Below, piece by piece: positions 1 through 64,000 of a DNA stretch of 64,000 nt. Position numbers and translations under genes: made by a program. Source of the stretch: Eledone cirrhosa (Eukaryota); assembly GCA_964016885.1 (NCBI GenBank), contig OZ024749.1:33790001-33854000 (forward strand), read 5' to 3'. Positions within the stretch are counted from its first letter, which is position 1. Every line of letters starts with the position of its first letter. The notes under the pieces were generated by a model that was not told the origin of the DNA, made no database searches, and saw only the letters and a list, made by a program, of their open reading frames with translations.

Positions 1-143
1 ATAATTGTTTGTACTTTTGGCACAAGGCTAACAATTACCCAGTGCATTACTGGTACTTTATTTTATCGACCCCGTAAGGATGAAAGGCAAAGTTAAACTC
101 GGCGGGATTTGAACTCAGAATGGCAAGAGCCGTAACTGTATGC
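1..143 (-). mobile_element. tRNA-derived SINE family A (Meta-domain-like), partial
   Basis: Reverse complement carries B-box GAGTTCAAATCC followed by GCCTTTCATCCTTACGGGGTCGATAAAATAAAGTACCAG; many near-identical copies in the window. Confidence 0.8.
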
Positions 144-198
144 TGATTTAACACTTCACTGCTCGCAAGTGTTTTTTAAGCTTCATATCATGTCTCCC

Positions 199-269
199 TA
201 TTTTATCTGATGAGAACGCAAATATCATCCCATGATGATATTTGTTTTTGAAATGCGCATAATAAAATA
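199..269 (+). ncRNA. Type I minimal hammerhead ribozyme, family H1
   Basis: TATTTTAT-CTGATGA-helix II (GCAAATATCATC/GATGATATTTGT)-GAAA-TGCGCA-TA-ATAAAATA; helix I is 8/8 complementary; further copies at 41197-41267 (-) and 55307-55377 (+). Confidence 0.8.
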
Positions 270-408
270 CATGGAACATTTTTAACCATCTTTTGATTTT
301 ATATATATATATATATATATATAACGAAGGAAGTGTGGTAAGGAACCAGGCGGACCATAACGCACCAAAGTACTCAATACGAGTGTGTATGATTGTGTAT
401 AGAAGATT

Positions 409-609
409 ATATTAATAAAAGGAATTCCTAATTTGTCTGATTTACTCGTTTTATTTACAATCCTTTAAAATTTATAATGGTATTAGAATGAAATAGTATG
501 GTAGAATATTAAATGTTAAGTGTTAATTGAACAAGTACTTTCATGCTTTCGCAATCTTCAGGTTCCGAATGTGTGGTGACAGTCAAGTTTGCAATTTTCA
601 ACTGTGAAA

Positions 610-671
<62 letters not shown>

Positions 672-931
672 CAGTATATATATATATATATACATATATA
701 TATTCAACAGTATATATATACATATATATATATATTCAACAGTTGAAAATTGCAAACTTGACTGTCACCACACATTATGAACCTGAAGATTGCGAAAGCA
801 TGAAAGTACTTGTTCAATTAACACTTAACATTTAATATTCTACCATACTATTTCATTCTAATACCATTATAAATTTTAAAGGATTGTAAATAAAACGAGT
901 AAATCAGACAGAGTTGGAATTCCTTTTATTA

Positions 932-935
<4 letters not shown>
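409..935. mobile_element. Fold-back module (~200-bp inverted arms around (TA)n), probable Penelope-like element terminus
   Basis: Arms ~409-612 and ~735-935 are near-perfect reverse complements; each arm holds a hammerhead core. Confidence 0.7.
778..816 (+). ncRNA. Type I minimal hammerhead ribozyme, family H2
   Basis: TGAAC-CTGAAGA-TTGC GAAA GCAT-GAAA-GTAC-TT-GTTCA; GAAA tetraloop on helix II; palindromic helix III; mirror copy at 528-565 (-). Confidence 0.75.
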
Positions 936-989
<54 letters not shown>

Positions 990-1255
990 TTTAGGAATAG
1001 AATCTTTCACCGTATTTGTTTTACTAAAGAAATTTTAGCCTCATGACAAAGATAAGGGTTCAACTCCCCTGTACTCTATGAAATGGAAAATAGAAATTCT
1101 CATCTTTTTCCATTTCATAGAGTGTACTATCAGGCTAAAATGCCTTTAGTATAAAAAAAATACGGCGAAAGCTTCTATTTCTAATTCCAAAACACCCACC
1201 CGCACACGCATGTAAATATATATATATATAAACACACACACACACACACACACTC

Positions 1256-1368
<113 letters not shown>

Positions 1369-1402
1369 CATATCTATATCTCTCTCTCTATATATATATA
1401 TA

Positions 1403-1830
1403 TAACAAAGGAATTGTGGTAAGGAACCAGATGGACTATAACGCACCAGAGTACTCAATACTTAGGGTAGTAGAGTGAGAAATAGGAAAAAGTATGACCC
1501 CGACGGCAGAGCTCAAGCCGTTTCGACGGCTATTTCTGGCTATTTCGACGGCTATTTTCTGAGTCCAGAAACAGCCGTCGAAACGGCTTGAGCTCTGCCG
1601 TCGGGGTCATACTTTTTCCTATATATATATATATATATATATAGGAACAAGTAAGACCCCGACGGCTGAGCTCAAGCCGTTTCGACGGCTAGTCCAGAAT
1701 TAGCCGTCGAAACGGCTTGAGCACAGCCGTCGGGGTCTTACTTGTTCCTATTACCCACTCTACTACCCTAAGTATTGAGTACTTTGGTGCGTTATAGTCC
1801 ACCTGGTTCCTTACCACATTTCCTTCGTTA
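1403..1830. mobile_element. Two fold-back copies of repeat family H3 (hammerhead 3' half), in mirror arrangement
   Basis: GAAACGGCTTGAGCTCAGCCGTCGGGG motif with inverted copies; the family also occurs at 322-380, 3146-3343, 20682-20871, 29717-29824, 54113-54205, 56448-56705 and 63824-63879. Confidence 0.75.
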
Positions 1831-2158
1831 TATATATATACATAACAGAGTGAGAGCGAATCAATTGGAGATTTTAAAGATAATGCGACGGAAAAAAAAC
1901 CCTTACATAAATATGCGTCTTACATTAATATCTGTATATAGAATGGGGAGACATATTTATGTAGTATTTTAGTATGTTTATACATTTCAACACATATCAA
2001 TTAAATTACTAATAAGCAAGTAGCATAAATGTATATATTAAATGAGCGACTACGTAAACAAATAGGAATTGAGTATTATATTATTATGTAGTTCCTGTTT
2101 GACATTTATGGACTATGTGTATGTATAAATGTATATGTATATATATATATATATATGA

Positions 2159-2211
<53 letters not shown>

Positions 2212-2214
2212 TTC

Positions 2215-2254
<40 letters not shown>

Positions 2255-2904
2255 GAATGTATATATATATATGCATTCTTATGAGTCGGTGATTGCGTTT
2301 ATTCGCGTAGATATTTCCGGACACACCAAGAATGATTATTATTAAAGCATAGAAAAAAAGACGTTAGTCCATAGATAGACTTTGACAAACGTCTCAAGGA
2401 CATCAGCTACGTTTTTAACATATGGGTTACCATACTTTATGTGAAGATTTGAACATAATTTTAATTACTTGAACTTATATTCCTAATCTGAACCAAAGAC
2501 ATTAAGCGAATGAATATTACTCTAACGAAACAGTTGACTTCTAAACAATAAACGGAGGAGTGTACATAGAGGTTAATTTGATCTGTAAATGCGTTACAGA
2601 GAACTGGGATACGTTTCGTGTTTATCAAACATCATCAGTGAAGTATAATCAACACACAGCTACAAAATCATCTATACGATTAAAATATTTAATAAAGATA
2701 TTGTTGTCTTGTTGTTTTGTGAAAATAATGTGCCAACTGTGTTGAGCTTCATGTACAGGCTCCCATATTTAATAAGACGAGCTAAAAATGATTTCTTCAT
2801 TCAAGAAATACATAGATACATAGATACATATATACATACATATATATATATATATATGTACATGTATGTATATATATATCTGTACATATATATATATAGA
2901 GATC

Positions 2905-3051
<147 letters not shown>

Positions 3052-3061
3052 ATATATATAT

Positions 3062-3145
<84 letters not shown>

Positions 3146-3146
<1 letters not shown>

Positions 3147-3343
3147 ACGAAGGAAGTGTGGTAAGGAACCAGGTGGACCATAGCATACCAGAGTACTCAA
3201 TACTTAGGGTAGTAGAGTGGGTAATAGGACATTTTTCAAGACCCCGACTACAAATCTCAAGTCGTTTCAACGGCTATTTCTGGACTAATTTAGTCCAGAA
3301 ATAACCGTCGAAACGGCTTGAGCTCTGCCGTCGGGGTCTTGAA
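3146..3343. mobile_element. Family H3 fold-back copy
   Basis: Same sequence as 1403-1621; axis hairpin ATTTCTGGACTAATTTAGTCCAGAAAT. Confidence 0.7.
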
Positions 3344-3459
3344 CATATATACATATATATTTGGTGACCTTACTTACAAATTGCCATTTACAGGCCTCTG
3401 GTGTGCAACCAGCGATGTACTGTAAATCAGAAATGATCAAAGATACAATCAGAAAAACA

Positions 3460-4200
<741 letters not shown>

Positions 4201-4531
4201 AATTTACATTGATGAATCGGATCATACTGGTTAAAGCACGTACAGCGCTATGCTCCAGCCTGGGGAGTTAAGAAGTTGAAAGTCTTTCACTTTATATACT
4301 CTAGAGTAGCATTCTAATTAAACGCTATTCCTCTCCTAAAATTTTCCCTTTACGTATTGAACATACCTCGCATATATTTATGTATTGTTGTGCGCATAGA
4401 TATGTCAGTATCACCTTTAATTAATGAATGGATTAACCAGCCCTCACATGACTTCTTTTTATCTACAATTCACGTCTAACAGCCACTCTCTTTACAGCCA
4501 CACAGGCACACGCTCACACACATATATAAAC

Positions 4532-4571
<40 letters not shown>

Positions 4572-4740
4572 CAATATAATTAGAAACACACAGATACATG
4601 CGGACACACACACATATATACATGAATGCATCCGCACCCAACTGTGAGTTAAGGGTGCCAACTTCACCGATGTTGCTCAATGAATGACTGGGACAGACCA
4701 ATTCAGTTGAACTAGACTGAACCAGTATCAGAGTTAAAAA

Positions 4741-5068
4741 TACATTATGAAGAGAGAAGAAACATTTAGATATAATTAGTAATAAAATGTATCATACCTA
4801 AACTGCTCCTAAATTCCTCGACTACGTAGTTTCGTGGCATAAACAAAAACAATATATCATGAAGATATAGAGTCCTTGCGAGGTCTGCCGACTTATCAAG
4901 AGGATACCTCATTTTACTAGTCTCAAGAACGCGTCTACACGACGTGAGAAAGAATCCCAAAAGGCGGAGGGGGAGATAGTCACGCGATATAACGGTCGAG
5001 AAACGGAGCAGTTTAGGTATGATACATTTTATTACTAATTATATCTAAATGTTTCTTCTCTCTTCATA

Positions 5069-5073
<5 letters not shown>
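4741..5073. repeat. Inverted repeat with ~68-bp arms, next to (TA)n
   Basis: 4741-4809 is the reverse complement of 5006-5073. Confidence 0.8.
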
Positions 5074-5111
<38 letters not shown>

Positions 5112-5158
5112 AAGTAAAAGCGAAGTAGTTTCAGATGTTCAAGTCCTTTAATAATAAT

Positions 5159-5232
5159 GCTGTGATATATATTTCAATGACGACACTGGCCACACTGTTC
5201 TGTGTGCGAGTGTCGTGACATCATCAGACAGC
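5159..5232 (-). ncRNA. Type I hammerhead ribozyme with extended helix II, family H4
   Basis: Minus strand GCTGT-CTGATGA-(ACGACACT..CACA/TGTG..AGTGTCGT)-GAAA-TATATA-TC-ACAGC. Confidence 0.75.
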
Positions 5233-5979
5233 CTGTTACATATATATATATATAAAGTTAATATGTCTAAGGGTACTAGGTACCCCCAGAAATACATAGG
5301 CTGTCTATGATTCAAGGTGGTTCGATGGTATTAATTTGATATACCAGAACTTAATATCAAGATAAGCAGAACAAGTAAAATTCAACCAATTTTTCAAAAT
5401 AAACCAAAATTAATTTAAAATTAAAATTAATTAAAATTAAAAAATATAATATAAATATTTACCTATTCGGATGGCCCTTACTGTACAGTTTCACTTTGCA
5501 AAATATTAGATATCCTATGGATATTAATGGAAAAACAAAGATCATCAGAGAAGCATTTTCCTTTCCTAGGGTTAAAAAGCCAGGAACGATAAAATATATG
5601 ACCTCTTCGCCAGCTAACACAGAGTGACCCGTATATATATATATAGTGAAATATTGAAGAATGACAGAGGTAAACACTGTATTTAAGGTCGAGTGACGCA
5701 ACTTCGAGTGATTAGCGGCCTTTAGACTCACCTGATCAATGAAACAATTGTTAATACTGTAAATAAAAGCCATTTTGTACAGCCGACCCCATGTTATTCT
5801 TCAATCTTTCACTATTATTACTACAAGAATAACCTGCATAGGAATTCTCACGAAGTCGCTACCTAACGATGGAAACCTCTTGTAGAGTCAAACAACGCTG
5901 TACGTTAAAACTATCCACAATACGGAGTACTCACAACCTCTAACTGGATTACCTATAACGACAACTTGTTATCCCATAT

Positions 5980-6050
<71 letters not shown>

Positions 6051-6271
6051 AGAGAAAAACCACAAACCCTCCATCTCAACTCTACTTTTGAAAAGCAGAA
6101 GAACTGCGAAACCGGTAAAGGAACCAAATAAATATAGATATTTTTTTAAAAATAAGACTCCAGTTGCATTTTCGATTTCATCTTTTTTTCTTTATACTTT
6201 CACTCGTGTAGGACACATCGGTTATTTTTCATTTTGTAAAAAAACCCTCACTTTCTAATATATATATATAT

Positions 6272-6541
6272 AGTATAAAAGAGAAAACACAGGTAAGCAT
6301 TAAGAGAAGGATTTAATCCAGGTATTTACGACCGTTTCATTGGTAAGTGCAACCTTATATTGCTATACTGCAAATAGCAGCCACTCAATTTTTTGAAAAT
6401 TTGGACTGTGAACAACAATTATAATTGAGTGGCTGCTATTTGCAGTATAGCAATATAAGGTTGCACTTACCAATGAAACGGTCGTAAATACCTGGATTAA
6501 ATCCTTCTCTTAATGCTTACCTGTGTTTTCTCTTTTATACT
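6272..6541. repeat. Fold-back with ~118-bp perfect arms carrying a hammerhead 3' half
   Basis: 6272-6390 is the reverse complement of 6423-6541; GAAACGGTCGTA-AATAC motif; (TA)n flanks. Confidence 0.8.
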
Positions 6542-6677
6542 TTATACTCCAAGATTGAACGGAATTCTTACAAACTTGTGGAGTTACCCCTAACCGTACG
6601 TTGAAACCATCCATGAAACTGGCTTTCTTAACCAAAAACTGGATCACAATAAGCAATTTTTTGCTTCTCTAACTATA

Positions 6678-7088
6678 TATCTATCTATCTATCTAAGGCG
6701 GGTAAAATTCCCGAGATCCATGGACGAGTTCTCTCCAGCGGTCTCTGTCCCTCATTATCGCTGCCATATCCTGCATCTCCAACAGACCAGTGTCTGTCCT
6801 TAGGGCATCAACATATGTTAACCTTGGTCTTCCTCTTCTAGTGTGTCCATGTAGGGGCTCCCAAAGGAGCACTGAGTGCAATGTCAACTCTGGATGTCGG
6901 TGAGCATGTAGAGACCTGAAAATCCGCCTCTTCATTGCTGTAGTGGAGTCTGTGCTGTTGTATGGGTCTGAGACTTGGTCACTGACCAAGAAACTCACTC
7001 TGATGGTGGATGGGTGCTACACGAGAATGCTGAGGATGGCTCTGAACATTAATCAGTATACACTGAGGATGAAAAACTCAGAGCTGTA
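6678..7088 (-). mobile_element. RTE-like LINE 3' end with inverted 5' segment
   Basis: Minus 6693-6909 encodes HRHPEL..LLWEP.HG..RRGRP..TY.D.L..DTGL..MRDRDRW with a (TAGA)n tail; plus 6910-7088 encodes KIRLFIAVVESVLLYGSETW...YTRMLRMALN. Confidence 0.85.
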
Positions 7089-7096
7089 ACTATATA

Positions 7097-7144
<48 letters not shown>

Positions 7145-7885
7145 TTATGTATATCAGTATATTAGGACGTGAACACAGTTAAAACAGGTACTCAATACGT
7201 TAGTAATGTATAGACATATATATTTTATTATAGAAATTGTGACTTTCCTGATGATTTTTTATGAATAAAACAGTTCTCATCCTGTAGATTATAAAATAAA
7301 TAAATAAGGACAAAATTGTTTTTTGTTCTGCTTTCATTCCGTTCATTGACTTGATCTTTCTTTGTTGATTTTCTTAAGTTTATATATATATATGTGTTTT
7401 GTGTGTGTGTGTGTGCGTGCGTGCGCGCGCGCGTGTGTGTGTATGTGTGTGTATACAAGTATATATATATATTCGTCAAAGTGACATTATTGAAAAAGTG
7501 AGAGGAACATTTTAAAAAAAAAGAAGAGTTTTATAAGGTATATAAAATATACAAAATATAACCAGTTTCGATGTATCAGTGAAATCCATCTTATCAAATG
7601 CTGAAAATTACAATTAAAAAAATTAAAAGGAAAAATTAAAAATTAAAAATGTAAGATTTAAAATGAAGTGTTCGTTCATCTTCTCTGTTGAGATCCAGTC
7701 TTCTCAACAATTTGCTTTATAAATTTCTCCTATGCAGGAATTTATAAAGTAACTGCTTCAGTTCTTCATCTGAGTTCATCAGTGGTTGAAGATGTGAATA
7801 ATCTGTGAAACATCTCTATGTTCTGTGAATAATCCATATATATTTATTGTTTTTGTAATTCACACGCACAAATAGAAGCCCATAA

Positions 7886-7983
<98 letters not shown>

Positions 7984-8202
7984 ACACACACACACATATA
8001 CATATATATATATATATGCATATATAAGTATATATATACATATAAGCATATATATATAAGTATACATATCAGTATATATATCTATATCTATATATATATA
8101 TATATATTTATACATATGAGAAAGAAATGAAATTTCATTTTTTCCATTTACACATATATATACATATATACATATATACAAATATATACATATACATACA
8201 AG

Positions 8203-8233
<31 letters not shown>

Positions 8234-8466
8234 TATTTTATATTTTGTAGGTGGTGTGGAGGGATCTCATTACTGGTTCGCTTCGCGTGGTGTTTCATAT
8301 ATACTGGTTTGATCAACATTCTCTGTATACGTCTAATATACATATAAACCAAATTGTTTGTATTCCTTACACGATAAATTTCAATCAAACAGACCGGTAA
8401 TTTGGTAACTTGCAACTCTCTAGCAGAAGAAAAATAGATTTGCCTTCCCACTACATTCTTTCCGCC

Positions 8467-8515
8467 TCGCTGAAGAGTGTACTCTTACACGAAACCTGAG
8501 ATATTAGGATCCGAA
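8467..8515 (+). ncRNA. Degenerate hammerhead candidate
   Basis: CTGAAGA-GTGTA CTCT TACAC-GAAA-CCT..AGG; cleavage-site region imperfect. Confidence 0.45.
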
Positions 8516-8597
8516 AAGAAATATTAATATCATTTCATGCATCCATTTTTTCTATTTACCATCTATATCGAATGTATATCTTGCGTATGCACCAAGA

Positions 8598-9431
<834 letters not shown>

Positions 9432-9997
9432 TCTATGTATATGAATCTCTGTGTGTTATGTATGGGTGTTCATCTTTCGTTGGGCTATCACATCACAATG
9501 CCGCTTTTGCTACTATCGAAAATGATGTGAGCCAGAAAGAATTTTGTGATGATTCAGAGCTCCTCTGTGTGTTTATTAAGTATTGTGTTTAGGAGACATT
9601 GCGGGATTCGTCTCTGTTCCTTGCTCTCCTCTGATTTCAAATCTCGACAGGCTTATTTATATTTGTTGCTAGTTCTTTCGATTTGGATAAATATGGATTT
9701 TTCTGTATATTTTTCTGGATAATTTTCTGGATAATTTTCTGGATATTTTTCTGGATATCTTCCTTGCATATGAGACTGTTGCTGTATCGGGTTGCCGTGC
9801 ACCTGATAGAGATCAGAGATCAGTTTCCAGTGTCCACTGCGAGGAGGACAACTTGGGCCCAAATTCTGGATGAAATCGTCTCCTTTCAAACTTGGAGAGA
9901 AGTGAGTTTCATAATGCTTAAAGTAACTAACTTATTCTCTATATTAGCCAACATACTGACGACTTTTCCATAGGCCCGATGGATCGATGGCAAAATA

Positions 9998-10673
<676 letters not shown>

Positions 10674-10924
10674 GCTTCTACAGGACTAGAACTGTTTCAT
10701 TCGGGAGAAATCACCAGGAACCCCTTCTCAGAATTACATTTATGCTTTTAGACGGGAATAACATTTTAGATCTGCAGGACACCAAATGGAAGTTTCTATC
10801 TACACGCTCCACCAAAGTCGTAAGAAGGAGCATAAGAATGTGACGGAGATCCTGTATATATGTATGCGTGTGTGTTTCTGTGCATATATCTATGGTTGTA
10901 TATATATATATATATATATATATA

Positions 10925-11222
10925 TACGATATTAAATAAATGGAAACTATATTTATTTCATTATACATATTTCAGGGATACCAAATTAAAATATGGTATG
11001 CCTTCATCAGACAAAATACAATATATATATATTTTGTCTGATGAAGGCATACCATATTTTAATTTGGTATCCCTGAAATATGTATAATGAAATAAATATG
11101 GTTTTATAAATATAGTTTCCATTTATTTAATATCGTATATCTACTCCAAAAACTTGTCGAGTGCTTTATATCAGTTATAAAATATTTACTTGTTGTATCC
11201 CAACAATTTTAAATAGAACTTT

Positions 11223-11225
<3 letters not shown>
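10925..11225. mobile_element. Family H5 fold-back copy
   Basis: Inverted arms centred near 11025; hammerhead at 11030-11094. Confidence 0.75.
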
Positions 11226-11284
<59 letters not shown>

Positions 11285-11462
11285 TTTATCCCGGGTTCAA
11301 TCGGGGGTAACTACAGTAAGTAAGGTACTCAATATATAGCAGAGGATAAATATTAAATATAGAAAAAGCTTCTACAGGACTAGAACTGTTTCATTCTAGC
11401 CCTGTAGTATATTAAATATTTATCCTCTGCTATATATTGAGTACCCTACTTACTCTCGTCGC

Positions 11463-11509
11463 TTTCCTGATGATTTCTCCCGAATGAAACAGTTCTAGTC
11501 CTGTAGAAG
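11463..11509 (+). ncRNA. Type I hammerhead ribozyme, family H6
   Basis: TTTC-CTGATGA-TTTC TCCC GAAT-GAAA-CAG(ttctagtc)CTG-TA-GAAG; related copies near 10672-10720 (-), 42650-42755, 45995-46050 and 61590-61630. Confidence 0.65.
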
Positions 11510-12391
11510 CCTTTTCTATATTAAATATATATATATATATATATATATATCTAAGGCGGGTAAAATTCCCGAGATCCATGGACGAGTTATATATAATTTA
11601 TAATAAATTGGAGTGAAAGCAACTGGTGGGTGTGTTTCTTATTGGCAACATGACCCTCCCAAAGCATAACAATATCGGTTTCAAAAATATATTTCATGCA
11701 TACGCATGTGTGTGCGCTTGTGCGTGTGTGTGTGTGTCTGTGTCTGTGTGTGAGTGCGTGTATGTGGGAGGGTGTGTATGTGTGGTCTGTCCTTCAACAT
11801 ATATTCAAACATACGTTCATGACGTTGGTATAGAAATTCTAAAAGATAATTTCTTTAGACCGTTCTTTAACATATGTGTAACGCAGACGTCTCTTTAGAA
11901 ATAGTAACCAAAACAGTCTTTTCATATTTTCTTATATAAAGCGAATATTCCCCAGCCAGAAATTGTCCAGGCATTTCTTTTTAATTCTGTTTTATTTATC
12001 CATTCGTTTATTTATTTGAAATTATGTTAGCTTATTGAAAGCTGCTACAACGCCTATTTAACTATAAAATAGCAGTTGAACATATAAACTCTTAGAAGTG
12101 GACAGAGTGAGTTTAAACTGATATTAAGACCAATGATGAAGCTTTGTATTTTTCTTATAAACTAAATCATTTTGATGAATTGTTAGTTTTCTAAGTGTAC
12201 TATTTGTTTATGGCCCGTACCTAGCTCGCCGATAAAACAAGATCGATAAAATAAGTATCTCACATAAAGTTAAATCATAAAAAGAAAAACACACACAGGC
12301 ACAAAATACTGGAATTGACATTATTAACGACTAATCTGATCAGGTCGGTGCCTCAGCATGCCTGGAATATAATAACTGAAACAAATGAATG

Positions 12392-12665
12392 CGGAGGCAT
12401 GTGGCTCTGGATTTGGACTTATGATCATAATGTCGTGGGTTCGATTCCTGGGCTGGGTTGCGTGTTATGTTCTTGACCGAAACACTTCATTTTACGTTGT
12501 TCCAGTATATTCAGTTGAAAATGAGTACCAGGAATAGCTGAGGGTTTAACCTTGTGATGAACTGGCGTCCTGTCCAGGGGGAAAGTCTTATATTCTCAGT
12601 CGCTTCACGCTATGAAACCGGTATAAGTACCAACATAACGAGCCTTCTGGTTTAAGACAGACTGT
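12392..12665 (+). mobile_element. tRNA-derived CORE-type SINE, family B
   Basis: B-box GGGTTCGATTCC, CORE-like TGTTCTTGACCGAAACACTTCA, tail shared with 16608-16885. Confidence 0.7.
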
Positions 12666-13452
12666 AAGATAAAAGAATGAAAACATTAAGAAGTAGAGCT
12701 CACATTAAAAATTAATGGATTTTGTAAATATCTAACGAAAACACAGAAAATTCTGTAGGAATTCTAGTTTTACTTTCAACCTCTAATGGAGAGCTAACTT
12801 TCCATTAGATTAATGATAAATAAATATGGACGAATACATAATAATTAAGGTTTCTAGAAATTAACAATTATACTCATTAATTCCAAGCCATTACGCGGCG
12901 ATTGCTGTTCAACAATAATAATATATCAGTTGAAAATTGGTCATGTAGCTATTATATCGTGTAAGAATGAACATTATTGTTTATGGTCGTATAATGAACA
13001 ATCAGCTCTCTTATTTCAGTGTCTGCAATCCATCAACTAACAGCATAATTGCATATTTTATTTCGACATTTCCACATAAACATTGTACATCGTGATTTGG
13101 TTGAAGTCCAAATTGACTGGCCAAGGGAAATAGGTTTTAATCACCAAACTAACCAACGGTAATGGTTAGTGTTCTTTTACATTGTCTGATGTATTTGACC
13201 AAGCAACCAATTGTCTACTTCTTCAGCTAGACGTCAAAGTAAAAGCATCTATTAACTGGGTTGTCAACTCAACAGACATTTTAACATTGTAACTATCCAA
13301 GGCGAACGATAGAGATTCCTTAAAACACACGCACACATACACACGTATACATATACACACGCGCACACACACGCATACATACACATGCGCGGATGCACAC
13401 TCTCTCACAAACGGGTATATGCACAGACACACACACACACACACACACACTC

Positions 13453-13483
<31 letters not shown>

Positions 13484-13604
13484 CACCCACATACTCAGAC
13501 ACAGACTCACGCAATTGTCAATATGTTTTATACACAAAGAAATATGAATGTAGATGCTTTGATTCGCGCCTGATTCAAGGATCTGTCTATGTATGTATCA
13601 CCTG

Positions 13605-14020
13605 ATCTTTGTTTCACTCTCATTGCTCAGCAGATGCCAATATAATATCAAATATTAGCGAAAAGGAAAATATCTATGCAGAACTGATGATAAATCTGCA
13701 GATACTCCACCCTGATTACACCTTCAGATTTATGCCTGTGATTATTGGGGCACTGGGATATGTTAGTAACTGCCTCAATACAAATCTTGAGAAGCTAGGC
13801 TTCACAGGAACAGAAAGAACACAACTAGTTAGGAAATTACAAGTACAATCCATTAATGGAACAGTAAAAATATGTAAAACATTCCAAAGATTTTGCATCT
13901 AATAACTGCATATACACATGTACAGATGCAAAGCATATACACATGCACACAAAAAAACTCAAAACATACACATCCACACATACAATAACATCCATATCTA
14001 CACATGCATGCATGCATACA
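13605..14020 (+). mobile_element. 5'-truncated R4/Dong-type LINE (endonuclease C-terminus plus 3' UTR)
   Basis: EKENIY..L..NLQ..P.YTF.F.P.IIGA.GY...LGF.....LQ......KICKTF.RF aligns by eye with the C-terminus of ORF 24379-27888. Confidence 0.85.
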
Positions 14021-14210
14021 TAGTTGTTTCTACTTTTTGGCACAAGGCCAGCAATTACCCAGTGCATTACTGGTACTTTATTTTATCGACCCCGTAGGGA
14101 TGAAAGGCAAAGTTAACCTCGGCGGGATTTGAACTAAGATCATAACGGGACGTAACTCTGTGCTTCAAAGCATGGTGTCCGACTCTCTACCGATACTGCC
14201 AATCCACCGT
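14021..14210 (-). mobile_element. SINE family A
   Basis: Near full-length reverse-complement copy. Confidence 0.85.
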
Positions 14211-14347
14211 ACATAATCTACCTAGTTGATGTTGTGTATTTACACAACCAATGAAAGAGTCTTGTGTCTATGTTAGAAACCGACTCTCTCTCTATTGGTA
14301 AAACTTTGTGAAATTATAAAACCAGAAGAACATACATACATACATAC

Positions 14348-14805
14348 ATGGTGGCTGCCAACTCGTTTTCGAGTACGGCCACTACTTTATATCCATGTAG
14401 GAGAACCCCTACCAATGCACTGAACAAGTATGCTTTTTAGTCCAGCCAGCGACTTGAAAACTCTGGTACAAACACTACACTTGTGACAAATATTGACACA
14501 TAGTGCTGGGCCCATGATACCATGTGATGACAAGTGCAGAGAGATCTCCAGATATAAAAAAATGCCTGTGCCGTGAAGCTTTTATAGTGAGCAAAGGCAC
14601 TGCACAAAGCCAGTCCCACTCTCTTAACCAGGATGATATTCACCAAAGAGAAGAACAAGTCAACATCATTGGATACCATCAGAGTTGCAGGTATTATATC
14701 AGAGTTTTCCTTCTCCTAGAATTCTACCTTGACAAAGACTAAGGGGTCATCTCTCCCGGTGATTTTGGATGGCCATTGACTCTTAAGAGCTCCTTTGCCC
14801 TTTGA
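14348..14805 (-). mobile_element. Non-autonomous RTE-derived element, 5'-truncated
   Basis: Matches 57876-58484; (CATA)n on both sides. Confidence 0.85.
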
Positions 14806-14851
14806 CATACATACATACATACATACATACATACATACATACATACATACA

Positions 14852-14884
<33 letters not shown>

Positions 14885-15334
14885 TCATACAAATATATAT
14901 ACGGTGTGTGTGTGTGTATGTGTGTGTGTGTGCACATTCTAATTGTTATCGCGAAGAAATTGATCTGAGATGACAAAAGTAGCTACCGAAAACATACAGA
15001 ATAATAATAATAACAATAATAATGATAATGATGATGATGATCACTATGATCATTATGATGATGATGGTAATTAAGGTGATAATGATGGTTATGATACAGA
15101 TGATAAGGATGATAGTGATTACAATAATAATTATGATAATCAGAATATTATTTTTGAATACATGAAGCAAGCTTGCTGGTCGCAAATGAAGCGTATAATT
15201 ATGGCTATCTACTTTGAAGAAGAACCCACAATCTAATCATAGTTAGCTTATATTGTATATAATGTAAGCCATCAGGTCTCCAAGGCCCCTGCTTAATTTC
15301 AACGAACACGTGCAAATTATTTTAACAGTGCATT

Positions 15335-15515
15335 GATTGGCAGTATCGGTAGAGGGTTGGACGCCATGCTTTCCAGCATAGTTACGTCCCTTTACGATCT
15401 GAGTTCAAATCCCGCCGAGGTTGACTTTGCCTTTCATCCTTACGGGGTCGATAAAATAAAGTACCAGTAATGCACTGGGTAATTGCTGGCCTTGTGCCTA
15501 AAGTAGAAACAATTA
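15335..15515 (+). mobile_element. SINE family A
   Basis: GATTGGCAGTATCGGTAG (A-box-like), GAGTTCAAATCC, conserved body. Confidence 0.85.
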
Positions 15516-16607
15516 TGTAACCACATTTGGTGTCATCTCATAAATATAGTTTAGTTCATATCTCACTCGTTATGATTACCTTTCTTGGTTCTGTTATCGG
15601 ATCACCTCTTGTTTTGCTGATAGTTTTTTTTTTCATATTTCTTTGTTTGTTTTTAGCATTGTGTCTCAATTAGTGTTGTTCGTTTCATTTAACTTGTACT
15701 CTCAGTATGTGTTGAGCTTATTGGGTTTCATATTAAGTTCTTAAATAAACAAAAGTAAACAATAGGAATAAGTGTACATTAGGTTAGGAAATCTACCGAA
15801 TCCATGTCGCAGTCATTTTCTGCTTATTTTCACTTTCTCTTATTACACATATTGTGTGATTAATTCTGATCGGAAGTGAGAAAAGAGTTTAGCTGTGTTG
15901 TTGAGTTCAATGTTCACAACGAATCAAGTGCTGCTCACCATTTATATTCATGTTATCCTATTATGCTAATTCTAACATGTTAATTCTAATGAATTAATTC
16001 GTAAGTGGTCACTGAAATTATCACCTTTTTGTTACTCTAAGTGCGTAACTTTAATGAAATAAAAATGAATCGTACATACACATACGTACTTAAGATGAAA
16101 TACTAATTTTGGCGTTTCCACATGATCACAGAGTGACTTATATACAATTTTTTATACATAAACATTGCAGATACTTTCATATACGCATCTATTACATCAA
16201 CAGAGGCACTAACAGAACTATCTCTTACCCACTTTGGGGTTCTGACAGATGTCTTCTATTGTGAAAATTGGTATAGCTTTCATTATGTAAAATCACCCCA
16301 TTTTGCCTCATTTCTCCAGCCAAAAATTCGTGAAAGTTCAAATACCGCCTTTCTCCGTTTAAAATCTATATACTTTGAAAGTGCTCGATATTAAAAATCA
16401 AACGTTACTCATTAAATTAAGAATGTGATTATAATCAACATCATTTAGATACATATAATGAATTTAATGTAATTTTAAAAGTTATTTATACATTAATCTA
16501 TATTTAGTTATTCGTGAAATTCATTTGTACAGTATGTAGGCATTTCTATAGTTCTATGTACATTTGACCCTGGAAACAGTTATTTCACTAACGTTACCCA
16601 TACATAT

Positions 16608-16885
16608 GTGGAGGCACGTAGCCTAGTGGTAAGGGTGTTGGACTTGCGATCATAATGCCGTGGGTTCGATTCCTGGGTTGCGTGTTGTGTGCTTCAACAA
16701 AACACTTCATTTAACGTTGCTCCAGTATACTCAGCTGAAAATGAGTACCAGCAATAGCTGGGGGTTTAACCTTGCGATGGACTGGCATCCTGTCCAAGGG
16801 GAAGTATTGTACTCTCAGTCGCTTCACGCCATGAAACCGGGATAAGCACTGGCCAAATGAGCCTTCTGGCTTAAGATAAACTTTA
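16608..16885 (+). mobile_element. SINE family B (CORE-type)
   Basis: A-box TAGCCTAGTGG, B-box GGGTTCGATTCC; CATACATAT direct repeat on both sides. Confidence 0.8.
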
Positions 16886-16950
16886 GACTTTAGACTCATA
16901 CATATAACCCTATATGTCGGTTGTAAATATTTTTCTATTACTGTATCCTA

Positions 16951-17151
16951 GACGGGCGGTGGATTGGCAGTATCGGTAGAGGGTAAGACGCCATGCTTTG
17001 CTGCAGTATAGAGTTACGTCTCTTTATGATCTGAGTTCAAATCTCACCGAGGTTAATTTTGCCTTTCATCTTTACGGGGGTCGATAAAATAAAGTACCAG
17101 TAACGTACTGGGGTATTTGCTGGCCTTGTGCCAAAGGTAGAAACATAATTA
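16951..17151 (+). mobile_element. SINE family A with target-site duplication
   Basis: TATCCTAGA direct repeat on both sides. Confidence 0.85.
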
Positions 17152-17538
17152 TATCCTAGAAATAAATTATCCAAGTATTAAACATTTCCACGTGCCAGTA
17201 ATCAACATAAACGATAGAGTTTCGCCAATGCAGAAAATTGATTTATCAAAACGTAAATGTCGCTGGTTGTAAGATTCTTCATCCATCCAGTAATCATGCT
17301 ATGTATGACATAACCAAATCTGGACACCAGATTTCCAATACATTCAACGTTATTGCCATTCTTATTGACAACACGGAGTATATATGTATTATGTAATGAA
17401 GGAATATATAGAATATGCCTATTTATTTTACTCTACCTACCTTGTTATATTTTTCGCGTGCCATTCATAATTATGTAAACATATACGATTATATATATAT
17501 ATATATATATTTGTGTATGAATGTAGATGTATGTACAT

Positions 17539-17624
<86 letters not shown>

Positions 17625-17662
17625 CGGGGAAGATGGATGTTAAACGATGATGATGATGATGA

Positions 17663-17704
<42 letters not shown>

Positions 17705-17710
17705 TTAATG

Positions 17711-17791
<81 letters not shown>

Positions 17792-17997
17792 CGGGGAAGA
17801 TGGATGTTAAACGATGATGATGATGATGATGATGATGATGATATATATATATATATATATATATGTATTTAATGTATTTATATATATATATATATATAAA
17901 TATATATTCATATATGCTTATATATATATATATACACACAAACATTTGTGTATGAATGTATATGCACCTACATATACATATATACGTATATATATAA

Positions 17998-18034
<37 letters not shown>

Positions 18035-18054
18035 TAAATATATATTCATATATG

Positions 18055-18114
<60 letters not shown>

Positions 18115-19071
18115 AATTGGCGAATTTACATATTACCTAATTAATATCAACAAACAATAAGAGAACAATACATTCCAACACACTTTGGAAAGTTTTAAAA
18201 CACGAGCATGACAAAACTGGAAATTTCTTACCATCTATATATGAGAATGGATAGGAAAAGAAGAATTCACCACTGTAGATATAATAAATGGATCTATATT
18301 AACCATTTCATAACCTGTAGCTAGTATAACTAGCTGTTATGAATAGCACACAACTAGAATATGTAAATATCTCATATTTATCTCTTGCATAACAAATACA
18401 ATTGCGTCGTGTTTCCATATATATATATATATATATAAAGGCAACATCGGGTAAATTGTTATTTTGCTGGCTTTAATGGAAAATGGAAAACATGTTTTGA
18501 TAAAAGCTAGTTTTATATATAAAGTTGTCTATCATCAGCACACAGGATAATATACAAGTATAGAAAATCAGGTACACAAACATACACACATGTGTGGACA
18601 CGGACACACAGTCAGACACACACACATACACACACGTATATATATGTGTGTGTGTGCATATATATATATATACCTAACTGTTCCAAGGATTTCTCACATT
18701 TTCCAATATATATATATATATATTTCGTTTCTGAATTTGTTTAGCAAGATTCTTTATCTGAAATCGTGTGTTGAAACCGATATTGTTATACTTTGGGAGG
18801 GTCATGTTGCCAATAAGAAACACACGCACCAGTTGCTTTCACTTCAATGTATTATATATTTATAAATTTATAAATCTACAAATCTACAAACTTATAAATT
18901 ATAAATTTCTGGTTGGTTGGTTGGTTCCACAACCAGATAGTTGTTTATATATAGTCATAGTCCTTTCGTCACACACTCTGTGACCTCTTCAGTGACTGGG
19001 GATTCCTATCTTTGTTTCTGTGCCTTTCCTTTCTTCTGTCCTACGCCATTTTGTTTCTGTATATATATATA

Positions 19072-19144
19072 CAGGGTGTCCCTAAAACTATATACAAACC
19101 TCAACGGCTTTCTATTAAATATATGAATTCATTTTTGGAGACAT
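19072..19144. mobile_element. Small Tc1/mariner-type MITE, degenerate
   Basis: TA-CAGGGTGTCCC...GGAGACATG-TA; related to 30153-30228. Confidence 0.45.
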
Positions 19145-19463
19145 GTAAGTATGTATGGATGTATGTATGTAGCATATGTATGTATGTATGTGTGTGTGTG
19201 TTTATTTGTTTGTTGGTTGGTGAGAGTATGTGAGTGTGTGTGTGGATAATTGTGCATTAAATCATGAGATATCAATCTAGTTTTCATAACAAAATGAATT
19301 GTTTACTCAACGACTGAATTATATACCATTAATTGCCTATGGCAGGGAGTGGGGGATAATGGAACGGGTAACGTAGTTCAATTCCATCTACATATATGTC
19401 AGTCCTACCACCACTCACATACACACACGCAAACATATAAGCACACACATGTTTACACACACG

Positions 19464-19542
<79 letters not shown>

Positions 19543-19544
19543 GG

Positions 19545-19980
19545 AAGTTCTATTAAATTGTTGGGATACAACAAGCAAATATTTTTATAACTGATATAAA
19601 GCACTCAACAAATTATTGGAGTAAAAATACGATATATTAACAAATGGAAACTATATTTATAAAACCATATTTATTTCGTTATACATATTTCAAGGACACC
19701 AAGTTAAAGTATGGTGCGCTTTCATCAGATAAAATATAATATAGATCAGTTTTATAAATAAATATTGACATACCCTTAAAGAATGCGACCATTTCTCTTG
19801 GAAGCTCCCGGATATTGTCGCATTCTTTAAGGGTATGTCAATATTTATTTATAAAACTGATCTATATTATATTTTATCTGATGAAAGCGCACCATAATTT
19901 AACTTGGTGTCCTTGAAATATGTATAATGAAATAAATATGGTTTTATAAATATAGTTTCCATTTGTTAATATATCGTATA
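19545..19980. mobile_element. Family H5 fold-back copy (variant subfamily)
   Basis: Inverted arms centred near 19800; hammerhead at 19870-19934. Confidence 0.75.
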
Positions 19981-20350
19981 TATATATATATGTGTGTGTG
20001 TATATATATATATTCATTTAGGTTTGTATATATATATGTTTATTTAGGTTCACCACTGGATAGAACTGGTCATGCCATATAGTCACCCGTGATGACTTAT
20101 TGGTAGGAAAAGCACTCGACGTTATGCAACTCATCCATCTTCGTTATGTTGAATCTTGTTGGTGTTTCGAGAAGGGAGTTAATTATTTGTTTCTACTTTA
20201 GCCACAAGGCCAGCAAATTACCCAGTTCATTACTGGTACTTTATTTTAAATGACAGGAGGCTGGATTGGTGATATTCCTTCAAAGATTTATTTTTTCGGC
20301 TCCCTTTCAATTTCAGTCCAGCCCCCTCTCAATTTACTCAATAATATATG

Positions 20351-20474
<124 letters not shown>

Positions 20475-20631
20475 GTAATAATAATAAATGTGAAAACTAA
20501 AATCCGAAGAGGGCTCGATAACGATTTTATATACACTTCTGCGTCCACAGATCGATTTTCTTAGTTTCAGAAATCCCGTTAAGGGTGAAAGCACCGATTC
20601 TTTGCTTGAACTTTAATCTTTTATCTTAATA

Positions 20632-20681
<50 letters not shown>

Positions 20682-20685
<4 letters not shown>

Positions 20686-20868
20686 AACGAGTAGGACCCC
20701 GACGGCTGAGCTCAGGCCGTTTCGACGGCTAATTCCAGAATTAGCCGTCGAAACGGCTTGAGCTCAGCCGTCGGGGTCCTACTCGTTCCTATTACCCACT
20801 CTACTACCCTAAGTATTGAGTACTTTGGTGCGTTATGGTCCACCTGGTTCCTTACCACATTTCCTTCG

Positions 20869-20871
<3 letters not shown>
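20682..20871. mobile_element. Family H3 fold-back copy
   Basis: Inverted GACGGCT...AGCCGTC arms, flanked by (TA)n. Confidence 0.75.
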
Positions 20872-20934
<63 letters not shown>

Positions 20935-21163
20935 TGAGGTAATAGAATTTTCCGAGTTCCTAATGTGATATATGTATCTCTACTATATCCTCGGGTTAGG
21001 TCCGTGCCTTGAAATATTGTAGATAGAAACTGCGTGGAAGCCCGTAAGAATGATTGTAATTCGAATGTGCAAACTTGTCATATATTATTATCGCCCTGGT
21101 TCGGCTTGGGGATTACATTAATCCAAGTTTAATTGATCGAAACTGACCGAGGATCTATTTTTT

Positions 21164-21346
21164 GGATTGGCAGTATCGGTAGAGGGTCGGACGCCATGCT
21201 TTCCAGCATAGTTACGTCCCTTTACGATCTGAGTTCAAATCCCGCCGAGGTTGACTTTGCCTTTCATCCTTACGGGGGTCGATAAAATAAAGTACCAGTA
21301 ATGCACTGGATAATTGCTGGCCTTGTGCCTAAAGTAGAAACAATTA
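21164..21346 (+). mobile_element. SINE family A
   Basis: Nearly identical to 15335-15515. Confidence 0.85.
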
Positions 21347-22619
21347 TTTTGATTACATTCTAGATATTGGTTTCATCCAATAATGTCTCTATTATTTCCA
21401 TCACATGTACAATTCTTGTCTAATAATATATCCAAACTCATAAGAATACTGTTATCATCAACATTTTTATTTTCATTTAACCGTTTATGTTTTTACCACA
21501 ACGGCACCCTACTGGAGTGAAGAATTGTGATAGATGTGGTAAACTACATCTTGAAAACCTTAGAAACATACGAGCACAAATATTCTTCTATGTTTAAGAT
21601 ACAACGAAACTCAATATCTCTTCCTCTCAGTAACAAGTCGAAACTCCTGTCTTTTTTGTGTTAGATACGATGAGACTCAATATCCCTTCCCCTCGCAGTA
21701 ACACGTCGAAACCCCTGAATTATTGTAAATGAAGCAAAGAACGCTGTTGGATGTAGAGAACGCTGTTGAATTATCAGATTCCTTTTATCCATTTAAGAAC
21801 CTTACATCCCGGGACTCCAGTAAAACTGATAGCAGTTGCTCTTGTACAGTCATATTCATATCAAAGCGTGTGAACCACTAATATAGCGAAAATAATTATA
21901 TAATTTGTTATAACACTTCCTGTGTCGTTATGCAACTATTAAACCTCAAAGATCTAAAGGGATAACAAAAACTAAAGACATGACCATAAAAATACGGGTG
22001 TATATATATATATATATTTATATTCAATTCTGTAGAAATAGAATGTAATATCATCCCACGGGGAACAGAAGGCCAATCACCGAATTTAATGAAAATCTAT
22101 GGATAAAATCTTTTGGTAAATATTTCTCATAACTTATCTTAAATATCAGAAATCTAAGAATCAATCTATTTAATCACAATGTTATACATATATATAATAT
22201 TACATAGCTGATTCGGTTGTTGAAATATCACGGACAAGTTCGCTTAGATAACGTAATTTATGTTAGCTGATATATCAGAAAGATTTCACATTGCTTGTTC
22301 CATTCCTCCTTTCTATAATTTTTCTTTTCTTCTAACCGGAGTGAATTCGTACAAAGTACACAGTAATCATCAATTATAGTGTCTACCCACTATCTTGTAA
22401 GGGTGAGCAGTACTTATACGCGTACATACTTAATTTATCTGCTATGGAAACCGGTATTATCTCGTCATTCATTCCCCTCTCCCGTTAAATATTTTAATCA
22501 GAGAATGTACTGCAGTGACCGTAACGGATTGCAAAACATCGACCTCTCAATAGACAGGCCATTAATCCAGTCACTTACTGGGCTAGCTGAGATTCTCAAT
22601 TAAATATATACGATTCATG

Positions 22620-22726
<107 letters not shown>

Positions 22727-22734
22727 ATCTATGA

Positions 22735-22781
<47 letters not shown>

Positions 22782-22787
<6 letters not shown>

Positions 22788-22988
22788 ATACTTTGGGAGG
22801 GTCATGTTGCCAATAAGAAACACACGCACCAGGTGCGTGTGTTTCTTATTGGCAACATGACCCTCCCAAAGTATAACATCTGGTGCGTGTGTTTCTTATT
22901 GGCAACATGACCCTCCCAAAGTATAACAATATCGGTTTCAACACACGATTTCAGATAAAGAATCTTGCTAAACAAATTCAGAAACGAA

Positions 22989-22990
<2 letters not shown>
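22782..22990. repeat. (TA)n-embedded repeat with fold-back plus tandem duplication
   Basis: GGGAGGGTCATGTTGCCAATAAGAAACACACGCACC once forward, then twice reversed; family also near 11600-11690 and 18720-18860. Confidence 0.8.
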
Positions 22991-23020
<30 letters not shown>

Positions 23021-23108
23021 GATTCATAGATGGATATATATAAATATATATTTATATATATATATATATATATACACATATATATATACACATATATATA
23101 TGTATATA

Positions 23109-23155
<47 letters not shown>

Positions 23156-23308
23156 ATATGTATGTATATATTGTGCGTGTGACAGGGAGAGAGAAATAAT
23201 TGATAGTTGAATGCATCGATAGAAGAACGAATATGTTAGAATACACATACTGCATATATATGTATGGAATACTGTTAGCTTCTCGCTACAACAATTTCTA
23301 TACTTTTC

Positions 23309-23833
<525 letters not shown>

Positions 23834-23943
23834 ATACAAACATACATACATACATACATACATACATACATACATACATACATACATACATACATACATA
23901 CACACATACATACATACATACATACATACATACATACATACAT

Positions 23944-26900
23944 AAAATGGCGACCGTTGTGGTCAGTGTCCGATAATCGGACGTGTGTAATTACGGCTTA
24001 CATGAAGGCAACATACCATATATTGGAAAAAGTTGAGCTACATTACGCGGTAAGATTACATACAATAATTCTACATAAATGTTTGAACTGTAAGTGTGTT
24101 GTAAAACACCTATTTATATGAACGATACATACACTTATGATATATGAACGATACATACACTTTAACATATAAATGCAACGTTGTTATATTACATTTATAA
24201 AGAAATATTGCATTTATATAAAACACAGTTGTAGAATTAAAAACTAACTGAAAAGAAATATTACTCAAGCTGTGAATAACTTTAAATTTGATTCTGACAG
24301 AACTTTGTCGTAACTTTTAAAGATCATCGACTATTTTAAAAAATAAATACGAAATATTAGTGAATAGACGAACTCATCATGGCAAAAAGTACAAGTCTCC
24401 TTCGACCAAATCGCAATTACAACCGTTGTACACAGTGGACCTACGAGCTTAACAAAGTATTATATGAAGCATACAAACAATCTGAACCCCAAAAGTTCGG
24501 TTTTATGCAAAGGCTAAAAACTTTATGGAACTCCAAACACCCAGAATTAGACTTTTCTCCAAAGCATTTAAATGAACAGGCAAAACGTATCATTAGATGT
24601 AAATTGATACATCTAACGGAATCGAGTGATACTACAAATACAGCCCTTGTAGACAACCACCCCACCTCCACTGACAGACAAAGAGAATGTCCAGCTAAAT
24701 CTAACAGTGAACAGCTCACCAACAATTTTGCTGAAATTCATCCCACTTCCACTGAAGAACAGCGAGAAAGGTCAGCTGACTCTAGTAGTAATTGTCACCA
24801 CATCAACAACGAGGCTGAAATTCATGACTCTACTGAACAAACAGAGCACCAAAAACTTGTGGGCTCCCTACAAGTGATATGGAATGATATGTTTCAAGAG
24901 ATACACAGCCTTAATGTGAGTGACAGACCATACAACACTAGAGTCAGTAAAGAACCCACTAAATTGGAATTGGAAGCGGTGAACGAAATAGCTGGCAATT
25001 ATCTGAAGGCTATACGATCTAAAGGTGTAGAAACGACATTTGAAACGCTTAATGTTTTGTTATATGTTTCAGCTGTCACATTGCTAGCATATAACACACA
25101 TCTAAAACCACGCAATCAAGATACAAACAGAAAGCCTGAACCAGCGTGGATGCGAAATTTAAAAACCAAAATTTTGTCCCTGAGACGAAGTATCTCACAC
25201 ATCGCAGTCGTTATGAAATGCAACATAGAGAGCAACTTCACACAACACCAGGAAGACCTAAAGAAAAAGTTAGAGAGAAGATTTGGAGATACAAAATTTA
25301 AAACTTTGAACTCCAAATTACACCAGTTGAAACAACAACTCACAGCTACAACAGAAAGACTAAAATATAAGTCAACAGCCCATAAACGACAAGTGCTAAA
25401 TAGATTGTTTGCCAGAGATCCTAAATCAGTTTATCGCAGCTTCGGTGGCAAAAGCTCAATCTCTGTAAATGACACCCCTTCAAAAGAACAGGTTGAGAGC
25501 TACTGGAGATCTGTATGGGAAACGGATGACGGATTCAACAGACAAGCTAATTGGCTAAAAGAACTGGAACAGGACTACTGCCAACATGTCCAGACAAAAC
25601 AATATGACATAGATGGGTCAATACTGGAAACAGCTCTACAGAAAATGTCGAATAGGAAATCACCAGGCCCAGACCTCATTACAGGATACTGGTTGAAGAA
25701 TTTCACTTTCTATCGGCAAGATCTCATACGGCTGTTTACAGAAACCATTAAGGGCACACAAGAACTGCCCAGATGGTTATCAACTGCCTCTACTCTCCTC
25801 ATTCCCAAAAATAGCCAAACCACCCTTGCTAAAAATTACCGCCCAATTGCCTGCCAAAACATCATGTATAAATTATATACTGGGTGCCTTAACCTGTTCT
25901 TACAGGATCACTGTGCTACCAACAACATCATAACACCTGAGCAAGCTGGTGGAAAGAGGGAGGTGTGGGGTTGCATAGATCACCTACTAACTAACAAAAT
26001 GATTCAGGAAAAAACAACAAAGAATCGCAGAAACATGACTGTCGTGTGGCTGGACTATCAAAAAGCATTTGATAGTGTACCTCATGGGTGGATTGTTAAG
26101 GCTTTACAGTTAGCTAAAGTCCCACAACCATTGGTAGCTGCTGTTGAACGCCTGACCAAGAACTGGTACACCAGTTTGATCCTTAGAGGTGAGAGGGAGC
26201 AGGTTAGGACTGATAAGATACATTACCAGAAGGGCATCTTTCAGGGTGATAGCTTGTCGGTGCTACTCTTCGTTCTCTCACTGAATCCACTATCTTACTT
26301 ACTCAGGAAACAAGGTCGACAAAGAAGTGGGACCAGAAGTATCTCCCATCTTTTCTTTGTTGATGACCTGAAGTTGTATGGGCCAAATATCAATGACATC
26401 AAGAAACAATTGGACCTCATTACACAATTTTCAACCGACATCAAAATGAAATTTGGTGAGTCCAAGTGTGCATATTTGGCAGTAAAACGTGGAAGAGCTG
26501 TGCCCTCCTCTAGAAATCTAGAGATGAACGGCCTGACAATACAACCTCTGCAGTCAGGTGACAACTACAGATATCTTGGACAGGATGAGAATGTCAGATA
26601 TGATGGACCCATAAATAAGGAAAAAACCAGAACTGAATACCTCAGAAGAGTAAAGAAAATATGGTCATCAGAACTGTCAGCATACAACAAATACATTGCC
26701 CACAATACTTATGCTGTGCCAATTCTAACGCCAACATTTGGCCTACTGAACTGGTCATTGCAAGAACTAAGTGAGATGGATGTTAGAACTCGAAAACTTC
26801 TCAGTGTTACTGGGAACTTTAACATCAATGGTGATGTGGATAGGCTATACTTCTCACGCAAGGAAGGTGGCCGGGGTCTAAAATCAATATTAACAACATA

Positions 26901-27968
26901 TGAGACCCGGATAGTGACACTGAAGCAACACCTTCAACAGAGGAAAAAGGTTGGCAACCATCTTGCCCAGGTTTATGACCATGAAAAAAGAAATATCATT
27001 AGAATAGCGACTGATCTGGAGGAGAGATATGGAATAAAGCCCGATATAAATCTCTCACCCAGAGAAATCGGAAGATCCTATTCAATGTTCAAACAAGAAA
27101 AAAAAATTGACCAATTTACAGAAAAAGTTGTGCATGGATACTTGAGGCGTAAAACACAGACCATAGAGGGGATAAACCACTCAAAAAGCCTGGCATGGAG
27201 TTCCGACAAGTTTATGACATCACACCTTGAGGGATATCTCTATGCAATACAGGAACAAGAACTCCCTACCAAATATCTGCTGCACAAAAGAGGAGGGCCA
27301 GCAGCTGACAATAAATGTAGGCTATGTAAAACAAAGATCGAGGATGTAAGCCACATTGTTGCCAGCTGCGAAAGAATGTCATCTCGCTACTACCTCCCCA
27401 TGAGACACGATGGGATAGCTAGAACCATCTGGAACGCACTTCGGAAAACAAAATTAACAACAAACGAGGAAGAATATATTGAGACAGATGGCACTAAGGA
27501 ATACTGGTGGAACCTGAAAATAAAAACTGCCACCAGATTAAAGCACAACCGGCCTGATATTGTAGTTTGGGACCACACATTGAAAACGTGTTCTGTTGTG
27601 GAGATCAGCTGCCCACTTGATGTAAACGTTGTCAGAAAAATACAGGAGAAGGAGGACATCTACGGACCATTGATGAGGAGTTTACAAATCCAGTATCCAA
27701 GATACACCTTTAGCTTCATACCCATCATTATTGGTGCTACGGGTTATATACCAACCCGCTTGGACCAAAGTATGACTGAACTTGGATTTGCGGACAAAAA
27801 GCGCAGCTCCCTAATTCATAGTCTACAAATGGCTGCGATAGCTGGCACCTTCAAAATTTGCAAAACATTCTTGCGATTCAAGGGATGACAATTTCTTTTC
27901 TTTTACAACCTTGCCACCAGGAAGGTGGCCGGTCAAAAAAATATACTCAAAATTAAGAGAAAGAGAAA
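23944..27968 (+). mobile_element. Apparently full-length R4/Dong-clade non-LTR retrotransposon inserted in (CATA)n
   Basis: Single intact ORF, ~435-bp 5' UTR, short A-rich 3' UTR with GCCACC/GGTGGC hairpin (27913-27929); (CATA)n at 23840-23943 and 27969-28000. Confidence 0.88.
24379..27888 (+). CDS. Reverse transcriptase / restriction-like endonuclease polyprotein (1169 aa)
   Basis: N-terminal W..E....Y...GF..RL..LW...EQ..RI Myb-like region; RT motifs KSPGPD, NYRPIAC, DYQKAFDSVPH, GIFQGDSLS, FVDDLKLY; GGRGL; CRLC..E..HIVASC knuckle; RHD; RPDIVVWD..VEISCP..KE endonuclease. Confidence 0.95.
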   Translation: MAKSTSLLRPNRNYNRCTQWTYELNKVLYEAYKQSEPQKFGFMQRLKTLWNSKHPELDFSPKHLNEQAKRIIRCKLIHLTESSDTTNTALVDNHPTSTDRQRECPAKSNSEQLTNNFAEIHPTSTEEQRERSADSSSNCHHINNEAEIHDSTEQTEHQKLVGSLQVIWNDMFQEIHSLNVSDRPYNTRVSKEPTKLELEAVNEIAGNYLKAIRSKGVETTFETLNVLLYVSAVTLLAYNTHLKPRNQDTNRKPEPAWMRNLKTKILSLRRSISHIAVVMKCNIESNFTQHQEDLKKKLERRFGDTKFKTLNSKLHQLKQQLTATTERLKYKSTAHKRQVLNRLFARDPKSVYRSFGGKSSISVNDTPSKEQVESYWRSVWETDDGFNRQANWLKELEQDYCQHVQTKQYDIDGSILETALQKMSNRKSPGPDLITGYWLKNFTFYRQDLIRLFTETIKGTQELPRWLSTASTLLIPKNSQTTLAKNYRPIACQNIMYKLYTGCLNLFLQDHCATNNIITPEQAGGKREVWGCIDHLLTNKMIQEKTTKNRRNMTVVWLDYQKAFDSVPHGWIVKALQLAKVPQPLVAAVERLTKNWYTSLILRGEREQVRTDKIHYQKGIFQGDSLSVLLFVLSLNPLSYLLRKQGRQRSGTRSISHLFFVDDLKLYGPNINDIKKQLDLITQFSTDIKMKFGESKCAYLAVKRGRAVPSSRNLEMNGLTIQPLQSGDNYRYLGQDENVRYDGPINKEKTRTEYLRRVKKIWSSELSAYNKYIAHNTYAVPILTPTFGLLNWSLQELSEMDVRTRKLLSVTGNFNINGDVDRLYFSRKEGGRGLKSILTTYETRIVTLKQHLQQRKKVGNHLAQVYDHEKRNIIRIATDLEERYGIKPDINLSPREIGRSYSMFKQEKKIDQFTEKVVHGYLRRKTQTIEGINHSKSLAWSSDKFMTSHLEGYLYAIQEQELPTKYLLHKRGGPAADNKCRLCKTKIEDVSHIVASCERMSSRYYLPMRHDGIARTIWNALRKTKLTTNEEEYIETDGTKEYWWNLKIKTATRLKHNRPDIVVWDHTLKTCSVVEISCPLDVNVVRKIQEKEDIYGPLMRSLQIQYPRYTFSFIPIIIGATGYIPTRLDQSMTELGFADKKRSSLIHSLQMAAIAGTFKICKTFLRFKG

Positions 27969-27999
<31 letters not shown>

Positions 28000-28297
28000 C
28001 AGATACTATGAAAAACTTTATTTTGGATGAGTTCAGGCGAACTATCATAATTAATGCTTAGAAGAAATTGTCTACACATTGATATATTACTATTTGTATA
28101 AACAGTAGAGTTGGTATACAATATATGTTATATCGTATTTGTTCATATGTTATATGAATAAGCAATGAATTTTCGTACCAGGGTTAATATTATCAAGGTT
28201 ATCATGTTAAGTTGATGGATTACTGTCAGGGTAGTATCAGCATTTAATATGATCTATAGGTTAAGAAGTGATGGATATTGGATGTTCGATATTAGTT

Positions 28298-28712
28298 GGT
28301 GGATTGGCAGTATCGGTAGAGGGTGGGACGTCATGCTTTGCAGCATAGAGTTACGGCCCTTTGTGATCTGAGTTCAAATCCTGTCGAGGTTAACTTAGCC
28401 TTTCATCTTTACGGGGTCGATAAAATAAAGTACCAGTCACGCACTGGGGTCGATTCAATCGACTTTCCCCTCCCAAAAATTGCTGGCCTTGTGCCTATAT
28501 AAAAAACCAATATTAGTTGGATTGGCAGTATCGGTGGAGCGTCAGACGACATGCTTTAAGGCATAGAGTTACGACCCTTTACGATCTGAGTTCAAATCCT
28601 GCCGAGGTTAGCTTTGCCTTTAATCCTTACGGGGTCGATAAAATAAAGTACCAGTAATGAACTGGGGTCGAATTAATCGACTTCCCCATCACAAAAATTG
28701 TTGGCCTAAATC
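28298..28712 (+). mobile_element. Two tandem SINE family A copies
   Basis: 28298-28510 and 28517-28712; ATATTAGTTGG repeated at both starts. Confidence 0.85.
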
Positions 28713-29372
28713 AGAAATCAGAAACCAGAAACCAGAAACCAGAAACCACAAATTAGGGCAGAAACAATAAAGCATCTGAACTAATGCTTTGAAGTATATA
28801 TTCTGGCTCTTTATGTTCTGAATTCGGATCCCGCTGAGGTCAACATTGCTTGTCATACTCCCGGGTAACCCACCCACAAACTACTGACATACAACGAGCA
28901 TTTTAAACCTGATAAAACCCATTCCCTCGTACGAGAGAGAGAGAGTGGGGAGAAAATGTGAAAGAGGTATACAGGAAAAAACTGACCTCAGTACGAGGTT
29001 TATACTTTTTTTATCGACCTGGAAAGGACAGAAGGTAAAGTTTACCTCGACGGGATTTCAACTGAGAAAGCATGATAGTCGAAACTGCAAAGTATTCTAT
29101 CCAACGTTCTAACGACTCTACTAAGTCACTAGAGACCATTCTATTTATACCTCTAATCTTATTTCTGGCATCGGGTTTCTATGTTTATATTAGTCTAATC
29201 TATTCTAATTTTATCGTATACTGCTGTGTGTTGTTTTCCTGTCAGTTTCATCAACATTTATTTAATTATCTTGATTCGGCTTTTCTAATTCTTTGACTTC
29301 AATATCTAAAAATAACTAATACTAATACTAATTAGTCTTTTCTTAGTATATAACTTAAATACATTAGTCTAC

Positions 29373-29431
<59 letters not shown>

Positions 29432-29491
29432 GTGGTAGAACATTGGAAGGTATCCGTAGTGATAAGCACTCAGTCCATGGGACGAGTTAGG

Positions 29492-29662
29492 TAGAAGTGG
29501 TTACACAACAGTTAGTTCACCATACCGAGAACAATTGGTTCACCTTAGCGGATCCTCAGCTCGTAATGGACATCCTCAGCTCGTAATGGACATTACGAGC
29601 TGAGGATCCGCTAAGGTGAAACAATTGTTCTCGGTATGGTGAACTAACTGTTGTGTAACCAC

Positions 29663-29667
<5 letters not shown>
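29492..29667. mobile_element. Fold-back module, family H7
   Basis: ~77-bp inverted arms with a 20-nt tandem duplication at the axis. Confidence 0.75.
29596..29633 (+). ncRNA. Type I minimal hammerhead ribozyme, family H7
   Basis: CGAG-CTGAGGA-TCC GCTAA GGT-GAAA-CAATTG-TT-CTCG; palindromic helix III. Confidence 0.75.
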
Positions 29668-29719
<52 letters not shown>

Positions 29720-29984
29720 GGAAAAGAGTCAGGACCCCGACGGCTGAGCTCCGGCCGTTTCGACAACTATATCCGAACTGGTCGCGTTATGGTCCACCTG
29801 GTTTCTTACCACACTTTCTTTGTTCCATCATCCACTTTTCTAAAAAAACAAATCATACACAAAACGCCAGCACCAACAGTTTTGCAAGAGATGTCAACAT
29901 GAATGGACCTATTATTTTTATCTAAAGACATTTTTTCCAATTCCATCCCGCCCGTCCCCTTAATCTATTTCATTTCTCATTCTT

Positions 29985-30020
29985 TCTTCTGATGAAGGAC
30001 TAGCGTCCGAAACGTTAAGA
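29985..30020 (+). ncRNA. Minimal hammerhead ribozyme, family H8
   Basis: TCTT-CTGATGA-A-GGAC TAGC GTCC-GAAA-CG-TT-AAGA; degenerate minus copy near 50522-50558. Confidence 0.75.
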
Positions 30021-30106
30021 CCCTCTTCCTGCTGTATCAAGCGTTAACCTAATATATATACCTTCCATATACTGTACCGATTGTGTTGTTATTTCTGTTT
30101 ACCTTT

Positions 30107-30152
<46 letters not shown>

Positions 30153-30154
<2 letters not shown>

Positions 30155-30228
30155 GGGTGTCCCAAAGAGTGTATACACACTTTTATTAGAATGCTGTGGA
30201 AGTATGTATACATTTTTGGGGCACCCTG
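30153..30228. mobile_element. Tc1/mariner-type MITE
   Basis: TIRs CAGGGTGTCCCAAA / TTTGGGGCACCCTG, followed by TA. Confidence 0.7.
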
Positions 30229-30901
30229 TATGTGTGTATATATATATATTTATATGTATATGTATATATTTGTGTGTGTATGTGTGTGTGTGGTATTGTG
30301 TGTGTGTGTGTGGTGTGTGTGTGCGTGTGTGTGGTATGTGTGTGGTATATGTGTGTGTGGTGTGTGTGTGTGGTATGTGTGTATGGTGTGTGTGTGTGTG
30401 GTATGTGTGTGTGTGTGTGGTGTGTGTGTGTGGTATATGTGTGTGTGTGTGTGTGGTATGTGTGTGTATGTGTGTGGTTTGTGTGTGTGTGGTATATGTG
30501 TGTGTGGTATATGTGTGTGTAGTGTGTATGTGTGTGTGTGTATGTGTCTGTGTGTGTGTGTGTTTGTAATGAAGGCTCAACCATACTCGAGCTCAATCTT
30601 TTGTATTAGGGAATTTTTCAAAATATTCTTTCTTTGTATTTCCATATTCATCATTTATGATTTAGTTTCGGAAATAATGGTCAGAAGTCCATTAACATTT
30701 CAAGATCTTCTCAGCCTCATCTTTGAAATGAAATTACCCTGACACTGATATAATGTTAGAGTGTTTTATTGAGGCAACAAGTAATCGTAAGAACACTGTA
30801 CTTGTATCATCTTTCTATCCATATGACAAGGAATTTGTTTTCCCCATAACTTTCTTAAAAATACAATATTTTGCAGAAATATATTTTCAAAATGTGTAGA
30901 T

Positions 30902-31202
30902 CAGGCATGGGCAACCTTTTTCGAGAAGCGGACCACATGAGATATGGTTCATCATCAGGCGGGCCGCAAGCGCTAATTTACATTCGTGCTCACATCTTTA
31001 AAAAAAAGAGTGGTAACTCAGGTTGTTTTGATTTGTTTCTTCAGAATTCGTACACGTTGTTTTCCTCGATCGTAAAAATGATAGAAAGATAAATTATGAC
31101 TGAAACGTTAAGGTAAAAAAATCAGAAAGATTTTACTTAGGTGACCTAGGCGAGCCATTCAGAAAGCTCCGCGGGCCGCGGGCTGCAGGTTGCCCATGAC
31201 TG
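30902..31202. mobile_element. hAT (Charlie-like) MITE
   Basis: TIRs CAGGCATGGGCAACCT / AGGTTGCCCATGACTG; 8-bp TSD GTGTAGAT / GTTTAGAT; subterminal GCGGGCCGC motifs. Confidence 0.85.
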
Positions 31203-32154
31203 GTTTAGATATTACAATTATGTTTAGAAATGCTCCCTTTGTGCGTACATCCTACGCCTCCTAGGACAGGTCGTAAGCCCATCGCCAGATATTTAGAAAT
31301 ATTTAAAATTAAAAAACGTTTAGAAATGTTTGTTTTGTTTTTTTTTAATTTTTAATTTTCACTTTCACTCACGGAAATTACCGGAAGTTATATGTGACAT
31401 TAAAACGAAGGATTTACTCACTGTCGTCATTGTCATCGTCATTGTAGTCAGTCATCTCCATTGCCGTCATCGTTACGTGTTTCTCCATCTTTCCATTTAT
31501 TCAATCTTTTCTTCTTCACCATCAGCGTGTTTCTTCTGCAGAAAACCACGAAACACAGAAGTAAGAAAACTAATACTAACACAAACAATTCAACGACATC
31601 ATAATAAAGGAACATGAACTATAATTCCCTTGATACACAGTGTAGTCTGCTTTATCATAACAACATCTCCTCCTCCTCCTTCTCCCCCTCCCTTTACTCC
31701 TCCCCTCCTCCTTCACCTCCTTCCTCTCCTCATTACCCCTACTCCACCTTTTATTTTCTCAATACATGTTCTGTTTATCTCTCTGACACTTCAAGATTCA
31801 AGACATGTATTGACACCTTAGATGGAACACTTTGCAGTAGTTCTCAGGGTTTGCTCTATATAATATGTACACTTGTACTCGCAGAAGCAAACATTGACAT
31901 GTTACTTAAGCAAAGGATCCAGTATTCATTGACTGTTATTGATAGTTTTGAAGCTGGTGTTTAGTGAAGATGTGAGTAAAAGTGTGAGCTGAGTTTTAGA
32001 ATGATTACACAGATAAAAAGATATGCTTAGTAACCACTTTATCTTTATTGCAGAATTTTAAATGAATGGAGGATTCAATAGGATTTTAAATCAGAATTAA
32101 GGGTAAGAGGGAATTAAATGCTCTCTCTCTCTCTCTCCTCTCTCTTTCCCTCTC

Positions 32155-32221
<67 letters not shown>

Positions 32222-32699
32222 GACTGAAAATCTGAGAATTCCAAACGGAGAAATTAATCGTAATAACAGTCGATCGCTATGAATAATAGCTTAGAAAGTC
32301 TACTGGCCAATTTCCCAGTCTATAGAGATAATTCCAAATCACCCAAGTCCTTCGATCATTCATAACAGTTTTATATAAACACTATATACATGTATGTATG
32401 AACCCTGAAAGAATTGATGGGGCGCCGTCGTCATATGTGGCGTGCTTCAGACATTTATAACAAATAGAGCCTTAAGACGGATACAACCAATTTCTGTGTA
32501 CCGGAAATATGATGAAGATGACATGTGTAATCATTTAATAGTAAAACATTACACTTTGATCTTAGAGCAGAAAGCCTAAGATAAATAATTTGTAAATGTG
32601 ACAGCATATGTCACCACCGAAACCACTGAAAATGATAGATCATATATAAATACATAGATACTTCTGCCCTACACAGCTACATTAAACAGAACTACAAGG

Positions 32700-32900
32700 A
32701 TATGGTCCGAACGTAGAAGAGCCGAACTCCCACTGTTATCGCCTCCATCACTCTCGCCCTCCCCATCTCTCTGTATGGTGAGCAAATGGGGTCCCACGTG
32801 CTGATCTTCCCACAGCCCCGGTGGACAGAATGGAGAAAGCGTTCCCCCGAAGGATGGTGAGGGAGATTGAGAGAGACACAGAGAGATAGCGAGAGAAAGC
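32700..32900 (-). mobile_element. Possible CRE-type LINE 3' end
   Basis: Minus strand SISLTILRGNAFSILST resembles the LS.A.QRGNA..IL C-terminus of CRE elements. Confidence 0.45.
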
Positions 32901-33474
32901 TAGCAAGAAGAAAAAGGTAAAAAGAGGAAGAATAGACCACAATACTTGATTGACTTATCGATCTCGAAAGGATGAAAGATAAATTTGACCTCAGCGAAAT
33001 TTGAACACAAGAATGCATAAAACCAAAATAATTACTGCAAATCAGAGAATTCTACGTTCTGACGATTTTATCAATTTGATCACCGCTTTTGACATTGCAG
33101 CATGTTTAAAAAAATCTGTTCATTGAAACCAGCGTAAATACGGTCGTCCATGTTTTTTTTCTTGTTGTTTTTTTTTTGTTTTTTTTGTACTCCTCTCCCC
33201 CTAAAATGTAATGTAGCCATAAAACATTCGAAATGATTATAAACATCTCGAAGTGATGTAAAAATAAATGTTGTGGAAATTTGTTTTTCCACACAATATA
33301 ACATAAATTGTTTATTTCTATCACACATAAAGAAAAGCTTAACATGAATTTTTTTTTTCTACAACATTAAATCATATGCACCACACATATACATAATAGA
33401 TGCATACACACATGCACATACACATACAGACGTACACACACACAAACGCAAACGCACACACGCGTCCGCACATG

Positions 33475-33524
<50 letters not shown>

Positions 33525-33600
33525 TATGTTATGGTTCGTTTGTGTGTGCATTCTATAGTTTTTCTTTTTGTGTAAACATACTGAAACGTTCACATACATC

Positions 33601-33696
<96 letters not shown>

Positions 33697-33774
33697 ATCT
33701 ATCTATATATATATACAGATAGATATATATGTAGATACATATATCTATAGATAGATAGATTTATCTATAGATAC

Positions 33775-33831
<57 letters not shown>

Positions 33832-34276
33832 AAAGCCTATATGACAACATCAATGATTTGTTTGTCGGTTGCTCTGATCCGTTGTAGAAAGATGTGTGAG
33901 TCAAGCAAGTCCTGTTATGACTGTTAGAGTTCATTATAAATTTAATATATCATATATTAACTAGCATTGCTGTTGTTTTCTATGAGAGAAAATGAGAGAA
34001 TTGTGAATGTTGGTACACGGAGGCAGTGACAGTGGAAGCTTGTTTCTTTTGTGTTCTGGCCTGGTGTATATGTATGTAATACAAGAAAGAATCAGGCTTT
34101 CATACTATCAATACGGATGCAGATGTACGTATTCACACACATATACAATATTACTACAACCAAACACATATGGATTACTGTCCATAATGGCAATTCATTT
34201 TATTTTCTTATAATTGGACACAATCATTGCGTAGTGGTTAAGATGTTCGTTTGGTAATCATATAGTCTCGGACGAA

Positions 34277-35081
34277 ATGCATTTTGGGAGTAAAACCACC
34301 ATGCATTTTGGGAGTAAAAACCCAGCGTCCACATACTCCCGCCACAACACTAATACCAAGAAGTCTTCTCGTGAACGCGACCTGGGCATTACTGTCAGCA
34401 GCGATTTGCGTTGGACAAAGCACGTCTCTAAAATTGTCAAGAAGGCCGAGGGTGTCTTAGCATCACTCAGCAAGACCTTTGTCAGCCGCTCTCCAGCTAT
34501 CTATTTAAAGCTGTATATAGCTATGGTGAGGCCACACTTAGAATTTGCATCATCAATCTGGAACCCCTATCTTACTCAGAACATTGACCCCCTGGAAACT
34601 GTTCAGAGTCGTGCAACCAAGCGAATACCCTCCATCAGGCATCTACCATACTCTGAACGCTTTGCTTCCCTGGGCATGAAAATTATTAACCATCTTGCCA
34701 ACAACAACCCTGAGTACCCTTTTGACTTCCATGTGTCTCACACATGTGGGCATGCCAACAAAGTCAGAAAACAGCACAGCTCCCATGACTTTCGGAAACA
34801 TTTTTTCACACTCAGAGTTGCTGAAGCATGGAACAAACTACCTGCATCAGTTGTTAGCTGTCAAGACACTGCATCCTTTAAAACCTCCATGCTTCCTGAG
34901 ATTCGCCAACACTACACTTAATATTCCCCCTCCATACCCACGCACACATGTATATCATGACTCATACACTATTCACTTCCCTGACATTTGTATATTATTC
35001 TACGTACTATACATGCACCTTTGATGAGTTGTAGTGCACCTGAGCACTGTACACAATAATTTCATTATTATTATTATTATT
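34277..35081 (+). mobile_element. CR1-clade LINE 3' fragment
   Basis: ERDLGI..S.DL.W..H, LY..MVRPHLE, W.P, LE.VQ.RATK, Y.ER...LG, GH..K, RKHFF..RV...WN.LP; (ATT)n tail; internal in-frame deletion. Confidence 0.9.
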
Positions 35082-35730
35082 AAAGTATATTCTGCCATAT
35101 TTTTTAGATCAAGTCAAGCCTTCTTAGAGAAACTGGCTAGTTGGAATTTTTCATCGACAATCTTTCATCATTTTGATATTTTTTCTTCCAAGGTCGAATA
35201 AATAAAGTACCAGTCAAATTGTTTCGACATAATCGACTCTTCCTTCTCACGCTAATACTGGTCACGTGCTTGTGTCAGAAATCTGTGTAGTTAGAATCTG
35301 TATCGACGAACTTTGTCTTCACTCTGTGTATTTCAAAGATGAAACTTTGTCATATATTATCACGTTGAGTCTGCATGAAAGATAAGTCGGTGGTACGTAA
35401 CATATATATGAGGTATACTCAACCACTTTGACTACAATTTAAAGACATGGTAAGTTGAATTGTAGTTGGCCAAATCATTAGAACACATGTCATCAAACAC
35501 ATGATGTGTGTATGCATGTGTATCTATGGGTGTGTATGTTTGTGTGTATGTGTGTTTATGTATATGTGTGTTTATTTATATGTGTGTATGTGTGCGTGTG
35601 TGTTTATGTGTATGTGGGCATGTATATGTGCGTGTCTGTGAGTGTGTATGTGTCTGTGTATGTGATGTAAATGTAGAGTATCCTTTGTCTTCACTGTGTG
35701 CGATGATCGTTTTAATTTGATGGTGTATAG

Positions 35731-36583
35731 CAGGGGTGTGCAACATATTCAATTTGAACATTGGAACAACTATTAGGGCCATTAATATTTATTAAGCCCT
35801 ATTCCAAAGATTCCCCACAACTTCTTTCCATAACATGGAATTGGGAAATTATAACACACATAACCCTATCAGTGAAACCCTAACCCTATCAGTGAAGCCC
35901 TAACCCTATCAGTGAAGCCCTAACCCTATCAGTGAAGCCCTAACCCTATCAGTGAAGCCCTAACCCTATCAGTGAAACCCTAACCCTATCAGTGAAGCCC
36001 TAACCCTATCAGTGAAACCCTAACCCTATCAGTGAAACCCTAACCCTATCAGTGAAGCCCTAACCCTATCAGTGAAGCAACTAACCCTATCAGTGAAGCC
36101 CTAACCCTATCAGTGAAGCCCTAACCCTATCAGTGAAGCCCTAACCCTATCAGTGAAGCCCTAACCCTATCAGTGAAACCCTAACCCTATCAGTGAAGCC
36201 CTAACCCTATCAGTGAAGCAACTAACCCTATCAGTGAAGCCCTAACCCTATCAGTGAAACCCTAACCCTATCAGTGAAGCCCTAACCCTATCAGTGAAAC
36301 CCTAACCCTATCAGTGAAGCCCTAACCCTATCAGTGAAGCCCTAACCCTATCAGTGAAACCCTAACCCTATCAGTGAAACCCTAACCCTATCAGTGAAGC
36401 CCTAACCCTATCAGTGAAGCCCTAACCCTATCAGTGAAGCAGCTAACAGCACATTGTATTACGGTTACGAAAAAAATTCTAAATAAGTCTACAAGGTAAA
36501 CATTTTAAACGGTTATCGCGGACCACTTCGACTGGTCTGGCGGGCCAGATTGTGGCCCGCAGACCGCCTGTTGCATGGTCCTG
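35731..36583. mobile_element. hAT (Charlie-like) non-autonomous element containing a minisatellite
   Basis: Ends CAGGGGTGTGCAAC / GTTGCATGGTCCTG; TSD GTGTATAG / ATGTATAG; subterminal GGCGGGCC..GGCCCGC. Confidence 0.7.
35861..36440. repeat. 20-bp minisatellite (TAACCCTATCAGTGAARCCC), ~29 copies
   Basis: Seen directly; two units are 21-bp GCAACT variants. Confidence 0.97.
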
Positions 36584-36984
36584 ATGTATAGTGTTGCTGG
36601 AATGATGTAATATGGTTCATTATGAAGATATTATGTTTACACTCCAACGACAACAATATCTTCAGCAATGCCACCACCAGTAGCAATAGCTAACTTTTCA
36701 TACGTTCGATTTGTTCCGGTCGATCTCGTTATAAAGAATGTTTCGTTGCAACGAATTTTCTTATACCCCGCAATTTCGTTATAACGGAATTTCACTATAC
36801 CAACCTAACCAAAACCACCCTTTCTTCTACGGAACAAACCTATCCATTTTAAAGGGTTCTGATTTAAATTAAAATCTTTCGCCATTATTTAATATAAGAA
36901 TATGTTGTTGTTATGTTACAAATGCCATCGTAGTAATGAAATTATTAGTACTTTTAGTAAATGCCCCCATTATTAATTATCTAA

Positions 36985-37092
36985 ATCAAATCCTGCTGAG
37001 GTTAACTTTGCCTTTCATCCTTACAGGGTCTATAAAATAAAGTGCCAGTAATGCACTGAGATAATTGCTGGCCTTATGCCAAAAATAGAAAC
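36985..37092 (+). mobile_element. SINE family A, 5'-truncated
   Basis: TCAAATCC...GCCTTTCATCCTTACAGGG body. Confidence 0.75.
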
Positions 37093-37520
37093 ATTTATTC
37101 ATTAGCTAAATCAAATAGAATGTATTTCATTAGAAATATCGTCACAAAAGTTTGATGTAAGTACAATGAACAGAGAAAAACCACGAAATTGTTTAAGATG
37201 GTAGGGAAACTGTGTACTTGGTGAGTGTTTTGTTCATGTTTTGTTCTGTTCTGAGCTTAAAAAATCACCAGTTGTCAACAGAAATGATGATCAGATCAAC
37301 AAACAACATGACAATTCATATCACTACCACCACCACTAACACCAACAACATTATCAATAGAACATCAAATACTGAACATTATTATAAACAAGAGGAGAAA
37401 TTGAAAGGAAATATTGCGTATACCATAATTCAAGTCTTCACATTAAATATTGATTCTTTATAATTCACATATTACAATCGCTAATCATTTGAGAATACGA
37501 ATTCACCACAAACAAACAAA

Positions 37521-37579
<59 letters not shown>

Positions 37580-38204
37580 ATGAATAAATAAATGAATAAA
37601 TAAATACATTGAAATTTAAATTAGGGAAACATGAAATGATAAAGCAAGTGTTGTTATTTGCTCAAGATTATATCTTTGAATAAAACATTTGATTAAGGTC
37701 ACTGGGGAATTCTCATTTTTATATTTAATACACATTTTCGTTTCTTTTGCTGTTAAATGATAGAATTTTGGAATAAATATTCAGAAATTTCCATAATTTC
37801 TAGTTAGGTGAAAACATCACTATATTTATAACTGTCATGGCTGTTTATATATTCTAACGCCTGCAGTTGAACAAAACTTCTTAATTCATTTGAAGATTGC
37901 TATCTTTTGTTTCCCAAATCAAGAAGCAAATTTCTTATAATTTTCAAAATATAAAAAGAAATCAGCACACAGTATTTTCACAATAAAATGTATTGTGTGA
38001 TTTTAAATGAATTTGTATGGATAGATCAAATTAATTTAGCTAAAATGTTATAATTCAGTTTTAACACCTTTCTGCTTGCAATCTATAGAAATCCTTGAAA
38101 CCATGGGTTGACTAAAAATTCTGTTTTAGTTTTGACTGTACACAAAATCCAATTATTTTAGAGAAATGGAAAAGTTCACACCCTTTCCAGGTCAACAATG
38201 AAGT

Positions 38205-38534
38205 AGGTGAAATATAAATGGCTTCAGTAGTAGAACCGATACTTCTCCGTATTGAGAGATCATAGCTCCGCTACTATGGGCATTTGGTTAAAATGTCTCA
38301 AGAAAGAATCGCTGGACAGATTTTACGGGTAAAACCAACCGGTAGGAACGCAAGGAGTAGACGCCAAGCAAGATGGTTGAATAATATCCATGAGCTTCGC
38401 TGGTGTCGCCTGGGGGATCCAGCCGGATCAGTTGGAAACGGTTGCTTCTGACGGGACCCGCTAGAGGGGGTGTTTGAGGACTCTTCCCCCACGACTCTCT
38501 CAGGAAGAAGAAGAAGAAGAAGAAGAAGAAGAAG

Positions 38535-38563
<29 letters not shown>
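38205..38563 (+). mobile_element. RTE-clade LINE 3' fragment with (GAA)n tail
   Basis: LLRIERS*LRYYGHLVKM.QER.......PTGR.......RW...I....W.RLGI; related short tail at 47188-47292. Confidence 0.8.
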
Positions 38564-38566
<3 letters not shown>

Positions 38567-38613
38567 TTTTAACGGCATCGTTGAGAGTCACATCTACCAT
38601 TATATATACATAC

Positions 38614-38681
<68 letters not shown>

Positions 38682-38842
38682 TTTTTGTGGTCTATCTCTG
38701 GTGGTAGGGTCCGTACCGAGGACAGTCTGATCGAACCTTTATATGAGGTCTGATCGACCTCCGAAACGATCGTAAAACAATAATATAAATAGGTAAAGTA
38801 ACTTGACTTTGTTGTTTTTATTTTCATTGTTAATTTAATACT

Positions 38843-38907
<65 letters not shown>

Positions 38908-39224
38908 AAAATGGAACGGGAACAAAACAGAGAGGCAGTACGAACAAAGGTTTATTAGTTTCACGCTCTTGAGAGTGGGCGGGGGCTATATATATATATA
39001 CACACACATGCATATTTATATAATTGTATATATATATATATGTATGTGTGTGTCTGTGTGTGAATATATATATATGTATATATACTATTAAGTCATTGAT
39101 CATGCTGCCTCCCAAGTATAAGTTTCTCTTCCGCCATATTAATTAACATACCTTTACAAGTCATCTAACTGATAACTGTAATACAACTGTTTCTGCTATA
39201 TTTCACATTTGTCTATCTTCTTCA

Positions 39225-39334
39225 CACACATACACATACATACACAGAGATATACACACATACACAGAGATATACACACACATACACATTCACACACAGA
39301 GGGCCACACATACACATACAGACACATAGATATG

Positions 39335-39391
<57 letters not shown>

Positions 39392-40448
39392 ATTCACATA
39401 CAGAGGGCCACACATAGACATACATACACAGAGATGTGCACACATACACACACACACATTCACACACAGAGGGCCACACATACACATACATACACAGAGA
39501 TATACACACATACACACGAAGACACACACACACATACACATACAAACACAGAAAAACTAACACATACACACACATATGCACACACACAAACACACACACA
39601 TACACATACAAACACAGAAAAACTAACACATACACACACAGACACACACACATACACATACAAACACAGAAAAACTAACACATACACACACAGACACACA
39701 CAGACACAAACACACAGAGACACACATACACATACAAACACAGAAAAACTAACACATACACACACAGATACATACACAGACACACACACAGACACACACA
39801 TAGAGAAAACTAACACATACACACACAGACACACATAGAGACACACACACACACATACACATACAAACACAGATAAACTAACACATACACACACACACAC
39901 ACACGCAAACACATAGAGACACACACACATACACATACAAACACAGAAAAACTAACACATACATACACAGACACACACACACACACACACATACACACAC
40001 ACACACACACAAACACACAGAAAAACTAACACATACACACACAGACATACACACACACACACATACAAACACAGAAAAACTAACACATACACACACAGAC
40101 AGACAGACACACACACACTCACAGACACACACACATACACATACAAACACAGAAAAACTAACACATACACACACAGACAGACACACACGCGCACACACAC
40201 ATACACACAGAGACACACACACACATACACATACAAGCACAGAAAAACTAACATATACACACACAGACAGACACACACACATACACACAGAGACACACAC
40301 ACACACACACATACAAACACAGAAAAACTAACACATACACACACAGATACAACACACACACACACATAAGCACACAGAGACACACACACACACACATAAG
40401 CACACAAAGACACACACAGACACACAGAGACACACACACACACATACA

Positions 40449-40479
<31 letters not shown>

Positions 40480-40500
40480 TTAGCACACAGAGACAGAGAG
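39225..40500. repeat. CA-rich complex minisatellite
   Basis: Recurrent CATACAAACACAGAAAAACTAACACATAC core among (CA)n. Confidence 0.9.
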
Positions 40501-40746
40501 ACACAGAGAGGCTCAGTGAATGTACAGGGTTTTGTTTATACATTGTCTGCCTTCTACTTAATCATTCTCATTGCAACCATTACGACGGTATTCAGTTTTG
40601 TTTTCAATCCCTCAATCTGGATATCTTTATCTCTATGTCACATCATTTATTTTCATACTTTATACTCTTATGTCCAAATCTTATCTCTATTTACGTACCT
40701 TCCTCTCATATTTCTTATTTCCATGCATTACTACTACTGTTACTGT

Positions 40747-40791
<45 letters not shown>

Positions 40792-40858
40792 CAGTAGTTT
40801 AGCCGTAATAAGATAGGTATTAAAACTCTACTTCGGTATTGAGTTCTCTATCCACATA

Positions 40859-40934
<76 letters not shown>

Positions 40935-41089
40935 AATATTTTTATATTATTCAAATAGCGGGGTATAGGTAACCCATACACTATAGAAACAATTGTTACC
41001 TAATAAATTCTGTATACCCGCATTTCCATTTCATAAACTTCTTCTCCATATATATATATATATATATAATGTAGGAGGTGAGTTTTATT

Positions 41090-41339
41090 GTAGTACAATA
41101 AAGCAATGCAGATATCGGATAAGAAGCACTCTACAGTTTGTAGGACTGGAGTATACATAATATATAAGATCAAAAGATGGTTAAATGAGTTCCATGTATT
41201 TTATTATGCGCATTTCAAAAACAAATATCATCATGCAATAACATTTGTGTTTTCATCAGATAAAATAGGAGGACATGATATGAAGGTTAAAAATACTTGT
41301 GGATAGTGCAGTTTTAAATCAACATATATATTTTGATCT

Positions 41340-41345
<6 letters not shown>
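41090..41345 (-). mobile_element. Family H1 module with hammerhead at 41197-41267
   Basis: Reverse complement of 150-300; short inverted GATCAAAA/TTTTGATC ends; (TA)n flanks. Confidence 0.7.
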
Positions 41346-41414
<69 letters not shown>

Positions 41415-41582
41415 ACCAAAGATTAATATGGTTCATTGATTACTCAATGAATATAGTTTTACAATAGATTAAAAGCACTCTACAAAGAAGTTTTCTAGAG
41501 TTATTAATATTATTCAGAATAGACTGCCAATACTGGAATTGAACCATGAAGACCGTTGAGGTATGTCATACATCAATTCATG

Positions 41583-41648
41583 TATTTTATCTGACGAGGA
41601 CGTACTGAAAAAACAGCACAGTACCTTCGAAATATATATAATAAAACA
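41583..41648 (+). ncRNA. Type I hammerhead ribozyme, H1/H5-like
   Basis: TATTTTAT-CTGACGA-GGACGTACTG..CAGTACCTTC-GAAA-TATATA-TA-ATAAAACA. Confidence 0.75.
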
Positions 41649-41690
41649 TATATTTTGATTATGTGAATGTCTTCATTTATTAATATTCTG

Positions 41691-41733
<43 letters not shown>

Positions 41734-42085
41734 AGTTAATATAAATTAATATATGATAAACACATAAGTGTTTGTATTGTAAAAGACGAAGTTAGCTAGA
41801 ATGAAATAAACTAATTCAAATAAATAGAGTTTGCCTGTCTCGATTTAAAATAATAAATCAATAAAAACAAACCCATATTGGCAATAACCGTGATATATAT
41901 ATATATATATAATTGGTGTTGGATGCTTAAAGCGTCCGTTTACGGTAGGCCGTTTGAGCACTCGATGCTCTCACAGAGCAGAGTATGATATCACAAAAAG
42001 AAAAAGAGAATGAGAGTGGCGACGAATGGAATTTCTTGGACATATTACAATTGTTTCTCTGGAAAATCTGCTTCGTAGAATCAAG

Positions 42086-42178
42086 ACGTATCTGAGGACC
42101 TTGCGATTTCAGAGTCAGGTTCGATCATCACATCGATCGTGCCTCGAGTTGGTCGCCAGAGAAACGATTGTAATATGT
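42086..42178 (+). ncRNA. Hammerhead with long helix II, family H9, inside inverted repeat 41988-42225
   Basis: ACGTAT-CTGAGGA-long imperfect stem-GAAA-CGATTG-TA-ATATGT. Confidence 0.6.
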
Positions 42179-42219
42179 CCAATAAATTCCATTCGTCGCA
42201 ACACTGATTCTCTTCTTTT

Positions 42220-42286
<67 letters not shown>

Positions 42287-42395
42287 GTTACTTTTCATCT
42301 GATGAGCGAACTAGGTGTATGTTAATATTGTCTAGCGTCCTGAAACCTTTGGCAATGGAATAGTAATATTGTGTTGCTTACTTTCTAAATGAATT

Positions 42396-42491
<96 letters not shown>

Positions 42492-42498
42492 TATATAT

Positions 42499-42635
<137 letters not shown>

Positions 42636-42821
42636 AGGTTTAATATAGTAAAGGCTTCTAGAGGACTAGAACTGTTTGATTCGAAGGAAATCAACAGGAC
42701 TTTAATGATGATTTCCTTCGAATGAAATAGTTCTTCTCCTGTAGAAGCCATTTCTATAATAAATTTGTTATATATGTCTGCATATAAACATACAACATTC
42801 GCACATATATACAGAAATACG

Positions 42822-42907
<86 letters not shown>

Positions 42908-43163
42908 AGTGTTTCTGTATGTGTGTGTGTGTGTGTACGCGCGCGTGTGTGTGGTGCATCTATGCAATTATAATCGTACACATGATTGCAATTAGGCAAA
43001 CGCTTTGGAGATGAAAGCTGAGGTGATGAAAGGACGAGCAACATGTATATATATATATATATACACATATATACATTATAAATATATACATATATACGTT
43101 ATAGACATATGCATATATAAATTATAAATATATACATATATACATTATATATATATATATATA

Positions 43164-43218
<55 letters not shown>

Positions 43219-43264
43219 GATATAGACATATGCATATATACATTATAAATATATACATATATAC

Positions 43265-43309
<45 letters not shown>

Positions 43310-43412
43310 TTAGGGAACGTTTCCACGAACCAAAGTATCGTCTTCCTGTCTTCCTCCGGTTGCAACGTTTTTTTCTAATATTCACTTCTGCGTTCACAGA
43401 CTGACTTTGTTA

Positions 43413-43461
43413 GATTCAGAAGATCCCGTTAAGGGTGAAAGCACCGATTCTTTGCTTAAAC
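43413..43461 (+). ncRNA. Degenerate hammerhead, family H10
   Basis: CAGAAGA (core mismatch)-TCCC GTTAA GGGT-GAAA-GCA..TGC-TT-AAAC; copies near 20564-20611, 54225-54266 and 55500-55535 (-). Confidence 0.5.
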
Positions 43462-43473
43462 TTTAATTTGTTA

Positions 43474-43570
<97 letters not shown>

Positions 43571-43589
43571 ACGTATGTATATATATGTA

Positions 43590-43963
43590 TGTCAGGTTAC
43601 CAGTTGGTGCTACTGGTAACATGTATCCCAGTACAACCTGTCCCATGGTCGGGTCGTTGGCGACTAAACTGGCAACCCCACCAAGGTTTCTTGGTGAGGA
43701 GCGTGACTTTGGACATCCTGCAGGACTAAAAACAAAATTTGTCAAAGGGCAAAGGAGCTCTTAAGAGTCAATGGCCATCCAAAATCACCGCGAGAGATGA
43801 CCCCTTAGCCTTTGTCTAGGCAGAATTCTAGGAGAAGGAAAACTCTGATATAACACCTGCAACTCTGATGGTATCCAATGATGTTGACTTGTTCTTCTTT
43901 TTGGTAAATATCATCTTGGTTAAGAGAGTGGGACTGGCTTTGTGCAGTGCCTTTGTTCACTAT
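43590..43963 (+). mobile_element. Non-autonomous RTE-derived element, 3' part missing
   Basis: Matches the 5' part of 57876-58484. Confidence 0.85.
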
Positions 43964-44128
43964 GAATACGACTGATGAATACGACTGGTTATAAACAAAG
44001 TATTGGAGATCGATTGACGCAAAATCAAGCGGGTAGCGAACTCTAGACCTACCAGATCAAAGAAACAATTGTCAGCAATGTGAATAAAGCCCTTATTGTA
44101 TAGCGAACCATGTCACTCTTCTTTCTTG

Positions 44129-44173
<45 letters not shown>

Positions 44174-44431
44174 TATACATAAGATAGATAGATAGGTATA
44201 GATATAGATATAGATATATAGATGTGTATATATATATATATATAAATATATATATATATGGGGTGGGGGTACGTGCATGTGTGTGTGTGTCTTTACTATT
44301 CCACTTTCATTCATTAAATGTTTCCGATATTCATATTAAAATTTCTCTGGCGAAATCATCAGACAGTAAAAGGAAAAAAATCTGATGTTTGTCTATTCAG
44401 ATTGATTATAAAAGAAAAATAAATATCTATC

Positions 44432-44483
<52 letters not shown>

Positions 44484-45238
44484 CACACATATATATATAT
44501 ATATATTGTAAATATATATATATATATATATATACATTTGATTTATATGTATGTACACATATGATTATATATATATATATACATACATACATACATACAT
44601 ACATACATACATACATACATACATACACACACTCACACACAAACCTGTAGCCAAGAAATTGAAAACTTTCTTCTGCTCTTAAATCGTTTATACGCCTGGT
44701 TGCAAATATGCAGATACAGCTCTGAACATTATTTTTTGAAACTCCTGATCGAATTTTCATACTTCAACACATATTTGATTATAGCTGTTTAGTATATCAA
44801 GAATCCATTTTTTTTTTTTTTAAATAAAATAAAATGTATGTTAATTAGTGATAAAAAAAAAATGTTTAAGAAAGTTGTTGGTATTTTGTTCTTTTTACGA
44901 GGTTTTTTACAAAAAACCTCGTAAAAAGAACAAAAGGGAGGTGTGAGTTAGGTATACTTTTGTTTTTTTCTTGTTTGCTCATTCTTAGACATTCTACCAC
45001 AAAATATGTAAAAAGAAGAATCTTCTTTTCCTAGAGATTAGTATTGTTGTCTTGTTCTCTGGCAAATTTTCTTCATTCATCTTTGTTTGGAAAAGCGTTT
45101 AGTATAGAATCGAAATGAGAATATAGGAAAATAACGGATTTAAATGGCATGTGGTTGTGAATATATCAGAATATCAGAATATAGAAGAGTGTTATTTGAA
45201 TACTTGGCATGCGGAATGACTCTGGTGAACAAATATGC

Positions 45239-45313
<75 letters not shown>

Positions 45314-45540
45314 TAATATTTGATGAACATTTACATGTTTTAGTTGCAATTGACTAATAAAATCGTTAGAATGAAATATCTTAATTCAAATACATATAGT
45401 TTGCCTGTACGATCTAAAAAATAATAAATCAATACTCACAAACCCATATGGGCAAAAGGCCCTAATTTATTCTGCTCAGAAGCGATTCTTAGAGCTGAAA
45501 TAATTGTAAATGACCCCATTGAGTGTAAACTCTAAGTTAC

Positions 45541-45613
<73 letters not shown>

Positions 45614-46607
45614 GCATATAGATATATTTGAAAAGGGAAGTAAGGTTCTATACAAAACAGTGGTTATAGAGAGAAGGTGAAATTGGAAATAGAACTGAAA
45701 ATATATTTAAGGGTTAGTTTTTGTTTTTGTTTTTTGTTCTTTTTTTCCTTTCTTTGATTCGTCAAAGTGGCATTATTAAAAAAATGATAGGACAATTGAT
45801 AATGTACAAAGTATATATAATGTATATAAAGTATATATAATGTACATTAAGTATATATAATGTGTATATATATATATATATGTGTGTGTATGTGTGTTTG
45901 TGTGTGTGAGTCCCGGGTTCAACTGGGGGTAACTACAGCCTAGTAAGGTACTCAATTAATTAATAGAGTGTATACAACAAATTTAATATAGAAATGACTT
46001 TCATTCGAAGGAAATCATCAGGAAATGTTACTGATGATTTCCTTGGAATAGTTAAGGCAGCAATATCATAGATGATCATAGGTCTATTCGATCACGTTTG
46101 ACCTGTGACTAAAGAACAATGAAGACTTGCTAATCGAATGCCTATAGTCAAAGTACATTGAACTACTTAAAAAAAAGGGGGAAAAAAGAAAAAATTCAAT
46201 AAGATAAAATGACTGATAAATAGCGAATCACTATCTAACGGTATTAAGTACCAAACAACTATTGGTAATCCCGATGGCAAAAATGGTAAAATTGTCATGT
46301 TTTTAATCAAAGATAGTGTTGTCTAATGCAAGAGCAAACATCACGATACAAGCGTATTAAACGTGGAAAGTTGTTATCAATATGAGTTAGAATTAAGTAG
46401 CAGAAGATAAAGGGGGGGGTACATAATGGGGGCATTGTCGTAGATGAAGTTCGTGATAAAACTGTTGAACAAATCAATATGTTTAGAGAAAGGGAAGGAA
46501 AACGAAAATAGCTTATATAAATTGGAAACCAGACGGAACTGATCTATATACACAATTACACCAAATACACACAATTATATATATATAGACATATATATAT
46601 ATTTATA

Positions 46608-46657
<50 letters not shown>

Positions 46658-47911
46658 TATATATATATATAGACATATATATATAGACATATATATATAT
46701 ATTTAGCCATATATATATATATATGTATGTATGTATATATATATGCAAGTAAGTATGCATGCGTGTAATTTTAAGTGTGTGCAAAAGTGTGTGCAAGTGT
46801 TTTAGTGTCTGAATGCGTGTTTTTCTTTGTATTCCTATTGGATTGATACATTTCCAATTTGTTTTCATAGAATTCTTTTTAATGTATTTCGTTTTATGTC
46901 AACGGACATATAAACGAGAGATCGTTGTTTAGATTTTCAAATCCTCTCTTCGCGTTTATTTTGTTTTCATATTAGTATTCCGTGTTTATATGAAATCTAT
47001 CCATTATTGCTGAAATCCTCCAAGCAACAAGAGGGTTTGCGAGTGTTGTTTATATGTAAAGAATCGTGTTCAATTCTTGGTCTCTGAACTCCTTATGAAG
47101 TCGAAGCGGCACCATCATGAAACACGATGGTTGTTTTTTTTGTTGTTGTTATTTTTACATTTAAATGGCCAAGTTCATTTATCTTCATTTAGGGATGGCT
47201 ACTTTTGACAGAACTCGCTGGAAAGACTGTTTGAAGGCTGACCCACACGACACTCTCGGGAATATGTGGGTGAAGAAGAAGAAGAAGAAGAATATAGAGG
47301 GCAAATTTAACATCGGTTACAGTTGAAGTCAGAGAGCAGAAAACCAGAACGAATACTAAAAAGTATTCTAGTCAACGGTCTAATGATTCCGACAATTCTG
47401 ATAGATCTGGCAGAATATTCCACAAGAACCCTTAGTGTTGCCGCTTCTTAGTTTTTGTGGGTTAGGGGGGGGGGGGGGGATTCCAAAACAAAAGTGAATT
47501 GACGGACAAACGGTTTTGTTAATTTAAGAATAACCTTATGAAGAAAATACATTAATTCTATAAGAATAACTCTGATGCAATGCTTAGATTAATCGGATAC
47601 CGTCATGAAACTTTGAGTTCCAATGAAAACAAATGTTTAGTTGCCATGTATATTTAGTAATATATAATACCACTAGGTTTACATATCGCGGCGCTCATTC
47701 TTTCTTTCTTTCGTAATTACAATTCACACTCAGACATACATATAATTATATATATATATAAATATATACAATATATATAGAGGGGAAAGACACAGAAGAG
47801 TGTTTTTCATTACAGGAATGTCAAAGCACCAGCGTGAAGATAATATAAGCTGCTAGAGGCATTGGTAAAACATTAAAATTAAAAGTATAAATTGAAATGA
47901 GAAATTTTATA

Positions 47912-48075
<164 letters not shown>

Positions 48076-48083
48076 CGTGTGTT

Positions 48084-48292
48084 GAGGCGCGTGGCTCAGT
48101 TATTAAAGAATTTGATTCACAATTGTGAGGTTGCGAGTTCGATTCTCGGATGATGTGTTATGTCTTTGAGCAAGACACTTTATTTCACATTGCTCATTCT
48201 ACCTGGAGTTGCGACCGATAGATAGTATTAGCAATTGGAAACACCAATGGAAACATTGTTTCCTCGGTCCGATTTGACGAAAGTCGATCGAC
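48084..48292 (+). mobile_element. SINE family B, alternative-tail subfamily
   Basis: B-box GAGTTCGATTCT; TGTCTTTGAGCAAGACACTT CORE-like box; tail shared with 51264-51484 and 53412-53595. Confidence 0.8.
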
Positions 48293-48497
48293 TGTCGATA
48301 TATATATATATATATTAGTAAAAGGAAAAGAAAATGCTGACAAATTATTCCCAGTGAAAAATAGTTTAATTAGGAATAAGTGTAAATTAGTAATAAGTAT
48401 TGGTTAGTATTCAGTTTTAGGTTTAAATTTTTACCGGTTGCGCATTTCTAATGCTTTTCAAAAATAATTTTGAGATAGAGCGCCCGTGATGTTTGCT

Positions 48498-48640
<143 letters not shown>

Positions 48641-49859
48641 CACAAAATTCGGGCAGAACAAATATTTAACAGAATAGGTTTCGAGATAGCATATTTGGCA
48701 ATTTTCAGCGGGAAGAATACATTTAAAAATTGATAACTCTTTGGTTATCATATCTATAATTATGAAAGACACTGACTATAATTTTCAAATCATTCGGAAA
48801 ATTATGAAGAATTTGGACCTATTAAATAAAATAACTAATTTTCTAATTATTTAAATTGGTAATTTGAACAAAATCTGACAATGTTTCTGATATAAAAATT
48901 ATGATGGAATATTTATGGATAATTATAAGCTCTTTAAAATAAATAACTTAGAATGGTAGAAGCATGGTCGCTTTCAAGCCTTTATTACCGAAAGAATTAG
49001 GACATTAATCACCTACCCAGACCTGCCAAATTCTAAAAACCCAAACGAAGAGTATATTGAAAAAAGTGCCACAAAAGGGGAAGAAATGAGGCAAAATGGG
49101 GAGATTTTGCATAATGAAAGCTATACCCATTTTCACAAGAGAAGACATCTGTCACCCCCCACCCCACCCCTAACTAGGTGAAAAATCTCCCCGTCGGACA
49201 GGGAGAGTTGACAGGTCGGCCTACCGTTTTTCTAATTTCTTTTGCAGCGTATTGTACTTTCTGTAACATGTTATTCCCTACTGAGATTTTTCTGTTCGTT
49301 TCTTCATTTAGTCATCTCGTCTGCCTATCTTTACATTTATGTCTTGTAAGCCAATAGCTGTACATCAAATATTCTTATACTACCGCTTAAAGCACCAGAA
49401 TAAATTTTCAATTTAAATTTGAAACAAGGAAAATATGAAAACAATTTACGACAAAGATATACGGCGCCGAATATTTTCTTAATTAGAAACACCTAGAACA
49501 ATTACAAGACATTATTAAATTTATAAATATAATGACTAACGACCGCTGGAAATAACTTAAAAACACTCTCTATACAATTTATTCAACATTGAAACATATT
49601 TAATTCCAAGTATACAACTCAGTTACACCGCCTGAATATAAATAATGTGTTATACATGTGTATGAGTGTCGTCTAAGTATGAATTTGTTTGTGTGTATAT
49701 ATGTGTGTTATTTTCCTTCTCGTATTATAAAAAGCTCACAATATGTGCCTCTTATTTTCCTTCCCGGGTTATAAAAAGCCTACAAACCTAACATTCAGCC
49801 GTCTACGATTATAGTTATCGTTTTACGTTCGTTTATCCATATTTGTCCTCGTTGTATGA

Positions 49860-50057
49860 GGCCCAGAGTTTCTCCTGGTTTTTTGGGGACAGATAAGCTG
49901 AGAGGACAGCCGCCAGTGATACATATTTTCGGCTGAGTGGACTGGAGCAAAATAAAATGACGTGCCTTGCTCAAAGACACAACGCGTCGTCCTGTCAAGG
50001 AGTCGAACACTCGCCTTTATGATCGAGAGACTAACACCCTAACTACTAAGCCATGCA
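49860..50057 (-). mobile_element. SINE family B, diverged
   Basis: Reverse-complement B-box and TTGAGCAAGGCAC box. Confidence 0.65.
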
Positions 50058-51263
50058 GCTTTATTCAGCTGGCTATAAGTAATGAAAATACCAGTCAGTT
50101 TAAACATCCAAGTCTAGAGGTTTACAGTATCTTTGATACTTTACAGTAATAGCTATGTCATAGTCATGTTTATAAGCTGGAGACAAACTGATTTCATTGA
50201 TAAGTTGCCAGTAGATATTACTGCTACAACGTCCTTGCTATTGAATGCACAACACACAATTCCACTGACCATAACAAGTCAACTGGCATTGAATTGTTGG
50301 TGGTAGAAAGATTAGTTAAGATAACCACACATTCTCCACCTCATTAACGGTTTTGTTTGTTGTCCAGCCTGATTTAAGGATAGTTACGATTTCGTTACGA
50401 TAAGAAGTAACTGACTTTATTGTGTGTGTGTGGGGGGGGGGGGGGCAGAAAGTAAACGGAAAGAACAAAGCAAACACAGTACAATGAAGAAATATTTCAG
50501 ATTAACGCTAGTAGGAAATGAGTATTTACGTTTCTGACACTAGTCCTTCATCAAAAGATAAAATGAGAAATAAAAGAAGTAGAAGGATAAGGCGTGAGAA
50601 GAGGAAGGAACGGGGGAAATGTTATGCGAAAAAGCACGTGTGTGTTCAGAGAGAGTGATAGAGAGAGAGAGAGAGGGGGAGGGAGAGAGAGAGGCGGAGC
50701 ATTGATAGATGTATCTCTGTGTGTGGTTGAGTGTTTGTTTGTGTTTGGCGAGCAATATGTGTTTTCTCGAATGTGATTTCAATACCTAGCTAAAAGCCTA
50801 CTTAAGTATGCATATAAACATGAAGAAACAATGTAGAAATGTATATATATATATATAATTCAAGAGACCGAAAGACAAAATTATGGAAAAGATTTACAAG
50901 GGTATGAATAAATATATTAGTATTATAAGACAACATATAAAATATAGCTGCCAATAAATGTTGAGGTTTTCAACTCAAATTTTATTAGATTATTATTTCG
51001 CTAGCATCGAAATGATCGTGATTCGGATTCCTGTCAGAATTTTTATTATCAAATATAAAGCTGAGTTTATGTTTCTGCTAACACAACTTTCAGGTGGAAA
51101 TATTTAAGTGCGACACTAGACCACATCACAGAAAATCTATGAATGTCACAATATCCTGTTTAAATTGATAGCCACATACACCATCATCTCAGCTTTCATG
51201 ACAGCACGACTTCCAATCGAACTAGGGACATAAACCCATGCCAGACATCTCACTCTACCATAT

Positions 51264-51484
51264 ATAGGAACGATCGAATTTCGTCAAATCGGACCAAGGA
51301 AACAATGTTTCCATTGGTCTTTCTACTTGCTAATACTATCTATCGGTCGCAACTCCAGGTAGAAGGAGCAACGTGAAAATAAAGTGTCCTGCTCAAGGAC
51401 ATAACGCATCGCCCGGTCTTGGAATCGAACTCACAACCTCACGATTGCGAATCCAATTCTCTAACCACTCAGCCACAAGCCTTC
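51264..51484 (-). mobile_element. SINE family B (alternative tail) with 13-bp TSD
   Basis: CACTCTACCATAT at 51251-51263 and 51485-51497. Confidence 0.85.
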
Positions 51485-51894
51485 CACTCTACCATATCTG
51501 TTCGTATTTCTCATAAGTTTTCAGTCCGGTTACGTTTTTAAGTATGTGAATAAATACAGAAGTTTGTTGCCAACAGTTGACCCGCCCATCCATTGGCTAC
51601 CATAGATTCAAATTGGAATTTATTTCTTCAGGTTGTCTCAAATAGTGTACTGACAATCGTAATCTTCGTTGAATTATCTTTTCAGTTAACTTTTGCAGAC
51701 CATCATAAAATTTTGTATTTGTATCGTAGCTCTTCCAATTGTTGACCGTTAGGTAATGTAAACCAGCAGACATCAAATTCCGGTGACTATGTATAGGTAA
51801 TATCGTCAGAGACTACATTTATTTCTAAATTAGGCACAAGGCATGCATAGTGGATTAAAAGCACCTTGATGGCACTTGCACTCGCCTGCCTCAA

Positions 51895-52222
51895 CGCATT
51901 CAGAACATAAGTTGGCGACATCTGACTTTGAGAGAAATATATGCCGGCCTCCCACGCATATCTGTTGTTGTGCGTAAAAGGAGAGTAAGATTTGCTGGCC
52001 ACTGCTATCGTGCCACCTGTGAAGTTTTGTCACCATTAGTGCTTTGGAAACCACAGGCAGTCACTAATAACAGGTGGCGCAAGCCCTCCTATCCCGATGT
52101 CATTTTCAGAGATTCTGGTATTGAAATCTAGGACTTGGCAACGTCAATGAACGACAGACCCACGTGGAGATCAATTGTTGAGTCCATTTCGGCTGAGGCT
52201 GCCGGATAATGATGATGAGGAT
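51895..52222 (+). mobile_element. RTE-like LINE 3' fragment
   Basis: IYAGLPRIS...RKRRVRFAGHCYR....LVLWKP....YPDVI.RDSG....M.DR..W; (TGA)n tail. Confidence 0.8.
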
Positions 52223-52244
52223 GGATTAAATGAATCCATGACTT

Positions 52245-52751
52245 GACATGTATTTTATTTTATCGACACCGGAAGGATTGACCTTGCAAAATTGACCTTG
52301 GCGAGATTTGAACACAGAACGTAAAGAATAAATACCGCAATGATGTTTTATCAGACGTCCATCCAATGCTGTTAATTCACCTCCCACGAGATTTGGGGAG
52401 CGAAAGTCGACCCTAGTACGTGATTGGTAATTTGTTTTATCGACCCCGTAAGGAGGAAAGGTAAAGCTAACGTCGGCGGGATTTGAACTCAGAAAGGCAC
52501 GTAACTCTATGCCACGAAGCATATTGTCCGACGATCTACCGATACTACAAATCCACCGCCCTACATGAGATTCAATAATTGTTTCTATTTTTTGGCACAT
52601 GGCCAGCAATTATCCCAGTGCATTACTGGTACTTTTTTTTATCGACCCCATAAGAATGAAAGGCAAAATTAACCTCGGCGGTATTTGAACTCAGACCGGA
52701 AACTCTATGCTCCAAAGCATGGTGTCCGACCCTCTACCGATACTGACAATC
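52245..52751 (-). mobile_element. Cluster of three SINE family A copies
   Basis: ~52245-52380, 52385-52560 and 52580-52751; the last has 16-bp TSD CATGAGATTCAATAAT. Confidence 0.8.
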
Positions 52752-53325
52752 CATGAGATTCAATAATAAAACTTAAAACTGCAAGCTTAGCGACATCTTG
52801 TCACAAGTACCTGCATGAGCTAAATACTTTAACCGCTAAGCCACGGAACCTATAGTTAAATCTAGTTAGAAAAACATGAAAGTAATAAAGTAAGTCATAA
52901 AGAAACTTCAAGTGAAAAGAAGGCAATGTAACATCTACATAATGAGAAGAAACTGAAATAACTACAAATAAAATGTATCTAACTATTTTGTATTAAATTT
53001 ATTAATGTTTTGACATAGTATGACTTATCGAATATCTATGTTATATATCTATGTTGGACTTATGAATTATTTATAGTCTTTAGCAATAGTTAAATACACA
53101 ACCTAATAACAAGAGTAATAAGATATATTTCTATTTAATGTGGAAATATATCAACATCTTTTGTTGTTTTTGCTATTACTATTAATTTTTCACATCTTAA
53201 CATCTCAGTTATCCTCATGCGAATAGTTGATAATATGGTAACAGAAACCGAGACAGACAAACAGATACCGAATAAAGGAATATTGTAGGAATTGCAGAAT
53301 TTTAAATTGGCTAGTAGTAGTAGTA

Positions 53326-53411
<86 letters not shown>

Positions 53412-53414
<3 letters not shown>

Positions 53415-53595
53415 CAATCGTAAGGTTGTGAGTTCGATTCCTGGACCAGGCGATGCGTTATGTCCTTGAGCAAGACACTTTATTTCACGTTGCTCCTTCT
53501 ACCTGGAGTTGCGACCGATAGATAGTATTAGCAATTGGAAAGACCAACGGAAACATTGTTCCCTCGGTCCGATTTGACGAAAGTCGATCGTTCCT
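53412..53595 (+). mobile_element. SINE family B (alternative tail)
   Basis: GAGTTCGATTCC; TGTCCTTGAGCAAGACACTT. Confidence 0.8.
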
Positions 53596-53934
53596 TATAT
53601 ATATATATATGTATGTATGTATAGTTCAAAATGACAAACAAACAAACGCAAGAGCCAATATATATATATGAGAATAAACGTGCTGCGTGGTTGCTAATGG
53701 GTTACATATGAATAAAGTTAGTCCTTCATCAGTGATCTTCCAACCATCATTGGTATTTCATCGCTTTAAAGACCATATACCTCCGGTTGGTGCGAGCAAC
53801 GGCTAAAAAAAGTCGTTGGGACACGTAAATAAAGGGGACACGAGTCTAATATGTGTGTATATATATATTAGGTAATTCCGAAGGAAAAGCAAAGGAAAAA
53901 AGAGTTCTCTATGTATAGAACAGAGCTATTTAAA

Positions 53935-54092
53935 TAGAAAATGAACAACACAAAATATAACCACTCCATTACCAGAGGTTTCTGGATCCCAGACAGATTG
54001 TCTGACGACCGGTCCAGACGTATATTATTATTGTCTGGGATCCAGAAACCTTTGGTAACCGAGTAGTTATATTTTGTATTGTTCTTTTTCTA
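53935..54092. mobile_element. Fold-back module with hammerhead-like core
   Basis: Inverted arms; CTGACGA (54002)-CCAGAC/GTCTGG stem-GAAA (54045)-CC TTT GG-TA. Confidence 0.55.
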
Positions 54093-55306
54093 ATTATATA
54101 TATATATATATAAGAAAAGAGTCAGGGCCCCGACGGCTGAGCTCCAGCCATTTCAACAGCTAGATCCGAACAGTACTCTGGTATCTTCCCACATTCTCTT
54201 TGTTATATATATATCTAGATATATAAGATCCCGTTAAGGCTGAAAGCAGCGATTCTTTGCTTAAACCTTAATCTGTTATTTTAATAAATATATATATATA
54301 TACGTATGCACACTTTCACATACGTAGTCTGCTCTTATGATCGCCAACAGCGTGAAACAGACTCTGTTAGCTTCTCTCCCTTCTTTTGCCGAAAAAAGAA
54401 GTAAGTGACATAGTCACTACTTTAAAATTGATAGCGCAAGGTCTTCAAAATGTTTTTAATTAAACATACGGTATATTGCCAAATATACTATACATACATC
54501 CATATATATATGTAGGAGATGAGTTTTATTGTTGCACAATAAAGCAATGCAAATATCGGATAAGTAGCACTCTACAGTTTATACTGGGGTATAAATAATA
54601 TAAGATCAAAAGATGGTTAAAAGAGTTCCATTAGTAAATTTTTGTAAACATATATACCTTTTGACGTTAGATATTTTTTCTTCCTTAAATTCTCTTTTTT
54701 CTTCTCTCCTTCCATGCTCGTTTTAAACCTATTATTTACTTTTACATATTACAATACATAAAAACAAACTTAAACCCTAACTAATTCCTTTAAGTTCATA
54801 ATTCATTTATTCTTCTCCTTCTTTCACATTATATCCTTAATATCATTAATATTTTTATTTTAATAATACATATTAATACATTTTTTTCGCACATATTATT
54901 AAACTCTTCAATATATAAACCTAAATTAATACTATTCTTAATTCCTTTTTCTTCAATCATAAACATCAACATCCATAAACCTCATTAACTTTTAATTTCA
55001 AAATCTTTTAAAATTATCTATTATTTCCGAACGGTTTTTTTAATTTCTCTGTGAGACAATGTGTTTCTCTCAGTTGTAAAGGCTATTTCTCTCTATCACT
55101 CATTTCTCCTCCTCTCTCATCCTTCCTTCTTATACTCCTCACCCAACATCCTTTATTTTCTTTCTTCCTCTTCCTTACCCCCCCCCCCCCCCACACACAC
55201 TCATTTTTTTCCCAATCTCATATATCCATCTTACTTTTATTTTTCATATGTTGATTTAAAACTTCACTGCTCACAAGTGTTTTTTAAGCTTCATATCATG
55301 TCTCCC

Positions 55307-55377
55307 TATTTTATCTGATGAGAACGCAGATATCATCCCATGATGATATTTGTTTTTGAAATGCGCATAATAAAATA
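55307..55377 (+). ncRNA. Hammerhead ribozyme, family H1
   Basis: Near-identical to 199-269. Confidence 0.8.
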
Positions 55378-55407
55378 CTTGGAACTCTTTTAACCATCTT
55401 TTGATCT

Positions 55408-55490
<83 letters not shown>

Positions 55491-55684
55491 TAGCAGATTA
55501 AAGTTTAAGCAAAGAATCGTTGCTTTCAGCCTGACCTTCTGAAAATGTATTTTAATAAATATTTGCTCTAGATATTTGATATATATTATCCTTATCGAGC
55601 CCTCTTCGGACTTTAGTCTTCATATTTATTATTATTACTATATATATATATCTTTTTTTGACACACACACTCTCTCTATCTCTA

Positions 55685-55800
<116 letters not shown>

Positions 55801-55854
55801 CGTGCGTGTGTGTGTGTCTGTGTGTATGTATATATATATTGACACACAGATACA

Positions 55855-55886
<32 letters not shown>

Positions 55887-56795
55887 GACATAGAACATGG
55901 AAAAACAGAAATAAGAGTAGACTATTATTGAAGTTCAAAATATTGATTACTTTAGCTTAACAAACTGGGTGGCTTATTCTCTAATAGTTCGTAAGTCAAG
56001 AAATACTTAGATGTAAGCAGACCTTTCAGTGCCCATATGAGATTTTATATGAAGTATATGATATGCGCTATAGATATACGATATTGGAATGGTTTCTGAA
56101 TAGGTAGAGGTGAAGGGCACTTTTATCATTCTTAATACTTCAATTACTTGAAATGCTAACACGGCATTCTAGGAAAAAAAGAAAATGTAGTAGATGTAAT
56201 TTTTCCCTTTTTGAAACTTTCTAAGACTAAATTGCATACAAAAAGAGTGGATCAAAAATTCGAGAAAAAATAATCCGAATGGTGGGTGAATTTGATATTT
56301 TGAAAATGTGGTAATCCCAAACGCTGTAACAGTAACAGCAGCCGATCGTTAATAAAAATAGTTTAGAAAAATTTGGGAAAATACACCTTGTGATGGTGAA
56401 AAATGGCCACCAACAGATCTCCCTGAGCTATATATATATATATATATGGAAAGATTCAAACCCCGACGGCTGAGCTCCGGCCGTTTCGACATCTACATAC
56501 GAACTAAAGCTTTAATTAGTATCTAGCTGTCGAAACAGCTGGAGCTCAGCCGTCGGGGTCCTGAATCTTTTTAGTTCAGATCTAGCTGTCGAAACGGCCG
56601 AGGCTCAGTTGTCAGGGTCCTGAATCTTTTCATATTACCCACATTACTACCCCAAGTATCGAGTACTCCGGTGCCTTATGGTCCACCTGGTTTTTTACCA
56701 CACCCTATCTGATATATATATCTATCCAGCGAATTTCAACCGTTGAGGCTGTCTTTTTTCCGGGTATGTCAATATTTATTTATAAAACAAATCTG

Positions 56796-56861
56796 TATTT
56801 TATCTGATGAAAGCACACCATAATTTACCTTGGTCGCCCTTGAAATATATATAATAAAATA
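56796..56861 (+). ncRNA. Hammerhead ribozyme, family H5 variant
   Basis: TATTTTAT-CTGATGA-AAGC..ACCA/TGGT..CTT-GAAA-TATATA-TA-ATAAAATA. Confidence 0.7.
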
Positions 56862-57121
56862 ATTATGGTTTTATAAATATAGTTTCCATTTATTAATATA
56901 TTGTGTATATATATATATATATAGTGCAGCGAAAAATTAGAAGGTTATATCCAAAGTTCGTAAAGCACTCAGTCCAAAGGACGGGTTGGGTATAGAGTTA
57001 ATTCTACAACAATTACAAAACCATTCTTAAGAATACGAATCTCGCCTACAGAGGATTCTCAACTCGAGTATGGTTATTATGTGAGTACTCTCTGAAGAAC
57101 ATTCCCAGGTCCTGTAGCCGA

Positions 57122-57720
57122 GTTTATTTAGGTTGTCACCTACGAAAGGTGAGCAAGCGTAGATAGAGAAAAGAAAGTAATATAGAGACAGAGACGAGCA
57201 TTTACGCAGATCAAGACCTCCAAACCGTTTGGCGAGGCTGCGTGGTCGCGGGACTCTGAAGAGGGCCTGACATTGATCAAGCCCTCGAGTTCACTGAAGG
57301 TTAAGACGTCAAAGTGTTGGAGAGACGACAAGAATCTGTAAGAGGGACTTACTTTGAAGAAATACAACTTAGGAATCAACAAGTAATTCTTAAGCATAAA
57401 AAAACTTTCATACGGTTGAATAGCCTCGAGGTTTTTTAAAATTTGCTCGGTTAGCCAATGTAGATCGGAGAATGTACTCGAAGGCTTGGTCAGTTATTTG
57501 GGGTTCTAAAACCGCATTACGCCGATCTTGGGGGAACTGCGATAGAGGGAAAGGGCTCTGTAATCAGGTTTACAGTCTGCTGATGTGAAACTGGGTGGTT
57601 CGGGGTCAAGAGCTCGGATTTGAAATTCTTGACGTGAAGGCCCCTACGACCCAGTTCCGTAATCATCGTCTTCGCGGTTGCAAGGAGCTTATCTGGAGGA
57701 CCCCTGAAAGCAGCATCATC
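57122..57720 (-). pseudogene. Degenerate CRE-clade retrotransposon RT fragment
   Basis: Frameshifted translation DDAAFRGP..GL.V..KSEL / MLKNYLLIPKL..SP..LQHFD..L.GLINV..HAASP / RFGGLDLR..L...FL.S matches the RT palm-thumb pattern of CRE elements. Confidence 0.65.
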
Positions 57721-57875
57721 CTTACAGGGTCGATAAAATAAAGTACCAGTAACGCACTGGGGGCGATTTAATCGACTTTCCCCTCCACAAAATTGTTGGC
57801 CATGTGACTAAATCAGAAACCATTATTTCATTGGTAAGCATACACATATACATATACATATACATACATACATAC

Positions 57876-58484
57876 ATGGTGGCTGCCAACTCGTTTTCGA
57901 GTACGGCCACTACTTTATATCCATGTAGGAGAACCCCTACCGATGCGCTGAACGAGTGTGACTTTTTAGTCCAGCCAGCGACTTGAAAACTCTGGTACAA
58001 ACACTACACTTGTGACAATTATTGACACATAGTGCTGGGCCCATGGTACCATGTGATGACAAGTGCAGAGAGATCTCCAGATATAAAGCAATGCCTGTGC
58101 TGTGAAGCTTTTATAGTGAGCAAAGGCACTGCACAAAGCCAGTCCCACTCTCTTAACCAAGATGATATTTACCAAAAAGAAGAACAAGTCAACATCATTG
58201 GATACCATCAGGGTTGCAGGTGTTATATCAGAGTTTTCCTTCTCTTAGAATTCTGCCTTGACAAAGGCTAAGGGGTCATCTCTCCCAGTGATTTTGGATG
58301 GCCATTGACTCTTAAGAGCTCCTTTGCCCTTCGACAGGTTTTGTTTTTAGTCCTGCAGGATGTCCAAAGTCACCCTCCTCACCCAGAAACCTTGGTGGGG
58401 TTGCCAGTTTAGTCGCCAACGACCCGACCATGAGACAGGTTGTACTGGGATACATGTTACCAGTAGCACCAAGTGGTGACCTGA
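57876..58484 (-). mobile_element. Full-length (~610 bp) non-autonomous RTE-derived element
   Basis: 5' part with AGAAGGAAAACTCTGA (RTE 5' UTR-like); 3' part encodes [22 protein letters not shown] (RTE C-terminal C2H2); (TATG)n tail and flank; five copies in the window. Confidence 0.85.
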
Positions 58485-58534
58485 CATACATACATACATA
58501 CATACATACATACATACATACATACATACATACA

Positions 58535-58568
<34 letters not shown>

Positions 58569-59072
58569 CATACATACATTAAAGACATCCTGCAATATTA
58601 AACCATGTATTCTATACAGAAACAACGTGATTTGCAACATAGAGTTATGCCGCTTTCATTCTTACGGGGTCGATAAAATAATGTACCACTAATGCACTGG
58701 GATAATTGCTGGCCTTGTGCCTAAATCAGAAACCCTTATTTTATTGGTAAGAGTTCAAATCATGTTCGAAGTGGTAATATTGTTATAGGAATAAAGTATA
58801 GATAATTCGAAGAATTTAACACAAACGCAACAAAACCGCCCACATTCACATGAAATTGAAAAATGCCTACTGTGTTTATCTAACAAAATAAATACACAGA
58901 CTAAACAAATTATAACTAACTAAATATATATATAAACAGACAAATAAATAAAGAACGGAATAGAAGAATCATCCATACGTGTGTCTAAACATACCATTAT
59001 AAATGTTGTGAAAAGTAAAATGTTGTATAGAATACTCCATGGCTTAATATTGCAGGATTTCCTTCCTTCCTG

Positions 59073-59100
<28 letters not shown>

Positions 59101-59103
<3 letters not shown>

Positions 59104-59510
59104 GTTGGTGCTACTGGTAACATGTATCCCAATACAACCTGTCTCATGGTCGGGTCGTTGGCGACTAAACTGGTAACCCCACCAAGGTTTCTTGGTGAGG
59201 AGGGTGACTTTGGACATCCTGCAGGACTAAAAACAAAACCTGTCAAAGGGCAAAGGAGCCTTTGCTCACTATAAAAGCTTCACGGCACAGGCATTGCTTT
59301 ATATCTGGAGATCTCTCTGCACTTGTCGTCACATGGTACCATGGGTCCAGCACTATGTGTCAATAATTGTCACAAGTGTAGTGTTTGTACCAGAGTTTTC
59401 AAGTCGCTGGCTGGACTAAAAAGTCACACTCGTTCAGCGCATCGGTAGGGGTTCTCCTACATGGATATAAAGTAGTGGCCGTACTCGAAAACGAGTTGGC
59501 AGCCACCATC
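59101..59510 (+). mobile_element. Non-autonomous RTE-derived element with internal deletion
   Basis: GGGCAAAGGAGC joined directly to CTTTGCTCAC near 59260. Confidence 0.85.
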
Positions 59511-59699
59511 TATGTATGTATGTATTTGTACGTTATATATGTATGGATGGATATATATATATGCATGTTTGTATGTTTACATGTATGTACGTATGGTTGG
59601 ATGCATGTACGTATGTCTGTATGTGTATATGTATATGTATTTACACGTAAATATATACATATATGTGTGTGTGTGTGTATGTGTGGTGCGTGTGTGAGT

Positions 59700-59792
59700 G
59701 TATATATGTCTGTGAGTGTATATATATATGTGTGTGTGTGTGTGTATATATATGTGTGTATGTGTGAGAGAGTGTATGTGTTTGAGTGTATT

Positions 59793-59867
<75 letters not shown>

Positions 59868-59966
59868 ATGTGTGTGTGTATGTATAAGAGAGTGTATGTG
59901 TTTGAGTGTATTTGTGTGTATATATATATATGTGTTTGAGTGTATGTATATGTGTTTGAGTGTATT

Positions 59967-60019
<53 letters not shown>

Positions 60020-60064
60020 ATGTGTGTGTGTATGTGTAAGAGAGTGTATGTGTTTGAGTGTATT

Positions 60065-60104
<40 letters not shown>

Positions 60105-60302
60105 AGAGAGTGTATGTGTTTGAGTGTATGTGTTTGAGTGCATTTGTGTGTATATATATATAGATATGTATGTGTTTGAGTGTATGTGTGTGTGTATATA
60201 TATATATGTATATGTGTGAGAGTGTGTATGTGTTTGAGTGTATTTCTGTGTATATATATATATGTGTGTATGTGTGAGAGAGTGTATGTGTTTGAGTGTA
60301 TT

Positions 60303-60341
<39 letters not shown>

Positions 60342-60374
60342 ATGTGTGAGAGAGTGTATGTGTTTGAGTGTATT

Positions 60375-60423
<49 letters not shown>

Positions 60424-60456
60424 ATGTGTGAGAGAGTGTATGTGTTTGAGTGTATT

Positions 60457-60497
<41 letters not shown>

Positions 60498-60540
60498 ATG
60501 TGTGAGAGAGTGTATGTGCTTTAGTGTATGTGTGTGTGTA
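59700..60540. repeat. GT/TA complex minisatellite
   Basis: Recurrent GAGAGTGTATGTGTTTGAGTGTATTTGTG core. Confidence 0.9.
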
Positions 60541-61030
60541 ATGATGGCGTGGTGAGATTTTTATATTGTTGCTTGCAATTATCAGGAATGAGGCTTAAGA
60601 AACCTTTCAAACATTTCTTTCATTCCAAGATTCCAAGATATCGAAGTTGATCCACAGATCATTAAGAAAACGGATAAATACTCACACACAATCATACAAA
60701 CAAACACACACACATACATGCACAGGCAGATGCACACATGGGTGCACATATGCACATAGACAAACACATTTTCGAAAAATGCACATGCTTGCAAACATAC
60801 AAACACATACACTCATACGTGTGTGGAGCAACTAAAATGCAAACATTTACCAAATATATGTATACACATTGACCCAAATATATGTATACATATATACACA
60901 CATGTATATAGATTGCATATGCTTATACATTACGTTAGTGTTTATATTTGTGTTGACTTGTTTTAATGTGAAAAGGTGCATAGCAGACAAAAAATGTGTA
61001 GGTGGCATATATATATATTTCTCTCTCTCT

Positions 61031-61151
<121 letters not shown>

Positions 61152-61159
61152 GTAATATA

Positions 61160-61416
61160 TATCTATATCTATCTAGGGCGGGTAAAATTCCCGAGATCCA
61201 TAGACGAGTTCTCTCCAGCGGTCTCTGTCCCTCATTATCGCTGCCATGTCCTGTGTCTCCAACAGACCAGTGTCTGTCCTTAGGGCATCAACATACGTTG
61301 ACCTTGGTCTTCCTCTTCCAGTGTGTCCATGCAGGAGCTCCCACAGGAGCACTGAGTGCAGTGTCAACTCTGGATGTCGGTGAGCATGTCCAGCTAAACT
61401 CAGTCTCCTCTGTGTC

Positions 61417-61421
<5 letters not shown>
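61160..61421 (-). mobile_element. RTE-like LINE 3' end (same family as 6693-6909)
   Basis: KVTQRRLSLAGHAHRHPEL...EFYPP; microsatellite flanks; tiny stub also at 11550-11588. Confidence 0.85.
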
Positions 61422-61475
<54 letters not shown>

Positions 61476-61877
61476 GTACATATGACTCCACCAATGAGTT
61501 CAAGCCAAGTACCTCCATCCATGCCAATCCCCACGTTGCCCTACCACCAGAAAACGTATAAATACCACCATGGCACATTGACAGTCGGCTTTATTGATGA
61601 TTTCCTTGAAATGAAACAGTTCTAGTTCTATATTAAATATATATATATATATATAACTGTTTCTACTTTAGGCACAAGGCCAGCAATTACCCAGTGCATT
61701 ACTGGTACTTTATTTTATCGACCCCGTAACGATGGCTTGATAATGTCAACCTATGGTCTGAACTTGATCTTTACTTTTCACACTCTGCTATTTGTGAGTG
61801 AACTTCGTGGAGAAAAATATCTCATGTTGATGCGCAGTCTGCAACTGGTGGAGTTTAGCGTCAAAGTAGTAGTATAT

Positions 61878-61981
<104 letters not shown>

Positions 61982-62382
61982 GGGAGTGACATATAAGTAT
62001 CTGTAAGTAAAACTCTGTGAAGCATGATTGCCTCCCGGCCACTGTTTGTACTACGATATATATGTGACACATCTTTAATTGATATTAACCTAAAAAAAAA
62101 GATATAATTTCTTCTGTGAATGTTTAATTTACTCTTTTAATGGAAGTTAACAACGTTAAAGACATAGTGAGATTCTTTAAACAAAAAACCTACTTACAAT
62201 ACATTATTATATAATGATTTGTATCTGTTTGTTCATTTATTTATCGTTTAGTTATTGATTTCATTACTTTATTTTGGAGACATTTTGTTTACTAATTGGC
62301 AATATATATTCATTTGTTACCATTACCTACATTGATTTTCCAATACTTTCTCTTTACATACATACACACATATACATTCACA

Positions 62383-62428
<46 letters not shown>

Positions 62429-62521
62429 TTTATATATATATACACACATATATATATACATATATATATAAACATATATATATACATATATATATAAATA
62501 TATATATATACACATTGTGTT

Positions 62522-62552
<31 letters not shown>

Positions 62553-62611
62553 GTATATGTATATATATTTATATATATATGTATATATATATATGTGTGT
62601 ATATATATATG

Positions 62612-62685
<74 letters not shown>

Positions 62686-62822
62686 TGTGAATGTGTATGT
62701 ATGTATGTATGTATATAGACAGAAAGTATTGAAAATCAATGTAGGTAATGGTAATATATATATATCTATATGTATATATAGATATCTCTCTTTCTCTCTC
62801 TCTCTCTATATATATATATATA

Positions 62823-62864
<42 letters not shown>

Positions 62865-62910
62865 TATATATATACATATATATATGTATATACATATATA
62901 TATATATGTG

Positions 62911-62987
<77 letters not shown>

Positions 62988-63212
62988 ATGTATATTGGGA
63001 TTTTAGTCTTCAAATTTATTATTATTACTATAAATATATACCTGCCTCTTTGAGGTAAAATACCAACCCTACTACCATCTACAAACTGACCAATGAGAAT
63101 CAAGACTATTCCTGCTGACAACATTACATCATTCCTAACAAGCTCATATGTCCCAAGGCTCTGATACCATCAACACTATAAACACAGAGCTAGCATATCT
63201 AAGAACTGACTA

Positions 63213-63268
63213 ACTGCCTGATGAGGTCATAGCCATTCAATGGCTATCATCGAAATATATATAGCAGT
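63213..63268 (+). ncRNA. Type I minimal hammerhead ribozyme, family H11
   Basis: ACTGC-CTGATGA-GGTCATAGCCA TTCAA TGGCTATCATC-GAAA-TATATA-TA-GCAGT, followed by AATAAA. Confidence 0.82.
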
Positions 63269-63311
63269 AAATAAAGGATTATGAGTTCATGCAATTGACT
63301 TGTTTCGTCAC

Positions 63312-63363
<52 letters not shown>

Positions 63364-63366
<3 letters not shown>

Positions 63367-63767
63367 CTTTCTCTCCGGCCAACAACTGATTCTTTTTTTC
63401 AAATACCACTTTGGAAGAAGAATCAGGATGGAGAGAGAGGTGCTGTACCCCAGCAAGTTTTATGAAAGGTGGGTGAAAGTGGCGAGAATGGCCCGAGTGA
63501 ATGGGCCTTCTCTCTATATCAGCCTGTAGATTGAGGAAAAGGAGGAGGAGAGGAAAGGAGTACAAGCTCTTCGTACTCCTGGAGATGAGGGTTGCACATT
63601 TTTTTCGGGGGTATGTGTTACCCATATAAACTGTCTCCCTCTATTGGGGAAAATCGACTAACTTTTAAATTCCATCTGTGATAACATTTTACACGTTTTT
63701 ATTGTATGTAAACTTCCCCCTTTGCATTTGTCCCCTTCTTTTGTGCCCCTGTGGCTAATAAAGAAAT
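63364..63767 (+). mobile_element. Tx1/L1-like LINE 3' end inserted in (TATC)n
   Basis: QLILFFKYHF.RRIRMERE.L....F.ERWVKVA..* then 3' UTR ending AATAAAGAAA; (TATC)n on both sides. Confidence 0.6.
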
Positions 63768-63768
63768 A

Positions 63769-63819
<51 letters not shown>

Positions 63820-64000
63820 ATATCAGAATTAGCCGTCGAAACGGCTTGAGCTCAGCTGTCGGGGTCTTACTGGTTCCTATATATATATATATATATATGT
63901 GTATGTATATATGTATATCTGTATGTTTCTATCTATATACCTGTCTATTATCAATGTATGAATATATGTCTATATGTTTATATGTATGTATGTATGTATG

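What the first reader, a model, noticed from the sequence alone, without database searches (positions are those of the whole stretch)
23840..28000. Intact, potentially active R4/Dong retrotransposon apparently targeting (CATA)n
Seen: an uninterrupted 1169-aa ORF with all RT and endonuclease motifs (catalytic FVDD rather than the more usual YMDD), with both ends abutting (CATA)n in the same orientation. Established: R4-clade elements are sequence-specific (R4 in 28S rDNA, Dong in TAA repeats). Inference: this is a compact (4 kb) site-specific element for a tetranucleotide microsatellite, of possible interest as an insertion tool.
Basis: partly seen in the sequence, partly recalled or inferred. 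Interest (0 to 1): 0.7.

Follow-up and report, generated by a model that had tools for sequence, protein, structure and literature searches.

The report
Retrotransposon lineage targeting CATA repeats
This is an intact copy of a young jumping-gene family with thousands of copies that sit, nearly always in one orientation, inside runs of the four-letter repeat CATA, whereas its described relatives use three-letter TAA runs or ribosomal genes, so it likely records a natural change of target in this enzyme family.

Summary
Confirmed. The 1169-aa ORF (RT, zinc knuckle, restriction-like endonuclease, likely Myb/SANT N-terminus) belongs to a young family: 4,193 exact 3' hits, 357 5' ends, 22 of 39 sampled near-identical full-length copies intact. 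In 100 copies taken in chromosome order, 86 have (CATA)n at the 5' junction (73 of 87 truncated) and 2 the reverse strand; window background is 0.6%. The arrays share locus-specific variants on both sides, so they likely pre-date insertion. The same genome has a distant R4-type family in (TAA)n, so the repeat follows the element. A second family here (~55% RT identity) and three metagenome relatives lie in CATA or CTTA, within one 12-row clade inside the FVDD group; 18 of 21 distant relatives end in TAA. FVDD is lineage-wide. RTE-type elements occupy the same arrays on the opposite strand (66 of 67). The scan noted that pairing before on AAT repeats in this genome. Microsatellite targeting is known (Dong TAA, Togen TG, Waldo ACAY); I found no report of a tetranucleotide R4 target, but could not search Repbase. 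Activity and cutting are untested; tool value is modest.

The parts
23415..23833 (-). 5'-truncated copy (422 of 608 bp) of a non-autonomous RTE-type element ('X') that shares the upstream array in the opposite orientation
   Evidence: 95% to a full copy; 5' part 75% alike to the 5' UTR of an APE+RT+C2H2 element, L154
23834..23944 (+). upstream (CATA)n array, 27.8 units; inferred 5' half of the target
23945..24378 (+). 5' end and 5' UTR (conserved start ATGGCGACC at 23947; short-UTR subfamily)
24379..27888 (+). single ORF, 1169 aa
24433..24603 (+). three-helix domain, likely Myb/SANT-like (about residues 19-75); predicted target-binding module
   Evidence: Z 5-6, top rows mostly Myb/SANT/trihelix; no Pfam hit; no Foldseek hit under E 0.001
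25801..26556 (+). reverse transcriptase core, FVDD at 26356-26367
27316..27369 (+). CCHC zinc knuckle
27391..27876 (+). restriction-like endonuclease (RHD, PD..E, K..KE..Y)
   Evidence: motif set as in PMC4838377
27889..27968 (+). 80-nt 3' UTR, predicted long hairpin ending at the element's 3' end
   Evidence: z -3.2, 0 of 200 shuffles
27969..27997 (+). downstream (ACAT)n array, 7.2 units; inferred 3' half of the target

Best explanation
This is an intact copy of a young R4/Dong-type non-LTR retrotransposon whose copies lie strand-specifically inside (CATA)n arrays, and it likely inserts into arrays that already exist by nicking the TATG strand with its own endonuclease and copying its RNA from that nick. 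Shown: junction preference, strand polarity, youth, lack of a long target duplication, short microhomology at truncated 5' ends. Inferred: the Myb-like domain and endonuclease read the repeat; the RNA ends in about ...GAGAAAACAU(A) and pairs with the nicked strand; full-length RNA starts 7 or more bases upstream inside the donor's own array, so that the cDNA end anneals to the upstream repeat; each insertion splits an array into two new sites, which builds trains of elements.
For: 86 of 100 5' junctions CATA, 2 TATG, background 0.6%; 19 of 19 in a protein-selected sample. Genome-wide 357 5' ends, none with TGTATGTAT upstream, 116 of 162 minus-strand ends with a perfect CATACATAC within 6 nt. 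Variants shared between 5' and 3' arrays: p 2e-4, n 81; composition only p 0.004, n 38; young copies only p 6e-4, n 51; impurity not tied to age. Internal control: an R4-type family 30% identical lies in (TAA)n and is never a neighbour (0 of 97 copies). CATA/CTTA-flanked elements fall in one 12-row clade (SH-aLRT 100; 6 rows with readable repeats), 18 of 21 distant relatives end in TAA. 3' junction: the A and T of the first CATA never vary in 67 young copies, the next C does in 7 of 64. 5' microhomology of 3 or more bases in 36% of 59 clean junctions against 8% simulated. An upstream ATATATAAA variant occurs in 12 of 26 copies outside and 0 of 14 inside a supported subclade, p 0.003. Shared changes are richer in synonymous ones than singletons (24:28 vs 47:134, p 0.01).
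Against: No empty site was seen, so pre-existence of the arrays rests on statistics. 5' arrays are longer than 3' arrays (median 68 vs 44 nt, p 0.011) and some copies have only one or two units at the 3' side (L150, L119, L121, L124), which would fit some repeat being added at the 5' side. 14 of 100 5' junctions miss the strict test; several are degenerate arrays, 2 are inverted, at least 4 have no array (L097, L104, L106, L123). The 100 copies are not fully independent (one duplicated pair, several tandem neighbours). Target labels of relatives rest on one contig each, and 3 of 6 close metagenome relatives gave no readable repeat. The Myb match is middling (Z 6.1).
Confidence: 0.75

Rival explanations
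1. The arrays pre-exist, but the choice is made by pairing of the RNA's ACAU tail with nicks or breaks in microsatellites, with a loosely specific endonuclease; the protein does not read the repeat.
For: An RTE-type element with an unrelated APE endonuclease and an (ATGT)n tail uses the same arrays on the other strand, so tail pairing could be enough; degenerate arrays are accepted (L025, L030, L154).
Against: Only the first unit at the 3' junction is invariant, little for pairing alone; target type follows the protein tree across families about 50% identical; restriction-like endonuclease elements are mostly target-specific (PMC4640811).
Confidence: 0.14
2. The element writes CATA itself at both ends (repeated copying of its tail or slippage), so the arrays are products, not targets.
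For: 5' arrays longer; very short 3' arrays in some copies; duplicated 5' tips interleaved with CATA units (L034, L046, L022).
Against: Locus-specific variants, including compound units (L084, L137, L102), are shared across the element; young copies sit in old degenerate arrays (L025, 100% identical over 1207 bp).
Confidence: 0.08
3. No preference: copies accumulate passively in repeat-rich DNA, or CATA is a 3' tail next to chance neighbours.
For: The window is very rich in microsatellites; passive accumulation was proposed for Drosophila Waldo-A/B (PMC3812793).
Against: Strand polarity, about 140-fold enrichment over the window, avoidance of the far commoner (TA)n, and a different repeat for the other R4-type family.
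Confidence: 0.02

Closest known systems
Dong (R4 clade; Bombyx Dong, DongAg, DongBg; ostracod Dong1/2)
   Same: Single ORF with RT and restriction-like endonuclease, N-terminal Myb/SANT-like domain without zinc fingers, microsatellite target (PMC7998251, PMC3812793; passages).
   Different: [quoted passage not shown] Insect relatives are about 30-34% identical and carry YMDD/FMDD. Dong has a tested HDV-like ribozyme cutting at its 5' end (PMC3774820); none was found here (inconclusive).
Waldo (WaldoAg1/2, WaldoFs1; R1 clade, recalled; APE-type per the paper)
   Same: Targets ACAY microsatellites, which include ACAT (PMC3812793).
   Different: APE endonuclease, unrelated to the restriction-like one here; the shared target would be convergence.
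Togen and some HERO families
   Same: Restriction-like endonuclease elements specific for microsatellites, Togen for (TG)n (PMC4640811).
   Different: Related to NeSL/HERO, other repeat; not compared by sequence here.
R2 (R2Tg, R2Bm)
   Same: Best solved relatives by sequence and fold; most R2 RNAs carry upstream target bases that anneal for second-strand synthesis (PMC13580325, PMC3774820), as inferred here.
   Different: R2 targets 28S rDNA and has N-terminal zinc fingers plus Myb; 17-20% identity.
Octopus 'LINE/Dong-R4' repeats
   Same: Recently active Dong-R4 families are listed for Octopus vulgaris: 5 families, 1129 insertions (PMC13282606).
   Different: That text has no occurrence of 'target' or 'cata'; supplements not read.

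Membership tests
R4/Dong clade | Single ORF with RT, CCHC knuckle and C-terminal restriction-like endonuclease | tested here: met
R4/Dong clade | No N-terminal zinc finger | tested here: met
   no CxxC motif in residues 1-400; no Pfam zinc finger there
R4/Dong clade | Diverged Myb/SANT-like domain near the N-terminus (PMC7998251) | tested here: met
   three-helix model; top matches Zeste, Sap1, ISWI, GT-1, ARR1, LUX, TRF at Z 5.6-6.1, rmsd 2.6-3.7 over 57-66 residues; middling scores, motif conserved in relatives
R4/Dong clade | RT groups with the named R4, Dong, Rex6 sequences | tested here: inconclusive
   No named reference was returned. It groups with unnamed and insect proteins of the same architecture, many TAA-flanked as Dong is; no NeSL, HERO or CRE rows were in the trees.
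Dong (strict) | (TAA)n target | tested here: not met
   CATA at 86 of 100 junctions; the TAA family of this genome is a different lineage
R4 (strict, nematode) | Inserts in the large-subunit rRNA gene | tested here: not met
   flanks are microsatellites; no rRNA match in Rfam
Dong / R4 | HDV-like ribozyme at the 5' end | tested here: inconclusive
   No Rfam match; my descriptor found nothing in 13 of 13 5' regions and had no validated positive control
Waldo | APE endonuclease | tested here: not met
   no Exo_endo_phos domain in the ORF
Site-specific non-LTR elements | Sequence-specific cleavage by the encoded protein | not testable with these tools
   needs a nicking/TPRT assay

The most novel reading that the evidence does not exclude
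An unnamed, widespread FVDD branch of the R4/Dong clade switched from TAA to C(A/T)TA tetranucleotides, starts its RNA inside the target repeat instead of cutting itself free with Dong's ribozyme, and in octopods forms a two-strand loop with RTE elements: RTE tails lay down (ATGT)n, R4 elements enter them from the other strand, and together they build the genome's CATA arrays. CATA, CTTA and TAA families would be a natural series for reading how a Myb plus restriction-like endonuclease is retargeted.
Probability: 0.3. Interest if true: 0.65.

Novelty: new variant of a known kind. Interest (0 to 1): 0.5.

Why it matters
Targets of R4/Dong elements are described as rDNA or TAA. A branch that uses CATA and CTTA, living in the same genome as an intact TAA family, gives matched natural enzymes for asking which domain sets target choice in restriction-like retrotransposons, a live question for R2-based gene insertion. 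It also suggests how much of the CATA repeat content of an octopod genome is organised. As a tool it is less attractive than R2: same size, and its target is scattered over many loci.

Tried and rejected
Empty-site search: contigs of 4 runs laid on L025 showed no joint across the element among the 15 joints listed (38 more not shown); the tool skipped the repeat stretch, so no verdict. No RNA holder listed. Ribozyme: Rfam and my own descriptor gave nothing, no valid control; 5' UTR folding z -1.7, not significant. Target-site duplication: a 3'-side variant recurred at the 5' side in 2 of 32 informative copies, both trivial, so none longer than about 10 nt. 'Second 5' UTR type' at 24219 was rejected: it is the same 5' end with about 190 extra bases. 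Foldseek gave no match under E 0.001 for the N-terminal model; ESM Atlas gave only unnamed arthropod clusters. A YY1-like reading of the 5' AAATGGCG (consensus recalled) is not supported: family 2 and the relatives start differently. Named R4/Dong/Rex6 proteins were not retrieved. PMC3124438 and PMC7650587 passages held nothing relevant; PMC4400214 and PMC3312299 are not held.

Full report
Observation. The ORF at 24379-27888 is open for 1169 aa, matches Pfam RVT_1 and, below cut-off, zf-RVT, and its best solved relatives are R2 proteins by sequence (E 3e-29) and by predicted fold (pLDDT 88, Foldseek E 2e-34). The zinc knuckle and endonuclease motifs are present and conserved among relatives. 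CATA arrays abut both ends in the same orientation. The genome is 3.0 Gb; the nearest named protein is from Argonauta (65% over 60% of the query region), so the host is likely an octopod (inference).

Family size and age. A 25-base piece of the 3' UTR has 4,193 exact matches and a 16-base piece of the 5' end 357. Depth of public contigs rises about 40-fold from 5' to 3' end in two runs, the profile of 5'-truncated non-LTR insertions. Of the 39 best other matches to the window's 5' end, 22 keep a full ORF; of 13 full-length copies in the chromosome-order sample, 1 does. The nearest copies differ from the window copy by 1, 5 and 6 bases. Changes shared by three or more intact copies are 24 synonymous to 28 non-synonymous, singletons 47 to 134 (p 0.01). 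This shows recent spread under selection; present activity is not shown.

Target test. I took the first 100 of the 4,193 matches in chromosome order, a sample blind to flanks. 86 have at least 12 perfect CATA bases within 30 nt of the 5' junction (73 of 87 truncated, 13 of 13 full-length), 2 have the reverse strand, and 75 pass the same test at the 3' side. The window background is 0.6%; (TA)n, at 12%, is found at 1 junction. The misses include degenerate arrays and at least 4 non-array junctions. One pair is a duplication and several copies are tandem neighbours. A second sample chosen by protein similarity gave 19 of 19 readable 5' junctions and 27 of 30 3' junctions. Genome-wide, none of the 357 5' ends has TGTATGTAT upstream, and 116 of the 162 minus-strand ends have a perfect CATACATAC within 6 nt (plus-strand counts are inflated by overlapping matches).

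Do the arrays pre-exist? Non-canonical 4-mers are shared between the two flanks of one copy twice as often as between shuffled pairs (n 81, p 2e-4). This holds for composition alone (38 copies impure on both sides, p 0.004) and for young copies alone (n 51, p 6e-4); impurity does not track age (one copy kept per locus, L108, L201 and L205 dropped). Against this, 5' arrays are longer (68 vs 44 nt) and no empty site was recovered.

Junction anatomy. There is no target duplication longer than about 10 nt (2 of 32). At the 3' end the first CAT(A) is nearly fixed and variation starts with the second unit, so the RNA likely ends in about one repeat unit, just after a predicted 3' UTR hairpin. Truncated 5' ends show excess microhomology with the array (mean 2.6 vs 0.8 nt, one outlier of 21; 59 clean of 73 junctions). 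Among the 40 short-UTR full-length copies an upstream ATATATAAA variant follows the tree (12 of 26 outside, 0 of 14 inside a subclade of support 0.99; p 0.003), which suggests that the RNA begins inside the donor's upstream array. R2 uses upstream target bases this way (PMC13580325, PMC3774820, passages), whereas Dong's ribozyme cuts at the element's first base. My ribozyme search was inconclusive.

The repeat follows the lineage. A second family in this genome (50-56% RT identity) has CATA at 25 of 37 5' junctions and TATG at none (these were found as neighbours, so the sample is biased). A third, intact 1141-aa family, 30% identical and with FMDD, lies in (TAA)n at both ends. Of 80 metagenome loci, 27 reach the C-terminus. 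Six are close (42-49%): L282 has CATA at both ends, L285 CTTA at its 3' end, L283 CTTA at its 5' end, three have no readable repeat. Of the 21 distant ones, 18 end in TAA, one in TAAA, one in CAA, one was not called. In the tree all CATA and CTTA rows fall in one 12-row clade (SH-aLRT 100, quick tree, midpoint root) inside the FVDD/FIDD group. FVDD occurs in 30 of 33 close relatives and in none of 40 distant ones. A run of another coded organism with many fixed differences also shows ACATACAT after the 3' end (X7).

Neighbours. 73 of 97 sampled copies have a known element directly across an array: 30 of 30 R4-type neighbours on the same strand, 66 of 67 RTE-type neighbours on the opposite strand, none from the TAA family. 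The RTE type comprises an APE+RT+C2H2 element (L154; 'RTE' is my recalled label for this architecture) and a 608-bp non-coding derivative whose truncated ends also abut the arrays (43 of 64); the window's 23415-23833 is one. I noted this polarity before consulting earlier notes; notes e1-9592150 and e1-9522035 describe the same arrangement on AAT repeats in this genome and led me to look for the TAA family.

N-terminus. Residues 19-75 form three helices; the best structural matches are mostly Myb/SANT/trihelix DNA-binding domains at Z 5-6, middling, but in line with PMC7998251 (passages). Its role in target choice is inferred.

Comparison with print. I saw passages, not whole texts or supplements, of PMC3812793, PMC4640811, PMC7998251, PMC3774820, PMC4838377, PMC13580325, PMC13282606, PMC8967140, PMC3124438 and PMC7650587. 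They give Dong TAA, R4 rDNA, Togen TG, Waldo ACAY, and active Dong-R4 families in Octopus vulgaris without a target. Nine searches listed no R4-type element in CATA/ACAT. Kojima and Fujiwara 2004, Fell 2025, Repbase and Dfam were not read, and supplements of the octopus paper may bear on this.

Verdict. It works like Dong and meets the architectural tests of the R4/Dong clade, but fails the TAA target of Dong proper. New variant of a known kind; interest 0.5.

Noticed in passing
L184 (G000:C3:144725237-144730737): One full-length copy carries 37 A-to-G changes among 45 differences, 35 of them clustered in the 3' quarter, sense strand: likely an ADAR-edited RNA written back into DNA.
   Followed up: partly
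L291:84-168; also starts of L296 and L302: TAA-flanked R4-type elements in metagenome contigs begin with a tRNA-like head right after the repeat (ARAGORN and Rfam hit in L291 only); possible Pol III promoter or adjacent SINE.
   Followed up: partly
L104 and L106: Two loci join a SINE-like 3' end to the last 240 bp of this element at the same base (window 27727) without a CATA array: possible chimeric SINE family.
   Followed up: no
window 24080-24220 versus L092, L130 and others: The commoner 5' UTR holds a second, diverged copy of a ~150-190 nt AT-rich unit; the youngest subfamily, including the window copy, lacks it.
   Followed up: partly
window 14350-14807, 43591-43963, 57878-58485, 59103-59507: Further copies of the 608-bp RTE-type element X.
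   Followed up: partly
window 13624-14331: 3' fragment of the second CATA family interrupted by a SINE copy (14058-14206) and followed by an ACAT run and element X.
   Followed up: no
window 28300-28707: Two tandem copies of a 218-bp SINE-like repeat with at least 11 more partial copies in the window.
   Followed up: no
window 34235-34921: Fragment of another LINE-like ORF (C-terminal part; CR1-like by recall).
   Followed up: no
L034, L046, L022: 5' tips of the element duplicated and interleaved with CATA units, suggesting repeated template switching at the 5' junction.
   Followed up: no
L008, L080, L166, L243: A few 5' junctions abut an inverted (TATG)n stretch while the 3' side is CATA.
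   Followed up: no
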